Positions 1 to 64,000 of a DNA stretch of 64,000 bases are shown piece after piece. The notes under the pieces are model-generated. The model did not search any database. It was not told the origin of the DNA and saw only the letters and a list, made by a program, of their open reading frames with translations. Numbering within the stretch: position 1 is the stretch's first letter; each line of letters begins with the position of its first letter. The DNA is from Planctomycetota bacterium (GTDB taxonomy: Bacteria > Planctomycetota > GCA-002687715 > DRQF01): NCBI GenBank assembly GCA_036479435.1, contig JAZGFI010000117.1, positions 30,615-94,614 on the forward strand, given 5' to 3'. A program made the translations under genes and the position numbers.

Positions 1-280
1 AAAACAGCAGCATCATGAGCGCATAGGCGAATACCTGTGCCGCGGATCTTGCCGGCCGCTCAAGGTCTTTGTCGGCGGTCGCCGTAAAGACGCGAAGTGT
101 TTCAAAGACGGTGCCGCCCACCAGCACGTAAAAAAAAGCCGTCCGAAAGTCCAACCAGGGCACATCGTGAGCCCACTGATCCGACGCGATCCACAGCGCG
201 GCGGCGGCCCAAAGGACCGATGCCAGCGCTGATTCTCCTACTTTTTCGAGCCATTTGTGCTCTTCAGCCCATCGTGCCAT
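1..280 (-). CDS. Small integral membrane protein (3' end beyond window); candidate immunity protein
   Basis: Not in the ORF track. ATG at 280 after a GAAAGGG RBS. Translates MARWAEEHKWLEKVGESALASVLWAAAALWIA...FFYVLVGGTVF...VFAYALMMLLF, with about 3 hydrophobic segments, and stays open to the window edge. Confidence 0.65.
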   Translation of the reverse strand, partial: MARWAEEHKWLEKVGESALASVLWAAAALWIASDQWAHDVPWLDFRTAFFYVLVGGTVFETLRVFTATADKDLERPARSAAQVFAYALMMLLF

Positions 281-300
281 GAATCGCGTCCCTTTCTTAT

Positions 301-1200
301 TCAACTACGAAGTTGATCGACAACTTCCCAAATCACACCGCCGATGAAGATCGCCCACCCGATGAAGGGAATGAACTTTGAGCTGAGCTTCGCGAGTATC
401 TTACCCGAAGCTTGGCGTCCGAGATGCTTAGCGAGGGCTCGTGCAAAAGTCTTGCTGATGATCTTCCCCATCATGCGCTTGACGATCCTTCCCGCCTTTC
501 GGTACTTGCCGCGATCGACGGCCTTAGTGAGTTTCCCTGGCAGACTTCCGAGGACTTCTTTCACCGCCGCGATGAATCCTTTTTGTGCGGCGGGGCTAAC
601 GCCCAAGAGCGCCATGATCTTGACAATAAACAAGTTGACGTGTGGTCCGCTGACCATGTCAACGACGGTGGGGTCGAATAGCGCGAGGTATTGAGCACCG
701 GTGCTGGCTTGGCCATCGGTAAATACCAACAGATGCGCGGCTTCGTTTGCCAGAAATTCGGCGTGCGTCGGCAAGGTGAGATCAAAAATGGGGATCTGCT
801 CGCCGTAGACATCTTGGGTTTGCGCGAGGTCAATCCCCAAGATCTGACACCAATTCGCCAGGTCTTCGAGGCTATCGCGGTAGTAGTTGAACCCGTCCTC
901 CGTGAGGCTTGGAATCGGGTACAACGCTGGATCGGGATAGTGATCCTCCATGCCATCGAGCAGGTTGGCGATAGCTGCCGTCGCTTCTTGCGGTGTCTGC
1001 ACCGGGTCTTGGCCGTCGCCATCTTGATCTTGGAATCCGAAGGAGAGCCCCGCTGAATTTGGAACTTCCGTCAGATTTGCGGCAACACTCGGGTCCTCGG
1101 TATTGGCCCGACTAGGGCTGACCGAGTCCCCGAGAGCCGCCCACGTGCTCACTGCGAGCGTCATCGCCGCCACCACTTTCATCTTCGATACAAAATTCAT
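301..1200 (-). CDS. Secreted hypothetical protein with acidic N-region and cationic amphipathic C-terminus (bacteriocin-like precursor?)
   Basis: Signal peptide, D/E-rich middle, K/R-rich helical tail ending KFIPFIGWAIFIGGVIW. Confidence 0.6.
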   Translation of the reverse strand: MNFVSKMKVVAAMTLAVSTWAALGDSVSPSRANTEDPSVAANLTEVPNSAGLSFGFQDQDGDGQDPVQTPQEATAAIANLLDGMEDHYPDPALYPIPSLTEDGFNYYRDSLEDLANWCQILGIDLAQTQDVYGEQIPIFDLTLPTHAEFLANEAAHLLVFTDGQASTGAQYLALFDPTVVDMVSGPHVNLFIVKIMALLGVSPAAQKGFIAAVKEVLGSLPGKLTKAVDRGKYRKAGRIVKRMMGKIISKTFARALAKHLGRQASGKILAKLSSKFIPFIGWAIFIGGVIWEVVDQLRS

Positions 1201-1395
1201 GATGATTCACTTTCTTTACAATCGCCTGGAGCCAGCGGTGTCTTCAACTGCATAGACGTCACTTTTTGGCGACAGGACCGCAGGGAGGAGTGATTTTGTC
1301 GGGCTGAGCATTTCTTTTCGTTCGGGCTCATGCCTCGAATAAGTGGTCGCGCGTCGTTAAAAGGGGTGACACCAGATTCGCCGGGGAAGAACGCC

Positions 1396-2958
1396 ATGAA
1401 GAAGCTTGAGAATTACCTCCAAGACCGCTGGATTTCCGGAGAGGGAAGCCAGGCGACCCTCCTCGATCCCGCCACCGGGGAGGCCTTGGCCGAAACGAGC
1501 ACGGCTGGCCTTGATTTCGCGGCGGCGCTCAAGCACTCCAGAGAGCTTGGGGGTCGGGCCTTGAGAGCCATGACCTTCGCCGAACGCGGCAAGCTTTTGA
1601 TGGCCATGAGTCGAGCGATTCACGCCGAACGCGAGGCCCTCATCGACGTGTCGATGAAAAACGGTGGCAACACTCGCGGCGACGCGAAGTTTGATATCGA
1701 CGGGGGCACGGGCACTTTGGCGGTTTATGCCAAGTTGGGCGAGAAACTCGGTGATACGCGTCACTGGTTAGATGGCGAGGCCGAAGACATGGGGGCGAGT
1801 TCCCGCATGCAGGGCCGCCACCTTCGTGTGCCGCGCCGTGGTTTGGCGATTCACCTCAATGCCTTCAATTTCCCCGCCTGGGGCATGCTCGAAAAAGTCG
1901 CTTGCGCGTTTCTCGCGGGCGTTCCGGTCATCAGCAAGCCGTCCACGAACACTTGCTTGCTCGCGCATCGAATTGTCGAGGTCTTGGTGGATTCGAAGGT
2001 GCTCCCTGATGGGGCCTTTGGACTGGTCTGCGGAAGTGCCGGTGATCTTTTGGATCACGTCGGCTTCCAAGATTGCATTGCCTTCACGGGTTCGGCGCGG
2101 ACGGGCAACATCATCCGCACCCATCCTGCCGTGTTGCGGTCGGGGGCTCGCGTGAACGTCGAAGCCGACAGTCTGAACGCCGCGGTCTTAGGCCCGGACG
2201 TCGAAGTGGATACCGACACTTTTGATTTGTTTCTCCGCGACGTGACGACCGAAATCCGCCAGAAGGCCGGACAGAAATGCACGGCCATTCGCCGCGTTTT
2301 GGTGCCGAAGGAGAAGATGGCGGCGGTCAAAGAGAAGCTCGCCGAACAACTTCAGGGCACAGTGGTGGGGGTTCCCGGCGCCGACAAAGTGCGCATGGGG
2401 CCACTATCTGGTCCGCGCCAGCTTGAAGACGCGCGGGCGAATCTCGCCCGACTTCGCGAAGTCGCGGAAGTCGTCTATGGCGACCCCGATGCGAGCGATT
2501 TCGTCGGCGACGAGGAAGGCAAGGGCGCTTTCATGCCCATCTTGGTCTTAGAGGCCGCCGATGCGCGCAAGGCGGCAGCGGTGCATGAAGTCGAGTGCTT
2601 CGGGCCGGTCACAACCTTGATGCCCTACGACGGTAGCGCGGACGATGGTGCCGCTATTGTGGCGCTCGGCGAAGGCAGCCTCGTGACGACTTTCTACAGT
2701 GACGATCGAAAGTTCGCGGCTGAGTTCATCGAAGCCTGTGCTTCTTACCAAGGCCGATTGGTGTGGGGGTCAGAACGTGTTGCCGCCGCGGCGCCGACGC
2801 CGGGAGTGGTGTTGCCCAATTTCTTGCACGGCGGGCCGGGTCGCGCCGGCGGCGGCGAGGAGCTGGGTGGTTTGCGCGGGCTTGAGTTTTACTCCCAACG
2901 CGTCGCGGTCCAAGGTTTCGGACCTTTGCTGGATCGCTTCTTTGGGGTGAAGAAGTAG
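1396..2958 (+). CDS. Aldehyde dehydrogenase of the PaaZ-N/BoxD (3,4-dehydroadipyl-CoA semialdehyde dehydrogenase) type, without MaoC domain
   Basis: NAFNFPAWGMLEK, FTGSA, EADSLN, KAGQKCTAIRR and HGGPGRAGGGEELGG motifs. Confidence 0.85.
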   Translation: MKKLENYLQDRWISGEGSQATLLDPATGEALAETSTAGLDFAAALKHSRELGGRALRAMTFAERGKLLMAMSRAIHAEREALIDVSMKNGGNTRGDAKFDIDGGTGTLAVYAKLGEKLGDTRHWLDGEAEDMGASSRMQGRHLRVPRRGLAIHLNAFNFPAWGMLEKVACAFLAGVPVISKPSTNTCLLAHRIVEVLVDSKVLPDGAFGLVCGSAGDLLDHVGFQDCIAFTGSARTGNIIRTHPAVLRSGARVNVEADSLNAAVLGPDVEVDTDTFDLFLRDVTTEIRQKAGQKCTAIRRVLVPKEKMAAVKEKLAEQLQGTVVGVPGADKVRMGPLSGPRQLEDARANLARLREVAEVVYGDPDASDFVGDEEGKGAFMPILVLEAADARKAAAVHEVECFGPVTTLMPYDGSADDGAAIVALGEGSLVTTFYSDDRKFAAEFIEACASYQGRLVWGSERVAAAAPTPGVVLPNFLHGGPGRAGGGEELGGLRGLEFYSQRVAVQGFGPLLDRFFGVKK

Positions 2959-2986
2959 GCCTGAGAAAAGCGCGTTCCTGAGATAG

Positions 2987-3026
2987 AAAAAAACGAGCCG
3001 ATGGCGAAGGCCATCAGCTCGTTTTT
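2987..3026. terminator. Bidirectional intrinsic terminator between the ALDH gene and selC
   Basis: AAAAACGAGC-CGATGGC-GAAG-GCCATC-A-GCTCGTTTTT hairpin with A and T tracts, between convergent genes. Confidence 0.75.
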
Positions 3027-3029
3027 GTT

Positions 3030-3127
3030 TGGCGGGAGTGCATGGGAATCGAACCCACCGAACGAGTTATTTGCTCGTTCCACCGGATTTGAAATCCGAA
3101 CCCGGCACCAGCACGAGAACCACTCCC
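3030..3127 (-). tRNA. selC: tRNA-Sec (UCA)
   Basis: 98-nt cloverleaf with anticodon loop TTTCAAA, long variable arm GAACGAG/CTCGTTC, TTCGATT T-loop and GCCA end; lies downstream of selA-selD. Confidence 0.95.
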
Positions 3128-3196
3128 TCTGATTGTCTGCTGCGCATGTTTCTAAGGCATTGTCCTTCGGGGCGCAAGCGCCGGCCGAAAGGCCCC

Positions 3197-4243
3197 TTAG
3201 CGAATTCGCACGATGGCCTCGTCCTCGGCTTTGACGACCGTGCCAATTCGGGCCGCTTCTTCGAGTCCCTCGGACTTCATGCCGGCAAGGACTTTTTCGA
3301 CTTGGTCTTCAGGCAAAGCGACGAGGAGGCCTCCAGATGTCTGAGGGTCAAACAAAAGTTCTTCGGACCAGCGATCGAGGTCGGTCTCAATGCGGGCAGC
3401 TGTGCCGACGTATTCCCGGCTTTCGCGAGCTCCGCGGGTGCAATATTGCTCCTGGAAGTAGTCTTCGACGCCCTTGATGCGAGGTACGCTCGCGGCGTCG
3501 ATGAGAAGGGCCGCGCCGCTTTTCTCCACCAATTCCCGGGCGTGGCCGATCAAGCCAAAGCCGGTGATGTCGGTCGCGGCCGAGACCGAAGCTTCCAACA
3601 AGTACTCAAGACCCTTGCCGTTTAAAGTGGTCATCCAGCGAATGGCCTCTTGGACGGTGGGGCCATTGTCCTTTGAAAGCTTGGTGGCGCTCGTGATGAT
3701 TCCGGTGCCGATTGGCTTGGTCAGGATGAGAGCATCCCCGATGCGAACTTTGCCGTTCGCCCAAATGTGGTCGGGGTGGACTTCGCCGGTGACGGCTAAG
3801 CCGTATTTGATCTCGGCATCCTCCACCGAGTGGCCGCCGCCGATGAGGGCTCCTGCTTCTTTCACCTTGCGTGCGCCGCCTTCGAGGATGGCGCCCAAGA
3901 TATCGAGCGAGAGTTGTTTTGACGGAAAACCCACGATATTGAGAGCCACGAGGGGCCGGCCGCCCATGGCGAAGACGTCGGATAGGGCGTTGGCCGCAGC
4001 GACTTCTCCGAACTGGTAGGGATCGTCGACCATCGGCGGGAAAAAGTCAGTGGTCATCACCAGGGCGCGGTCGTCACTGATTTTATAAACCGCCGCGTCA
4101 TCGGCACCCCCAAAACCCACTAAGAGATTCGGATCGTCGCTTCGTTCAATACGTCCCAAGACCTGGGACAAACCCTCCGGGGAGAGCTTGGCCGCTCAGC
4201 CGCCAGAACTTGCGTATTCGGTGAGCCGGATGTCTTGGCTCAT
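3197..4243 (-). CDS. selD: Selenide, water dikinase SelD; selenoprotein with in-frame UGA at codon 16
   Basis: ATG 4243 overlaps the selA stop (ATGA). Reads MSQDIRLTEYASSGG-U-AAKLSP with TGA at 4196-4198. DDAAV, TTDFF, ANALSDVFAMGG, DITGFGL and DPQTSGGLL motifs. Confidence 0.95.
4153..4169 (-). promoter_or_regulatory. SECIS-like hairpin of selD
   Basis: GTCCCA-GGTCT-TGGGAC begins 26 nt after the UGA. The apical CAGGTCT resembles the E. coli fdhF SECIS loop. Confidence 0.7.
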
Positions 4244-5658
4244 GACGCGTCCTCCGACAAGATTTCGATGAGCGCTTGCTCAACGATGGCTTCGTCGCCA
4301 TCGCGCATCGTCCTGAGGTCGAACAAGATTCGATCGTCCTGAATTCGGGGAAAAATTGAAATCGGGCGCTGGCGGAGAGCGCGGGCAATCTTGTCGGCGC
4401 TGTGGCCTACAGGTTGTACCGCCAAACAGCGCGTTGGAATTTGGAAAGTTGGCAAGCTGCCGGCGCCGAGTTGGCTTGTGGACTCAATCACTTCAGGTTT
4501 AGCCGCGTCGGGAAGGATCTTCTTAAGACGTTTCACAAAGACCTCGGCTTTTTTTTGTAGCCCGTCAACTCCCGCCGTCAACATGCCTAAAGTTGGGACA
4601 CGTTGGAGCACGGTTTCAGGTTCAAGATAGAGTTTGAGAGTGCTTTCCAAGGCAATGCAGGTGAGCTTGTCGATGCGAAGCGCCCGCGCCATGTGGTTGG
4701 AGCGGATGCGTTCGATCCAGGCTTTTTTGCCGACGATAATCCCGGCCTGGGGACCGCCCACTAATTTGTCACCCGAAAAGCAGATGACATCCGCTTGTGC
4801 TTTTACACTCGCTTGCACCGGAGGGTTGTCGCTGATGCCCCAGGGGCTGAGATCGATCAGACTTCCAGACCCGAGATCGTCGATGACCGGAATGTCGTGC
4901 TTTTTTCCCAAGGCCACCATGTCTTCGATGCCGACATGCTCGACAAACCCGATGATCTTGTAGTTGCTCGTATGGACGAGCATCAGCGCTCCAGTTTCTT
5001 CGTGGATTGCGCGCTCATAGTCGTAGACGTAGGACTTGTTGGTTGTGCCGACTTCACGAAGTTTACAGCCGCTCATTTCCATGACATCAGGGAGGCGGAA
5101 TGAACCCCCGATCTCGACCATCTGGGAACGCGACACGATGACGTCTTTGTCCTTCGCCAAAGTGTTGAGAATGATCATGGTGGCGGCCGCGTTGTTGTTG
5201 ACCACGATGGCCGCCTCCGCGCCGGTGAGCTCGCAGAGCAAGTCCTCACAAAAGGCGTCGCGCTTGCGCCGGTTGCCGTCTTCTTTGGCGACCTCGAGCA
5301 GATTGTAGCGCTCGGCGGTGGAGATCTCGGCGATGGCGGCGGCCGGCAAGACGGCGCGGCCGAGCCCCGAGTGCAAAATGATCCCGGTTGCGTTGACCAC
5401 GCGGCAAGTGCGAGATCGCGGCCAAGCCTCCAAGGCGATTTCTAATTCCCTCAAAATCGCGTCCATTCCTGGGGCGAGCTCTCGCGACCCGGACAGCAAG
5501 TCGCTACGGACAGATTGAAGGAGGGTGCGGGCGAGGTGGCCGATCAAAGTGGGAGAGACCTTTTTGGAGGTCTTTCGAGCGTGTGCTTCGATGATCGCGC
5601 CAACCGCCGGTAAGGACCGCAATCGTTGCTGGAGTTCGGACTTGGGACTCGCGGACAA
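4240..5658 (-). CDS. selA: L-seryl-tRNA(Sec) selenium transferase
   Basis: VVNATGIILHSGLGRA, VNNNAAA, EIGGSFRLPD, EVGTTN, DLGSG and FSGDKLVGGPQAG (PLP lysine) motifs. Confidence 0.95.
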   Translation of the reverse strand: MSASPKSELQQRLRSLPAVGAIIEAHARKTSKKVSPTLIGHLARTLLQSVRSDLLSGSRELAPGMDAILRELEIALEAWPRSRTCRVVNATGIILHSGLGRAVLPAAAIAEISTAERYNLLEVAKEDGNRRKRDAFCEDLLCELTGAEAAIVVNNNAAATMIILNTLAKDKDVIVSRSQMVEIGGSFRLPDVMEMSGCKLREVGTTNKSYVYDYERAIHEETGALMLVHTSNYKIIGFVEHVGIEDMVALGKKHDIPVIDDLGSGSLIDLSPWGISDNPPVQASVKAQADVICFSGDKLVGGPQAGIIVGKKAWIERIRSNHMARALRIDKLTCIALESTLKLYLEPETVLQRVPTLGMLTAGVDGLQKKAEVFVKRLKKILPDAAKPEVIESTSQLGAGSLPTFQIPTRCLAVQPVGHSADKIARALRQRPISIFPRIQDDRILFDLRTMRDGDEAIVEQALIEILSEDAS

Positions 5659-5893
5659 AAAACGCCTCCTGTTCGTCGTCAGGGCCTATGAATGTAAGCT
5701 CATCATGACGGCCTTGGCCATGGATGCCAAGCCGGTCCCGGGTCCTTGAACCGTGGAACGCCGCGAGGCCGGCAGAAATTGCGTTTTCTTCCTATCCTCT
5801 GATGGGCTCCCTTCATAGGATCGTCGCGGATAACCGATAGGATGGATCGAAGTGATCCCTTTTTCGGGGGATCCGCAGGGAGATTTGAGCGAC

Positions 5894-6664
5894 ATGCCCA
5901 CCTTAATCCGTCGGATTTCGCAGGTTACGGCCTTGCTGGCCACGTTTTGGCTCGTTGCCGGCTGCCAGGGCACGGGGGACCGTCTTGAGGTCCCAACGCC
6001 GAGCGCCGACCGATTTGCGGGCATGACCCTTAGTTGCCTCTACGCGACGTCAATCAATCACATCGTTGCAGGCGGTTGGCTCGACGGCAAAGATGGCAGC
6101 GTCGAGGCGATCATCGTCCGGAGCTGGAACGGCGGCAAAACCTGGAAGCGGATTGGCTCCGAAACCTGGGATCAGCGCGATTTCATCGTGCAGAACCTCC
6201 ATTTCAACGATCGCATTCGGGGCTGGGCCTCGGGTTTGCGCATTCTCGAAACCGGCCCGGTCGCGACCGTCGCCCGCACCGAAGACGGTGGTGGGCACTG
6301 GCGAGAATCCGTCATTCCTGAATCTCGCGCCTCATTTGTGTCGAACACCCGAGAGCTCGTGTTTGTGACCGACAGTGTTGGTGCCGTCGAAATCGTCTTT
6401 GAAGACCACGACACCGGCGAGTTTTTGGCCAACGTCTACACCACGAGCGACGGTGGCCGGAATTGGATCATCGATAGCTTCAAAGAGCAGGCTGAGGACG
6501 ACATCACGGACCCCGCGATCTCGTTTTTCTCGGAGAGCCAGGGTTATCGCCTTTCGAGCCCTAACGAAGATGGGGTGCAGACGGTGGAATACACCGTGAC
6601 AAAGGGCGAAACTTGGGTTGTCGTCGCTTCCCTCCACCTTCAGCGTTTTTCAGAATTCTATTAG
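5894..6664 (+). CDS. Lipoprotein with BNR/Asp-box repeats (beta-propeller)
   Basis: Lipobox LVAGC; repeats [32 protein letters not shown]. Confidence 0.7.
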
Positions 6665-6724
6665 CCGACACTTAGAGTTGATGGGCTAGCCTTCCTTGCG
6701 GATAATCCGCGACGCAATTCAAAA

Positions 6725-6798
6725 CGGGGTGTAGCGCAGCCTGGCAGCGCATCTGCTTTGGGAGCAGAGGGTCGGAGGTTCGAATCCTCTCACCCCGA
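6725..6798 (+). tRNA. tRNA-Pro (UGG); CCA not encoded
   Basis: CGGGGTG...TCTGC-TTTGGGA-GCAGA...GGTTCGAATCC...CACCCCGA cloverleaf. Confidence 0.95.
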
Positions 6799-6833
6799 CT
6801 TGTCCCAGTACTCTCTGACGAGAACGATCCGTC

Positions 6834-7865
6834 ATGGCGAGGAGAAATGGGCTTTTGCTCATCAACTTGGGCACGCCAGATTCGACGGACGTCGAGGACG
6901 TTCGTCAGTTTCTGAGCGAGTTTTTGGGCGATCCTCTGGTTTTGGGGGGATTCAGCCTCAGCCGCAAGGCACTGGTGAATCTCCTCATTTGCCCGCTGCG
7001 CGGCCCTCGGTCGGCGGCGGCCTACGAAAAAGTCTGGACTGAGGCCGGTTCTCCCATCGCCGTTCACGGTCGCGAGCTGCGCGACAAGGTCGCGGCAGCC
7101 CTCCCCAACACCGTCGTCACTTTGGCTATGCGCTACCGCGTGCCCTCCATCGCCGCTGCTTTGGCCGAGCTTCGGGCTCAAGGTGCCGATTCTTTGGTGG
7201 TCTTGCCGCTATTTCCCCAGTTTTCGTCTTCGACCACCGAATCCATCATCCAGGATCTTAGTGCACGGCATCAGCGGATGGGCCGTCCCTTCGCTCTGAA
7301 GTTCATCCGAGATTTCTACGAGCATCCCGCGTTCATCGAGGCTGCGGCCGCCGTGGCTCGACCGATCCTCGACCGTTTCCAGCCCGACCTTCTGCTCATG
7401 AGCTACCACGGGGTCCCGGAAGACTACCTTCGCAAAGACGATCCCAGCGGAAGCCGCTGCCTGTGGTCGGCCGAATGTTGTGACAGCATCGACGAGGTCA
7501 ACCGTTCCTGCTACCGCGCGCAATGCTTCGCGACTTCCCGCGCCCTCGCTAAGGCCTTGGCGCTCGACGAAGAATCATGGTGCGCGACTTTTCAGTCGCA
7601 GTTTGGTCCCAAGACTTGGACCGGCCCCGCCACCGCCAAGGTCATCGAAGACTTGCCGTCTAGGGGCATAAAAAAACTCGCGGTGATCTGCCCGGCCTTT
7701 GCCGCAGATTGTCTCGAAACCTTGGAGGAAGTTGGGATGGGCCTGAAGATAGCCTTCATTGAAAACGGCGGTGAATCTTTCGAACTCATCCCCTGCGTCA
7801 ACGCTCACGAGGCTTGGGTTGATGGGGTCGTTCAATTATTCCAGGAGTCTCTTGGCGCTGGCTGA
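6834..7865 (+). CDS. hemH: Ferrochelatase
   Basis: LLINLGTP, AMRY, LPLFPQFS, SYHGVP, FQSQFG and FAADCLETLEE motifs. Confidence 0.93.
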   Translation: MARRNGLLLINLGTPDSTDVEDVRQFLSEFLGDPLVLGGFSLSRKALVNLLICPLRGPRSAAAYEKVWTEAGSPIAVHGRELRDKVAAALPNTVVTLAMRYRVPSIAAALAELRAQGADSLVVLPLFPQFSSSTTESIIQDLSARHQRMGRPFALKFIRDFYEHPAFIEAAAAVARPILDRFQPDLLLMSYHGVPEDYLRKDDPSGSRCLWSAECCDSIDEVNRSCYRAQCFATSRALAKALALDEESWCATFQSQFGPKTWTGPATAKVIEDLPSRGIKKLAVICPAFAADCLETLEEVGMGLKIAFIENGGESFELIPCVNAHEAWVDGVVQLFQESLGAG

Positions 7866-8278
7866 ACCAAGCCCAGGTGATTCGGCACTAATCCGCTGGA
7901 TCTTTAAACCCTAGAACGCTGTGGCGTGTTAGTCGACGATCAAAAACTCAAGGTCGTGTTTAGCGAACAACGCGAGCATTTTTCAATCATGGTCTGAGAA
8001 TACCAGACCTCAATTCTACCGAGGTCAAAACCTAGTCCGGCCTGAGAGAGTAGAGATGGTTGTAGCTGCGGAGGATGGACTCTAAGATCCAGGCTACTTT
8101 GCCTACCCCAAGAAGCTTTTTCGCCTGATGCAGATCAAAAAAAAGAGGCCCATGTCTTGCAACATGGACCCCAGTCAAAAACTTCGCTTCTTGCCCTCTC
8201 TGGCACGGCGCAATGACTTGAGGGGAGGCGGTGTCGATACCGGAGCGAAAAAAACTACTTTTGTGGCAGAGGTGCGAG

Positions 8279-8878
8279 TCAGGCGAGAAAGTCGTCAATC
8301 GTGCCGAGTCGCAGAGAAAGCAGGAAGGCCTGGAGGCGTTCACTGGCAGCCTTGCAGCGTTTTCGCGCCGCGTCTTCGCTAATCCCAAGTTCTCGACCGA
8401 TATCAGAGTAGGACACCCGGTCGGCATGCCGGCGGATGTGGATGCGTCGTTCTTCGGGCCCCAAGAGTTCATAGCCCAGCCGGATCGCGGCGTCGCGCTC
8501 ACGAGCACTCAGTTCTTCGTCGGGTCGGCGTGATTTTGAGAGATCGAGAAGGGCCTCGTGTCCGCCGCTTTCTTTGAAGATTTCGCGTTTTCTGGATTCG
8601 AACCATTTGTGCTTATCACTGATGGTGGATTCGACGATGCGTGACATCAAGGCCCTAAACTGAGCGCCATTCGCGGGGATGACACGCGGCCCGTTGCGTA
8701 GAAAGTTCAGGACTGCATCCTGTGCAATGTCACGTGACTCCAACTTTGAGCGCAGCCGCGACCCCAGCCTCATGCGCGCCAGGCCCCGGATGCGGCTCAT
8801 ATGGCGTTTGAGCAGGTCGTCAAGTGCCTGCCCGTTGCCGTCGCGCCATTCAATTAAAAGCTGTGTTGTGCGCGACAT
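8279..8878 (-). CDS. ECF-type RNA polymerase sigma factor
   Basis: [32 protein letters not shown]; region 4 [19 protein letters not shown]. Confidence 0.85.
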
Positions 8879-8987
8879 CGAGACCTTCCTCCGTTCCCTA
8901 AGTTGGTTCGAAGGAAATCTGCTAACATTTGCTCCGGTTTCGGCATTTAGCTCCCTTAGCTCGTTGTCCACTGGCTTGGAGTCTCCA

Positions 8988-10454
8988 ATGAGGTTTTCCG
9001 ACAACAACACACCACCGACACTCGACAGCCTATTCACGGAGTACGTCCACCGATTGGACGATGGCGCCGATGAAAGACTACTCGAATCGCTCATTGAGTC
9101 CTCGCCACCACATTTTCGCGGAGAACTCCGTATTCGCTGCCGAGATGCCTACTCCATTCAGTCTTTCTTCTCGCGAAAACCGATGCCGGGTGCCGTGGTG
9201 GAGCCCGGTAGTCAAATCGACGACTTCGAGATTATTGCGGAAATAGGCCATGGAGCTATGGGCACGGTCTACCGGGCGCGCCAACTTAGCCTAAACCGCG
9301 AGGTAGCGCTCAAAATTGTACACAGTCGATTGGCCTGGGATGATGAAGTCCTTGCCCGATTTCGGCGCGAAGGCTTGGCTCTGGCCGCGTTAGAGCACCC
9401 GGGAATTGTCAGAGTCTATTCGGTTGGAGATGACCGGGGCCGTCCGTTCTTGGCGATGCAGTTGGTTGAGGGCAATGTTTTGGACTCAAACGAGCTCCAG
9501 GCACGCTTGAACCCCGCCGATCCGCAGGCCATTCAATTGGCGGTAGGCATCGCGATTCAAGTCCTTGACTCCCTTGAGTGTGCCCACCGAGCAGGAATTG
9601 TTCACCGCGACGTCAAACCGGAAAACGTCGTCGTCACGGATTCCGGAAAAGCGACTTTGGTCGATTTCGGTCTCGCCGTATTCCGTGATCAGGTGCGCGC
9701 GACAGTCGCGGGACATGCGGTCGGCAGTCCGGCCTACATGAGCCCCGAGCGTCTTAACCTCAGCGCCGGTGACTTGCCGGTGGCCAGTGACGTTTGGTCC
9801 GTCGGAGTGTTGTTATTCGAAAGCCTCGCCGGGAAGTTGCCCTTTGGCGGCGACAATGCCGCCGAAGTCAGTCGCATGATCGCCACCACGCGCGCTCCCA
9901 ACTTGTGCAGCGTCGAAGCGACGGGAATCCCGAAGGCCCTCGCAGCCATTGTTCAGAAGGCCTTGGAACCCTCCAGGTCGCTGCGATTTGAGACGGCCAA
10001 AGACTTCGCGGACGACCTTCGAGCCTTTTTGCAGGACGGCCCGATCCAAGCGATGGGCCTCGGCCAACGTTGCCGCTCGCATTTCGCTGCATTTTCGACT
10101 CGATACGCAACCGTGGTCCTCGCGCTCTTGATCACGACTGTGGTGGCCTTCTCCATGAAGACGATTCGCAACGAGAGCCGGTCGAAGATAGCCAAGCTCC
10201 AAGCGGCGATTCTCATTGGCGAGACGACCGAGAGTCCCCTTGACGTCCGTCTGTCGATTCTCCTTGCCGAAAGCATGACCGAGGGGGTCAATGTTGTCGT
10301 AGAGCCCATCAATCATTTCGATGGGCGACGCGGAGCGGCCGTGAGTCTGGGGTCTTTGCCGGTCACCAATGCGTCCTTGAAACGGGGTGACTACTTGTTG
10401 CACTTCGTGTCCGATTCTGGACGACGAGCCGAGCTGTTTGAGAGCCTTCTATAG
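8988..10454 (+). CDS. Ser/Thr protein kinase; N-terminal part of a kinase-FGE fusion interrupted by an in-frame TAG
   Basis: [30 protein letters not shown] and DVWSVG motifs, plus a TM helix. Confidence 0.9.
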
Positions 10455-11237
10455 CCGGGTGACGAGGTCACTATTGAGCTGGAAACAAGTCAACTTTCCT
10501 TCCTCAACATGGAAGACATGATTCGCATTCCCGCGGGGCCAGCGCTCGTTGGCAACAGGACCGAACCAGCGGAAGCCTATTCGCTTCGTGAAGTCGACTT
10601 CGCTGAATTTTGGATCGACCGCCATGAAGTCACTTGCAGCCAGTGGCGCCACTACGCGCAGCAAGCGGACGCTGCGTGCCCTTGGGGCGAAGACGACCAG
10701 TATCAGGTTGCCTGGAACAGTCTCCCGGTTGTCGGTTTGTCATGGCTTGAGGCTGAGGGCTACGCGAACTTTCAGGGCAAGCGGCTTCCGACTTGGTCGG
10801 AATGGCAAAAGGCCGCCCGTGGCCCCGAAGGATTGGAGTTCCCCTGGGGCAATACTTGGGGCGACTCTGTCGATCAAAGCGCGGTCGTCAACCGCAGGAT
10901 CGTCATCGACGGCGTGTCGCAAGCACTACCCTGGTTCGAGGGGCTTGCCAATGTCGGGACGACACTCGGAGACCAAAGCTACTACGGCGCCATGGATACG
11001 CTGGGGAATGCGCTTGAGTGGACGAGTTCGAGCTTCGTTCACTCCGGCGAGGATGGTCTCGTCATCAACCATGCCGCGAAGGTGATATCTGGCTTAGGGT
11101 GGAAGGACTCAATCGAGAGTATTGCCACCGATGTCCCCGGGCGTCGTCGCCTTGACATGTGTCTTTTTGGCCCCCTCGAGTGGCGGGGTCCCGGATTTCG
11201 TTGTGCAGTTAGTCTCAGTCTTAACGAAGGGAATTGA
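10455..11237 (+). CDS. FGE-sulfatase (SUMF1) domain, in frame with the kinase beyond the TAG
   Basis: IDRHEVT, PVVGLSWLEA, RLPTWSEWQKAARG, FPWG, GNALEWT and GFRC motifs. The frame is open from 10455; first ATG at 10509. Confidence 0.8.
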   Translation, partial: PGDEVTIELETSQLSFLNMEDMIRIPAGPALVGNRTEPAEAYSLREVDFAEFWIDRHEVTCSQWRHYAQQADAACPWGEDDQYQVAWNSLPVVGLSWLEAEGYANFQGKRLPTWSEWQKAARGPEGLEFPWGNTWGDSVDQSAVVNRRIVIDGVSQALPWFEGLANVGTTLGDQSYYGAMDTLGNALEWTSSSFVHSGEDGLVINHAAKVISGLGWKDSIESIATDVPGRRRLDMCLFGPLEWRGPGFRCAVSLSLNEGN

Positions 11238-11791
11238 GTATGGGCGCCGCCATGTATGAGTGGGATCAGATCAACATCGGATATTCGATGCCGGATGTTG
11301 TGGACGCAGGGTTTAGGACTTTCGATGATCGAAGGTCGATGACCGTGGCAGTCCACGACAAACTGCGCACCTACTTCACCGACGAGTTCCCTTATTTCTG
11401 CCAACACGGAGGCGTCATCGAGGTCGCCGAAGAAGGCGGGCACATTGGCTCGGAGAAAATGAGTGATTGGCTCGACACGCAAATTCACAACGGGACTCGA
11501 GAGGAATTCACCGGGCAAAAGATGATCGTGTTGCGCTGTGAACGCGGCGCGGTCGCCTTAGCGATTACAAATCCCAATCAAAACAACATTCCCAATCCCA
11601 ACCCCGGGATCAGTCAGGCTCAAAAACCCAACTACCGTTGGTGCTACCCACAAGGCGGCAAGTGGTACAACCGCGAGGTCTTTCGTTTGCAGGAGAAAGT
11701 CAACGACACTTGGCAAGACTGGAACCTTCCCGTCCAAGGAATCCTGCTTCCCATGATCGCCGTCGTCAGCTGGGAATGCCCTTTCCCTTAG
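11234..11791 (+). CDS. Hypothetical protein
   Basis: 185-aa ORF abutting the FGE stop; no family recognised. Confidence 0.55.
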   Translation: MSMGAAMYEWDQINIGYSMPDVVDAGFRTFDDRRSMTVAVHDKLRTYFTDEFPYFCQHGGVIEVAEEGGHIGSEKMSDWLDTQIHNGTREEFTGQKMIVLRCERGAVALAITNPNQNNIPNPNPGISQAQKPNYRWCYPQGGKWYNREVFRLQEKVNDTWQDWNLPVQGILLPMIAVVSWECPFP

Positions 11792-11947
11792 GACCTAAGA
11801 AGCCTCATTGGCATTGGCACAAGGCTCTGCTGCGCATGAAGGCAGCGAGCTTGCGCCTTTGCCGGAGACTGAGTAAACTCGATAGTCTATGGATCGGGAT
11901 CGTCGATTACGGTCGGCTCGAAAACTGACGAAGGAAGTCAATCGACA

Positions 11948-14035
11948 ATGCGCTCACTTTTCTTGGCACTCGTTCTGGTGGTCATTTTCTCTTGCAGTTC
12001 AGATGGACCAAACATCTACATCCCTGAGGGCGTCTCCCACGGCGACATCCCTCGAATCCACACGATCGGCGATAGCTCCATCATTACTTTTGATGGGACT
12101 GAACAGCACGTCACGATTCCGGTGCGAGGTCGCCACCTTCAAGGAAGTCCCTGGAACGTTTCTATCGTCGGGGTCTCTCCGCTGCGCCTGGGGAAATTCA
12201 ATGGTAAAGACTTCAGCATCGGGGATTTCTTTTTCGTCGTCGATACCTTCGACTACGGCGAGATCGTTATCAACAAGGAGTACTTCGCCAAACGGGGCCA
12301 GAACAACGACCGACTCAACATCGCGATTGGCCTGCATACTTCACCGGCCCGCAAAAAGTTCATCTCTGAGCTCGCACAGCTCGAGAACGGCGGCAAGCTT
12401 CCCACCATTCCGGCTGCGCTCGAGAGGACAGACGAGCTTCAGAAGGCTCTGTGCGAAGTCTCTGGGGCCTTGCCCAAGAATGGAGATATCAAACTCCTCA
12501 ACGCCACGGCCTTCAAGGAAAAAGTGAGTCTCGCAAAGACTGCCGCCGAGAAAGCGAGCGCTAAGGACGAAAAGGCGTTGGCACCTGTCATCCGCAAGAC
12601 TTTCAGTCTTCGCTCGGCGAAGTCTTATCGAGAATCGGATCTGAGCCAGCGCGTCAGTTTCTCCGATCTCAAGGCCTTTCCTCTCAGTTCTGAGACCGTC
12701 CGCGAGCTGTTTGGGGAAGCAACTGATGATGCCTTTTACGTAGTGGCGATTCGAATTCGAAATCCCGGTAAAGAAAACCGCTTCGTGACCACAGGGCTCA
12801 TCTCGGCCCAGGGCTCCGTGGCGATTTTCCCTCGCGACGAAGATTCGGAACCAGTCTTTACGATACCCGTGAAGGTCACCCCGCGCCGAGCGTCTTTGGT
12901 TTACAAGTACGTTGACGATGACAGCCTGGAGCGCCCTCGGGCCTGGTTCTTTAGATCCTTGACCTTTGTTGGAGCCTTGGCCACGGGTTTTGGGAGCGTT
13001 TTCGACTATTCCAAAAACCTCACGCAAGTTGTGAGCCTGTTCACCGGTATTGCCATCCCGGAAGGCGACAAGCTTTGGCCCAATCGAGAGCGGCGCAACC
13101 TCGCGAACATCGTGACTTTCTCTCTTCCAGACTTAGTCAAAGTTCCCGCGATGTCGAGTGCCGGAGGCATCCTCTTTTTCTCCAAACGCGAGCTTCATTC
13201 GTTGGTCAGTGATCCTAGCCATCTGGCCATCAGGAACCGTCGTGGCCAAGGAACCGAGAGCGCCCGTGGTAGCGGTGGAACTTTGGGTCAGTCGAGTCAA
13301 CTCTTGGCGCAGCTCGAGATGGAGTCTTTTGACATCATCTACGAGAAATCAGCCAACGAGGACGAAGCGAGGGCCTTGCGCATTTTGTTCAATCAGATCA
13401 ATGCTGATGCTGTGAGTCGTCGTAACCGGGCGTTTAACGAAGCCCAGGCCGCGGCGGATGTCTTCACGTCGGCACTATCCAATGGAGTTGCGGCTGTTGC
13501 TGATGGCACAGGAAAGTTGTTGATCGTAAAACAGCTAGAGGTTAAGCCGTCGCCAAATCCGAAGCTGCTACCCCACATAGCACTGGACTTGAAACTCACT
13601 GATCTGAAGGCCGCGAACGATGAACTGAAATCCGTCTGGACCGCAATCAAGGCCGATCCCTTCAAAAACATCAAAGATCGATTCAAGACCGCAGTGACTT
13701 CGGTTGATGCACTTGTAAGCGAGTTGGGGCGTGAAACTGAGCCCGGCGCGAGAGGTCGCATCTCAGGGCGGATAGACCGGCAAATCCGAGATATTGACTC
13801 GATCCGGGATGACTGGAAGAACCTCCTACTCCTAAGAAAGGAAGTAGCGGTGACACCGGCTGGTGGAAGCAAAGCCCTAAAGACAACAACTTTCAAAAAG
13901 TCATTGGAGGCACTCGTCAGTGCAACGACAGCCTTTAAGTCGGCGCTCTCGACGGCCCGCGCTGACCTCATCGCTGCATCCAATGCCGCGACCGGCGGCA
14001 AGATTACCGCGGAAGAGTTTGCGACATTGGATTGA
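11948..14035 (+). CDS. Large hypothetical lipoprotein with an internal hydrophobic hairpin and helical C-terminus
   Basis: AAGGAAG RBS, signal MRSLFLALVLVVIFSC, 695-aa ORF. Confidence 0.65.
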   Translation: MRSLFLALVLVVIFSCSSDGPNIYIPEGVSHGDIPRIHTIGDSSIITFDGTEQHVTIPVRGRHLQGSPWNVSIVGVSPLRLGKFNGKDFSIGDFFFVVDTFDYGEIVINKEYFAKRGQNNDRLNIAIGLHTSPARKKFISELAQLENGGKLPTIPAALERTDELQKALCEVSGALPKNGDIKLLNATAFKEKVSLAKTAAEKASAKDEKALAPVIRKTFSLRSAKSYRESDLSQRVSFSDLKAFPLSSETVRELFGEATDDAFYVVAIRIRNPGKENRFVTTGLISAQGSVAIFPRDEDSEPVFTIPVKVTPRRASLVYKYVDDDSLERPRAWFFRSLTFVGALATGFGSVFDYSKNLTQVVSLFTGIAIPEGDKLWPNRERRNLANIVTFSLPDLVKVPAMSSAGGILFFSKRELHSLVSDPSHLAIRNRRGQGTESARGSGGTLGQSSQLLAQLEMESFDIIYEKSANEDEARALRILFNQINADAVSRRNRAFNEAQAAADVFTSALSNGVAAVADGTGKLLIVKQLEVKPSPNPKLLPHIALDLKLTDLKAANDELKSVWTAIKADPFKNIKDRFKTAVTSVDALVSELGRETEPGARGRISGRIDRQIRDIDSIRDDWKNLLLLRKEVAVTPAGGSKALKTTTFKKSLEALVSATTAFKSALSTARADLIAASNAATGGKITAEEFATLD

Positions 14036-14143
14036 GTCTTCTGGGCTCCTCGACCGAGCGAGTGCCGGACTAATCTTGGGTTTTCGCAAATCGGAAACTC
14101 AGTCGCGGCGCGCGAAGCGTAGGTCGATCTCAGCTCGAAAGCC

Positions 14144-15496
14144 CTAGGCGCTGGAGTGGCCGGCGGATTCGTCGCGGAGACGGGCGGCGATGTCCTTTTC
14201 GGACTTTCGGCTTAGTGGTTCTCTAGCTTTGGATGGACGCGTTGCTTTGGTGGCGGTGGGTTCGGAGATTACTTCAAGATCCGCCAAGCCGTCTGCAGGA
14301 GTGGCGGCATCGGGAAGGGGATTGTTGGCACTGGCGCCGCGGCCGATGGCTTGGTTGCCGAACTTCTCGCGGATCTTGTCCATGGTGTGCATGACGCGGT
14401 CGCGGCGATCGTCGCGATCTTCGAAGAGGCTGAGTTGTTCTTCGGAGTGACAGTCTTCGAGGTCGGCGGCGGTGACGCCGATAAGGCGCAGGGGACGTTG
14501 TCGGTCCCAACTGGCTCTTAGCAGGCGTTGGGCAGTTTCTTCGAGGCTTTGATCATCGCTGATGGCGCGCGGCATGCGGCATTGGCGGGTGATGGTTTCG
14601 AAGGGCGGAAAACGGAGTTTTAGACGGATCGTGTTGCCGGCAACACCGGAGCGGCGCAAACGGCGACCGACCTCTTCGCAAAGGGCGGCGATGACTTTTT
14701 GGGCGTCTTGCGGCCGGCGCAGATCTCGTTCGAAAGTACGTTCGTTGCCGATGGTCTTGGCGGCGCGTGAGCTGACGACGGGGCGCGGGTCATGGCCTTG
14801 GATGAGTCGCGAGAAGTGATCCGTGGCAGTATCGCCCAAAAGCCGGCGAAGCAGGCGTTCGGGGGCTCCGGCGAGATCTCCGATGGTCATGATGCCGACG
14901 CGTTCGAGGCGCTGTCGCGTCATCTTACCCGCACCCCAAAGACGCGAAATCGGAAGTACGGCGAGGAACTTCGCCTCTTGGCCGGGCGGCACTTCGACAA
15001 AACCCTTGGGCTTCTCCAGATCTGAGGCGATCTTTGCGACGTACTTGGAGGTCGCGATGCCGATCGAAATCACGAGGTCGGTTTGTTCTTTGACTTCAGC
15101 TCGAAGGCTCTCGGCGATTTGGCGGGCGGAACCAAACAGCCGTTCGGAGCCGGTGACGTCCAAAAAGGCTTCATCAAGCGAGAGCGGTTCGACCAATGGG
15201 GTGTAGCGGTCGAAGATCGCACGGATCTGTTTGGAGACCGCGGCGTATTCGCGCATGCGGGGCGTGACGAAGGCCGCGGTGGGGCAACGCCTGCGCGCGG
15301 CCGCCGTCGGTTGTGCCGAGTGAATGCCAAACTGGCGCGCCTCGTAGGATGCGGCCGAGACCACCCCGCGACGACCCAAGCCCGCCACGACCACCGGACG
15401 GCCCCGCAAAGAGGGGTCGTCGCGTTGTTCGACGGAGGCGTAAAACGCGTCCATGTCGGCGTGAATGATGCGGCGGCTCAAATCCATGTCGCGCAT
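14144..15496 (-). CDS. dinB: DNA polymerase IV (Y family)
   Basis: IIHADMDAFYASVEQ, SAASYEAR, SLDEAFLD and AKIASDLEKP motifs. Confidence 0.95.
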   Translation of the reverse strand: MRDMDLSRRIIHADMDAFYASVEQRDDPSLRGRPVVVAGLGRRGVVSAASYEARQFGIHSAQPTAAARRRCPTAAFVTPRMREYAAVSKQIRAIFDRYTPLVEPLSLDEAFLDVTGSERLFGSARQIAESLRAEVKEQTDLVISIGIATSKYVAKIASDLEKPKGFVEVPPGQEAKFLAVLPISRLWGAGKMTRQRLERVGIMTIGDLAGAPERLLRRLLGDTATDHFSRLIQGHDPRPVVSSRAAKTIGNERTFERDLRRPQDAQKVIAALCEEVGRRLRRSGVAGNTIRLKLRFPPFETITRQCRMPRAISDDQSLEETAQRLLRASWDRQRPLRLIGVTAADLEDCHSEEQLSLFEDRDDRRDRVMHTMDKIREKFGNQAIGRGASANNPLPDAATPADGLADLEVISEPTATKATRPSKAREPLSRKSEKDIAARLRDESAGHSSA

Positions 15497-15497
15497 T

Positions 15498-16184
15498 CTA
15501 TGCCGAGACGGGGTCGATGGTCAGCTCGCCGGTTTCGGCTAGTTTTCGGGCGCGCAGGAGCTCTTCGAAGTTGGGCTTATGAATATCGAATGGCAAATGA
15601 CAACGTACTTCCCCTTCCGCCAGAACAGCCGGGAGGCCGGCTGAGACCAGTTCTGGCCAGGTCCTTTGCGGGCAGCTCGTCAAAAAAAGATCGGGTTCGC
15701 CGGCCTCATCGATCCAAGATTGCAATCGCTCAGAAACCTCTTCGAGCAAGCTCTTCCAATTTTGGAGACGGAGTCTCGATCCGTAGCGGGATTTGCCTTT
15801 GGTCTTTAAGTGGGCGGGTTGAGCTCTGCCTTGGCCCCGGACGACGTATTTCTTGATGACTTTGTGGAGGATGAGCTCACCGTCATCAAAAACGCCGATG
15901 GCGGCGGCACCGGCTTGCAACAGCAACATGAATTCGATGCCGAGGTCGTCAAAGTCTGAGATGGCCTCCAAAAAAGCCGGGGCTTCCAAGTTCGGAAAAC
16001 GGCCCGCGAGCAGGGTAGGCGGGGCGAAAACGATGGTGGCGCCCGCGGCGTTCCGGCCGCGGTAGACAAGGCGCCGGTCGCCGGCTTTTTCCATCGGACC
16101 GTCGGCCAGGCAATTCGCCAAATGATGGGCAGTGTCGTTCCAGGCGAAACGGAGCAGCTTCGATGCGGGTTCGTCGGCGGTCAT
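15498..16184 (-). CDS. VLRF1-family (Vms1-like) release factor / peptidyl-tRNA hydrolase
   Basis: HKVIKKYVVRGQGRAQ...KTKGKSRYGSRLRLQN resembles the Vms1/bVLRF1 catalytic loop. Confidence 0.7.
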   Translation of the reverse strand: MTADEPASKLLRFAWNDTAHHLANCLADGPMEKAGDRRLVYRGRNAAGATIVFAPPTLLAGRFPNLEAPAFLEAISDFDDLGIEFMLLLQAGAAAIGVFDDGELILHKVIKKYVVRGQGRAQPAHLKTKGKSRYGSRLRLQNWKSLLEEVSERLQSWIDEAGEPDLFLTSCPQRTWPELVSAGLPAVLAEGEVRCHLPFDIHKPNFEELLRARKLAETGELTIDPVSA

Positions 16185-16235
16185 ATCTGCTATTGCGGCT
16201 CGAAGTCACATCCGAAAAAGGGCGCTGGTGTAAAG

Positions 16236-17096
16236 CTACTTGGGTGCGAGCGTGCGGGCGGGGTCGAGCGATGTGCGTTTGGCGGCATTCGCGTTGTCTT
16301 GCCCGCGCAAGAGTATACGTTGCCAAGACCCGTAGGTCGGGTTGGGAAGACAATGCCAGGAGTGGCCGAAGCGATGGCGGTAGGCGTCAAACATGGCTTG
16401 CCGGGTCAAGGGATCTTTTTTGACCTTGCCGTTGAAGTCGTTCAGGTCGTCTCCGATCAAGAGCAAGACGCGGTGAGTGTTCGTCACGACCTTGCGCCTT
16501 GAGGTCTTGTCGGAAGTCCAGTCCGGCTGCTCGCCTTTCATCATGACCGTGTCCAACTTGGCGTTGACGGGAAAGCCCCAGCGCAAAAGGTTTCGCCGTG
16601 TGGCCTTCTCAACGTTCTTATCGCGGTTGGTGATGTAAAAGATCTCAACGCCGAGTTGAGCGGCGCGCCGGGCGAAGGCCAAAGCGCCCGGAACTGGCTT
16701 GGCCTTGCCTTCGTCGCACCACTTTTTTCAGCTCTTTGGAGCATAGTTTTCGCCGTCCAAGATCAGGCGAGCTTGGTAGGGTGAATTGTCGAGAACCGTT
16801 TCATCGATGTCCACGATAACGGCGGGGGGCAGCAAAAGTGCGAAGGGCCCCTGTTCCAGCGCTCCAGACCAACTCGGATCGTGCAGTGATTCCTCAAGGC
16901 GCGTTTGGGCCAGCATCCAAAGTTGTTTGCAGATCGCATCGCGCTCGGCGGAGACTTGAAGCCACAAGGTGGCGTCGAGCCCGTCGTGGGCCATCGGGAC
17001 TCTTGGGCTTGGGTGCGCTGAAGGATCAGCATCAAAGTTGAGGCTACTCGCCGCGGCGAAGATACCCGCCATCAAGAAGAGTCTGAGGTCTTTCAT
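16236..17096 (-). pseudogene. Class C acid phosphatase / 5'-nucleotidase e(P4) family with in-frame TGA at 16728-16730
   Basis: VDIDETVLDNSPYQ...YAPKS*KKWCDEGKAKPVPGA...FYITNR...IGDDLNDF...LPNPTYGSW. The two ORFs are in the same frame. Confidence 0.8.
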
Positions 17097-17122
17097 GCTG
17101 GGACTCTATCCCGTCTTTTGCG

Positions 17123-19318
17123 CTAGCCCAAAAGGCTGCGGACGCGGCGGCAAGCGTTCCGAAACCTCACTAGGTCTGCGGCGTCGGCGTCTCGGTTGCC
17201 GTAAAAGACCTGGTCGAGGATCGTTTCGAGTTCTAACAAGGGTGCGTCGAGCTGGGGATCATGGCTCGCCCAGCGAAGGCGGTGCTCGTGCGGCGTTTGC
17301 TGCAGTCGGCGGTGGCGGCGGCGACGTTCAAGTCGTCCTTGGAGAAGCTGATATTCCTCGGCGATGATCCGGCGGGGGTCTGTCTCTTCCAAAGCGGAGA
17401 GCCGTTCCAAAAATTGCTGACGTACTCTTGAGTCTTGGGCATCCGTTAGCGATGTGCCGCGTTCCGTGGCGCGTCTGGCGAGGAAGAGCAAAAAAACTAC
17501 TCCGAATAACAGGGCCAAGTCGGGGAAGAGTCGTAATCCCCAGGTCCCACTATCTGAAGTCGCGACTTCAAGCGGGGCCGGAAGAACTTCCTCGCCGCCC
17601 CGAAGATGGGCTGTCGGGTCAAAAGGCAACCAGCGCCCATCGTCGAGCAAGATCTCTACCCAAGCGTGGGCGCGGGCGTTGATGACCTTGAAGTCCTTTC
17701 GAGCCGGGTCGAACTCGGCACCGGCGTAGCCGCCGGCGATGCGAGCCTGGACGCCTTTTGCGCGGAGCAACAAGATCGCGGCCGTCGCAAAATACATGCA
17801 GTCGCCGCGATGCGCCGAATTCATGAAGACCTCAAAGCGTCGCTCTACCTTGTCAGGTAGCCAGTCCAATTCAGTGTCGTATTTGAAGTTGTCGCGAAAG
17901 TAGGCGCCCAGCTTTTTGATTCTGGGGGCAATCGACGTCGTCGAGCCGAAGATATTGTCGGCAATCAACCTGAGATTGACCTTGAGATGCCGGTAGGAGG
18001 GGTACCCGCGGTAGCGGTCGTCACCGCGGGTCTCGTGGCGAGCGTTCGAGTAGAGCATCGTCGCTCGGTGAGGGCGGTGGAACATGCGTAGGTCGTAGTG
18101 ACTTCCGGTGGGGATGTCCGGCAAATCCGGAGCGAATTCATTGGCCTCTGAGCGGATGTAGGCCGCGGCAGCTTTCGCCGCGCTTGGGGTCACGAAATAC
18201 CGCGTTCGGTAGGGTAGAAAAATCTTGGTGACGACTGGGGACACGATGGTGATGCGCCATGACTCTTGTGGCAGCCGAAGCCGTCGGCGTTCGACCGCGA
18301 TGCGTTCATTGGCTCGCCACTGCTGTCTCTTGGTCCTGATGCCTTCGCGTTCCCATTTGTTTTCGTGAACGAGATACTTGTTGAAGATTTGGGCGCGTAG
18401 CAGCAGGCCTCGGGCTGGAAGATCACTCTTGGAGCCAGGAATGACTTTGCCTTTGTCGTCAAGTCGGGCCAGGCGCAAGGCTAGCCGCTGATCACCGCGT
18501 GCGCTCGCGATTGCGCCGAGGCTCATTTCGTCGTCGAATCCGATCAAGCGGCTGCCGTTCGTGCCCGTTTCCCGAGGACCGTTTTGAGTGTCGAGTTCAC
18601 GGTTGTGGGGGCGGCCTTGCCACAGCGATGGCAAGATCCGTTCGCGATCGGCCAAAAAGGGCAGATCCAAGCGTGGGTAGAGGAACTGAAAACAGATGAT
18701 AAACATCACGGCAACGCTCACGGCAACCGTCAACGCGGCGAACCCGTTGCGTCGAAGATCTAGGCTCGGGCTTTTATTGCGGGGGTGAATATCAAAAAGC
18801 TGATGCCGCGTTTGGGCGGACACCGCCATGCCCAAGACCCACAATGGCAAAAAGATCATGGCATCGGGGCGACGTTCAAGCAGGGCCATGAGAACGAGGC
18901 CTCCCGACAGAAAGTCGAGGAGTCGATAGATGGGCGGCAGAAAGGACAAAAAAGCCAAGCACCAGGTCAAGAGTGCTAATAGCGCTGTCCCCAAAAACAG
19001 CGGCGAATCCGCTGGCGCGGAGTCGAGCATGAGTTCATATCCGGTGTAGCCCAGACAAATGGCCACCAAGGTCACGATGGCCGCCAAGGCAAAGCTCTTT
19101 CGATCACCGCGGGGCCAAGATCTCGAGCGCAGAAAATCAGCGAATGTCACGGGCAGCAACACCCAGACGCCGAGCAGCACCGAGGTCATCCATGGCGCCT
19201 GCACAAAAGAGGCCTGCGTCGAAAACAAGACCGCTGAAGTCAAGGCGAGCCAGTCTGCGGCCAACAAGCAATAAAGGGCGCGGCGGCGGGGGACTTGGTG
19301 TTCGTGGCTGAAGTTCAC
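17123..19318 (-). CDS. Membrane transglutaminase-like protein (TgpA/DUF3488 type)
   Basis: Multiple TMs; GDCMYFATA, AHAWVE and FDPT supply the catalytic triad. Confidence 0.85.
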   Translation of the reverse strand: MNFSHEHQVPRRRALYCLLAADWLALTSAVLFSTQASFVQAPWMTSVLLGVWVLLPVTFADFLRSRSWPRGDRKSFALAAIVTLVAICLGYTGYELMLDSAPADSPLFLGTALLALLTWCLAFLSFLPPIYRLLDFLSGGLVLMALLERRPDAMIFLPLWVLGMAVSAQTRHQLFDIHPRNKSPSLDLRRNGFAALTVAVSVAVMFIICFQFLYPRLDLPFLADRERILPSLWQGRPHNRELDTQNGPRETGTNGSRLIGFDDEMSLGAIASARGDQRLALRLARLDDKGKVIPGSKSDLPARGLLLRAQIFNKYLVHENKWEREGIRTKRQQWRANERIAVERRRLRLPQESWRITIVSPVVTKIFLPYRTRYFVTPSAAKAAAAYIRSEANEFAPDLPDIPTGSHYDLRMFHRPHRATMLYSNARHETRGDDRYRGYPSYRHLKVNLRLIADNIFGSTTSIAPRIKKLGAYFRDNFKYDTELDWLPDKVERRFEVFMNSAHRGDCMYFATAAILLLRAKGVQARIAGGYAGAEFDPARKDFKVINARAHAWVEILLDDGRWLPFDPTAHLRGGEEVLPAPLEVATSDSGTWGLRLFPDLALLFGVVFLLFLARRATERGTSLTDAQDSRVRQQFLERLSALEETDPRRIIAEEYQLLQGRLERRRRHRRLQQTPHEHRLRWASHDPQLDAPLLELETILDQVFYGNRDADAADLVRFRNACRRVRSLLG

Positions 19319-20559
19319 ACCGCAACCTCCAACTCATCGTGGTCGAGCTTTCCGGCGGATATGCGGTAGACGCCGATGCCGCGGCGGCGCGCCCCGGTCG
19401 TAAATCTTGCCGCAGTCAAGATGGCCTTTTCGCTACGACCTTCGAAGACCACCGCGATCACCTGCTGGCCACGCTGGGTCAAGGACGCGAGGGTTGGAAT
19501 CGTCGCTTCATCTGCCATGGAATCTTGGTGAATCATCACGACGGTGAGTGAGCCGTCGTGCCGGCCGGCGAGGAGTTCGCCGATTGCCGCGGAGAGCCTT
19601 GTGGGCGCTGATGGCTCGAGCGGTACGAAGGCATCGAGCCACTCTCTTAGCTTGGCATGGGAAGTTTGGGCCGAGGGGCCGATGCGCCCCGACTGTGAAT
19701 AGACCTCCACTCGACGCGCCGTACGCAGCGCCGTGGCCACCAAAGAGGCGGTGAGGCGAATGGCGTTTTCGAATTGGCCGTAGCGAATTCGCTGTCCGGT
19801 GACGCTGCGGTGTGTGTCGAGAAAGATCGTCAGGTCGCCGGAACTCGGGCGCGCCATCTCACGAACCACAAGGTCGCCACGGCGCGCAGATGTCGGCCAG
19901 TGAATGCGTCTTGGACTGTCGCCGGGTCGGTAGTCCCGCAAGGACCAAAAGTCGCTCGACTCTCCGGGGCCGGCGCGCAGGATTTCGCTGACCGCATGAC
20001 GGGCCGAGCCGGCTCGCTGTTGATCTAATCCGAAGTTGACGAGACTCGGATAAATGATGATCGTCGTAAAAGTCTCGAGGCGGGCCTGAATCTCGAACCA
20101 GCCGAAGGGGTCAGAGATTCGAAGCACGGATGGGCCGTAGCGATATCGCCCGCGAGGTGACAAGCAGCGCGCCTCGTATTGGCGTTCGATTTGCTCTCCC
20201 GCATAGATGCGCTGGGGAAACACGATGTCTTTCTGAGCCCCGTCTTCTGGCGTGAAAATCTCGCTGAAGCGCGGATTCCCCAAGCACCGTCGGCCTTCAT
20301 TGCGAAGCGTTACGCGAATGACGACGAGATCTCCCTCAAAGGCGTACTTCGGTGCCGACTGACTCAAGCTTAGCCCACTGGCGGCTCGGCGCAGCATCCA
20401 ATAAACGACGGCTGGAATGAGGATGAGGGCGAGCCCCATCGCAACCGCGCCTGCGTTCTGCAAAAATAAACCGCTGAAGAAGGCAAGGTTTCCAACGCCA
20501 AAGACTATAGCGCCGCTTGAACAGTTGCTCTTGAGCTCTAATTGCTCACGCTTCGACAT
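19315..20559 (-). CDS. DUF58 domain protein
   Basis: RGRY, DPFGW and LRDYRPGDSPRRIHWPTSAR motifs; member of the MoxR triad. Confidence 0.85.
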   Translation of the reverse strand: MSKREQLELKSNCSSGAIVFGVGNLAFFSGLFLQNAGAVAMGLALILIPAVVYWMLRRAASGLSLSQSAPKYAFEGDLVVIRVTLRNEGRRCLGNPRFSEIFTPEDGAQKDIVFPQRIYAGEQIERQYEARCLSPRGRYRYGPSVLRISDPFGWFEIQARLETFTTIIIYPSLVNFGLDQQRAGSARHAVSEILRAGPGESSDFWSLRDYRPGDSPRRIHWPTSARRGDLVVREMARPSSGDLTIFLDTHRSVTGQRIRYGQFENAIRLTASLVATALRTARRVEVYSQSGRIGPSAQTSHAKLREWLDAFVPLEPSAPTRLSAAIGELLAGRHDGSLTVVMIHQDSMADEATIPTLASLTQRGQQVIAVVFEGRSEKAILTAARFTTGARRRGIGVYRISAGKLDHDELEVAV

Positions 20560-21496
20560 GGGGCAAGATGGGTACGGGGACTTCGTCGAGGATCTCGCGA
20601 ACGAGGTCACTCCCTCGTTTGCCACCAACTTCGCCTTGGGCGTCGAGAAGGATGCGGTGCCCCAAGACTGAGGGCGCCACCGCCTTGATGTCATCCGGGC
20701 CGAGCCAAGTGCGCCCTTCGACGTAGGCGTAGGCCTTGGCGGCGCGGAGTAAAGAAAGGCTGCCGCGGGGGCTGACCCCCAAGGCCACGCCTTCGCGGTT
20801 TCTCGATGCCGCGGCGATCGCAACGATGTACTGGTGCATCTGCGGTCCGACCTCGAGTTTGTCGGCCGCGGCTTGAATTTGGCGGAGGCCTGCGAGGTCG
20901 GTGACGACCTCCAAGTCAGCCGGGCTAGATCCGTTGCCGTGCACTTCCAGGATTCGAATTTCGTCCTCAGGTCCGGGGTAGCCCAATTCGAGTCGCATCA
21001 AGAATCGGTCGAGTTGAGCTTCGGGGAGGGGATAGGTTCCGGCTAGCTCAACGGGGTTTTGGGTCGCGAGTACGAAAAATGGGTCGGACAGTTTTCGGCT
21101 GTGGCCTTCGACGGTGACCTGCCCCTCTTCCATGCACTCCAAAAGCGCAGCTTGGGTTCGGGGAGATGTGCGGTTTATCTCGTCTGCAAGCAAGATCTCA
21201 GTGAACACCGGACCTTCAACGAAGGAAAAGGACCGCGTCGCCGGATCGAAGACCGAAACGCCGGTGATGTCGGAAGGCAACAGATCGGGCGTGAACTGAA
21301 TTCGTTGAAAAGTCGCGCTCAGTGAACGAGCCAGCGAGCGGGCGAGAAGCGTTTTTCCTAGACCGGGTGCGTCCTCAAGCAAAAGATGGCCTCGTGCCAC
21401 CAAAGACGTTACGGCGAGTTTGACGACTTTTGGATTGCCGATGAAGACTCGCTCTACATTGGCGCATAGCCGCTCGATGACTTGATGCAAAACCAC
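20546..21496 (-). CDS. moxR: MoxR family AAA+ ATPase
   Basis: LEDAPGLGKT, RIQFTPDLLPSD, DEINR, ATQNP and LPEAQLDRF motifs. Confidence 0.93.
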   Translation of the reverse strand: MVLHQVIERLCANVERVFIGNPKVVKLAVTSLVARGHLLLEDAPGLGKTLLARSLARSLSATFQRIQFTPDLLPSDITGVSVFDPATRSFSFVEGPVFTEILLADEINRTSPRTQAALLECMEEGQVTVEGHSRKLSDPFFVLATQNPVELAGTYPLPEAQLDRFLMRLELGYPGPEDEIRILEVHGNGSSPADLEVVTDLAGLRQIQAAADKLEVGPQMHQYIVAIAAASRNREGVALGVSPRGSLSLLRAAKAYAYVEGRTWLGPDDIKAVAPSVLGHRILLDAQGEVGGKRGSDLVREILDEVPVPILPHVEA

Positions 21497-21924
21497 ACTC
21501 CCCTGGTTTTTAGGGACCTCGCGTCAGCAAGGCCTCCCTCGAAAGAATACCCGCCGACGAGAATTCAGCCAAACTGCCTTGGAAACCTGGGAAAATGCGG
21601 TGGCCTCAGTTGGCTAACGCCCTTGTGACGTCCAAGTTCAGCGAAATGGGGCAATCTTGCATCTAGAATTCGCTTGGTGCCCACTGCGCTAGTCGCCATA
21701 CTCCGCCTAAGCCCTGCCGTTGGCCCCTTTTGACTATTGCTTCAGCTGTTTTCCCGCCGCGATATTTCGGACAGATCTTGGCTTCTTCAGCCCCGAAGTC
21801 CGTGTTCGCAGTGCCCCGCAGCGGGTTCAGCGAGGGAAAGTGGCCGTTTCCGGGCCGGTGCTCTAAGACAATGCCATTGCGAAGGCGCGTGGCTTGCGAC
21901 GATTCGTCGTCTCTTTGAACTGAA

Positions 21925-22710
21925 ATGAGGAGATTGCCTGTGCGCTCATCTACTTTGATGGCTCTTGCTATTTCGATTTTTGCGGTGGGTGCTTCAGCCC
22001 AGCACATCGTCGATGTCCAGGACTTCCAATTTGTCGATTCGGTTTCTGGTACCAGCGACACCACCATTACCCTCGGTGAAACGATCGAGTTCACCTGGGT
22101 TTCTGGTTTCCACTTGCTCGAAGATGGAACGGCGCCGGGAACTCCCGGGGCAGCCAGCCTCTTTTCGGATCCGGTCGACCCTGCCAACATCTTATTCTCG
22201 TTCACGCCAACCGAAGCGGGGTGTTTCCCCTACTACTGCTTCCCCCATTTCGCATTCAACATGGTGGGTACGATCACGGTTGTGCCGGCGGTCTTGGCGG
22301 GTTCAGGCGAAGACTTGACCCTGAACATCCAAGTGAATGGTGTCGATGGCCTCATCGCTTCGCCCGGCGACTTGGTGACCATGCACTTCGAGTCTCCCTT
22401 GGGGACCTTCGACAACGAACCGGTCATCTTGGTCGCGCAGATCTATGCGAATGGAACGGCGGGGCCGGGATCACCCGGTGGATTCCCCGAAGCCCACGTC
22501 AACACCTTCGGGGCTTTTTTGATCTTTGGCGGTGATTTGAGCCCCTTTGGAACCCCCTTCGTCATGTTGCCGGGAGGCTACACTTTGGCGACGGGCGCAC
22601 CCCCGAGCTTTGTCGGCTTCATAGCCCGCATTCAGGCTTTCTCCCTGTCGGGTCTTGCCAACAACACTTTCTTTGCGACCTCTGATGCGATGGACATTCT
22701 CGTCAAGTAG
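21925..22710 (+). CDS. Secreted plastocyanin/cupredoxin-domain protein with a conserved C-terminal domain
   Basis: Signal peptide; type-1 Cu ligands H...YYCFPHFAFNM. Start uncertain. Confidence 0.8.
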   Translation: MRRLPVRSSTLMALAISIFAVGASAQHIVDVQDFQFVDSVSGTSDTTITLGETIEFTWVSGFHLLEDGTAPGTPGAASLFSDPVDPANILFSFTPTEAGCFPYYCFPHFAFNMVGTITVVPAVLAGSGEDLTLNIQVNGVDGLIASPGDLVTMHFESPLGTFDNEPVILVAQIYANGTAGPGSPGGFPEAHVNTFGAFLIFGGDLSPFGTPFVMLPGGYTLATGAPPSFVGFIARIQAFSLSGLANNTFFATSDAMDILVK

Positions 22711-22735
22711 TTCGCTTGCACTCAACAGCCATGTC

Positions 22736-22767
22736 AAATGGGCGTCCACCCTCGTGGACGCCCATTT
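22736..22767. terminator. Bidirectional terminator
   Basis: AAATGGGCGTCCAC-CCTC-GTGGACGCCCATTT perfect 14-bp stem between convergent genes. Confidence 0.8.
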
Positions 22768-22781
22768 TGTCTTGCTGTCTT

Positions 22782-23021
22782 TTAGCTCGAACTTCGTTCC
22801 GCAATCTCGGCTACTAAGCTCGCTTCATCGGGGAAGGTCCCCGTCTCCAAGCGGCTGTAAACCAGATCCTCATCGACGAAGACTTCAAAGCGCCCGTCCG
22901 CATAGGGAACTAACGACAGGCTCTCCATCCGAGTCTTGAGGCGCACCGCAATCTTGTCCGTCAAACTGACGGCTTTCGGCTCAAAATTTCAAGCTGAGCA
23001 ATACTCAATCCGAATCTGCAT
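22782..23021 (-). CDS. SelW/SelT/SelH (Rdx) family selenoprotein, CxxU, 79 aa
   Basis: MQIRIEYCSA-U-NFEPKA with TGA at 22989-22991, then GRFEVFVDEDLVYSR...FPD. Hairpin CCGTCA-GTT-TGACGG 16 nt after the UGA. Confidence 0.9.
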
Positions 23022-23159
23022 TCTCTAATCCCCTTCGCAAGAACAAGTCGCCCCCTCATCTTGTTGAGGAGAGCCTTTTTCCGCTTGCTTTCGCCACACT
23101 GCATCTGACCTTTGTAGCAGTTGATCGAAAAGGTGTCGACTGGCACCGGAGCCGAGGGT

Positions 23160-23501
23160 TTACTCGTCTTCGACATGTCCCCGCAAACGACTGATTGCGG
23201 CATCCCATTGGGCGTCGATACGATCCAGGTAGCGCCGCGCGGTTGCCAGTCCGCTGGGGTCGAGCTGCCAGATATGCTCGCGACCATGGCGCGAGCTACG
23301 AACGAGGCCAGCGTCGCCAAGGATACGCAGATGCTTCGTAATGGCTTGGCGTGAGACATTGGAGCCTTCGCTCAAGCTCGAGATAGACTCTGGTCCCGAC
23401 GTCGTCAGGTGGACGACGAGGCTGAGGCGGGTTGGATCACCCATCGCGGAAAACAGCGGGGCCGCGCTGCGGATACTGGCCGCTGTGAAACGACTAACCA
23501 T
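23160..23501 (-). CDS. ArsR/SmtB family transcriptional regulator
   Basis: FSAMGDPTR, SRQAITKHLRIL and GLV...GRE motifs. Confidence 0.88.
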   Translation of the reverse strand: MVSRFTAASIRSAAPLFSAMGDPTRLSLVVHLTTSGPESISSLSEGSNVSRQAITKHLRILGDAGLVRSSRHGREHIWQLDPSGLATARRYLDRIDAQWDAAISRLRGHVEDE

Positions 23502-23949
23502 CGACGTGCTTCGTGACGTTTTTGACCTGTTGTTTCCATCCGCCTTCGTTGCGCTGGAATGACTCGTCACGTCGGTCTTTTGGCAGCGCATCAAATCCAG
23601 ATTCGGTGATCGTCAATCGCGTCCCTTCGCCTTCATCCTCGAGTCGAAACTCGACCAATGTGCTCGGCGCCTGGGACCGATCGATACCGGAGTCGATCTC
23701 GTAAGGGTGCCACCGAAACGAAAAAAGCAGCTCGGGTTCCAGCTCTTCGATCGAGGCTTCAATCTCAGCGGCCTTGCAGTCTTCATGCGTGCTGCGCCCC
23801 TTGATTGATTCTCCAAGGCGAAATGGGCCTTCGAACTCAACTTGAAACCACTTGCCAAGTTCGCTGGAATCCGCGATGGCCCGCCATACCCGGGCACGGG
23901 ATGCGCGGAGAGAAACGACTTTTTGAATCTGATCGCTGCTTGTATTCAT
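23494..23949 (-). CDS. SRPBCC/AHSA1 domain protein
   Basis: RVWRAI, FSFRWHP, TLVEFRL, GTRLTITESGF and GGW motifs; AGGAG RBS. Confidence 0.88.
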   Translation of the reverse strand: MNTSSDQIQKVVSLRASRARVWRAIADSSELGKWFQVEFEGPFRLGESIKGRSTHEDCKAAEIEASIEELEPELLFSFRWHPYEIDSGIDRSQAPSTLVEFRLEDEGEGTRLTITESGFDALPKDRRDESFQRNEGGWKQQVKNVTKHVDG

Positions 23950-23952
23950 GAT

Positions 23953-24016
23953 ATGCAATCTCCTGGTTGCGTGTTTGTAGCTGGGGCTTCAGGAAAGAGC
24001 AACCATTAGATTGCAT
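23953..24016. promoter_or_regulatory. Two palindromic operators, probably for ArsR autoregulation
   Basis: ATGCAATCtcctGGTTGC and GCAACCattaGATTGCAT are 16/18 identical as inverted copies; the first overlaps the RBS. Confidence 0.7.
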
Positions 24017-24140
24017 TTATTCCGGCGCGAGTGTTTCTTCGGATTCGCGTCGGAGAGGCGGGTGAAGGAGAGCTGGCGCGATTAAGTGGGAGAAAGACGT
24101 CTGACGCCGTTAAACCGGTTGCTGAACTGGCCCGAGGAGC

Positions 24141-24584
24141 TTAGGACGGAAGCGGAGGCCAGTTGGCTTGGTTGGCGTGCATTTCCATGCTGTAGGCGGG
24201 GCGGTGGTGGTAGTCGCCGCCGGTCTTGACGGCCCAGGCTCGTTCGGCGACGAAAAGGAGCTCGTCGAAGTCTAGGCCGCTGGGCATGAGTTCAGGGGTC
24301 TCTTTGACGGAATTGTAGGCGTCCTCGCCGTTCGCGATGACGCAGCAGCGGGCGTAGAGGAAAAGATCTTCGTATTGGCCGGAAACGCCGGCGGCCTCAG
24401 CGTAGGCCGCACCGTCGAGTTGGTAGAGTTTCTCGCTGAGCAAGTCATCGAAAGCCATGATGTCGGCGGTCGATTTCATCAAGAGGGCATCGACGACGGG
24501 GCGGATGACGCCAAATTCCTCGTCGGCTTCGAGTCGGCTCCAGTCGAGGAGCTGAATGACATCCCAGAATTCTTGCTCGGTCAC
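24141..24584 (-). CDS. DUF4240 domain protein
   Basis: EFWDVI, DLFLYARCCVIANG and FDELLFVAERAW motifs. Confidence 0.75.
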   Translation of the reverse strand: MTEQEFWDVIQLLDWSRLEADEEFGVIRPVVDALLMKSTADIMAFDDLLSEKLYQLDGAAYAEAAGVSGQYEDLFLYARCCVIANGEDAYNSVKETPELMPSGLDFDELLFVAERAWAVKTGGDYHHRPAYSMEMHANQANWPPLPS

Positions 24585-24622
24585 GGCTAAGCTACCCCTT
24601 GTCACCCGCGAGGAAAAAGACG

Positions 24623-25501
24623 GTGATTCACTACGACGAACCACTCTACCGCCCTCCGTCCGAGGGAGACAACCTCATCCTTCAGGCAACTTTGGGCTGT
24701 AGCTTCAACCGCTGTAGCTTTTGCTCGATGTACCGCAGCAAAGTCTACCGTGAACGGCCCTTGGAAACGGTCTTAGCCGAAGCGAAGTGGGCGGCGGCGC
24801 AGTTTCCTAAGACTCGAAAGATCTTTCTTGCGGATGGCGATGCCTGGACTTTGCCCACCGACTATCTGCTGGAGTTGCTGAGGGAGTTGGGATCGCTGTT
24901 CCCCGACCTTATGCGTGTGTCCGCCTACGCCTGGCCCTTGGCGCTGCGAAAAAAGACAGATAGGGAGCTGGCGCAACTCAGCCAACTAAAACTGAATTTG
25001 GCCTATGTCGGAGTCGAGACCGGATCGGCGGCCTTACTGAAAAAGATCACCAAGGGTTCATCTCCCGAGATCCACGCGGAGGCTATCGAGAGATTTCGCG
25101 AGGCGGGAGTCAAGGTGTCGGCCACGGTCATTTTGGGTCTGGGAGGAAAGACCCACTGGAAGGAGCACATCGACGAGACGGTGGAACTTATTGAAAAAGC
25201 TCCGCCGCGTTTCGTGTCAACGCTTCAGCTGGGCCTCAGCCCCGAGATCGAAGACGAGTTCTACCGGAAGTTCAAAGAGCCTTTTCAGCCGCAGGACGAC
25301 TTGGGAATGCTCGTTGAGCAGCAGCGTTTTTTGAGCCTTCTCAATCCGCCGCGGCCCGTCATCTTTCGATCCAACCACGCTTCTAACTCGCTCGCCTTGG
25401 CGGGTGTGCTCCCCAAGGACTCGGCGCGCTTGGTCAAAGAAGTTGAGGAAGCGCTGATGGGGCAGCGTCGTTTACGGCCGCGCAATCTTCGGGGCTATTG
25501 A
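24623..25501 (+). CDS. Radical SAM protein
   Basis: YRPPSE, GCSFNRCSFCSMY, FLADGDA, GVETG and FRSNHASN motifs. Confidence 0.88.
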   Translation: MIHYDEPLYRPPSEGDNLILQATLGCSFNRCSFCSMYRSKVYRERPLETVLAEAKWAAAQFPKTRKIFLADGDAWTLPTDYLLELLRELGSLFPDLMRVSAYAWPLALRKKTDRELAQLSQLKLNLAYVGVETGSAALLKKITKGSSPEIHAEAIERFREAGVKVSATVILGLGGKTHWKEHIDETVELIEKAPPRFVSTLQLGLSPEIEDEFYRKFKEPFQPQDDLGMLVEQQRFLSLLNPPRPVIFRSNHASNSLALAGVLPKDSARLVKEVEEALMGQRRLRPRNLRGY

Positions 25502-25647
25502 GGTCTTTGCCTGATAAGATGCTGTCGCTTGGTGCAGGAGTTTGGGGCGACGCCCCCGACGAACCTGATTTGCTACGGGGCGTTGAGAGCGTCCCCCAAC
25601 GAGAGTTGTTCATGCATCTGCCGCAGTCCAGTGCTCTTAGACCCTTG

Positions 25648-27150
25648 ATGACCAAAGTCCGGCAAGGCGGGATTTTTGGGTCTTCGACTTTGGTCTTGCT
25701 GTTGTTGACGGCGCCGGCTTTGGCCGCGGACCAAGAAACATGGCTTCGGTTCGGTGGCCGCCTTCACCCGCTCATCGTCCATTTTCCGATCGCTTTGATC
25801 TCGGTCGCGGGGATTTGTGAACTCTGGGCAATGCTGCGGAGTCGCTCGCTTTCTCCAATGGCGCTTTCCTGTCTCGGTTTTGCCTGGGTGTTTGGGGCCT
25901 TAGCGGCGGGGGCGGGCTGGTTGTACGCCGAACATGAAGGGGTATCGGACTCACTGGCTGACACTCTTTATTGGCATCGTTGGGGGGGCATCGCGGTCAT
26001 CGGTCTCAGCCTTGTGGTCTGGGTCGTCGGTCTTGTCGCGAGAAAAAGGCAGCAGTCTGCGGTCTTTTTTCGGATTGGTCTGTTTGCGGCGGTGCTCGGG
26101 GTTGCCTGGATTGGCCATCTTGGCGGCGACATGACGCGCGGCGACGACTATCTGTTTGAGTTGTTCGATGAGCCTGAAGATGGCATGAGCGACGACGTAA
26201 CGAACGTTGCCAACACCTTTGATCCTCTGGCGAGGGCCGGTACGGCGCTCATTGATGAAGGGGGAAATGCTGCGGGCGCGGCCTTGCCGGTGAATTACGA
26301 AAATCAGGTCAAGCCCATCTTCGCTCGTCACTGTTTCAAATGTCACGGCCCAAAAAAGCGTAAAGGGAACTTGCGCCTCGACAGCAAAAAGCAGCTCTTT
26401 CACACCGCCAAGGGCAAGTGGGTGGTCAAACCCGGCCACGCCGATAATAGTTTGCTGATCCGACGACTTGAGCTTCCGGTGACGCATCGAAAGTTCATGC
26501 CCAAAAAAACCGGCAAGAGGATTCCGGCGGACGAAATCGCCTTGCTGCGTCGTTGGATTAACGAAGGGGCAAGATACGCACCGGGTACGGTCGTTCAGAC
26601 ACCAAAGGTGGTGCCCGGGAGTGGTACCGGTGAGAAGAAACCCGAAGCCACTAAGTTGCGGCGAACGCCAGCCATTGACCAACAGCTTGCCGCCTTGCGG
26701 GAACAAGGAGTGGCGATTCAGTATGTTGCGGCCGCGGAAGCTGAAGTCGACGCCAACTTTTCGGTGATGGCGAGCCGATTTAGCGTTGAAGATTTGAAGG
26801 GCCTTGCGGGTCTAGAGGATCGCTTGCTGCGGCTTGACCTGAAAAAGACGAACTTGGATGACGCTGGCTTGGCCTTGCTCGCGGGGTTCGAACGCCTGGA
26901 ATACCTGAATCTGTCGGAAACGAAAATCAGCGATGAGGGTCTATCCGCGCTTTCGAAGATGAAGAAACTGAAGTCACTCAACCTATGGGGAACCGCGATC
27001 AGCGATGCAGGCTTAAGGCATCTCGAAGGCTTGACAGCGCTTCGCAGTTTGTACTTGTGGAAATCGAAAGCCACGCCGCAGGGCGCGAAGGCGCTCCAAG
27101 CAACACTCGGTGATCTGAAGATCGACATGGGTGGCGCACTGAAGCGCTAA
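25648..27150 (+). CDS. DUF2231-like membrane domain + planctomycete-type cytochrome c + LRR protein
   Basis: HPLIVHFPI, CFKCH heme motif, MP...WINEGA, LxxLxLxxTxIxDxGL repeats. Start uncertain. Confidence 0.8.
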   Translation: MTKVRQGGIFGSSTLVLLLLTAPALAADQETWLRFGGRLHPLIVHFPIALISVAGICELWAMLRSRSLSPMALSCLGFAWVFGALAAGAGWLYAEHEGVSDSLADTLYWHRWGGIAVIGLSLVVWVVGLVARKRQQSAVFFRIGLFAAVLGVAWIGHLGGDMTRGDDYLFELFDEPEDGMSDDVTNVANTFDPLARAGTALIDEGGNAAGAALPVNYENQVKPIFARHCFKCHGPKKRKGNLRLDSKKQLFHTAKGKWVVKPGHADNSLLIRRLELPVTHRKFMPKKTGKRIPADEIALLRRWINEGARYAPGTVVQTPKVVPGSGTGEKKPEATKLRRTPAIDQQLAALREQGVAIQYVAAAEAEVDANFSVMASRFSVEDLKGLAGLEDRLLRLDLKKTNLDDAGLALLAGFERLEYLNLSETKISDEGLSALSKMKKLKSLNLWGTAISDAGLRHLEGLTALRSLYLWKSKATPQGAKALQATLGDLKIDMGGALKR

Positions 27151-27199
27151 GCCAATTTGACCCGCTCATCCTGTCAGTTCCCTTGATGCGCGGAGCGTG

Positions 27200-28780
27200 T
27201 CAATTCCACACAAACTTTTCCGCCGCCGCGCGCGCATGGAGTTCCTTGCGAAGCGCATCCGCAGTTCGTTCGTCGAGTTCATCCATCGTCAAGGGAATGG
27301 AGGCTCCGCCGCCGGCGGCGGTATCGACATAAACACTGGCGAGTCGCCAGCGGCGATCGAAGTAAGATTGCTGCACTTCAATCGTTTGGATTCGCGAGTA
27401 GGGCACGATGCCGGTCGTGACGCGAGGCCAACCTTGGCGGACCCAGAGACCTGCGTCTTCCAGTTTCCAACCAAAGTTACGGTGCTGCATGATGGCTTGG
27501 AGCACGCCGAAGAACCACAAGACGGGAAGCGCCAACATGACCCAGGGCGTACTCCACCAAGCGACGGCGGCAACCAAAAACAAAGGCAGGATGATGCGTT
27601 TGCGTAACTGGCGGCGCCGTCGGCGCTTGGGTGCGGGTTTGAAGGGTGCTGGCTGCTCGACGACGAGATCCGGGGCGAGGGCTTGAAGCAGCGGCCGGAA
27701 CTCAGGCTCTTTCGCCAAAGGGACCAAAGGCGTCCTGCCAATACCCTCCTTGCCGTCGTTGGCACCCGCGGTCTGAGCCCTCAACTCGAAGCGTCCGAAG
27801 TAACGTTGAATGAGTCCCGCTCGCCGACCCAATACTTGGATACGTCGACGAGGAATCGTGCCGCTTCGGCGAGTCGTGAGCCCAAACTGAAAACGCAAAT
27901 CGTCGCCGTGTTTGACGAGCTGGAATCCACCGTAGCGAAAGACGATCAGGATGGCGGAGAGCAACTTCAGGATGATGAAGCCAAAAATGCCAAAAGCAGA
28001 GTAGAGAAAGCCCTTTTGCCAGGGGCTCATCTCGCTGCGGTCTTCCCAACCGTGGTCGATTAGCGACATGACGTGATCGGCGATCCACTGCTCGTAGTCG
28101 ACTCCACTCTGGGCGGCCAAGCCGAATGCCGCCGCGAAGGCGGCGAAGGCGGCATTGGACAAAAGACCCATAAACAACAGGTCACCCAGGCTCAACTTGA
28201 CGAGAGTGTCAACCGACTCGTCGCTTGAGGTTGAAGTTGGGGTTGTGAGTGAACTCGCCGCCACCGGCTCGGTGGCGAGCTGGGCTTGGTCCGACTCGGT
28301 CTTGGAGTCTTGAGCTTGTTTGTGCGCAAAGACTCGACTGCGAATGGCTGCGACTTGGTCCAAACCCAAGACATTCATTTCCGCTTCCGGGTCTTCGCCG
28401 CTCGCGGTCTCAAGCTGCACCTTGGCCACTCGAACCATGCGGTGAAAGGGATTTTGAACCAGGTTGATGTTTTGGATGCGGGCGTAGGGGATGTGGCGCT
28501 CGACGCGATTAAAGATTCCCGACTTGGTAATCAACTCAAATTCGGCGAGGCGGTAACGAAAGGACAAGAATCTCACCACGACCCAGGCGGCCGAAGGCAA
28601 AAAGAGGAGCATCGCGAACAATTCCCAGCGATTGTCGCTCGCGAGGAAAAACACGGCAAGGCCTGGGACAATATAAGACTTGGCTTGGCCCCCGATTCCA
28701 AAGATCAAAGAACTGGGGTGGAGCCGGTGAAACTCGTCCGCGTCAGTCTTCATCTGGGACGCTTTCTTCGTGCCCTTCAT
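27200..28780 (-). CDS. Bacterial PH-domain membrane protein (YdbT-like)
   Basis: Three bPH_2 repeats (IPYARIQ, IPRRRIQ, VPYSRIQ) separated by TMs. Confidence 0.85.
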   Translation of the reverse strand: MKGTKKASQMKTDADEFHRLHPSSLIFGIGGQAKSYIVPGLAVFFLASDNRWELFAMLLFLPSAAWVVVRFLSFRYRLAEFELITKSGIFNRVERHIPYARIQNINLVQNPFHRMVRVAKVQLETASGEDPEAEMNVLGLDQVAAIRSRVFAHKQAQDSKTESDQAQLATEPVAASSLTTPTSTSSDESVDTLVKLSLGDLLFMGLLSNAAFAAFAAAFGLAAQSGVDYEQWIADHVMSLIDHGWEDRSEMSPWQKGFLYSAFGIFGFIILKLLSAILIVFRYGGFQLVKHGDDLRFQFGLTTRRSGTIPRRRIQVLGRRAGLIQRYFGRFELRAQTAGANDGKEGIGRTPLVPLAKEPEFRPLLQALAPDLVVEQPAPFKPAPKRRRRRQLRKRIILPLFLVAAVAWWSTPWVMLALPVLWFFGVLQAIMQHRNFGWKLEDAGLWVRQGWPRVTTGIVPYSRIQTIEVQQSYFDRRWRLASVYVDTAAGGGASIPLTMDELDERTADALRKELHARAAAEKFVWN

Positions 28781-29342
28781 TGAGGAGATAATCGCGAAGG
28801 GCGTAGGCCGTATCGGATTCGAGACCGTCTAACCTCACCTCATGGGATGCTGATCCCGCGGTATGCATGACGAAGGTCGCGAGGCCAAAATGGCGCTGCA
28901 ACGGTCCCTGAGTGACCTCGGTGTGTTGGATGCGTGTACGCGGCACGGTGATGACCCTGCGGTGCAAAACCCCCCGCTTGATCTCAACGCCGGTGGCGTC
29001 GACGCGGTAGCGGCGTCGAGCCCAATCCAGGGGCGGCCAAATCCATCCCAGCACGGCGCGGGTCACGATTAGCAAGGGGGCAAAAAGCACGCCCCATTTC
29101 CAGGCTCCGACATCGGCGTTGTCGGAGGCGAAGGACCAAAAGATGACGGCGACCGGGATCAGCATCGCGGCGAAAACTAGCACTCCGATGGCGGAACTCA
29201 TCCTCTTTGCCGGAATCCACTCCTTTGGCAGCTTCGTCGCTTTTCGAGTTGGGAACTGACTGCCCTCGGTTTTGGGATCCGTCTGTGAAATGACCGTGTT
29301 GAAGATCGGGGCGAAATCTTCGGGAGACTCAGGGTTCGCCAA
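28743..29342 (-). CDS. Bacterial PH-domain membrane protein (YdbS-like)
   Basis: Two TMs; VPRTRIQHTEVTQGPLQRHFGLAT...TAG. Confidence 0.85.
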   Translation of the reverse strand: MANPESPEDFAPIFNTVISQTDPKTEGSQFPTRKATKLPKEWIPAKRMSSAIGVLVFAAMLIPVAVIFWSFASDNADVGAWKWGVLFAPLLIVTRAVLGWIWPPLDWARRRYRVDATGVEIKRGVLHRRVITVPRTRIQHTEVTQGPLQRHFGLATFVMHTAGSASHEVRLDGLESDTAYALRDYLLNEGHEESVPDED

Positions 29343-29344
29343 GG

Positions 29345-30454
29345 CTAAAGCTTTCCGATCTTTTTGGGTTTTGTGGGCCGCGCCAGTCGCGGCCGAGCCC
29401 AGTGTTTCTCGATGACCCGGGTTACCGCCGGGGCGGTGTGATCAAAATTACTGGGCCGCCTTCGACCGGGGAAGCACTTCCAAAGATAGGCACCTTTGAT
29501 GTACTTCGACTTCGCGAGAGCTTCGAGAGCCACGTCTAGGCAAAGGGTCTGAATGGATTCGGCCGCGAGGCCGTCTGAGTTGTGCTCCCAGGGGCGGTAG
29601 GGCGCATTGAAACTGCGGTTGTATCCCAACTCCGTGAGCAAGATCGGCTTGCCCTGTTTTTTGCCTTCGGCATCCAATTGGCGAATCAAATCTTGCCAGC
29701 CCTTGGTCAACGCTTGGCGGGTGGGGTTCTTTTTGCTTTGGGTTTCGGCGACGATGGGGAAGTAGGACTGAATGCCGATCGCGTCGAGGTCTTTCCAAAA
29801 AGTGACACGCTTGTAATCGGTCCAGTTCGCGGCGTAAGTGATGCGGCCGCGGTAGACTTTTCGAACGCGAGCAATGATGCGTCGCCAGTCCGCGTGGTAC
29901 TGGATGGTCTGATCGAGTTCGGTGCCCACGACGAAGACGTCGGCGCCCGTCGACATGGCTGCGATCTTGACGATCCAATCTTCGTAGTCGCGAAAAAACC
30001 GCCGCCATTCTTTTTTGCTGGTAAAGCGGATGGCACCGCGCCACTTGAATCCAGAACCCCAATAGGCAATGTGGGGCTTCATCATGATCTTCATGCCGAG
30101 CTTTTTGGCTTCGGCAATAGGGCGGGTGATCCAGATCGGTGGATTTTTGGGATCGTTGAAGCTGCGGTTGTTGACGCGACCGTTTTTGTAGATGCGAGCG
30201 TAGGGATGAATCTGAATCGCGTTGACCCCGCTGGCGCGCAGAGATTTCATGCGAGTGACCATCGCATCGGTGCCCCAGATGCGCCCGGAGCCGGGGCAAG
30301 AGATCACCATCCCGCGCTCAAAGGTCGTGGTCTTGTCTCGCGGCAATCTCAGGCTTGTGCTGGGAGCTTGGGCGAATATCGGACCTGCCGTTAAGGCCAG
30401 AAAAACGGCTGCGAAAAGTCTGGTTGTTGCCGGTGGCAAGGTCGGGTTCCACAT
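29345..30454 (-). CDS. Secreted glycoside hydrolase, GH113-like TIM barrel
   Basis: MMKPHI, VGTEL, TYAANW, LDAIGIQSYFP and LTELGY motifs; signal peptide. Confidence 0.8.
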   Translation of the reverse strand: MWNPTLPPATTRLFAAVFLALTAGPIFAQAPSTSLRLPRDKTTTFERGMVISCPGSGRIWGTDAMVTRMKSLRASGVNAIQIHPYARIYKNGRVNNRSFNDPKNPPIWITRPIAEAKKLGMKIMMKPHIAYWGSGFKWRGAIRFTSKKEWRRFFRDYEDWIVKIAAMSTGADVFVVGTELDQTIQYHADWRRIIARVRKVYRGRITYAANWTDYKRVTFWKDLDAIGIQSYFPIVAETQSKKNPTRQALTKGWQDLIRQLDAEGKKQGKPILLTELGYNRSFNAPYRPWEHNSDGLAAESIQTLCLDVALEALAKSKYIKGAYLWKCFPGRRRPSNFDHTAPAVTRVIEKHWARPRLARPTKPKKIGKL

Positions 30455-30530
30455 GGGTTCAGAATAGCTTTCCGCGGGGTCCCTGCAATCCGAATCGAGA
30501 ATCCTCGCCCTGGACCGGCCGCGCCGGGGC

Positions 30531-33521
30531 CTAACTCGCTGCGATTGAGCCCGTATTGTCGACTTTGCCGAGGGTCTGGAGGATACCCGCGCGGTCCAAA
30601 ATTTGGGCGATCCGCTCTTTGTCGGCCAACGTCGACTCTCGCACGGTATCGGCGAGGTCCGCGCGCTCTTTTTCGCGCTCGCGATAAGAAACCGCGAGAG
30701 AAGCGATGGCCTCGTCGGGCATAGCCTCGATGGACTCAAAGCCCTCGCGATAGACCAGCCGGGTGGCCATCGTCTTGGCCATGATCCAGCGTAGATAGGG
30801 TTCGGGTGTTTTTTCCCAAACGCGGTTCTTTGCCTTTTCAACGAGCGCGGCCGGCAAGTGTTCGATGACCAGCTCTGCAAAGAGTGCACGGTGCTCGTCG
30901 GTGAGAGAATCGAGCGAAGCTTCTATGGCGTCGGCCGTGCGGATCATGACTCGGCTGAGCCGGACGCTCATCTCGAACAGAGGAATTCGCGGGTGCTGGC
31001 TCAAAAGACGGATGAGCAACTCCGCTTCTCTGCGTGCCAAGACGCGAAGTTTCTGGAGGACTTGTTGCACAAACTCCTCTTTGATCTCAAGAAACTCTGA
31101 TTCCTCGAGAATCATGCAGGCGGCGATCTCGAAACTGGAGGTAATGACCCCGCACTTGTTCGCCGAACTGTCTTTGACGATCAAGACCCCTGCCTCGCTC
31201 AAGGCGTGTCTCGCCTCGTTCGTCAGATAGATATTGGCACCTTCGACGATCAACCGGCTGCTGGGCTGACCGTCCGGTTGCAGGAAGTCTCGCCAGTTTC
31301 CGGCGTGGATGGTGCCGGGCCTTCCGCCCGCGGGAATGAAAGCATCAGCTTGGAGGCGATTGTGGAGACTGTTGCGAAGGGAGATCCCGTCCGGGTCGTC
31401 GACGCTCGAGATGCGCCCCTCGGGGCCGAGGGATTTCGGATTGAACTCGGCGATTGGCAGCCCGGCCTCTACCAAGCGGCAAAGCTCGTCGTAGTCGAGT
31501 CCTTTAGGATCTTCACCGCAACCACTGCCGTCCGCAATGCCGACGATGCGCGCGTTGTCGCCATACTCGCGGCGGAGAATCTTGATTTCATTGCCGGCGA
31601 CGTCGCCGTCGGGGCCTCCGGTGATCTTCACCGTGAAGGGCTGGTTTTTTGGATCAATGCCGAGGTAGCGCAAGGCGACGTCTAAAAATACGGTGACGCC
31701 CTCGCTCGTCACTCCGTACTCTTTGTGATTGATACCGGCGCCGGGTTTTGAACTCATGAGCGCGGTAGGGCAGGGATAGCCGCGCAATCTGGCTCGGTCC
31801 ACAATCCACTCGATCATCGGTACCGTAATGTTTTCATCGGGGCCGAGATACAAAAGCTCCTCGCATTCCAACAAGTCAACAATGCGGCTGTTGGTCTCTT
31901 CGTCCGGAGTGACCAAGTCGAGCAGCGAGTCGACGAAGGCCTTGACCGATCGTGCGACTGGAGTGCGCGGTTCGATCAAGACAACGGCTTTTGCGCCGCC
32001 TTCTGGGATGTCTTTGTTTTTAAGCTGTTGAGCGAAAGCCAGGCCGTAGACCTCATCGTAGAGGCGTTGAATTTCTCGGGCGTGTTGATCGGGGCCGATC
32101 GTACGAACGGCGCGAATGCCGCCCCGAGAGATGTCGCGGAACCGGACATGGAAGCCGTTGAAGCTGCGGCCGTGGACAAAAAACACGCCGTGGGGCATCG
32201 CGGTCCGTTCTTCGCGATCGAAGAGGGCGGGGTTTAAGCGAAAAGAAAGGGCGTAGCGGTTCTGAACGAACAGGTTTGTCCGCAGAGTCGCACCGATTGC
32301 GTCCAACAAAGAGGTCAGAATCTGGCGAGAGGATTCGCGATCGACGTTCGTTTCGATGTCGTTTCGCAAGGCGGCCGCTTGGGTCGAGTAGGCGCCGATG
32401 GCCAGAGGAGAGTCGGGGTCAAAGCGCTGGATGAACAGCAACACGATCGCGTGCGAAATTCTGATGTTCTTTTTCACGCACTTCAAAATGCGATCGCGAT
32501 CAAAAGCGTCGGCGTTGAGCTTGACTAAGACCTGGTGCGCCAAATGACAAAGCGCCATCAACACTTCGGCTTCGACCAAGCTCAATCGGTCGTGTTGCAT
32601 GAAGAGTCTTCGCGTCGACGCATCGACCCACTTGATGCGCTCGAGGTCGTCACGGACTCGTGGCCAGATTTCGCTGGCGGGGTCGAGCGCTTTGCCATCG
32701 GGGCCACTGACAACGAAGGCGATGTTGACGACGTCTTCGCGCTCGAAGGAGGGAGTTTGCGAAGTGTAGTTGCCGTCGATGGTGTCGAGGTAGGCGCGAT
32801 GAATCGTGATGCCCTCGCGGCTCAAGTGGTCCGCGATGCGCATCAAGAGGCTTTTGCTTACGCGCTCTTCTGCGGTGACGACGATTCGCGAGCGGTCGGG
32901 TATCGACTCCATCTCATGGAACACCAAAGCCCCGGAGGTGCCACGGATGGCTCGCCAATTTTCGAACACCCGTGCGAGGCGCAACGGGGTCAGAGTCGAG
33001 ACGAGTTCAGCCGAAGCTCGCGAGCAAAAATCGCGAAATTCGGCCTCGTCAAATCCGGAGCACTCTTTTTGGGCGTACTCGGTCGCGAGTTGGACCTTCG
33101 CGAGTTGACTGTCGTCGCTGGCGTCAAAACGGGGCGACACTCCAAACTCGAAGGTGACGAGCATCATGTTGCCGTCGGTCGCCGCGTGAACTTTCGCGGC
33201 GAGGATGGCGCGGTCGTCGGGAAGATCTCGAAGCATCTCCACGAGCGCCGCAGGGTCGGACGTGGAACGAATAAAGGTCCACTTCCGATCGTCTTCGCTC
33301 TTAAGGGTGATCTCGAGGGGAAGCCCTGAAGCTTCGGCGGCGATGATCGCGCGGAGATGACTTAGCCAGTCCCCGTGTTCGGTGTCCTGAAAGTAGGCCT
33401 CGGGCATGCCGCGGATGAAATCGGGAACAACTTGATCCGTCGTTTGGCGCAAACTGTCAGCGAGGTCGCGGGTCAGTGTTGCGGCATCGGGGTGATGGGG
33501 GCTCGGCTTGGAGTCGTTCAT
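30531..33521 (-). CDS. Large NAD-specific glutamate dehydrogenase
   Basis: GFHVRFRDISRGGIR, KNKDIPEGGAK, GPDE, HKEYGVTSEG, GGPDGDVAGN, EGAN and SANKCGV motifs. Confidence 0.92.
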   Translation of the reverse strand: MNDSKPSPHHPDAATLTRDLADSLRQTTDQVVPDFIRGMPEAYFQDTEHGDWLSHLRAIIAAEASGLPLEITLKSEDDRKWTFIRSTSDPAALVEMLRDLPDDRAILAAKVHAATDGNMMLVTFEFGVSPRFDASDDSQLAKVQLATEYAQKECSGFDEAEFRDFCSRASAELVSTLTPLRLARVFENWRAIRGTSGALVFHEMESIPDRSRIVVTAEERVSKSLLMRIADHLSREGITIHRAYLDTIDGNYTSQTPSFEREDVVNIAFVVSGPDGKALDPASEIWPRVRDDLERIKWVDASTRRLFMQHDRLSLVEAEVLMALCHLAHQVLVKLNADAFDRDRILKCVKKNIRISHAIVLLFIQRFDPDSPLAIGAYSTQAAALRNDIETNVDRESSRQILTSLLDAIGATLRTNLFVQNRYALSFRLNPALFDREERTAMPHGVFFVHGRSFNGFHVRFRDISRGGIRAVRTIGPDQHAREIQRLYDEVYGLAFAQQLKNKDIPEGGAKAVVLIEPRTPVARSVKAFVDSLLDLVTPDEETNSRIVDLLECEELLYLGPDENITVPMIEWIVDRARLRGYPCPTALMSSKPGAGINHKEYGVTSEGVTVFLDVALRYLGIDPKNQPFTVKITGGPDGDVAGNEIKILRREYGDNARIVGIADGSGCGEDPKGLDYDELCRLVEAGLPIAEFNPKSLGPEGRISSVDDPDGISLRNSLHNRLQADAFIPAGGRPGTIHAGNWRDFLQPDGQPSSRLIVEGANIYLTNEARHALSEAGVLIVKDSSANKCGVITSSFEIAACMILEESEFLEIKEEFVQQVLQKLRVLARREAELLIRLLSQHPRIPLFEMSVRLSRVMIRTADAIEASLDSLTDEHRALFAELVIEHLPAALVEKAKNRVWEKTPEPYLRWIMAKTMATRLVYREGFESIEAMPDEAIASLAVSYREREKERADLADTVRESTLADKERIAQILDRAGILQTLGKVDNTGSIAAS

Positions 33522-33612
33522 ACCGTCAAGGTAAATCCGCGGCCCTGGCGTGTCAAAACCGCAGATCAGCCATGCCCGTGATTTCGACCCTGAGATGCAG
33601 TATCGTTTTGCC

Positions 33613-34398
33613 ATGCGAATCGCCACTTGGAACGTCAATTCGATCCGGACCCGTGAAAAACGTCTGCTGGCTTGGCTGAAGGAGTGGTCTCCGGACGTCC
33701 TTTGTCTTCAGGAAACGAAGGTTATCGACTCGGTCTTCCCCTTTGAGGCGATCACCGCGGCGGGCTACCACTTCGTGGTGCACGGGCAAAAGACTTACAA
33801 CGGCGTAGCCCTTTTGTCGAAGATCGAAGCAAAGGACGTCGAAAGTGGCTTTGGTGACGACGAGGATGACCCTCAGGCTCGATTCATCGCGGCTAAGTTC
33901 GGCGATCTGGTGGTGGCTTCGGCCTACATCCCCAATGGCTCCAAGCTCGATTCCGACAAATACCCGTACAAACGGCGTTGGTTGGCGCGGCTCGCTCAAT
34001 GGGCTGAGGGCAAGGTGAGCGCGGGGGCCTCGCTGGCGATAGGCGGTGATTACAACATCGCGCTCGACGAACGCGACTTTGCCGATCCCGATCGCTGGGC
34101 GGGGGGCGTCTTATACAATGCCGACGTCCATGCCGACTATGCACGCATCTTAGAAGCAGGCCTAAAAGATGCCTACCGGCTCAAGGTTGAAGAAGGCGGG
34201 CATTTCAGCTGGTGGGACTATCGCCAGCTTTCTTTTCCGCGCAATGATGGCCTTCGCATCGACCACATCTTGGTCACCGAGGATCTAGCTGCGCGCTGCC
34301 GAGATGCGACGATTGACCGTGATCAAAGAAAAAAAGGCGCCTGTCCTGACGGCAGTACCGCTTCCGACCACGCCCCTGTCGTGGTCGATTTTGACTGA
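33613..34398 (+). CDS. xth: Exodeoxyribonuclease III
   Basis: ATWNVNS, LCLQETK, YNGVA, GDYN, WWDYR, GLRIDHIL and SDHAPV motifs. Confidence 0.95.
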   Translation: MRIATWNVNSIRTREKRLLAWLKEWSPDVLCLQETKVIDSVFPFEAITAAGYHFVVHGQKTYNGVALLSKIEAKDVESGFGDDEDDPQARFIAAKFGDLVVASAYIPNGSKLDSDKYPYKRRWLARLAQWAEGKVSAGASLAIGGDYNIALDERDFADPDRWAGGVLYNADVHADYARILEAGLKDAYRLKVEEGGHFSWWDYRQLSFPRNDGLRIDHILVTEDLAARCRDATIDRDQRKKGACPDGSTASDHAPVVVDFD

Positions 34399-35135
34399 TG
34401 GCCTCAGCCAAGCGCGTACCCGCGGCCCTATCTCGCATCACCGACGATCTTTGCCGCGACCTGGCCCCCCTCGCTTTTGAGCCGCCTGTCGCCGCCGTCT
34501 TGAATCCGCTCGTGCACGCTCGCGTCCCGCACCGCAGGTTCTTGGCGAAGTATGCCCAAGGTACCAAGTCCACTTTGCTCTTGGGCATGAACCCTGGGCC
34601 CTGGGGCATGAACCAAACCGGCGTTCCCTTTGGCGAGGTCAGCCATGTCCGCGATTGGATGGGCATCGAGGGAAAAGTAGACTCTCCGCTGAACGCACCC
34701 AGCGCTCGTCCCATTCTCGGATTCAAGTGCACGCGCAGCGAAGTCAGTGGGGCCAGGCTTTGGGGCTGGGCGAAAGATCGATTCGGCACGCCGGAGCGTT
34801 TTTTCGCGGATCGCTTCGTGATCAACTACTGCCCGCTAATCTTTTTAGAAGAAGGCGGCCGCAATCGAACCCCGGACAAACTTCTGGCCGCAGAGCGAAA
34901 AGTCCTCGAAGAAATCTGCGATCACACCCTCCAGCGCTTCGTCGCCCATTTCCAACCCGAGCTCATCTTGGGCGTCGGTAAGTTCGCCGAAAAGTGCGCG
35001 AAGCGGACCTTGGGCAAGGACGGTCCAAGGATCGAATCCATCCCCCATCCCAGCCCCGCATCTCCCGCCGCCAACCGTGGCTGGGCCGCCCTCGTCGACC
35101 GACGCTTGGCTGAACTCGGAATCGACTGGTATTGA
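34398..35135 (+). CDS. SMUG1-family uracil-DNA glycosylase
   Basis: GMNPGPWGMNQTGVPFG, RSEVSG, NYCPL and HPSPASP motifs. Confidence 0.92.
   Translation: MASAKRVPAALSRITDDLCRDLAPLAFEPPVAAVLNPLVHARVPHRRFLAKYAQGTKSTLLLGMNPGPWGMNQTGVPFGEVSHVRDWMGIEGKVDSPLNAPSARPILGFKCTRSEVSGARLWGWAKDRFGTPERFFADRFVINYCPLIFLEEGGRNRTPDKLLAAERKVLEEICDHTLQRFVAHFQPELILGVGKFAEKCAKRTLGKDGPRIESIPHPSPASPAANRGWAALVDRRLAELGIDWY
34755..35135 (+). repeat. Left copy of direct repeat (intact SMUG1 3' end)
   Basis: Homologous to 40924-41174. Confidence 0.85.
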
Positions 35136-35267
35136 GTCGCCGACTCGAACCTATTTCGGGCGCCATGACATCGCAGCCCGTGAATGGGAGACTGCTTTGG
35201 GTTTCACGGGAACCAGAGGTTCAGAGTTCTCGATCACCCCATGCGCTTCCGAAAAAACTGGAAGCGT

Positions 35268-35296
35268 TTGACGACAGAGCGCCGCAAGGATAGTCT
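35268..35296 (+). promoter_or_regulatory. Sigma70-type promoter
   Basis: TTGACG-N17-TAGTCT. Confidence 0.65.
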
Positions 35297-35302
35297 TAAG
35301 TC

Positions 35303-35651
35303 GTTGCCGAGACTCTTCGGCAATTCCCTCGAAAGGTAATTCATGATCCTGTTGCACAAACACTGACGCTGCTGAATGGCGTACAGTGGCACGGGGTCCG
35401 TGTCACGCCACCTCTAATCAGAGGCCACACAGGTCGACGTCCCCGATAGGGCATTCCCTTCGCCGGAGTCGTACCTGATTTCCACAACGCGTTTTCATGA
35501 CGGAGTCCAGGTGGACGCCGTGTTGTTGCGCGCATTTGGGGAACGTGGTTCACACCAGCTGCAAGAAATCTCAGTAACTGCCGAAGCCAAGCGCTTCGGC
35601 GTGTAGCTGGCGTCCGTGTTCTGTCCTTCGGGATCGAACAAGGAGACCTTT
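35303..35651 (+). ncRNA. Highly structured 5' leader; candidate riboswitch or attenuator of unrecognised class
   Basis: Numerous stems, mutually exclusive pairings, and a cUUCGg hairpin directly before the AGGAG RBS. Confidence 0.45.
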
Positions 35652-37082
35652 ATGTACTTACGTTTTACGGTGGCGTTCGTGATCTTCGTGGTCGCGGGTT
35701 CTGCCTTTGCACAACCACAGCAACAACAACAAAGCGTCGAAGATCGACTTCAACGGCTTGAGCAGGAAAACCGACGCATTCTGGATGCGTTTGAATCTTC
35801 GGAGGTGAGAAACGCTAGCCTGATAAAAGAAGTGCAAATGCTCCGATTGGAGTCTGAGGATTTACGCGAGGGCGCAGAATCCTGGCGCACGAGCGACCTG
35901 GAGCAGCGAGTTAACGCTCTCACATCGGCTCTGGACGTGACAGATTGGACGCCTGCGACAAAATCGGGGCTGCCGATTCGCTTTTACGGTTTCATTCGGA
36001 TGGACGCATACTGGAATTCCGCTCGCGCTACGGATCCGATCATCCCTTTTGGCGTTCTGCCGGAAGGGGTCAATGGCATTGGCCGCAATGACTCACAGTT
36101 CGCCTTGGACCCAAGGCTCACACGCTTCGGATTTGATGTGGATGCCGGTGAGATCGCGGGCGCCAAGGTTACTGCGAAGCTGGAAACAGATTTCGCCAAC
36201 TTTCCGTCCGGATCCACAGAATCCAGAGCGACACCTCGCATCCGGCTCGCCTACATCAACTTTGACTTCGGCGAATTGGATCTCCGAATTGGACAAGATT
36301 GGGATGTTGTTTCCCCCCTTTACCCCGCAGTCCATTCCGAGCTTCTCCTTTGGGGAGTCGGGAACCTTGGTGACCGAAGGGCCCAAGTTCAGCTGATCTG
36401 GAATACTGGCGACCCGAAGGGCTTCGCATTTACCGCGGAGCTTTCGGCCGGCTTGACCGGGGCCGTTGATGGCGCAGACAACGACGGTATCGGAGGCCGC
36501 AGCAACATCGATGGATTCGATAGCGGTCATCCGCACGGGCAGTTGCGCCTCGGCGGCAGTTTCAGTTCTTGGGTGACAGCAGAGCGTGCCGCCATTGGAT
36601 TCTGGGGATACGTCGCTTCTCTCGAGACCGACACTCGCTACGACGGCAACGATCGATACACGCCATTTACGGTCGGCGTCGACATCGTCTTGCCGCTATT
36701 TGATCGAGTGAGTTTGCGCGGTGAAGCGTGGTTCGGCCAAGCGCTTTCTGATCTTCGCGGGAACATTCTTCAGGACATCAATACCGCGACGGGAAAAGAA
36801 ATCAGCGGCTGGGGCGGCTTTGCTGAAATTCACTGGCAAGCGACCGACACTCTTCGACTCGCGGTCGGTGGCAGCATCGACGATCCAGACAACGGAGACT
36901 TAAACTTCGGCGTTTCTGGGGAAAACCGAGCGCTCAACTGGACCGTCTACCTGTCCTCCAAGTTGGATCTCGGGGGAGGGCTCACAACCGGCCTGGATGT
37001 CATCTACTGGGAGACCCAGTGGCTGGATTCCGGAATCGGCAACCTTCTGCGCGCCAACTACTGGATCCAATTGAATTTCTAG
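35652..37082 (+). CDS. Outer-membrane porin, DcaP-like, with N-terminal coiled coil
   Basis: Signal peptide, coiled coil, FYGFIRMD, TRFGF, ETDF, RIRLAY, IGQDW, C-terminal F. Confidence 0.8.
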   Translation: MYLRFTVAFVIFVVAGSAFAQPQQQQQSVEDRLQRLEQENRRILDAFESSEVRNASLIKEVQMLRLESEDLREGAESWRTSDLEQRVNALTSALDVTDWTPATKSGLPIRFYGFIRMDAYWNSARATDPIIPFGVLPEGVNGIGRNDSQFALDPRLTRFGFDVDAGEIAGAKVTAKLETDFANFPSGSTESRATPRIRLAYINFDFGELDLRIGQDWDVVSPLYPAVHSELLLWGVGNLGDRRAQVQLIWNTGDPKGFAFTAELSAGLTGAVDGADNDGIGGRSNIDGFDSGHPHGQLRLGGSFSSWVTAERAAIGFWGYVASLETDTRYDGNDRYTPFTVGVDIVLPLFDRVSLRGEAWFGQALSDLRGNILQDINTATGKEISGWGGFAEIHWQATDTLRLAVGGSIDDPDNGDLNFGVSGENRALNWTVYLSSKLDLGGGLTTGLDVIYWETQWLDSGIGNLLRANYWIQLNF

Positions 37083-37092
37083 GAGCGATCTG

Positions 37093-38208
37093 ATGACCAG
37101 AGTCAAATCATCACTAATTCTCGCGTCGCTGATCTTTTTAGGCCTCGGCTGCGCAAGTTCTTCCGGAGAACCCTCCAAATCATCGAGTGGGTTGAAGGGG
37201 ATCTACCTCGCAAACCACGATTTCACGATTGATGTTCCCGAGGGGACCGATCGCCTCCAGGCCTGGTTTGCCATGCCGTCGGACGTCGATCCCTACCAGT
37301 CGATTAGTCGTTGGAAGGTCGATGCACCGTATCCGACGAGGGTCGTTCGAGACACGCGCGGCAACAACTTCCTCTACATGGAAGCTCTTCGGCCATCGAG
37401 TGGCGAATTGACGGTGAAGACAAGTTTCAAGATCGTTCGTGAGGAAGTTGGGTTATCGATCGACCCGGCGTTGACAAGGCCTCATACCGCGGCTGAGCGT
37501 GCTCGGTTTGCCACCGATCTCCGTCCTTCATCTCAAATCGTCATCGACGACGACGTTCGTTCGATGGCGACCCAAGCCGTCGGAATGGAAACCAATCCGA
37601 TCCTTGTTTCGCGCCGGCTCTACGATGCGGTTCTTGATCATGTCGAGTATCACGTGAAGGACCCGAATCCCGATTCTGCGAAGACGATGAGTTCGTCAGG
37701 AACAGGAAGCAGCCGCTACGCATTCGAAAAGTGTACGGGTAACTGTACTGACTTCCATTCGCTTTACGCTGCGCTGTCGCGATCGCAAGGGATTCCGACG
37801 CGCGCAGTCTATGGCTCGTTTTTCAAAGGGCCGCTTGACGGCAGGGACGAGGACCAAAGCTACCACTGCTGGATCGAATTCCATGCTCCGAATATCGGAT
37901 GGATCCCACTGGATGTCGCCGTCGCGGACATATTTGCACCCGACTTCCATGCGAACGAGCACAGTCGAAAGCGGGCGATCCTGACCGTTGCGAACGGTTA
38001 CGGTGGCCCCGACCCAAGGATGGTCGACTACTACTTCGGGAACATCGACGAACGCCGTGTGGTTTGGCATCGAGGGCGGGATCTCGTCATGAAAGACCCG
38101 CCCCAGTCCGGAGCTCCTTTGTTGTGGAATCCCAAAGCCTACGTCGAACTTGACGGCAAGGCCTCGAAGGCGGGGCGCAAGCTGACCTACCATACGGAGG
38201 AGCGCTGA
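37093..38208 (+). CDS. Transglutaminase-like lipoprotein (Cys-His-Asp triad)
   Basis: Lipobox LGLGC; GNCTDFH, YHCWIEF and GWIPLDV motifs. Confidence 0.85.
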   Translation: MTRVKSSLILASLIFLGLGCASSSGEPSKSSSGLKGIYLANHDFTIDVPEGTDRLQAWFAMPSDVDPYQSISRWKVDAPYPTRVVRDTRGNNFLYMEALRPSSGELTVKTSFKIVREEVGLSIDPALTRPHTAAERARFATDLRPSSQIVIDDDVRSMATQAVGMETNPILVSRRLYDAVLDHVEYHVKDPNPDSAKTMSSSGTGSSRYAFEKCTGNCTDFHSLYAALSRSQGIPTRAVYGSFFKGPLDGRDEDQSYHCWIEFHAPNIGWIPLDVAVADIFAPDFHANEHSRKRAILTVANGYGGPDPRMVDYYFGNIDERRVVWHRGRDLVMKDPPQSGAPLLWNPKAYVELDGKASKAGRKLTYHTEER

Positions 38209-38308
38209 ATCCGTGTCCAGCGCCGCTCGAGCGGCGCTGGACTTTCCGACTTTGGAAACTCGCAAGAGTTCAGGGCGAATTCTTGAAGACCAAGGAGACC
38301 TCAAGATC

Positions 38309-38926
38309 ATGAAGAAAGTTGACTGGGACGGCGATGATGTTGTACGGCGAACTGAAATGGTCCTCTTGGCCGTTCGGAAAGCCGGCGGCCAGCAATGCCA
38401 AGACGGTGATTGCACCCGACTCCTCTGCGGACACGAGGCCATCTTTAGCCTTATCGCCGGCTACTCCGAACGACCTATTTGCCGCCAATGCTTGGCTCGG
38501 CAGCTCGATCGAGACCTCGAATATCTCGAAAGCGAACTCGCCATGTTTGCGGCATCGAAACCATGTCTCAGTCAGGGCTGGCGTCTTGCGAACATCGACG
38601 AAGGTGATTCTGTCGATGCCATCCCACACTGTTTTCAGACCACGGCATTGAAACAAGGCCCCAAATCGGACGCCCCCTTGACTGTCGGCAGCTTAGTGAC
38701 GGGGCAGCCGAAACCCGACGCTATTTGGGACGCCGGGGATCAAGGTTGCGGCGATCTTGCTCTGGAACTTCGTAAACGGATTACGCAACTTTCGGCCGGA
38801 GCGATCCTCGAACTGCGTGCAACCGACCCGGGTGCCCCGGAGGACGTCCCGGCCTGGTGCCGGCTTACCGGCCATCCACTCGTTTTCTCGCAACACCCCA
38901 TCTACTTCATCAAAAGGAAGCTTTGA
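38309..38926 (+). CDS. Cys/His-rich N-domain fused to a TusA-like sulfur-carrier domain
   Basis: CQDGDC..LCGH..CRQC..C, followed by WDAGDQGCGDL...ATDPGAPEDVPAWCRLTGH. Confidence 0.75.
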   Translation: MKKVDWDGDDVVRRTEMVLLAVRKAGGQQCQDGDCTRLLCGHEAIFSLIAGYSERPICRQCLARQLDRDLEYLESELAMFAASKPCLSQGWRLANIDEGDSVDAIPHCFQTTALKQGPKSDAPLTVGSLVTGQPKPDAIWDAGDQGCGDLALELRKRITQLSAGAILELRATDPGAPEDVPAWCRLTGHPLVFSQHPIYFIKRKL

Positions 38927-38927
38927 T

Positions 38928-39290
38928 ATGACCGGAAAATTCTGCATTAGCTTGACTTGTGCAAAAGAGAACAGTGACGCGGCCACGGTTGCGTTCGTCG
39001 TGGCCAACGCTGCGCTGGGTTCAGCGCAAGACACCCTCGTTTTTCTCAGCACAGAAGGGGTTCGCTTGTCTCAGCAAGGCTACGCTGATGACATCGAGGA
39101 ATCCGGGTTCGCACCGCTGCGAACGCTCATGGCGGATTTCGCCGATTCGGGCGGTGTCATCTACGTGTGTTCGCCGTGCTTCAAAAAACGTGACTTGGAC
39201 GAAAGCAAGCTAGTGGCCGGAGCGAAGATCGTGGGCGGAGCGAAACTAATCGAGTTTTTGGCCGACGGCACTCCGTCGATCAGCTATTAA
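38928..39290 (+). CDS. DsrE/DsrF-like protein
   Basis: VAFVVANAA, VFLSTEGV, YVCSPCFKKR and GAKIVG motifs. Confidence 0.85.
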   Translation: MTGKFCISLTCAKENSDAATVAFVVANAALGSAQDTLVFLSTEGVRLSQQGYADDIEESGFAPLRTLMADFADSGGVIYVCSPCFKKRDLDESKLVAGAKIVGGAKLIEFLADGTPSISY

Positions 39291-39304
39291 GTCCGGGGGC
39301 GACG

Positions 39305-40834
39305 ATGAAAGAACGCAACCACGATCACCTGCTTCCAGATTTGAGTTTTGATGGCGGCGATCTCGACTGTGGCAACGGTCTGTTGCTCCTGATTCGACGT
39401 CACATCGATCCCTTGGATCAAGGAAAACTTCTCGAGATCCGATCGACCGAACCTTCAGTCGAAACAGATCTACCTTCCTGGTGCCGTCTGACGGGCAACG
39501 AACTCGTAGAGATTCTCCGCGAGGCTGAGGGAAACGTACGACGATATCTAATCCGTAAAGGTGGGCCGTCTTCGAAGCCTCCAAAGACGATCGCTTCTGC
39601 TATTCCAGCACCCCTTGAGCATCTCCTCCGTGCGGTCGTCATCCCCGAGCGGCTACCGAGACCATCACCGGCACCCGATATCGCCCCTCTCTCGACCATG
39701 TGCATCGGGAGCTGGCCGCGACCAAACTGGATGCTTCGCGCGATTCACGAGCGTTTGGAAGGTCGCACGGATCCGGTCACATTTGCGGAGACCGGCAATG
39801 ATGCCGTGCGACTCTGCGTCGCCTCACAACTTGAGGCTGGGGTCGATGTCGTCACGGACGGCGAGCAGCGTCGTGACTCCTACGCAAGTTTCGTCGGCGG
39901 CATCCTCGACAACGCACAGTTGATTCCGCTATCTGACCTTTCCGCAATGGTCGATGATCCCGAGAAGTTTCGAGAAGAATTGGCTGCTCTCGACGTCCCG
40001 GCAGACGACGTCAGGCATCCGGTTCCGCTCGGTCCTCTCGGGCGGTCTGAACCGCTCGCAGTTCACGAGTTCGAGTTCGCCGCATCCTTGACTGACAAAC
40101 CCATCAAGATCGCATTGCCCGGTCCTTACCTGCTCACGAGAACGATGTGGCTCGATTGCCTTCGCGACAACTCCTACAACAGTCGTGAGGACGTGGCGAA
40201 GGACATCGTCAGAATCCTCCGCGAGGAGTTGCACTACCTTCTCGCGGCCGGTGTGGCCCTCGTTCAGTTCGACGAACCGGTGTTGACGGAAGTGGTCTTC
40301 ACTCGGCCGGACAAGAGCAGGAGCTTCATGTGCGGAGCCCTGAGCGAAAAAGGCGCGCCCGAAGACGAGTTACGTTTTGCTTCCGATCTCATCAACCAGG
40401 TTGTCGCCGGACTTCCCAAAGAACGGACAGCAGTACACATTTGTCGCGGCAACTGGACCAAGGACGAAGGGGCTCTTTTAGCCGGCAACTATCAACCGCT
40501 TTTGCCTTACTTGCGGTCGGCAACCGTCGGAACTCTTTTTCTCGAGTACTCTACGCCGCGCGCCGGCGAGATCGAGCTTTTGAGCCAGATTCCCGAGACC
40601 GTCCGCATCGGACTGGGCGTCGTCAACCCGCGGTCGGAGCGTGTGGAAACCGTGGAGGAGATCGTCGGCCGCGCTCGGGCGGCCATGTCTCTGATTGGTC
40701 GGGATCGACTTCTCCTCAATTCGGATTGTGGTTTCGCGACTTTTGCAGACAATCCGGTTGCTTCGGCGAGCATCGCCAAGAGCAAGCTTGTCTCGATGGC
40801 CGCAGCGACCCATCTTCTTCGCGGAGAACAATGA
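39305..40834 (+). CDS. TusA-like domain fused to a cobalamin-independent methionine synthase II (MetE C-domain)-like protein
   Basis: N-terminal FDGGDLDCGNGLL...DLPSWCRLTGN. Then IGSWPRP, VTDGEQRR, QFDEP and Zn ligands HICRGN / LEY / DCGF. Confidence 0.85.
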   Translation: MKERNHDHLLPDLSFDGGDLDCGNGLLLLIRRHIDPLDQGKLLEIRSTEPSVETDLPSWCRLTGNELVEILREAEGNVRRYLIRKGGPSSKPPKTIASAIPAPLEHLLRAVVIPERLPRPSPAPDIAPLSTMCIGSWPRPNWMLRAIHERLEGRTDPVTFAETGNDAVRLCVASQLEAGVDVVTDGEQRRDSYASFVGGILDNAQLIPLSDLSAMVDDPEKFREELAALDVPADDVRHPVPLGPLGRSEPLAVHEFEFAASLTDKPIKIALPGPYLLTRTMWLDCLRDNSYNSREDVAKDIVRILREELHYLLAAGVALVQFDEPVLTEVVFTRPDKSRSFMCGALSEKGAPEDELRFASDLINQVVAGLPKERTAVHICRGNWTKDEGALLAGNYQPLLPYLRSATVGTLFLEYSTPRAGEIELLSQIPETVRIGLGVVNPRSERVETVEEIVGRARAAMSLIGRDRLLLNSDCGFATFADNPVASASIAKSKLVSMAAATHLLRGEQ

Positions 40835-40923
40835 TAACGCTAGGCGAACCTACTCTTATGCCGGGGCGCTTTATCAAAGAGGCCGAAGCGCGAGAAAAGT
40901 CAGCCGATGTCGAATCGACGTTT

Positions 40924-41174
40924 AGACTTTGGGGATGAGCCAAAGAACGATTCGCCACGCCGGAGCGTTTTTTCGCGGATCGCTTCGTGATCAACTACTG
41001 CCCGCTGATCTTCCTCGAACAGGGCGGTCGTAGGTCGTAATCGAATTCCCGACAAACTACTGGCCGCGGATCGAATCCATCCCGCACCCCAGCCCGGCAT
41101 CTCCAGCCGCCAACCGTGGCTGGGCCGCCCTCGTCGACCGACGCTTGGCTGAGCTTGGAATCGACTGGTACTAA
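40924..41174 (+). pseudogene. Decayed duplicate of the SMUG1 3' end (right direct repeat)
   Basis: Matches 34755-35135 but has TGG>TGA, a 7-nt duplication (GGTCGTA x2), a ~140-nt internal deletion and many synonymous changes. Confidence 0.88.
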
Positions 41175-41393
41175 CCCAGTTATAGCTAATGACATTCAGA
41201 GCCTCTTCTGGTGCTAGCATCAGTGACATGAGCTCGGATAGTCCCCAGTCATTGGTCGCCATGGTTTTGGCGAATGCAGCTAGCGCGAACAATAGATGGG
41301 CGGTAGTGCGCACAGAAACTCCGCTAACAGATTGCTTTGGCAACCAGTTACGGCTTGTGCCATACTTAGACTAGCCAGAAACATAGTTAGGAG

Positions 41394-41675
41394 ATGTGGG
41401 TGGAGCGCGAAAAGATCGGGGTCTTCGACGTGAAGACCCATTTCTCAGAGATCGTCGACCGGGTTCTCAAGGACGGCCGCACGATCACCGTTACGCGCCG
41501 CGGCGAGCCTGTGGTCGAGATCTCCCCCTGTCAGAAAAAAGTCGCCAGCGGTCGGATGACCAAGGGTGAAGCCCTGAAAGCATTCGACGAGCTTCGCGCC
41601 CGGCTTCCCAAGATGAAGCGCGATGAAATCGTCGAACTCGTCCATGAAGGCCGCAAGCCGTGTCCGAATTCGTAG
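41394..41675 (+). CDS. Phd/YefM family antitoxin
   Basis: IGVFDVKTHFSEIVDRV...ITVTRRGEPV. Confidence 0.88.
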   Translation: MWVEREKIGVFDVKTHFSEIVDRVLKDGRTITVTRRGEPVVEISPCQKKVASGRMTKGEALKAFDELRARLPKMKRDEIVELVHEGRKPCPNS

Positions 41676-42086
41676 TCGACGGCAGCGTGACCATGGCTTG
41701 GCTCTTCGATGAGCAGGAGCACCGGGAGTGGTTCACAGAAGGGCTCGGGCGCGCGACCATGGTCGCGCCCTGTTGCGGTGACCAACACCATGCTGGTCAA
41801 AGAGCGCCGTAGAGACATTTCGGTCGCTGACGGGAGCCGGTTCCTTCAAATCGTCGATGCCCTGCAAATTGATATCGTCGGGGAACCTGGTCAGCGCAGC
41901 CTTGAGGCGCTCGCAAACTTTGCCCGACCTCACCAACTGACGTCCTACGACGCACTCTACCTGGAGCTGGCGATTAGCCTCGGCCTGCCCCTGTGTACCC
42001 TGGACCGAAACCTCCAGAGTGCGGCGCGCAGATGCGGCGTAGATCTCATCATCGACTTTGAGCGTGACGGGAAGACGGATTCATGA
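41660..42086 (+). pseudogene. vapC: VapC/PIN toxin, frameshifted near 41770
   Basis: GTG 41660 gives MSEFVVDGSVTMAWLF...MVAP. The frame then changes to VTNTMLVKERR...LTSYDALYLELA..LCTLDRNL. Confidence 0.8.
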
Positions 42087-42179
42087 TCTAGGATCTTCGG
42101 GTTCTAAGGTAAGTCTGCGGCCTTTTGGCGAGAGCGAATCCGCTGTCCGCGGCGCGACGACGGACGGCAACCAGGCGGT

Positions 42180-42294
42180 GGTGTATCTTCTCTTTTGTAC
42201 TTTCCTCTTCGGCTTCTCTTCTCAGCTGCGGGTCTCGGCAAGCCGCGCCCGAGAAGAAGGGCTGAAGAGGAAAGTACAGAAGAGAAGTTGCACC
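42180..42294 (+). repeat. Long imperfect inverted repeat (44-bp stem)
   Basis: 42180-42223 pairs with 42251-42294: 37 Watson-Crick pairs, 5 G-U pairs, 2 mismatches. Confidence 0.85.
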
Positions 42295-42324
42295 AGCCCG
42301 CGTCGCACGAAACTGGAAAGCGTT

Positions 42325-44844
42325 CTATTCCTTGATTTGGATGCTCGTGGCTTGGCTGATGGAAGTGGCGCTCATGGCCTGGGCCCAGAACTCGCCGCGC
42401 AGCCATTTCGGTGGGTCGAGGAAGGCTTGGGCGGCGCCGTTGGTATCGGTCTGAAGGATGATCGTGAAGGGCTTTCCGTCGGGAGTGGCGAGCACTTTTT
42501 GGGGATCGATGCGGGCCAAACCTCGGTGGGCTTCAATGGGCTTCGGGGTCGCGAGTGCTTCCTTGGCGAAGAATACTTCGTAGCGGGATTCGATTTCCGC
42601 GCCGCGAAGGGCGATTTGAAGCCGTCCTTCGGGCCCAAGCGGCTCGATGGAGAGGGCGGCTTGCTCGACGGGATTCTGATGTCGGGTCAAGGCGGGCAGG
42701 ATGCGGATGCGTTCGATGACGGCGGAGTCGCCGAGTGCTGGCCTTATCGTGAGCGTCCTGACGCCGCCTTTGCCGAGAGGGATGCGCCAGGTGTTTTGGC
42801 CTTCGGGCTTGGTGAAGAGCTGCCGGACGCGCTGGTTGGAGCCGTCGCGAGGGAACCAGGAAATGGACCAGGGAACTCCGGCAGGGGTGGCGCCAAAAGT
42901 CGCGACGATTTCGAGGTCGATCGGACCCTTGAGTTGTTGTTGGCCGGGCTGCCATTTTAATCGTGTGGTTGCAGATGTGCGCTGGAGCATTAAGCCGCGC
43001 CGAGTCTCGCGAGGGTCGGTGTTGACGGCGATCAGAAAATCGGGTCCGCTGCGCCCCAAGATTCGGGCCTCGACGCTCGGTTCCAACAAGATGATCGAGG
43101 GGGCGCTGTTCCAGTAGGTCCATCCCCCGGTTGCCAGAACGAAGAACAGCAAAAAGGCCACCGCCCAACCGTAGCGATCCAAACCGGGAATGCGAGGGCA
43201 GTAGCTCGCGATCGCCGCCCCCAGCAGTGGAACCAGCAGGGGATACGCTGGGATCAAGTAGTTTTCGACATCAACAAACCAGGCGGCCTCAAGCCAGGAA
43301 ACAAGGGTGATCCTGGAGCCGATCGCGAACAGGAACACCAAAGCTGCGACTAACAATGGCGTTAATTTACGGCGGCGAACGATGCCTATTGCTAGCAACA
43401 AGAAAGCGGCGACGCCAATCCATACCAATGTTCGCGAATAGAGAACGCGAATGCGTTCCGCGAGATCGGACTTTTTGAAAAGATCGCGTATGCCGGACCC
43501 GAACTCTCGACCCAAGATGCGTTCGAATTGTTCGCGCTCGGCCTCGTCAACTTCAAGTCGAGGAAGTCGCGGCGCGGGTCTCGTGACGCTATCTTCAACT
43601 TGGAAGAGGTCAGTGGCATTGTCCGAAAAGCTTAGGAAAAAGGGGCTGAAGAGCTCGCTTCGCACCTCTGGATACTGAGAATGCCGAGGCCCGCCAGCGG
43701 AGAGTTTGCCCTTGGCTATCGCCTCTTCGATTTCAGCTGCCATGCGGTCATAGAATTCTGCGGCGGCGCTTGGCGTCGACGCCTGCTTTGATTCCATCAC
43801 GGCCACTCGAACGGAAAAGATCAAAAAAACTGCCTGGCGCTCGTCGTTTGCGGCCAACATGTGCGGGAGGCGAAACGCTGGGCTCTCGAGCCAATTCCTC
43901 AAGGACGCGAATGCCGGTGAGACGGCATAGAGCTTTTGTCGGGAAGTCGCCGAAAGCGGCTCGTAGCGCTCCCAATCGGCACAAGCTACCCGTTGGATTG
44001 CGCCCATCGCTCGATTGTAGGCCGGCTCTTTGAGTTCCTGTCGAACCCGCATCCCGTAGTAATGTTCGTTGAGGCGTGACCAGCCCTCATTGGTTCCGAC
44101 CACCATTGCCGTTGGGATGCACAAAAGAACCAAGGTGCTCATCCAAGCGAGTTTGGCTCCGCGTTGTCGTTCCAACAAATAGTGGCCACCAGCCAATGCA
44201 AAGAGTGCGGGCAAAATCCAGACGCCTTCGCCGCGGGTGATAAACAGCCACGAAGTGGCGAGCCCCAGCGCGGCCGACTGCAGGAAGCGACTAAAAAAAG
44301 TGGCACGAGCCAAAAGCCCAATGCCCAGGGCCAAGACGATTAGGGTCAAAGATGCGTAGAATCCATCGCGAATGACTCGTCGCGCGACCTCGCCGAAAAG
44401 GACCGGATGAAAAAGCGTCAGCAAAAAGATCAAAGACGCGAGCAGTCGACCCATTCCTATTCGGCGAAAAGCAACGAAAAGCATCAAGGAAGCGATACCG
44501 TGGAAAAGGCTCTCGGAGAATCGACGCGGCAAACCCAAACTGGTATTGCCCGCCAAGAAGATGGAGAAGCCCGGCCCTTTGGTGAGCAAGCGGTGGTCGT
44601 AGGGGCCAAGCCACTCACCATCGAGCAGCGAGGCCGCTTGGCGGACGTACAAGGCGTCGTCGACGTCCAAGTGGAAAAAGCTGGGCGCAAAGTCGCCAGC
44701 CAACCAAATGCGGCAGCCGATGGCGAGCAACAGCACCAGCCCCAAAAGGATCGAGTTGCGATCCGGTTTGGGCCGGTTGCTTTCGTCCACGCTCTCGGCG
44801 TCGGCTTCTATGTGCATCGAGATCAATCCCTCCGCGGGGATCAT
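42325..44844 (-). CDS. Multi-TM GT-C/PMT-like membrane glycosyltransferase with a soluble C-terminal extension
   Basis: DDALY motif after TM1, KGPGFS, TRGEG, more than 10 TMs. Confidence 0.6.
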   Translation of the reverse strand: MIPAEGLISMHIEADAESVDESNRPKPDRNSILLGLVLLLAIGCRIWLAGDFAPSFFHLDVDDALYVRQAASLLDGEWLGPYDHRLLTKGPGFSIFLAGNTSLGLPRRFSESLFHGIASLMLFVAFRRIGMGRLLASLIFLLTLFHPVLFGEVARRVIRDGFYASLTLIVLALGIGLLARATFFSRFLQSAALGLATSWLFITRGEGVWILPALFALAGGHYLLERQRGAKLAWMSTLVLLCIPTAMVVGTNEGWSRLNEHYYGMRVRQELKEPAYNRAMGAIQRVACADWERYEPLSATSRQKLYAVSPAFASLRNWLESPAFRLPHMLAANDERQAVFLIFSVRVAVMESKQASTPSAAAEFYDRMAAEIEEAIAKGKLSAGGPRHSQYPEVRSELFSPFFLSFSDNATDLFQVEDSVTRPAPRLPRLEVDEAEREQFERILGREFGSGIRDLFKKSDLAERIRVLYSRTLVWIGVAAFLLLAIGIVRRRKLTPLLVAALVFLFAIGSRITLVSWLEAAWFVDVENYLIPAYPLLVPLLGAAIASYCPRIPGLDRYGWAVAFLLFFVLATGGWTYWNSAPSIILLEPSVEARILGRSGPDFLIAVNTDPRETRRGLMLQRTSATTRLKWQPGQQQLKGPIDLEIVATFGATPAGVPWSISWFPRDGSNQRVRQLFTKPEGQNTWRIPLGKGGVRTLTIRPALGDSAVIERIRILPALTRHQNPVEQAALSIEPLGPEGRLQIALRGAEIESRYEVFFAKEALATPKPIEAHRGLARIDPQKVLATPDGKPFTIILQTDTNGAAQAFLDPPKWLRGEFWAQAMSATSISQATSIQIKE

Positions 44845-44942
44845 CTCATGCTCGCCGAGCCTGTGGAAGGTCAGATTCTCGAAAGAACGCCGCGATACCC
44901 CGTTCGTTCATCTCGGGCCATGGCGTTAAGGAGCAAAACCGG

Positions 44943-47591
44943 GTGATCCGAGCCGCACTACCCGTTGATGACAAGCTCCCGGAACTGGCCGCCGCATTGG
45001 ATTCCTGCGGAGTCGTGGTCTTGCTAGCCGAGCCTGGAGCGGGCAAGACCACGCGCGTACCGCCGTTCTTGGCATTGAGGAACGAGGAGCGGCGGGCGCA
45101 GAAAGGCCCAGGGGCTGGAGGGCGGGTTTTGGTTTTAGAGCCGCGCCGCGTTGCCGCCCGGGCCGCGGCCTCGCGAATGGCGCAAGAGGATTCGAGCGAA
45201 GTGGGCCAACGTTTTGGCTATCAAGTTCGGCTTGAGAAGCGTTGGGGCGCGGATTCAAGAGTCGTCGTCTTAACCGAGGGTTTACTGCTGAGGTTTTTGC
45301 AGAACGACCCGGAGCTTTCAGGCGTTGCCACGGTGGTGTTGGATGAATTTCACGAGCGAAGTCGCTACGCCGATCTTTGTTTGGCACTGCTGAAGGAAAT
45401 GCGTCGCGAGCTGCGACCTGATCTTGAGATTGTTGTGATGTCGGCGACTCTGGATGCGGCGGCGATTTCGATTTATCTGGACGAAGCGCCCATCGTCGTG
45501 ACGCCCGGACGCCAATTCCCGGTGGAGTCGACCTGGCTGGGCGGCAACGCCGTCATGGGCCGTCTCAGCGGCAAGAAAATTGCCGACCGGATGAGCGAAG
45601 TCTTGCGGGGATGGCTCCCAGATCTTGATCCTTCTGATCGGGGCGAGAATGGAGTCCTGGCGTTTTTGCCAGGCGCGGGCGAGATCAATCAATGCTTGGG
45701 GGCGCTAGCCGGCGTCGCGGAATCCGCTGGCGTTGAGCTGCATGCTTTGCATGGCTCGTTGAGTCTCGACCGTCAGTTGCGCGCCACCAAGCCCTCGGCC
45801 CGAACCAAGATCGTTCTGGCAAGCAATGTGGCCGAAACGTCGCTGACCGTGGCGGGCATTTCTTGCGTCATCGATAGCGGCTATGAGCGTCGGCTGTCTT
45901 TTGACGCCGGCTTGGGATTGGATCGCCTCGAGTTGACACGGATCTCCAAGAGCTCGGCGACGCAACGCGCCGGCCGTGCGGGACGAACCGGGCCGGGCCG
46001 CTGCATGAAGTTGTGGACGCGACAAGACGAAGCGGGCATGGAACTCTTCACTCCGCCCGATGTGCGGCGGATCGATTTGGCAGAGTTGGTGCTCGAGGTC
46101 TTGGCCTGGGGCTGTAGTGATCCTGAGGCCTTTGATTGGTTTGAGACGCCTCCGGCCGAATCTTTGGCGGCGGCGGTCAATCAACTTTTGGCATTAGGGG
46201 CGATTAGGGGGAAGAACGGTCGCTGGCTACTCAGCGATGTTGGGCGCGAGATCGCCAAATTGGGGATGGTGCCGCGCCTGGGGCGACTGCTCATCGAGGC
46301 AAATCGTGAAGGTGCGCTTCAATCGGGAGCTCGCCTGGTCACGCTGTTGTCCGAGCGCGACTTGTTTCGCCAACACCGGCATCAAAGCCATCACCGCCAA
46401 CAACACAAGTTGCCAAGCGTCACTTTGGAGTCAGATCTCGCCGATCGCCTTATATGGTTAGAGACGGCGCCCGGCTCGGAGCTTGATCCTCGGCGGCGTC
46501 GCGAGATCCTCCGTCGCTCTGAACAGCTTGAGAGTCGGTTGAGAACTCGCAAACCATCGGATGCCACAAGGCGCACGCCACCGCGTGACTCGAGACGCAA
46601 GACGACCAAGGATGGAGATTCGAATGAGTGGGCCTGGTTGGCTCCCGCCCTGTTGTCGGCCTGGCCGGATCGAGTTGCGAAGCGACGACAAGTGCGTTCC
46701 CCTGAAGCGATCATGGTGGGGGGGAGAGGACTGAAACTGGAGCCAGGCTCCAAAGTTGTCGATGCCGAACTGTTCATCGCCGTGGAGCTTTCCGCCGGGG
46801 CCAGAGGAGCACAGTCCGTTTCACCGGTGCGCCTGGCGAGTGCTATCGAGCGCGAGGACTTAGAACGTGTAGTTCCAGAGGCTCTGGCCACCGTTGATGT
46901 CTGTTACTTCGACGAGGCCAAAGAGCGCGTGAAGTCGCGCCGTGAATGGCGGTACCAAGACCTCGTTCTTGAGACGCGAGATGCGGGCACGCCAGATCCC
47001 GAGGAAGCCGCGACGGTCTTAGCGGAAGCTTTTCGCCGCCAGCCACATCGGGTCTTAGAGAAGCTAGAGGAAGCTGAATTTCAAACCCTGCGCCTTAGAT
47101 TGGAGCTCTTGGCCGGCGCGCGACCGGAACTCAAGATCGTTCCCATCGAGGAAGCGCGCCTTATCGACTACATTGCCGCTTGCACCCCGGGCTGCCGCAG
47201 CTTCGCCGACCTTAGAAAGCTCTCCTTGGCGGCGATGATTCGGGCGGAGCTGAATCCCCTGCAGGCCAAAGCCCTCGCGACGGAGATGCCGCAGTCCGTC
47301 GTCTTGCCCAACGGTCGCTCGCTGAAGATCCGCTACGAACCCGGGCAAGAACCAACGATCGCCGCGCGCGTTCAACATCTCTTTGGCCTTTGGCAAGCCC
47401 CTCGTCTCGCGCAGGGGCGCATCGACCTTAGGATTGAAATATTGGCGCCGAATCAGCGCCCGGTTCAGGTCACGACGGACCTTGAGAGCTTTTGGACCAG
47501 CACCTACCGTCAAGTTCGCAAGGACTTAAGAGGGCGCTACCCCAAACACGATTGGCCCGAGACGCCGCCGCCGCCCGTTACCTTGGGGTGA
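44943..47591 (+). CDS. hrpB: ATP-dependent RNA helicase HrpB
   Basis: GAGKTT, DEFHER, MSAT, SNVAETSLT, QRAGRAGR and RGRYPKHDWP motifs. Confidence 0.95.
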   Translation: MIRAALPVDDKLPELAAALDSCGVVVLLAEPGAGKTTRVPPFLALRNEERRAQKGPGAGGRVLVLEPRRVAARAAASRMAQEDSSEVGQRFGYQVRLEKRWGADSRVVVLTEGLLLRFLQNDPELSGVATVVLDEFHERSRYADLCLALLKEMRRELRPDLEIVVMSATLDAAAISIYLDEAPIVVTPGRQFPVESTWLGGNAVMGRLSGKKIADRMSEVLRGWLPDLDPSDRGENGVLAFLPGAGEINQCLGALAGVAESAGVELHALHGSLSLDRQLRATKPSARTKIVLASNVAETSLTVAGISCVIDSGYERRLSFDAGLGLDRLELTRISKSSATQRAGRAGRTGPGRCMKLWTRQDEAGMELFTPPDVRRIDLAELVLEVLAWGCSDPEAFDWFETPPAESLAAAVNQLLALGAIRGKNGRWLLSDVGREIAKLGMVPRLGRLLIEANREGALQSGARLVTLLSERDLFRQHRHQSHHRQQHKLPSVTLESDLADRLIWLETAPGSELDPRRRREILRRSEQLESRLRTRKPSDATRRTPPRDSRRKTTKDGDSNEWAWLAPALLSAWPDRVAKRRQVRSPEAIMVGGRGLKLEPGSKVVDAELFIAVELSAGARGAQSVSPVRLASAIEREDLERVVPEALATVDVCYFDEAKERVKSRREWRYQDLVLETRDAGTPDPEEAATVLAEAFRRQPHRVLEKLEEAEFQTLRLRLELLAGARPELKIVPIEEARLIDYIAACTPGCRSFADLRKLSLAAMIRAELNPLQAKALATEMPQSVVLPNGRSLKIRYEPGQEPTIAARVQHLFGLWQAPRLAQGRIDLRIEILAPNQRPVQVTTDLESFWTSTYRQVRKDLRGRYPKHDWPETPPPPVTLG

Positions 47592-47895
47592 CGACGCTAC
47601 CCTGAGGGCCTACTTTCAAGTGTCGGGCCGAACGTCGCCTTGCTCCCGGCGGCAGCGTCTTGGATAGTCAAGATAGCCTTAAGTCCAAACGCCTGATGCC
47701 GTTGCGCGTCTTGTTTCATTGCCATGGCTGTACCGAGCTGAGAATGGAACGCCAGTCGCGAAGTACCAAGTGGCCGCGGCTCGGCCCTTGGTCGGCAGTA
47801 GGGGGACTGGGGGTTGGGCCGCGCGCCGTCTTTTTTTGGCTTCCCGGTTATGATCCTGCCCTTGGCAAGGGATTTGATCTTAGGGGAGTTGGAAG

Positions 47896-48327
47896 ATGAG
47901 CATGAATCGCCTGTGGATGACGGCCCTGGTTTGTGGCTTTTTCGCGATGGGATTGACGGTCGCCTGTGAGAGTACGGGCGACATGAATTCACCCGAAAAC
48001 CTAGCCGGCCAAATCGACCATGAGGGCGCCGAAGTCGGTGCGGTTAGTGCCTTGATCGGCCTGGATCGCAGCCGCATTTTCACGGCGGCCCAAGCGGCAC
48101 TTTCAGGCCAAGGTCGCCTTCTCGGTGCCTGGCCCGAAAGCGGGCGCCTTGAGGGTGTGGTCCAAGCGAGTTCCGTCGTCGTGAGTTTGTTGCCCGTGGA
48201 CCGCGGGCTGACGAGGCTGTTGATAGAGGCGGCGCCGATGGCCGGAAGTGGTGATGTCAGCAGCATCGCCGCGGCGCTTTTGCAATCGACGATCGCGCAG
48301 CTTACCGGCGTTCCCACTGGGTTTTGA
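47896..48327 (+). CDS. Hypothetical lipoprotein
   Basis: GGAG RBS; lipobox LTVAC. Confidence 0.55.
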   Translation: MSMNRLWMTALVCGFFAMGLTVACESTGDMNSPENLAGQIDHEGAEVGAVSALIGLDRSRIFTAAQAALSGQGRLLGAWPESGRLEGVVQASSVVVSLLPVDRGLTRLLIEAAPMAGSGDVSSIAAALLQSTIAQLTGVPTGF

Positions 48328-48367
48328 AAAGCGACCGGGCACTTTTAGGCGGCGAATCGCCGCGGGC

Positions 48368-49984
48368 CTAATCGCGGTTTTTGGCGGTCACGCTGCCCAC
48401 GGGTGACCTCAGCCACCGTAAGATTTCGCGCAGGCGCGGCGGCTTGCCCGTCATCAAGATGCCAACCCGAAAGATCTTGGCCGCGGCCCAGAGGGCAATG
48501 ACAATCGACGCCACCAATAAGATGGTGGTGAAGATGTAGTCGTTGACGCTCGGCGGCCCGGCAGCCCGGTTCATCATGACGAAGGGCGTCAGCGGCGGCA
48601 CATAGGACAAGACTCGGGCCAAGGTGCCATTGGGGTCTTGCACAATCGGGAACATCGCAAAGAGCGGGATCATCAAGACCAAAGTGACCGGGGTCATTAG
48701 GTTTTGCGCTTCTTTTAAGCTGTTGCACACCGACCCGATGCCGACGAGTAAAGCGGCGTAGAGCAAGTAGCCCATCAAAAAGTAAGCGACGAACGATGCC
48801 AGGTAGATCTTGTCTTGAAGGATGAAGGTGAGATCAAAGGGCGGCTCCATGTCCAAAGCCGGGAGCACGAACTTCAGTGCGATGAAGAGAAACAAGACCC
48901 AAGACAACACGACGGTCAGGCCGGTGGCCGCAATGCCGGCAATCTTGCCGAACATGAGTTGGATCGGAGAAATTGAAGAGAGCAACACTTCGATGATGCG
49001 GTTTGATTTTTCCTCGATCGTGTTGGTCAACAACATTTGACTAATGGTGAAGACCGCGATCCAAAGCACGTAGACAAAGGCCACGGGCGCGTAGTCGCGG
49101 GTCACGGTTTGCTGCGTGCGCACCACGGCGGCGCCATCCGAATCAACACTGTTGGCGTTAAAGACCACCGGAGCTTTGATCGCTGCAACGACCACGGGGT
49201 CGATCTTTTTCTTCGCGAAGCGCTTTTTTTCGACCACGGCTCGGGCGTGGCCGCTAAACCACTCGCGGAGACCGTCGTCCGTGGTGTTTTTGGACACGTA
49301 AAGGTTGCCGTCGCTGGAGTCGACGATGTTTTCGTCAATGACGAAGTAGGCGAAGATCTCGCCTTTGTTGAGCTGATCTTGCAGCTCTTCTTCGTTCTTC
49401 GCCCCGGTATCGACGCGCTGGTAGCGTCCTCGGGCCAGGCCGCGCCCGTAGGTCTCAGCCTCGTCGGGGTCTAAGTCGCGGTACCACTGGCGAATTTCCT
49501 GGGCGCGCTTTTGGTACTTCTCAATCTCGTCGGCCATCTTTGGCGGCAGCATCGCGCGGAACTGAGCGGCATCGAGATCCGCGAGCGCCACGAACATTTC
49601 GGAGAGTGCGCCTAAGGCCTTGTCGCGGTCGCGAGCGCTGGTGTCATTGCGTTGGAACTCGGTGGCGAGGTCTTGGGCGGTGGCGCGGATGGCGGCGGGG
49701 TAAGCCGAAAAATCCTCGTCGCCGGACTCTTTGGCGGCGAGGGCACGTTGCAGTAGCTTGCGCATGTCGGGAAAGGCGGCGCGCGTCTCGATTTTTTCGA
49801 GGACGCCCCAGTCGCTGCGGTCTAAGACCGCAAAACGCCGCACGTCCTTTGCATCGCTGAGCAGTCGTGGGACGCCGATCGACAACACCAAGATGAGCGG
49901 AAACAGCAAGATCCCAATCCAAAAGGTCTTGGTGCGCAAGTTTTCCAGGTACTCCCGGAGGGCAACCAGCAGTCCCTTATTCAT
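48368..49984 (-). CDS. ABC-2 type permease (NatB/YhaP-like)
   Basis: EEKSNRIIEVLLSS, GKIAG and PPLTP motifs. Confidence 0.88.
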   Translation of the reverse strand: MNKGLLVALREYLENLRTKTFWIGILLFPLILVLSIGVPRLLSDAKDVRRFAVLDRSDWGVLEKIETRAAFPDMRKLLQRALAAKESGDEDFSAYPAAIRATAQDLATEFQRNDTSARDRDKALGALSEMFVALADLDAAQFRAMLPPKMADEIEKYQKRAQEIRQWYRDLDPDEAETYGRGLARGRYQRVDTGAKNEEELQDQLNKGEIFAYFVIDENIVDSSDGNLYVSKNTTDDGLREWFSGHARAVVEKKRFAKKKIDPVVVAAIKAPVVFNANSVDSDGAAVVRTQQTVTRDYAPVAFVYVLWIAVFTISQMLLTNTIEEKSNRIIEVLLSSISPIQLMFGKIAGIAATGLTVVLSWVLFLFIALKFVLPALDMEPPFDLTFILQDKIYLASFVAYFLMGYLLYAALLVGIGSVCNSLKEAQNLMTPVTLVLMIPLFAMFPIVQDPNGTLARVLSYVPPLTPFVMMNRAAGPPSVNDYIFTTILLVASIVIALWAAAKIFRVGILMTGKPPRLREILRWLRSPVGSVTAKNRD

Positions 49985-50876
49985 TTGAGTCGGCTCCCAC
50001 CGCGCGTACGAAAATCTCGTGTAGTGATGGCTCTCTGAGGTCGAAGCGGCGGATGCGAATGCGGCCGACCAAAGCCTCTAAGATCGACTGAGGGTCGACG
50101 CCGTCTTCCAGAAAAATCTCAGCACTTTTGCCCGCGTCGTTGAGCCGACTAACGCCCTTGAGGCTGTGAAGGACTTCGCCGTCGCCGTCGTAGTCAAGAC
50201 GAATTCCGCTGCTGTCACCGCCCTTGATCTCACTCAGGGAACCATCGAGGATTTTTTTGCCGTGATGGATCAGCATGATGGAGTCGCAGATTTGCTCCGC
50301 TTGCTCCATAACGTGCGTTGAAAAGATCACGGTGCGGCCGTCGCGTTTCATGTCCAAAATGATCTCGCGGACGACTTCGACGTTGACGGGGTCGAGCCCC
50401 GAAAAGGGCTCATCGAGGATGACGAGCTCGGGCTCGTGAATGAGCGCCGCGAGGATCTGGACTTTTTGCCCCATTCCCTTCGACAATGCTTCGCAGCGAG
50501 AATCGGCAAAGTCTTTCAGCCCGTAGCGTTCCAACAAGCTTCGGGATTTGTCTTTGGCATCATGGCGTTTCATGCCCTTCAAGCGGCCGAAGTAGCTCAG
50601 GATCTCTGCGGCCTTCATTTTTTTGTAAAGGCCCTTTTCCTCGGGGAGGTAGCCCAAGCGATCTTTCACTCGCAGGGCATCGGACTCGCCAAGGACTTCA
50701 ATACGTCCCTCATCCGGATAGAGGATGCTCATGATCATCCGGATGGCCGTGGTCTTGCCGGCACCGTTTTGGCCCAGAAAACCGCAAATGGAGCCCTCGG
50801 GGATCTCGAGTGAGAGCTCATCGACCGCGGTGAAGTCACCGAATCGTTTGCTCACTTTGTCGAGCACGAGACTCAT
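49977..50876 (-). CDS. ABC transporter ATP-binding protein (YhaQ-like)
   Basis: GQNGAGKTT, LSKGM, LDEPFSGLDP and STH motifs. Confidence 0.92.
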   Translation of the reverse strand: MSLVLDKVSKRFGDFTAVDELSLEIPEGSICGFLGQNGAGKTTAIRMIMSILYPDEGRIEVLGESDALRVKDRLGYLPEEKGLYKKMKAAEILSYFGRLKGMKRHDAKDKSRSLLERYGLKDFADSRCEALSKGMGQKVQILAALIHEPELVILDEPFSGLDPVNVEVVREIILDMKRDGRTVIFSTHVMEQAEQICDSIMLIHHGKKILDGSLSEIKGGDSSGIRLDYDGDGEVLHSLKGVSRLNDAGKSAEIFLEDGVDPQSILEALVGRIRIRRFDLREPSLHEIFVRAVGADSNE

Positions 50877-51065
50877 TTTTCTCTGAATCAAGATCGCTTC
50901 CCCTCAGTTTGGTGATCCCGGGCCGACCACAGTCGGCAGCGACGGGATCATGCCGAATCTGGCAAGACTTCCAAAGCCCCGCAAAGGTGGCTCCAATCCC
51001 CAGTCACGGCTATAGTTTTGAAATCACGGTCGGCCGCTACCCGGTCATTGTTGCTGCGAGATTTC

Positions 51066-54000
51066 ATGCTTCAACGTTGGATATTTCTGATTCTTGTTTT
51101 CGGACTAATCGCGGGGGTTTCTTGGGGTCAAAAGACCCCTGAAGTCAATAACGGCGATGCCTTGCGGGCGTGGATGAGCCCGCAACAAAAAGAACGCAAG
51201 ATTCCCAAAAACCTGGTCGAGACCGAAAAAGCGCTCCAGGCGCTCGACCGGGCCTTGGAAGATCTGAGGTCGCGACCGAAAGAAGAGCAAGCGGCTCTGG
51301 CGAAAGCCCTGGGCGCGCAGCGAGATTCTCTCGAGAGCTTGAGGGCACTCCTCTCAGAGGGTTTGAAGTTGAACCTTGAGGCCTTGCCGGGGCGCGCCAA
51401 GGAGCTGAACTCGAAGATTGCGGTCCTAAAGACAACTCTAGATGCTCAACGCATCCAGGCAAACAAGTCACCCGAGGAGTTCGGGACCAGCGAGGCCGAC
51501 GCGTTGCGCGCGCGCCGCACCGAGAGTGCTGCCGCTGAAACCTCAAGAACCGCGCTTGCGGAATTCGAGCGCCAAAAAGCTCTCCATGAGGGCCGTGAGG
51601 AAAGCCTCAAGACTCTTAGCAAGCAGGTCGAAGACGCCGACGCCGAGAGGCGAACGAAAGACGCAGAGCTCGTCGCCCTGCAACAGACCGGCACGACGGG
51701 CCTGAAAGTCAGCCTCTTAGGGGAAGAGATTTTCTCATTGAGGCTCGACCATGACCGACTCTCTCGGCTTCGCGAGTTTTTGGAATTTGAGGCATCGAGC
51801 GGAGTTCTAGAAGCAGAGAAAGAGCGCGCTCAACTCGACGACGAAATCGCCAAGTTGGGTTTGACTCGAGCCAGTCTGGTGCTCAGTGCCATCAAAAAAG
51901 TTCGCGATGACGAGACCGCGAGGCTTGCGCGCGAGAAATTGGAGAAGGACAAGGATGAGCTAGGGTCGCAGCTGCCCGGATTTAATTCTCTAGCCGAAAA
52001 GACTCTGTTGCTGAGGGTTAGCGAGGATCAACTCAGAGCGCTGAGGACAAAATGGAAGGGTCGGCTGGAGGGTGCTGGCGCGGTGTTTGTCACCGCAGAA
52101 GCCGGGGCCGAGGAGTTGTCACAGAGCTATCGCGCCGACCCGGGATACTCGGTACCGACTCTGCGTAGGGACCTGTCGCGAGCCCGCCAACAACTGAAAC
52201 TCGCCATCGAATTCCGAAAAGAGTTTCAAAAAGACCTTAGTCACGCGACAGAATCGAGCAGTCTCGCGCGTCGGATTCAGGACGAGGCGGAGGGCTCGCT
52301 CGTTGAGGCCCTGCGGACCGATGGCGTCGCGGACGATCAACCCGGGGCCGTCAAATACAAAGATGAGCGTGACAGTATCAAGGACTTGGAATCCCAGATT
52401 CTCTCCCATCGAAGTTCCTTGCAGACTCACCAAGAAGAGTGGCTGCGCCGTTTTCGCAAAGTGGAAGCGATTTCGACTGAAAACGAGAACGCGATCTTGC
52501 AACGTCTGCGCTGGACGCGCTCGGAAAGCAAAGTCTCGGCGGATTCCATCCCCGATGCGCTCGATGATGCGCAGGGTTTCGTCCAGAAAATTGGCGACTG
52601 GCCCGACCGCCTTGGCAGCTACCTCAGCGACTACTTCTCAGACGGTTCCAAACGCAAACGACTTTTTCTTGGGGGCGGCTTGATTGTCTTGCTTTTGGGC
52701 CTGATGCGCTTGATCCGAAGGCGGATTCCGCAGACTTACGACTGGCTAGAAGACAAGTTCGAGGGCCAAGCCAAGAGCCGGTTGTGGCAAGTGGTCGGGC
52801 TGATCATCCGGCGCACCGTCTTCAGTTTCTTTTTGGCGCTCGTGTTTGTCGCCGTGCCCTGGGCGGTCGGCTTTGAGCCGGCGGTCGTGGGGACTTTGGC
52901 AGTGCTTTTTTGCACTCCTGTTCTTTATCGAGTGGGGCGTGTGCTTTTGGATGTCTTGCTCGCCCCGAATTCTAAAGAAGGCGGGCTGCTTCCGATCGAC
53001 AACGTTCTCTGCCGCCTATTCCATCGTTGTGGGCGTTATATCCTCAACATTGCACTTGTTTTCGTGCCTCTCGGCATCCTGATGGACCAAGGCGGCTACG
53101 CCGCCATCAACTCCGGGTTCACCGAGTTGTGGTGGCTGGTGTTCAAGGTCTTAACGACGGCCATCTTGCTGTTCACGGTTTTTCGGCCGCAGGTGCTGAA
53201 GAAGTTAATTCGCGGCGATAGCGTTCTGGCGGCGTCGGTCAAGAGCTGGATCTTGATCGGTTATCCCTTCGTCGTGGGCTCGTTGCTTTTCATCTTTGTG
53301 CTTGGGAGTCTTCGTTACTTCGCCGCCGAGCGTTTTTTCGGGCTGCTCTTTTTGCAGACCTTTGGCCTGTTGTTGCTGGCTTATGTGCTCTACCGCCAGT
53401 TCGTGAGACGGGTGTTGAAGGGGCGCGATGTCGATACGCCTCTGAACAGCGATCACTTTTCCTCCGAATCAGAATTCATGAACGCTGGCCGCAGCCGCTT
53501 TTTGGATCGCTTGGTGCGCTTGGGATTTCGACTATTGCTCGCAGTGCCGACCGTTATCTTGTTGATGGGGCTGTGGCGGACGGTCGACTTTTCCTGGTTG
53601 CACGCTCGCCTTTGGGGTAACGATCCAGGGGTCACCATCACCAGCCTCTTCAAAGCCGTGGCCGTCATTGTTCTGATCGTCATGGGGATGCGCACCGTAA
53701 AGGGGCTGCTGACTTTTGTCGTCGCTCCCGCCCTCAAGCTCGAACAAGGTGTGCGCTACACCATGGCCACCTTGGCGTCCTATGTCGTCTTGGCCATTGG
53801 ACTGATCGTAGTGCTGAACGTCTTGCGGGTCGAGGGCTCGCAAATTGCTTTGGTGACTTCGGCCTTGGTGTTCGGTATTGGTTTTGGCTTGCAGTCCATC
53901 GTTAAGAACTTCATCTCCGGTTTGATCTTGCTGATCGAGCGTCCCGTGAACGTGGGAGATCGCGTTGAGATTGGTTCGAATTCCGGCAAGGTGGAAAAGA

Positions 54001-54476
54001 TCACTTTGCGGGCCACCACCGTCATGACTTGGGATGGGGTTGGCATCGTCATTCCCAACGAGGAACTGATCGGCGGGATCTTGACCAACCACTCTTTGGG
54101 CAAGCCTCGATTGCGTACTCGGATCAGCATCGGAGTTGGGTACGGATCGGATGTCGGCAAAGTGCGTGAGCTCGTAACCGAGATCATGAAGAAGCATGGC
54201 TTGGTGTTGAAGAATCCCGGATCGGACATGTACTTCGTCGGTTTTGGTGATTCGAGCTTGGATTTTCAGGCGCGGTTTTGGACGCGCATGAGCTCAAATC
54301 GGCTTCAGGTTGCCAGTGATTTGCGTTACGCGATCGAGGCCGCCTTCAAAAGAGAAGGTATCGAGATTCCCTTCCCGCAGCGCGACATCAACTTCAAGTT
54401 CGACAGCGAAGCCGACCGTGAGCGTTTGCGAGAAGCACTCAAGGACGACACCGAAGCTCCGGTCGACCCTTCGTGA
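51066..54476 (+). CDS. Large MscS-family (MscK-like) mechanosensitive channel
   Basis: Signal peptide, long coiled coil, TMs, GIGFGLQSIVKNFISG, IPN and IPFPQR. Confidence 0.9.
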   Translation: MLQRWIFLILVFGLIAGVSWGQKTPEVNNGDALRAWMSPQQKERKIPKNLVETEKALQALDRALEDLRSRPKEEQAALAKALGAQRDSLESLRALLSEGLKLNLEALPGRAKELNSKIAVLKTTLDAQRIQANKSPEEFGTSEADALRARRTESAAAETSRTALAEFERQKALHEGREESLKTLSKQVEDADAERRTKDAELVALQQTGTTGLKVSLLGEEIFSLRLDHDRLSRLREFLEFEASSGVLEAEKERAQLDDEIAKLGLTRASLVLSAIKKVRDDETARLAREKLEKDKDELGSQLPGFNSLAEKTLLLRVSEDQLRALRTKWKGRLEGAGAVFVTAEAGAEELSQSYRADPGYSVPTLRRDLSRARQQLKLAIEFRKEFQKDLSHATESSSLARRIQDEAEGSLVEALRTDGVADDQPGAVKYKDERDSIKDLESQILSHRSSLQTHQEEWLRRFRKVEAISTENENAILQRLRWTRSESKVSADSIPDALDDAQGFVQKIGDWPDRLGSYLSDYFSDGSKRKRLFLGGGLIVLLLGLMRLIRRRIPQTYDWLEDKFEGQAKSRLWQVVGLIIRRTVFSFFLALVFVAVPWAVGFEPAVVGTLAVLFCTPVLYRVGRVLLDVLLAPNSKEGGLLPIDNVLCRLFHRCGRYILNIALVFVPLGILMDQGGYAAINSGFTELWWLVFKVLTTAILLFTVFRPQVLKKLIRGDSVLAASVKSWILIGYPFVVGSLLFIFVLGSLRYFAAERFFGLLFLQTFGLLLLAYVLYRQFVRRVLKGRDVDTPLNSDHFSSESEFMNAGRSRFLDRLVRLGFRLLLAVPTVILLMGLWRTVDFSWLHARLWGNDPGVTITSLFKAVAVIVLIVMGMRTVKGLLTFVVAPALKLEQGVRYTMATLASYVVLAIGLIVVLNVLRVEGSQIALVTSALVFGIGFGLQSIVKNFISGLILLIERPVNVGDRVEIGSNSGKVEKITLRATTVMTWDGVGIVIPNEELIGGILTNHSLGKPRLRTRISIGVGYGSDVGKVRELVTEIMKKHGLVLKNPGSDMYFVGFGDSSLDFQARFWTRMSSNRLQVASDLRYAIEAAFKREGIEIPFPQRDINFKFDSEADRERLREALKDDTEAPVDPS

Positions 54477-55414
54477 CGCATCATCGCGCCATCGCATACG
54501 GGGTTGATGTCGGAGGGCTCGGACTGAAGGCAGTCAAAGTGGGGCTCAGTGACGCCGGACTTGAGCGCTTGACTTCCAAAAAGATCGTCCTTGCCGATGG
54601 CGATCGCTCTGAGGAAGGCATCCTTAAGGCGATCGCTGGGGTTCTGCGCCAACTGGGAGCGGGGCCTCAGGCCACCATTGGACTGGCCGTGGCTGGCAGT
54701 ATTCGTAAGTCGGATGGGCTGCTCCTAGAAGCGGCGAACTTTCCCGCCTGGAAGAACTTTGCGCTCGCCGATCGCCTCGCCGAATTCTTCGAAACTCCGA
54801 CGGTTTCTATCGACAACGACGCCAATCTTTTTTTACGGGGCGAGGCGGACTTTGGCGCGGCCCGTGGCTTTGAATCCTGCCTGGGGCTGACGCTCGGAAC
54901 GGGCCTCGGCGGAGGCCTCATGATCGATCGCAAGATCTACCGTGGTCATCGCGGTCTGGCCGGAGAAGTGGGGCATGTGGTTTACGACCCCAACGGCCCT
55001 AAGTGCGGCTGCGGCGCCCACGGCTGCATCGAGCAGTACGCGTCGACACAGTTTTTGTGGCGCGAAGGGCGCCTTCGTTGCACGGACTTGATGGCGGGGG
55101 TGAGCAAGGCCGAGACCGGTTGGCGCTTGGCCGCCGCGGCGCGTGATGGCCTGGTCACCGCGCGTCAGTTGTTCGTCGACCTCGGCCAACACCTCGGCAC
55201 CGCTATCGCCGGGGTCCTCAACCTGCTCGACGTGGAATCGGTGCTGATCGGCGGTGGTCTTGAAAATAGCTACGATTTGTTCGGATTGAAGTTCGAGCAA
55301 GTGTTGCGGGCTCGTGTCTTTACCGGCATCGGCGACGACCTCATTATCGCTCGAGCCGAACTGGGCGATGACGCGGGCGCCCTCGGTGCTGCCGCGATGG
55401 CTTCACAGTTCTAA
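54473..55414 (+). CDS. ROK family kinase (glucokinase-like)
   Basis: GVDVGG, DNDAN, LGTGLGGG, GEVGH and CGCGAHGCIE motifs. Confidence 0.88.
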   Translation: MTHHRAIAYGVDVGGLGLKAVKVGLSDAGLERLTSKKIVLADGDRSEEGILKAIAGVLRQLGAGPQATIGLAVAGSIRKSDGLLLEAANFPAWKNFALADRLAEFFETPTVSIDNDANLFLRGEADFGAARGFESCLGLTLGTGLGGGLMIDRKIYRGHRGLAGEVGHVVYDPNGPKCGCGAHGCIEQYASTQFLWREGRLRCTDLMAGVSKAETGWRLAAAARDGLVTARQLFVDLGQHLGTAIAGVLNLLDVESVLIGGGLENSYDLFGLKFEQVLRARVFTGIGDDLIIARAELGDDAGALGAAAMASQF

Positions 55415-55420
55415 GAACAC

Positions 55421-55454
55421 AAAAGAAAAGCCTGTCGCCGCGGGGACGACAGGC
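55421..55454 (-). terminator. Intrinsic terminator of sodB
   Basis: GCCTGTCG/CGACAGGC stem followed by TTTTCTTTT on the minus strand. Confidence 0.7.
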
Positions 55455-55480
55455 CTCATTGTTCGCGGCAGAGCCAGAGC

Positions 55481-56059
55481 TTATCCGGTGAAGAGCGCGT
55501 TGGCGCCATCCCAGTTGACTAGATTCCACCAAGCTTCGATGTACTTCGGGCGCGCGTTACGATAGTCGACGTAGTAGGCGTGCTCCCAAACATCGCAGGT
55601 GAGGACCGGGGATTTACCGTCGCTCAAGGGGCAACCGGCGTCGTGGGTCGAAGTGATTTCAAGACCGTCGGCGGTCTTGATGAGCCAGGCCCAACCGGAG
55701 CCGAAATGGCCGGCGGCCGCCGCGCTGAATTTGGTCTTGAATTCGGCGAAGGAGCCAAAGGACTTGTCGATAGCCGCGGCCAGTTCTCCGCTGGGTTCGC
55801 CGCCGCCTTTGGGGCTCATGCTGTTCCAGTAAAAAGTGTGGTTCCAAACCTGGGAGGCTTGGTTGTACATCACGCCACTGGCCTTTTGGATGATCTCTTC
55901 GAGTGACGAGTTCTCGAACTCAGTCCCGGGAATCAGATCATTCAACTTGTTGATGTAGGCCGCGTGGTGTTTGCCGTAGTGATATTCGAGCGTCTCTTTG
56001 GAAATGTGAGGCGCGAGGGCGTCCATGGCGAAAGGCAGATCGGGGAGAGTATGGGGCAT
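55481..56059 (-). CDS. sodB: Fe superoxide dismutase
   Basis: [24 protein letters not shown] and DVWEHAYY motifs. Confidence 0.93.
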
Positions 56060-56213
56060 TGGATTTCCTTCATGCTTGGAATGCGATCAGTCGCCGAATC
56101 TAACTCCAGCTGGGGAGGCTGTCAAAGCGGCGGGCGAAGCGCCGAGAGGCTCGGCTAAGGGGCTCAGTCAAGCTCAGCGTGGAAGTAGTCGATAAAAATG
56201 CAGGAGGTCATGG

Positions 56214-57380
56214 GTGCTCAGTGCTGCCAGTACATCTCAATTGTTGAATGCCGCCGCGTCGGATGGGGCGGTACGGCCTCGTGTCGTCTGGGAGGGCAGC
56301 CCCTTCGTTCATCACTCCCTGTCTTTGGTCAACCGCGAGATCGGTCGCCGACTTATTGAGTTTCCGATCGAATTGAGCTGGCGGCCCTTCGAGCCGGATT
56401 CTTTTGATGCCTCGACGCGACCGGAACTGCAAGCTCTCAGCGCCCGGATCAATGCCGAACTTAGCGGATCACCCCAGGTTGAGATCCGGCACCGTTGGCC
56501 ACCTCGCCTCGACCCGGTGGCCCAAGGCAAACTCGTGGTCATCCAGCCCTGGGAATTCGGCAGCCTGCCCCGGACTTGGGTCGAGCCGATGCGGGATAAC
56601 GTAGACGAGATTTGGGTGCCGACGCACTACGTTCGAGATATCTACCTCGAAGCTGGACTTGCAGAGTCGAAAGTAGTGGTGATCCCCAATGGGGTCGACA
56701 CCCAACGCTTTGATCCCAATGTCGAGCCGATGAGCCTTCCCACTCAAAAACGCTTCCGCTTTTTGTTCGTCGGCGGGACGATTGCGCGCAAGGGAATCTC
56801 TGGCCTTTTGGAGGCTTACTGCCGGACCTTTACTCGTTTAGATGACGTGGTCTTGGTGATCAAAGACCTCGGTGGCCAAGGGGTGTATCGAGGACAGACC
56901 GCGCGGGATTTAATTCGGTCCATCCATGCCGACCCTCACGCGCCTGAGATTCTTCATTTCGATGCGGAAATCCCCGATGCAGATTTACCCAGCCTCTACG
57001 CCGCGGCGGATGCTTTCGTGCATCCCTATCTCGGCGAGGGTTTTGGGCTGCCGATCGCAGAGGCGATGGCCATGCAGCGTCCCATCATTGTCACGGGATT
57101 AGGTGCCGCGCTCGATTTTTGTGACGAGGGCTGCGCTTGGCTCGTGCCGGCCGAGCGCCAATATCTATCGCAGTCTAGGGTTGGGGACCTCGAGACCGTG
57201 GGCCGGCCCTGGTTGGCGAGACCGGATCTGACGATTCTCGGGGATCACATGAGGCATGTTTTTGACGGTGGCCCCGACATCGACATCCGTACTCGTGCCG
57301 CGCGCCTGCGGATACTCAGTGGTTTTACTTGGGACTTAGTCGCCTCAAAAGTCTACGAGCGACTCCTTCAGCTGAGCTAA
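56214..57380 (+). CDS. GT4 family glycosyltransferase
   Basis: PWEFG, IPNGVD, RKG and EGFGLPIAEAMA motifs. Confidence 0.88.
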   Translation: MLSAASTSQLLNAAASDGAVRPRVVWEGSPFVHHSLSLVNREIGRRLIEFPIELSWRPFEPDSFDASTRPELQALSARINAELSGSPQVEIRHRWPPRLDPVAQGKLVVIQPWEFGSLPRTWVEPMRDNVDEIWVPTHYVRDIYLEAGLAESKVVVIPNGVDTQRFDPNVEPMSLPTQKRFRFLFVGGTIARKGISGLLEAYCRTFTRLDDVVLVIKDLGGQGVYRGQTARDLIRSIHADPHAPEILHFDAEIPDADLPSLYAAADAFVHPYLGEGFGLPIAEAMAMQRPIIVTGLGAALDFCDEGCAWLVPAERQYLSQSRVGDLETVGRPWLARPDLTILGDHMRHVFDGGPDIDIRTRAARLRILSGFTWDLVASKVYERLLQLS

Positions 57381-57561
57381 ATTCGCTGAATGCTCGCCAT
57401 TTGAAGCATGCTGCTGGTATGCTTGGCCGGTTGTTGAGGTCCGTGCCGATCTCTGGAAACTCGAGATCGAACCGCCGCTCCGAATGTCTCGGACGCGGCA
57501 ATGTGTTCGATTCGTTTTTCTCCATGGCACGCCAGTTCGTCACACCGGAGAATCCTGGGAA

Positions 57562-58074
57562 ATGAAATATTTGTTCTGCGTGGTCGCGGCCCTCGCACTT
57601 TGCTGCCAGTGCTCAGTACCGGAAAGCCAAGCTGCGGTTGAGGCCATGGATCTAAAAGCGCTAAGCCTGCGCGCACCTCTTATCGTCAAAGGCACGATCT
57701 CTTCGTCCAGAGTCCAATGGGCTCGCGACCAACGCGGTGAGATGATCGTCACGAATCATGTCGTCCAGGTCAGCGAAGTCTTGAAGGGTTCGATGACGGG
57801 TTCTGACGAATCTAAGTTGACCCTTCAGTGTTTGGGCGGCAGCATCGGTGACATGAAGATGTTGACCGCGGCTGAACCGAGCGTCAGAGCCGGTGAGTCG
57901 GTCGTGCTCTTTTTGATGCTGGAGCCCGAAGCCAACAGTGGCGTCTACAAGACCTACGGCGGTTTCCAGGGCAAGTACACCTTGCTGGGAAACCGCGTTC
58001 GCGAGGCGCGCAATCGCGACTGGACGGATTTTCGCAGCGAAGTTCTCTCTTACATCGCCAGCAAGAAGAAATAG
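57562..58074 (+). CDS. Secreted small beta protein; possible protease partner or pro-domain
   Basis: Signal peptide; IVKG..VSEVLKG..LGG..GESVVLFL..QGK pattern; 9 nt upstream of the matrixin gene. Confidence 0.65.
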   Translation: MKYLFCVVAALALCCQCSVPESQAAVEAMDLKALSLRAPLIVKGTISSSRVQWARDQRGEMIVTNHVVQVSEVLKGSMTGSDESKLTLQCLGGSIGDMKMLTAAEPSVRAGESVVLFLMLEPEANSGVYKTYGGFQGKYTLLGNRVREARNRDWTDFRSEVLSYIASKKK

Positions 58075-58083
58075 GGGGACGAC

Positions 58084-59778
58084 ATGAACAAGATGAGAAG
58101 CCTCATTCCCGTGCTGGCTCTTTTTGCGACCATGGCATGGCTCGCAGTTGAGCAACAAACGGCCCGAAGTAGTTACCTTGTGTTTGGTCAGACTTGGAAC
58201 GGAGCGACCGCCCCCTGGCGCTCCAATACCAACTTCCCCGCCGCCGCCGGTAGCAACGCTGCCGTCCTGACGGCCCTGCAAGGTGGGGCTGACGCCTGGC
58301 ACGATCAGGCCTGCTCGAATTTTGTTTTCAACCATCAAGGTTCGACGACGATTGCCGTGTTCTCTAACGACGGCACGAATGCGGTTTATCACACGGGCGC
58401 GGCCGGAGGCGGAACTCTTGCCGTGACGGTCGTGCGATTCAGCGGGGCCACCCTCGCGAGTTTCGACATGCGTTTTTTCGGTGACGTTAGCTGGTCGGTC
58501 ACTCCCAGCGGAGGCCAGTTCGACATTCAAGGCATCGCGGCCCACGAATTCGGCCACGCCGCCGGCATCGACCACGCAACATGCGACTCGACCGCGACGA
58601 TGAATGCGTCAACGGGACCCGGTGCGAACTCGATATCAAGGCGCAGCCTGAATCAAGTTGATATCGACGCGATTACCTTCCTCTACGGTGTTGATCCTCT
58701 TTGCGGAGCTATGCCCGGCGTTCCGACGCCGAACCCGATGTCGTTCTCCTCCAACCCGCAGATTTTGGTTGGCACTGTGGGTGTCATGACGGCTACGATT
58801 GCAACGGGTCCAGCTCCCGTCGAGTACGAGTTTGAACACAGCGGCACGCACGCCGGCGGTGACAGCAGTTCGTGGCAGGCTGGCGCTACTTATATCGATT
58901 CCGGCTTACAGCCGAATGGTTTCTACAGCTACCGCGTGCGGGCACGAAACGCCTCCTTTACGAGTTTCGTGACGGCCTTCTCGCCGGTCTCGGGCGTTCA
59001 CTTACCGGCCAACGTGGCCGGGGCCCCAACGATCACCGAGGTAACGAGCTCAGGCTGCACCATCGATTCGATCGATGAAAACGGCAACCTCCCGCACACT
59101 CTGTACGCGGTGCGCATCGATGGACAGTTCGTTGATGCTACCGGCGCACTTCAGGGTTTGGAGACTTTCCAAAATGCCGCCGCATGGGCGGGTACCGTGG
59201 TTCAGGGCTTAGACCGTGAGGTCAGCTACAACGTCGATGTGAAGGTTCGCGACTTCTTGGGCGTGGATTTGGCCTACGGACCCGCGGCGAACATCACGAC
59301 GCTCTTGTTGCCTCCCTGCGCCGACGGCACTGTGCCCGATGGCTCTGGTGGCATCCAGGATACTCTGAGCTTCAATGGTTCCTTTGGTGACATCAACCGT
59401 CGCGTCTTTGTGACGCCCGGCACGCCGGTGACCTTTGGAATGGACCAGCCGACGGTCTTCGTAAACCCCGCGAACTGGATTATTTGGGGTCACGTGGGTA
59501 TCCCCGATCCCGGGGAGCAATTCGTTGGATCGGGCACGATCGGAACCTTGTGCTTTTTCCCCTGTGACGCCTTGATGCTGCCGGAGCATTTCACTTTGGC
59601 GAGTACCTACGGTTCGCTCGGCTGCACCTTGTTGTTGCCGGCATCGCCTGCTCCCTATTCGCTGACGATCCCAGGCTTTGTGCAGACCTTGCCCCCGATT
59701 ACCTTGCAGGGAATCGTGGAGGTCTCACCGGGCGTCATCCAAACGACGAACGCGGTAATTTGGTTGAACCAACCTTAG
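58084..59778 (+). CDS. Secreted matrixin (M10)-like zinc metalloprotease with FN3 domains
   Basis: HEFGHAAGIDH, Met-turn ATM, FN3 signature LQPNGFYSYRVRARN. Confidence 0.88.
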   Translation: MNKMRSLIPVLALFATMAWLAVEQQTARSSYLVFGQTWNGATAPWRSNTNFPAAAGSNAAVLTALQGGADAWHDQACSNFVFNHQGSTTIAVFSNDGTNAVYHTGAAGGGTLAVTVVRFSGATLASFDMRFFGDVSWSVTPSGGQFDIQGIAAHEFGHAAGIDHATCDSTATMNASTGPGANSISRRSLNQVDIDAITFLYGVDPLCGAMPGVPTPNPMSFSSNPQILVGTVGVMTATIATGPAPVEYEFEHSGTHAGGDSSSWQAGATYIDSGLQPNGFYSYRVRARNASFTSFVTAFSPVSGVHLPANVAGAPTITEVTSSGCTIDSIDENGNLPHTLYAVRIDGQFVDATGALQGLETFQNAAAWAGTVVQGLDREVSYNVDVKVRDFLGVDLAYGPAANITTLLLPPCADGTVPDGSGGIQDTLSFNGSFGDINRRVFVTPGTPVTFGMDQPTVFVNPANWIIWGHVGIPDPGEQFVGSGTIGTLCFFPCDALMLPEHFTLASTYGSLGCTLLLPASPAPYSLTIPGFVQTLPPITLQGIVEVSPGVIQTTNAVIWLNQP

Positions 59779-59829
59779 TCCGGCCTAGGCTTTTCGATCG
59801 CTAAGTAAATCCGGCAAAAGTCGGAGCGC

Positions 59830-59868
59830 AGCAGCCGTCTTGAACTTGTTCGGGACGGCTGCTTTTTT
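59830..59868 (+). terminator. Intrinsic terminator
   Basis: GCAGCCGTCTTGAAC/GTTCGGGACGGCTGC stem plus T-tract. Confidence 0.8.
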
Positions 59869-59971
59869 CGGCCGCGGCCGATGATGATAGACAAGGATGA
59901 AAGATCGGGTTCAAGACCCTATGGTTAGCCATAGAGTCTGGTCGCGACGCTGATCTGGTTGGAGTATTTAG

Positions 59972-60901
59972 ATGTTTGGACGACGTTCACTGATCCTGGC
60001 CGGAATCTGTGGTCTGCTTTTTTCCTGCCAGTCTCCCTACGCCATCATCGTCGCCGGAGAGGCCGTGCCTTTTGACGGCAAGGTCGTGACGTTTCGAGAT
60101 GCAGCGGGTTATGACGCGAATTTGAAGACCTGTTTTTTTGACCGCGGCCGAATCCTCCCGTCGAATCCGGCGGCCGGTTGTGATGTTGCCCCACGCTTTC
60201 GGGTGAGGCCGGTGGTAGGACTTTCGGCGGAGACGGTCGCTCGCGTCGAAAAAGATGGTTGGGACCGAAAGTCCCTTGGCGAAAAAATTACCCAATTCGT
60301 GGTGCATTACGATGTCTGCGCGACATCCCAACGCTGCTTCAAAGTCCTCCACGACATTAGGGGACTCAGCGTTCACTTTCTGCTCGACATCGACGGCACG
60401 CTGTATCAGACCCTTGACCTGCAAGAGCGTGCGCGGCACGCCGGGCTGGCCAACGATCATTCCATTGGCATCGAGATCGCTCACATCGGAGCCTATCCAC
60501 CTGGCGACGTTAGTTGGGAGTTTTGCTACGGATCGCCGGATAGCACCGGGCGTCGGAGTGTACAGCCGCCTGTCGACTGGGGGGGGCCGGCGGGGCGCTA
60601 TCGCACGGCTCGCGGCGGGCTCTTTGAGGCCCGCATTCACGGCCGTGAGTATGAAATGCCGGACTACAGCGAGGCCCAGTATCGCACGCTTGAGCGGCTT
60701 TTTGACTGGGTCGCCAGGGAGTTCCCGCGGGTGCCAAAGAAGACCCCGTTGACGTCGTCCGGTGATTTTTTGTGGGAGGTCTTGCCGCCCGATGAACTAA
60801 AGACCTTTCGGGGGTTCATCGGCCATCATCACCTGACGAAATCAAAGACCGACCCTGGCCCGGCCTTCGATTGGGCGCGTGTGCTCGCCGATCGACCTTG
60901 A
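59972..60901 (+). CDS. N-acetylmuramoyl-L-alanine amidase (Amidase_2) lipoprotein
   Basis: Lipobox LFSC; VVHY, SVHF, HAG..N..SIGIE and GH...KTDPG motifs. Confidence 0.88.
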   Translation: MFGRRSLILAGICGLLFSCQSPYAIIVAGEAVPFDGKVVTFRDAAGYDANLKTCFFDRGRILPSNPAAGCDVAPRFRVRPVVGLSAETVARVEKDGWDRKSLGEKITQFVVHYDVCATSQRCFKVLHDIRGLSVHFLLDIDGTLYQTLDLQERARHAGLANDHSIGIEIAHIGAYPPGDVSWEFCYGSPDSTGRRSVQPPVDWGGPAGRYRTARGGLFEARIHGREYEMPDYSEAQYRTLERLFDWVAREFPRVPKKTPLTSSGDFLWEVLPPDELKTFRGFIGHHHLTKSKTDPGPAFDWARVLADRP

Positions 60902-60932
60902 GCCAGAGTTCGGTTTTGGTCTTCAGTTTGCC

Positions 60933-62480
60933 TTACTGGATGCGGAATTCGTAACCATCAGATGCGGCTATGAGCCCGTTGTTGGTCTGTGGATTGATGA
61001 CCAATGACTGGGCCATGAGGTAAAAGCCCTCGAAGCCCGGCGGCATGATGAAGCTGAGCCCCTCGCCCAGGGGATTCAGCATCAAGGAGCTGCGGACGAT
61101 GATGGCCCCGAAACCGAATTCGTTGACGTGGACCCCGGGGATGGGGGGGATCGGCGGGAAACCTCGAAAAAAGAGCTGAACGAGGATCAGGGCATCCATG
61201 TTGTCAAAGGTGCCCAAGGGAGAATCCATGAAGAGGCTAACGACGTCGCTCGCTCTTAGAACCTTGACGTAGTTCCCGGCACCGCTGGATGGAGGGGCGT
61301 TCACTCCGGTACCCAAAATGAGGTCTTCATTGGTTCCGGGATAGGGGCGTGTCGGCAGTAGATTCTCTAAGACAGTGACGCGCTGAGTGAAGAAACCTGT
61401 CGTCAAGATCTCCTCGTCGAGGTCGCCGTCCAAATCGACGGAGATCACGTTGAGCGGGTTCGCGCCGGTGTAACGCAACACGTCCGTGTTGAAGTTTCCC
61501 GAACCGTCATTCGTCAAGATGCGCAGGTGCTGACCATTCCAGTTGGTCACCGCGATGTCGACGCCCAAGACATTGTCCGCGTTCGTCATGGCGATACGAA
61601 GCGGAGCTTCACCGACTCCGTAGTGCTGGGGTGCGGTGAAATTGATGGTGCTGTTCGAAAACCGGTTGCGCAATATGCTGATGTCGTTGCTACCGACGTT
61701 GGCGGTGACGATGTCGAGGCGCTGATCGAAATCAACATCTTCGAGGGCGATATCGGTGGGGAAAAAGCCCGTGGCGTAAAAGCCCAGGGGAGTGTAGGCC
61801 GTGATGTCGTTGCGGATGACCATTACGGAGTTGAAAGTCCCCGAGGCGACCACCGCATCGTCATCGCCGTCATTGTCGATGTCGCCAAAAGCGAGGCTAG
61901 TCGGCCCTGAGATGGAGAGGCCGGTGAAGAAAAAGGAGAATCCTCCCGAGCCGTTGTTGATGAGGACCGTCATGGTGCCGATCGTGAAGTTGATGATCGC
62001 CATGTCGAGGTCGCCATCTTGATCGAGATCTTGCAGCGCGAAGTCGACGGGGTCTTGTCCCGAAAGAAAGGGCACGGCGGGGGCGAAGACGCCGAGTCCG
62101 CCGTTCATGAGCACATCAATAGTCGATGCGCCGTTGCACATCACGGCGAGGTCAGGGCTGCCGTTTCCGTCCAAGTCTCCGGAATGGATGGCGAAGGGGC
62201 CGGCGCTCACCGGATAGGTCACGAGCAAGGTCATGTTTCCCTGTCCGTCGTTCTCAAAGACATCGACGCTGTCGTCTCCAGCATTGCAGACTGCGAAATC
62301 GAGGTCACCGTCGGCGTCAAAGTCGCCGGCGGTAATCGCCGTCGGGTTTAGACCCGCGGGGACGAAGTTCGCGGTCGCGTACTGGGAAGACTGAGCTCCC
62401 AAAGCTCCGGCCAGCGAAGTTAGAAAGACCATGAGTCCGAGGATTCTGGTCGAAGAAACGAGTCTTTTTGGTGTCAACAT
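60933..62480 (-). CDS. Secreted FG-GAP/VCBS repeat protein with a conserved C-terminal domain
   Basis: Signal peptide; about 7 DxDxDGDxD repeats. Confidence 0.88.
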   Translation of the reverse strand: MLTPKRLVSSTRILGLMVFLTSLAGALGAQSSQYATANFVPAGLNPTAITAGDFDADGDLDFAVCNAGDDSVDVFENDGQGNMTLLVTYPVSAGPFAIHSGDLDGNGSPDLAVMCNGASTIDVLMNGGLGVFAPAVPFLSGQDPVDFALQDLDQDGDLDMAIINFTIGTMTVLINNGSGGFSFFFTGLSISGPTSLAFGDIDNDGDDDAVVASGTFNSVMVIRNDITAYTPLGFYATGFFPTDIALEDVDFDQRLDIVTANVGSNDISILRNRFSNSTINFTAPQHYGVGEAPLRIAMTNADNVLGVDIAVTNWNGQHLRILTNDGSGNFNTDVLRYTGANPLNVISVDLDGDLDEEILTTGFFTQRVTVLENLLPTRPYPGTNEDLILGTGVNAPPSSGAGNYVKVLRASDVVSLFMDSPLGTFDNMDALILVQLFFRGFPPIPPIPGVHVNEFGFGAIIVRSSLMLNPLGEGLSFIMPPGFEGFYLMAQSLVINPQTNNGLIAASDGYEFRIQ

Positions 62481-62756
62481 GCTGTCACCTTTCCCTCTGC
62501 GGAATGAGCTTTAGGGTCTGTCGGATGGGCCTTGCCCGCGAAGGCAGCTCCTGCCGGATGGCGATGGTCTGGATGCGCTTTCGGGCACATTTCGATCCAC
62601 TATTATCCTGCCGAGTGACCAAGAGAACGCGAAACAAAGTCCATTTTTCGACTTTGGAAGCTCTGATGGCGCCATCCGTCCTCGGGCACGAGTAGGGACG
62701 CCAAGTATGGAATCGTGTTTTTAAGTATCAGGCTAAAGTCTGGGTGAAGACCCGAC

Positions 62757-63719
62757 TTAGAGAGGCTTGGCGGGGGCTAGGTGTTCGCAGCGCAGGGCCA
62801 AGTCGAGGGAGGGGTGCTGGGGCAAAAATGAGAAGTCGATGCGCTCTGACGCCAGCTGAAGTTGGGGCGGTCGATCCGCGAACTGCGGCATGCTTGCCAG
62901 GCTTGCGCCACGAATAACGGACTTAGAGATCGAGAGCGCATCGCACACTGCCAGGCCAAAGGCGAACCGGGTCAGGAATTCCGGGCCGGGAAGGTGGAGA
63001 AGACCCGCGGGGCAATTCGCCCTCGTGACCAGCGAGGCGATAACCTCGATGATGTGAGACGCGCTCGCCGGGCTGCGCCATTCGTCTTCAAAAAGCGAGA
63101 CGGACCGAGAGTCTTCAGACGCTTTCAAGATCATTTCACTCGCGGAGCGATCTCCGCTTGGTGATCGCCCGAACACCAAGGGAAGTCGAATGACCAAGGC
63201 GTTTTCATGCGCATCGAAGACGCGGCGCTCACTATCAAGTTTGCTGACGCCGTAGAGGTTGCGAGGATTCGCCTTCGTTGATTCGAACAACTCTCCGGGT
63301 TTGCCGTCGAAGACCTGATCGCTCGAAAGAAAAGCGAGACGAGCTCCCACGCGAGCCGCGGCGGCGGCAATCTCTCCCGAGGCTTCGGCGTTGACTCTAA
63401 GGGCTCGGTCCGGGTTCAATGCGACTGCCGCTAAGCTTGAGATCGCGGCGGCGTGGATCACGACGTCGGGGGCGAGAGCCTCGATGGTCTTTGCGGCGGC
63501 ACCCGGGGTTTCAAGATCGAAGAGAGTGGGCGTCTTTTCTTGGCTGGAGAAGACTTCGTGCCCTTCGGCTTTTAGCCGGGTGCGGATGCGCGACCCCAAG
63601 AACCCGCCGGCCCCCGTGATCAGCACTGAGACGGGCTTGGCGCCGCTCAGAGTCGCTGACCCCAATCGAAACTGGTTTCGATGTCGATCTGGTCGTGAAG
63701 GCTTTTTGCGACGGGACAA
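62757..63719 (-). CDS. RfbD/RmlD-like SDR oxidoreductase (true start probably downstream of 63719)
   Basis: TGAGGFLG, HAAA, SSDQVFDG and YGVSK motifs. Confidence 0.82.
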   Translation of the reverse strand: MSRRKKPSRPDRHRNQFRLGSATLSGAKPVSVLITGAGGFLGSRIRTRLKAEGHEVFSSQEKTPTLFDLETPGAAAKTIEALAPDVVIHAAAISSLAAVALNPDRALRVNAEASGEIAAAAARVGARLAFLSSDQVFDGKPGELFESTKANPRNLYGVSKLDSERRVFDAHENALVIRLPLVFGRSPSGDRSASEMILKASEDSRSVSLFEDEWRSPASASHIIEVIASLVTRANCPAGLLHLPGPEFLTRFAFGLAVCDALSISKSVIRGASLASMPQFADRPPQLQLASERIDFSFLPQHPSLDLALRCEHLAPAKPL

Positions 63720-64000
63720 GTCTCTGCGGCGCGGATGAGTCCCGATTGGTCCTGTTTCGAGATGAGGGCTTTGACTCGGAATCTGACTTCCAGCCGGCCG
63801 ATGCGTCGTGTTGGTTGGGCGGCCATGTGCTTGGTGACTTGGACGCGCGTACCGCCCAAATCGAGATCATGGTGCTTTGCGTAAATCCCCATGATCGTCA
63901 GCATGCAGCTGCCCAAGGCGGTTGCGACGAGGTCTGTTGGAGAAAACGCGGCCCCTAACCCTTCGTTGTCCACGGGAGCGTCAGTGACGAAGGTCGCTAA
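63647..64000 (-). CDS. OsmC family protein (5' end beyond window)
   Basis: TDAPVDN.G....SPTDL...LGSC and CPVAKSL motifs. Confidence 0.88.
   Translation of the reverse strand, partial: LATFVTDAPVDNEGLGAAFSPTDLVATALGSCMLTIMGIYAKHHDLDLGGTRVQVTKHMAAQPTRRIGRLEVRFRVKALISKQDQSGLIRAAETCPVAKSLHDQIDIETSFDWGQRL

Follow-up and report, generated by a model that had tools for sequence, protein, structure and literature searches.

A gene cluster around a MetE-like zinc enzyme

What does a zinc enzyme of the methionine synthase type do in the company of sulfur-carrier-like proteins, and do the envelope proteins encoded just upstream belong with it? The question is raised by five plus-strand open reading frames at positions 35652-40834 of the window (the whole 64-kb stretch of DNA analysed), which are separated by 10, 100, 1 and 14 nt (Table 1) and for which GTG codons at 35616 and 38213 are possible upstream starts. 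An initial annotation had read them as a candidate alkyl-transfer system with a sulfur or selenium relay; its co-oriented genes, gaps, domains and motifs were all reproduced in our ORF and Pfam analysis, while its interpretation as a whole is partly supported. It had also known of no characterised pathway of this composition, and our literature search returned no paper on the module. As the same arrangement recurs in other genomes, it is far beyond chance, and the five genes are inherited together as one module. We conclude that the system is widespread but unstudied and that it probably provides a novel way of making or processing homocysteine or methionine.

Table 1. Features of the module and its surroundings (window coordinates).
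Feature	Position	Strand	Basis
selC	3034-3127
selD	3302-4228
selA	4270-5622
Left direct-repeat copy, 3' end of UDG-superfamily gene 34398-35135	34755-35131	+	PF03167
Gene 1, outer-membrane β-barrel, candidate DcaP-like porin	35652-37082	+	Atlas neighbours
Gene 2, transglutaminase-fold lipoprotein	37093-38208	+	Transglut_core PF01841, 1.8e-17
Gene 3, two-domain carrier	38309-38926	+	TusA Pfam match 5e-9, residues 151-192
Gene 4, DsrE-like protein, 120 aa	38928-39290	+	DsrE PF02635, 4.5e-13
Gene 5 (39305-40834), fused TusA-like domain (Cys22, Cys60)	39305-39570	+	TusA Pfam match 5e-7
Gene 5, single-barrel MetE-family zinc enzyme domain	39680-40834	+	Meth_synt_2 PF01717, 8e-29
Cys343 codon (TGC), family-specific flexible loop F-M-C343-G-A-L	40331-40333	+	Alignment, model
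Right repeat copy, degenerate second copy of the UDG-like gene 3' end, 137-nt internal gap	40924-41170	+

Conservation of the module

The initial annotation had made its reading depend on the genes being conserved together, and indeed the core trio, comprising a stand-alone TusA-like protein, a DsrE-like protein with a CxxC motif and the TusA-enzyme fusion, is conserved across many phyla, and within the window's phylum the whole set of five occurs widely. Of 66 informative loci, 64 have the DsrE gene immediately upstream of that for the enzyme, and 56 have a TusA gene that stands alone; the titles of the loci name Terriglobia, Dehalococcoidia, Planctomycetota, Burkholderiales, Binatia, Rokubacteria, Methylomirabilota, Melainabacteria and Verrucomicrobia. 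In a second form of the enzyme (42-48% identical), the TusA domain is encoded apart, by a TusA::OsmC-like gene immediately preceding that of the enzyme, so that the link between TusA and the enzyme holds whether fused or unfused.

Porin and lipoprotein are joined to the trio mainly in the window's phylum. The product of gene 1 has an N-terminal signal peptide and coiled coil, and no match in Pfam; its designation as a porin derives from the Atlas alone, where the nearest clusters score 0.98, with TM values of 0.76-0.82 to "porin family" clusters in which 40-50% of the members carry DcaP (PF19577). Its homologues adjoin the module in loci L010, L013, L026, L035, L040, L068 and L090-L094. The gene 2 product carries a lipobox (...LGLGC) and a Cys218-His258-Asp274 triad that is invariant in 13/13 sequences, and the top PDB match of its structure model (pLDDT 87) is 3ISR, a putative cysteine protease (TMt 0.71). 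Together, the two would presumably admit and process an outside compound that feeds the module.

That they are instead unrelated neighbours of a cytoplasmic trio, the five genes not being one system, would agree with their rarity outside the window's phylum (lipoprotein in 6 of 53 loci, porin in 5 of 53), with the 16 module genomes without the lipoprotein at E<=1e-40 in a phylum sample of 45 module genomes and 256 others, and with the cluster having no inner-membrane transporter. We consider this very unlikely, given that the enzyme also occurs in 29 of the 32 lipoprotein-bearing genomes of that sample, in 24 of them within 5 kb of the lipoprotein, that this link spans both of the divergent enzyme forms, and that the neighbouring genes are just 10 and 100 nt apart.

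A MesD-like enzyme with an additional cysteine

The zinc ligands described initially as intact (HxC, E, DCG) are present as H378-x-C380, E414 and D474-C475-G476, and H378, C380, E414 and C475 are kept in all 89 enzyme sequences. S136, E187 and D323 are likewise conserved and align with the methionine-contacting residues of 3RPD. In MetE and MesD, it is such a Ser/Glu/Asp triad that holds homocysteine by its amino-acid end (Price, Deutschbauer and Arkin 2021, PMC7857596), and the intactness of the triad, which the initial annotation had missed, makes homocysteine or methionine, not a carrier thiol, the most likely zinc-held substrate.

The source annotation names the protein 5-methyltetrahydropteroyltriglutamate--homocysteine methyltransferase and, in line with the PF01717 match, it could be taken for an ordinary MetE. 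This reading is highly improbable: the MetE N-terminal folate barrel (PF08267) is absent in the Pfam search, the score with TIGR01371 is 77.9 bits where the cut-off is 929.95, and the results of Price 2021 count against it, as the characterised core enzymes are described there to use methylcobalamin, not methylfolate, in vitro, and MesD not to need 5-methyl-THF. In fact, the enzyme falls below the cut-off of every NCBIfam methionine-synthase equivalog, which sets it apart from the characterised methionine-synthase families, as the initial reading required; among solved structures, MesD (3RPD) comes closest, at 25-26% identity in the structure alignment, and provides both the best sequence match (101 bits) and the best fold match (TMt 0.82), followed by canonical MetEs.

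With MesD, a core methionine synthase of aerobic bacteria that acts with MesX (Price 2021), the enzyme shares a single MetE-type barrel without a folate domain, the H-x-C, E and C zinc ligands, the homocysteine triad, and a need, or apparent need, for dedicated partner proteins. It differs in having no aligned counterpart to the MesD-specific insertion with Tyr226, in its extra Cys/Sec343 loop and fused TusA domain, and in its partners, which are TusA/DsrE-type cysteine proteins. MesX (PF08908) was not found in the module's own genome, and the control genomes gave no match either. Canonical MetE (TIGR01371; 1T7L, 1U1J, 4ZTX) shares its catalytic barrel, zinc site and homocysteine pocket with the enzyme, but also has an N-terminal barrel and is 18-22% identical in structure alignments. 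MesA, MesB and MesC resemble the module in pairing a half-size MetE with an external methyl-supplying partner. Price 2021 connects them with corrinoid proteins, methanogenesis or the Wood-Ljungdahl pathway; no genes of these three kinds were found among the module's recurrent neighbours. An algal "MetE-fusion", proposed as a B12-independent methionine synthase, also combines a core MetE barrel with a carrier-type domain, but as described has N-terminal PP-binding/PKS domains and a C-terminal CzcO-type oxidoreductase, and no TusA, DsrE or Cys343 loop (Rao et al. 2024, PMC10861871). Two further systems are comparable: HcyS/HcyD/MetY of Wolinella brings protein-bound sulfur into methionine biosynthesis, with a carrier of a different family, a ubiquitin-like thiocarboxylate, and in epoxyalkane:CoM transferase a zinc enzyme of the MetE family alkylates a thiol that is not homocysteine; its substrate has no amino-acid end, in contrast to the intact homocysteine triad of the present enzyme.

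The cysteine of the FMCGAL motif, pointed out initially as an extra one, does matter. It is kept in 87/89 sequences and replaced by an in-frame TGA codon at exactly its column in four relatives (L088, L090, L096, L098), whose frame is conserved to the C-terminus and three of whose four genomes have a strong tRNA-Sec. This conservation and the occurrence of selenocysteine argue for the functional importance of Cys343, and the exchange for selenocysteine marks it as a catalytic residue. It sits on a flexible, family-specific loop, of which residues 334-341 have pLDDT <50, in a region (329-363) that does not align to MesD.

The carrier proteins

Gene 3 encodes an N-terminal domain (~residues 1-110) with 7 Cys and 1 His, a linker and a C-terminal TusA-like domain. 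The N-terminal domain gave no match in family searches; its cysteine- and histidine-rich character, recognised from the outset, is real, with the eight residues kept in 12-14 of 14 homologues. As had also been observed, both TusA-like domains of the module have GDxxCG instead of CPxP, plus a second Cys in WC(R); in gene 3, this pair is kept in 65/65 sequences. The DsrE-like protein carries a C81-S-P-C84 motif whose cysteines are both kept in 78/78. In gene 5, the fused TusA-like domain is followed by a poorly conserved linker of low model confidence (residues 89-106).

As in the TusA-DsrE(FH) relays of tRNA thiolation, Dsr and DsrE3/TusA, the two families stand side by side, and the first TusA Cys and DsrE C81 occupy canonical active-site positions, aligning with the family cysteine of 1PAV and the cysteine of 3MC3, respectively. 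Unlike those relays, the module has CG for CPxP, a second invariant TusA Cys, a CxxC in DsrE, and a MetE-family acceptor, which we found in no paper; equivalog NF001423 is missed (29-34 bits against 78).

A methionine synthase served by a cysteine relay?

Tentatively, and with a rough probability of 0.36, we propose that the module represents a fifth type of "core" methionine synthase, cobalamin- and folate-independent and served by a Cys/Sec relay. The zinc would hold homocysteine (or methionine); the tethered TusA domain would receive sulfur or reducing equivalents from the free carriers and, on its disordered linker, could swing onto the barrel and serve Cys/Sec343 beside the zinc-bound thiolate. 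The relay would be the obligatory partner here, as corrinoid proteins are for MesA-C and MesX is for MesD. We count in favour the synteny, the conserved zinc, triad and Cys343 residues, the MesD-like fold, the TGA column, the lipoprotein link, the flanking repeats, and the position of the module divergent from metY-metX-metW in 7 Binatia loci. Against it, neither a methyl donor nor a protein that handles methyl groups is apparent, the TusA and DsrE families are known solely as sulfur carriers, and we know of no precedent for a thioether or selenoether on Cys/Sec343 as a methyl donor.

The host's own methionine genes also count against it, as the module is never the sole candidate. Its genome has a MetX-like gene besides MetH (a frame of 1223 aa) and encodes four PLP Cys/Met enzymes (PF01053), which makes the module accessory, possibly a route alongside MetH; in 13 complete MAG chromosomes, other PF01717 paralogues occur in 13/13 and PF02574 in 11/13. 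By hand count in the phylum sample, in which related genomes are not independent, PF02574 is found in 41/45 module genomes versus 211/256 others, and the canonical MetE N-domain in 1/45 versus 18/256, with no complementary distribution of the module with MetH or MetE. A search of the window and of 9 loci gave no SAM or B12 riboswitch.

The main rival, possible but doubtful, is a persulfide-dependent, PLP-independent homocysteine synthase, which would account for this co-occurrence with MetH-type genes, instead of their replacement. The TusA/DsrE relay would place sulfane sulfur on Cys/Sec343, the zinc-activated persulfide would attack O-acetyl-, O-succinyl- or O-phospho-homoserine in the Ser/Glu/Asp pocket, and carrier thiols would resolve the Cys343-S-S-homocysteine adduct, leaving methylation to MetH. 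Every part would then keep its family-typical role, with TusA and DsrE as sulfur carriers and MetE relatives as alkylators of zinc-bound thiolates, and the metX/metW neighbours in Binatia would supply O-acetylhomoserine. Among the selenoproteins of a 2026 selenoproteome review are some of sulfurtransferase type (DsrE-like UxxC, rhodanese-like). However, an electrophile in the amino-acid pocket is not known for any MetE-family enzyme, PLP sulfhydrylases are already present in the own genome and the Binatia loci, and the two-Cys TusA without CPxP and the CxxC of DsrE fit dithiol/disulfide exchange at least equally well.

Such exchange would be central to a thiol/selenol redox enzyme acting on free methionine sulfoxide or homocysteine disulfides, in which Cys/Sec343 attacks and the TusA/DsrE CxxC forms the resolving disulfide relay, or to a methionine synthase whose relay solely repairs oxidised zinc-site cysteines. 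We regard this as unlikely, even though the DsrE CxxC is invariant and thiol-peroxidase-type neighbours recur (the OsmC domain or gene, AhpC/Redoxin in L045 and L042, GST in L012): these neighbours are scattered over single loci, the OsmC-like domain is without its usual cysteine in 2/8 sequences, by eye, and zinc has, to our knowledge, no established role in sulfoxide reduction. Also on its side, Sec/Cys interchange is given as typical for redox-active cysteines in the 2026 selenoproteome review, MetE is a reported target of oxidative S-thiolation (PMC4360819, PMC6178380), and 1XR2 is, by its PDB title, the structure of an oxidised T. maritima MetE.

Selenium genes and flanking repeats

The selA, selD and selC genes claimed initially are all found in the window, 31 kb from the module. 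They and the Sec variants of the enzyme would fit a selenium-specific pathway, in which the carriers would bind selenide or perselenide and the enzyme make selenohomocysteine or selenomethionine, or methylate selenium for detoxification. This is quite improbable and the selenium link weak: selD occurs in 39/45 module genomes by hand count, but is common in the phylum anyway (217/301, and 178/256 genomes without the module); six module genomes have none at E<=1e-30, most enzymes have Cys, not Sec, and the sel genes lie apart from the module.

Finally, the module is bracketed by direct repeats derived from the 3' end of the UDG-superfamily gene. Parts D1 and D2 of the left copy are 88-91% identical to the right one, and the alignment reaches the stop codon, a pattern that would fit movement of the module as a unit.

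The five genes and their products

The five genes share one direction and lie 10, 100, 1 and 14 nt apart, their ORF coordinates reproducing the arrangement of the initial annotation. The porin candidate has no Pfam match at E ≤ 0.1, including to the DcaP-like porin family (PF19577); it resembles porin clusters in the Atlas, a protein cluster resource, 40-50% of whose members carry PF19577 (DcaP family), and we regard a putative DcaP-like porin as a lead, not as a family membership. The lipoprotein matches PF01841 with 64 bits (cut-off 23), all 13 homologues compared share its Cys218-His258-Asp274 triad, and its structure model (pLDDT 87) finds its best fold match in 3ISR, an uncharacterised putative cysteine protease, with TgpA also matched.

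Genomic features of the window
Feature	Position	Strand	Evidence or remark
tRNA-Sec	3034-3127	-	sel cluster
selD with in-frame TGA	3302-4228	-	sel cluster
selA	4270-5622	-	sel cluster
Left repeat copy	34755-35131		3' 380 nt of a UDG-superfamily gene
Gene 1, porin candidate	35652-37082	+	ORF call
Gene 2, transglutaminase-fold lipoprotein	37093-38208	+	Pfam transglutaminase core, 1.8e-17
Gene 3, Cys-rich carrier	38309-38926	+	Pfam TusA, C-terminal third
Gene 4, DsrE-like	38928-39290	+	Pfam DsrE, 4.5e-13
Gene 5, fusion enzyme	39305-40834	+	Pfam TusA and catalytic MetE barrel PF01717, 8e-29
Right repeat copy	40924-41170		137-nt internal gap
Phd/YefM-type antitoxin	41394-41675	+	PF02604, 1.5e-9; directly past right repeat
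Weak PIN-domain ORF	41709-42086	+	21.9 bits, just below cut-off; 3' of antitoxin
Inverted repeat	42179-42295		53-nt arms, 81% complementary, spacing 11 nt
Membrane-protein ORF, 839 aa	42325-44844	-	no Pfam match

Both TusA domains, the one in gene 3 and the one fused to the enzyme, pass the Pfam TusA model (PF01206; 36.3 and 29.8 bits, cut-off 28.6) and miss the TusA equivalog NF001423 (29.1 and 33.8 bits, cut-off 78). The CPxP active-site motif is absent from both, replaced by C-G-D-L and C-G-N-G, and the GDxxCG and WC(R) motifs noticed earlier are present in each. The two cysteines of the stand-alone TusA are kept in 65 of 65 homologues. In the N-terminal half of gene 3, which matches no Pfam family and has its best Atlas match (0.89) in an unnamed cluster, seven Cys and one His are each kept in 12-14 of 14 homologues. 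The DsrE-like protein scores 49.8 bits against PF02635 (cut-off 22.7); its C81 is aligned to the 3MC3 cysteine, which is the DsrE active-site position, and C81-x-x-C84 is kept in 78 of 78 homologues.

Distribution and gene neighbourhood

Relatives of the fusion enzyme are numerous, with at least 7003 of 8000 scored candidates at E ≤ 0.001, and among the 120 matches listed identity to the window enzyme is 62-67% across phyla. The family is thus large, and its members are routinely given the automatic name of ordinary MetE. At least 576 relatives were confirmed in species-representative genomes, and the best 80 loci were searched with the five window proteins. These loci represent the closest relatives, so the neighbour fractions are valid for that subset: of the 66 loci that extend 1200 nt or more upstream of the enzyme, 64 have a DsrE homologue directly before it and 56 a stand-alone TusA before that, with the Cys-rich extension in 11; of the 53 loci that extend 4500 nt or more, 6 have the lipoprotein and 5 the porin. 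Their titles include Terriglobia, Dehalococcoidia, Planctomycetota, Burkholderiales, Binatia, Rokubacteria, Methylomirabilota, Melainabacteria and Verrucomicrobia, among others.

Within a sample of 301 genomes of the window's phylum, 45 (own genome included) have an enzyme match at E ≤ 1e-60, 14 of them full-length fusions of 56-65% identity and 31 barrel-only matches of 42-48%. Eight loci of the barrel-only kind were examined and show a second form, in which the TusA domain is encoded by a gene of its own, joined to an OsmC-like domain (Pfam-confirmed in two, read by eye in the others), and the barrel gene comes directly after it. The Cys-rich TusA and DsrE are upstream in seven of these; the exception, L088, has the DsrE homologue upstream of the barrel gene and the Cys-TusA gene on its downstream side. 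Five of the eight have homologues of the porin and the lipoprotein alongside.

A search of the same 301 genomes for the lipoprotein returned 32 genomes at E ≤ 1e-40, 29 of which are module genomes. In 24 of these 29, the lipoprotein and enzyme genes share a contig and are no more than 5 kb apart, and in the remaining five they are on different contigs of fragmented assemblies; the lipoprotein is missing at this threshold from 16 of the 45 module genomes. The co-occurrence of enzyme, carriers and envelope proteins is thus borne out, by 64 of 66 loci for DsrE, 56 of 66 for TusA and 29 of 32 genomes for the lipoprotein, and because of the last of these the five-gene set is a genuine and conserved version of a broader module of three or four genes.

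Other neighbours are scattered and include an OsmC gene, AhpC/Redoxin, GST, a second DsrE, LysR regulators and alpha/beta hydrolases. In one Rokubacteria MAG (L022:5187-6971), a 594-aa PhnC-type ABC gene stops 6 nt short of the module; with 288 bits, the C-terminal half of its product exceeds the 266-bit threshold of the equivalog model for PhnC, the phosphonate ABC ATPase. Just upstream of the module in an Obscuribacterales MAG, with one 95-aa ORF between, lies a gene resembling GrdB/PrdB (L054:5882-6658; PF07355, 3e-10; PrdB model 93 bits, below cut-off); GrdB and PrdB themselves each represent a known selenoprotein family. Downstream of the module, three Binatia loci (L055:8768-10987, L056:11261-13010 and L082:10218-11885) carry a zinc-starvation-like cluster with a 739-aa His/Asp/Glu-repeat protein, a Fur-family regulator, a CobW-type GTPase and a His-rich coiled-coil barrel protein.

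Active site and family placement of the fusion enzyme

The barrel of the fusion enzyme matches PF01717 with 101 bits (cut-off 21). The motifs ascribed to it, H378-x-C380, E414, D474-C475-G476 and F-M-C343-G-A-L, are all present, and the N-terminal folate half is missing as had been proposed, PF08267 giving no match on the gene 5 protein. H378, C380 and C475 are kept in 89 of 89 enzyme ORFs from the loci, and the zinc ligands (including E414) as well as S136, E187 and D323 are conserved across these 89 ORFs and 86 database proteins. Placement relative to the MesA-D core synthases, YxjG/H and EaCoMT is judged from HMM cut-offs and PDB scores. The enzyme reaches 77.9 bits on canonical MetE (TIGR01371; cut-off 929.95), and the NCBIfam methionine-synthase equivalogs PRK04326, PRK09121, PRK06233, PRK00957 and PRK01207 all stay below their curated cut-offs, the best at 154.7 of 406 and the others at 121.9 of 392, 92 of 576, 80.1 of 258 and 45.2 of 399.

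The closest solved structure by sequence is 3RPD (101 bits, phmmer), a MesD bound to selenomethionine through Ser22, Glu73 and Asp188 (Price et al., 2021, PMC7857596). The corresponding GS, DGEQ and DEP motifs align to S136, E187 and D323, and the zinc ligands align as well. 3RPD is also the best match of the AlphaFold model of the enzyme (pLDDT 81.9; TMt 0.82, 25-26% identity), followed by canonical MetEs. In contrast to MesD, where an insertion with Tyr226 after H-I-C is a characteristic feature, the window enzyme has gaps here in the phmmer alignment to 3RPD, and its residues 329-363, which hold Cys343, have no alignment to MesD at all. A search of the own genome (92% complete) did not find MesX (DUF1852, PF08908), the MesD partner, though it lacked a positive control, no control genome matching; MesX is also absent among the module neighbours in the 80 loci, and the module neighbourhoods show no corrinoid proteins of the MesA/B/C kind. 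The fused TusA domain looks like a predicted swinging carrier domain, because the linker to the barrel (residues 89-106) is poorly conserved and predicted to be disordered; the algal 'MetE-fusion' (Rao et al., 2024, PMC10861871) differs from the window enzyme in its domains.

These data establish a conserved module with an intact zinc and homocysteine site, a putative catalytic Cys/Sec loop and a tethered carrier domain, and all of its chemistry we infer. Since all characterised single-barrel enzymes with such an active site are methionine synthases, we rank first, at a probability of roughly 0.36, that the enzyme is a partner-dependent methionine synthase independent of cobalamin and folate, although it is then not evident what the cysteine relay would contribute to supplying the methyl group. 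The making of methionine is a core metabolic step linked to B12 and folate, and if this reading holds, many bacteria of soil and fresh water are wrongly predicted to depend on B12. New 'core' synthases that rely on partner proteins continue to be found (Price et al., 2021, PMC7857596).

Cys343 and its probable selenocysteine variants

The window's own enzyme gene encodes Cys at position 343. Four of the 11 second-form loci examined (L088, L090, L096 and L098) have an in-frame TGA exactly at this column, in the context ...T-F-M-U-(G/A)-(V/T)-L..., and the frame past it remains well conserved up to the C-terminus, zinc ligands included; the other seven have Cys. In G169 and G231 of the phylum sample, where an internal TGA was likewise flagged, this column is Cys. 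A strong tRNA-Sec (73-80 bits) is present in three of the four genomes with the TGA form, and selD is above cut-off in two, with none in the assemblies of the other two. Hairpins 3' of the TGA have no stability advantage over the corresponding stretch of Cys homologues, so support from a SECIS element is absent, thermodynamics being uninformative in this GC-rich DNA. The case for a Sec form rests on the TGA position and the conserved downstream frame, which point to selenocysteine, and the extra cysteine 343 is probably catalytic. Gene callers end such forms early, at the TGA. DsrE-like (UxxC) and OsmC-like families are among those given in a 2026 review of prokaryotic selenoproteins, whose main text returned nothing in term searches for PF01717, MetE or homocysteine; the Sec variant would be a further selenoprotein family, missing from that main text.

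Methionine and selenium context

The own genome encodes a full MetH and four PLP Cys/Met enzymes as well as a MetX-like protein (380 bits, below the equivalog cut-off), and has no PF01717 gene and no TusA domain beyond those of the module. All 13 complete module-bearing MAG chromosomes carry other PF01717 paralogues, and 11 carry PF02574, the MetH-type homocysteine domain. In the phylum sample, by hand counts over related and hence not independent genomes, PF02574 is present in 41 of 45 module genomes and 211 of 256 others, and the canonical MetE N-domain (PF08267) in 1 of 45 and 18 of 256; complementarity of MetH or MetE with the module was not seen there. Given this gene complement and these counts, the module is accessory, and MetH is neither replaced nor avoided. 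Seven Binatia loci have the module divergent from metY, metX and metW (MetX 531 bits, over the cut-off), which ties it to methionine biosynthesis. Near-complete genomes of one family, f35 (e.g., G032, G062, G087, G112 and G169), show neither PF02574 nor the canonical MetE N-domain; two of them, G112 and G169, have the module and the others do not. Riboswitches were found neither in the window nor in nine loci from nine lineages at Rfam gathering thresholds, and promoter and terminator scans performed no better than chance.

The co-occurrence with MetH is accommodated by a persulfide-dependent homocysteine synthase, in which each part would keep the role known for its family; it is without enzymological precedent, and we consider it unlikely, ranking it after the methionine synthase. 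If homocysteine is made from carrier-bound sulfur, this is a new assimilation route. A specific mechanism, which we hold doubtful and somewhat less probable again, makes Cys/Sec343 a covalent catalytic carrier in a novel mode of C-S bond formation: the TusA/DsrE relay would deliver a persulfide (or selenosulfide) to it, the MetE-type zinc would activate the persulfide, and an activated homoserine would alkylate it, yielding homocysteine without PLP and without free sulfide, while the envelope porin and the cysteine hydrolase would harvest an outside sulfur (or selenium) compound for the relay. That the module serves redox functions instead seems improbable. In line with the suspicion that no such pathway had been characterised, literature searches, supplements excluded, found nothing on TusA/DsrE with MetE-like enzymes and no publication describing the module.

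As for selenium, the host's selA, selD and tRNA-Sec genes were correctly recognised and lie together in the window, 31 kb from the module. By the same hand count of related, not independent genomes, selD is found in 39 of 45 module genomes and 178 of 256 others. The module is tied at most weakly to selenium use, and a selenium-specific role is improbable, more so than a redox function.

Flanks and mobility

A 380-nt segment from the 3' end of the UDG-superfamily gene before gene 1 recurs directly past the module at 88-91% identity. The five genes are thus flanked by direct repeats, as after insertion, and these repeats, the patchy distribution (45 of 301 genomes) and the high identity across phyla together suggest that the module moves as a unit. 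An antitoxin gene and a weak PIN-domain ORF follow the right repeat, and further on an inverted repeat is located at the 3' end of the membrane-protein ORF.
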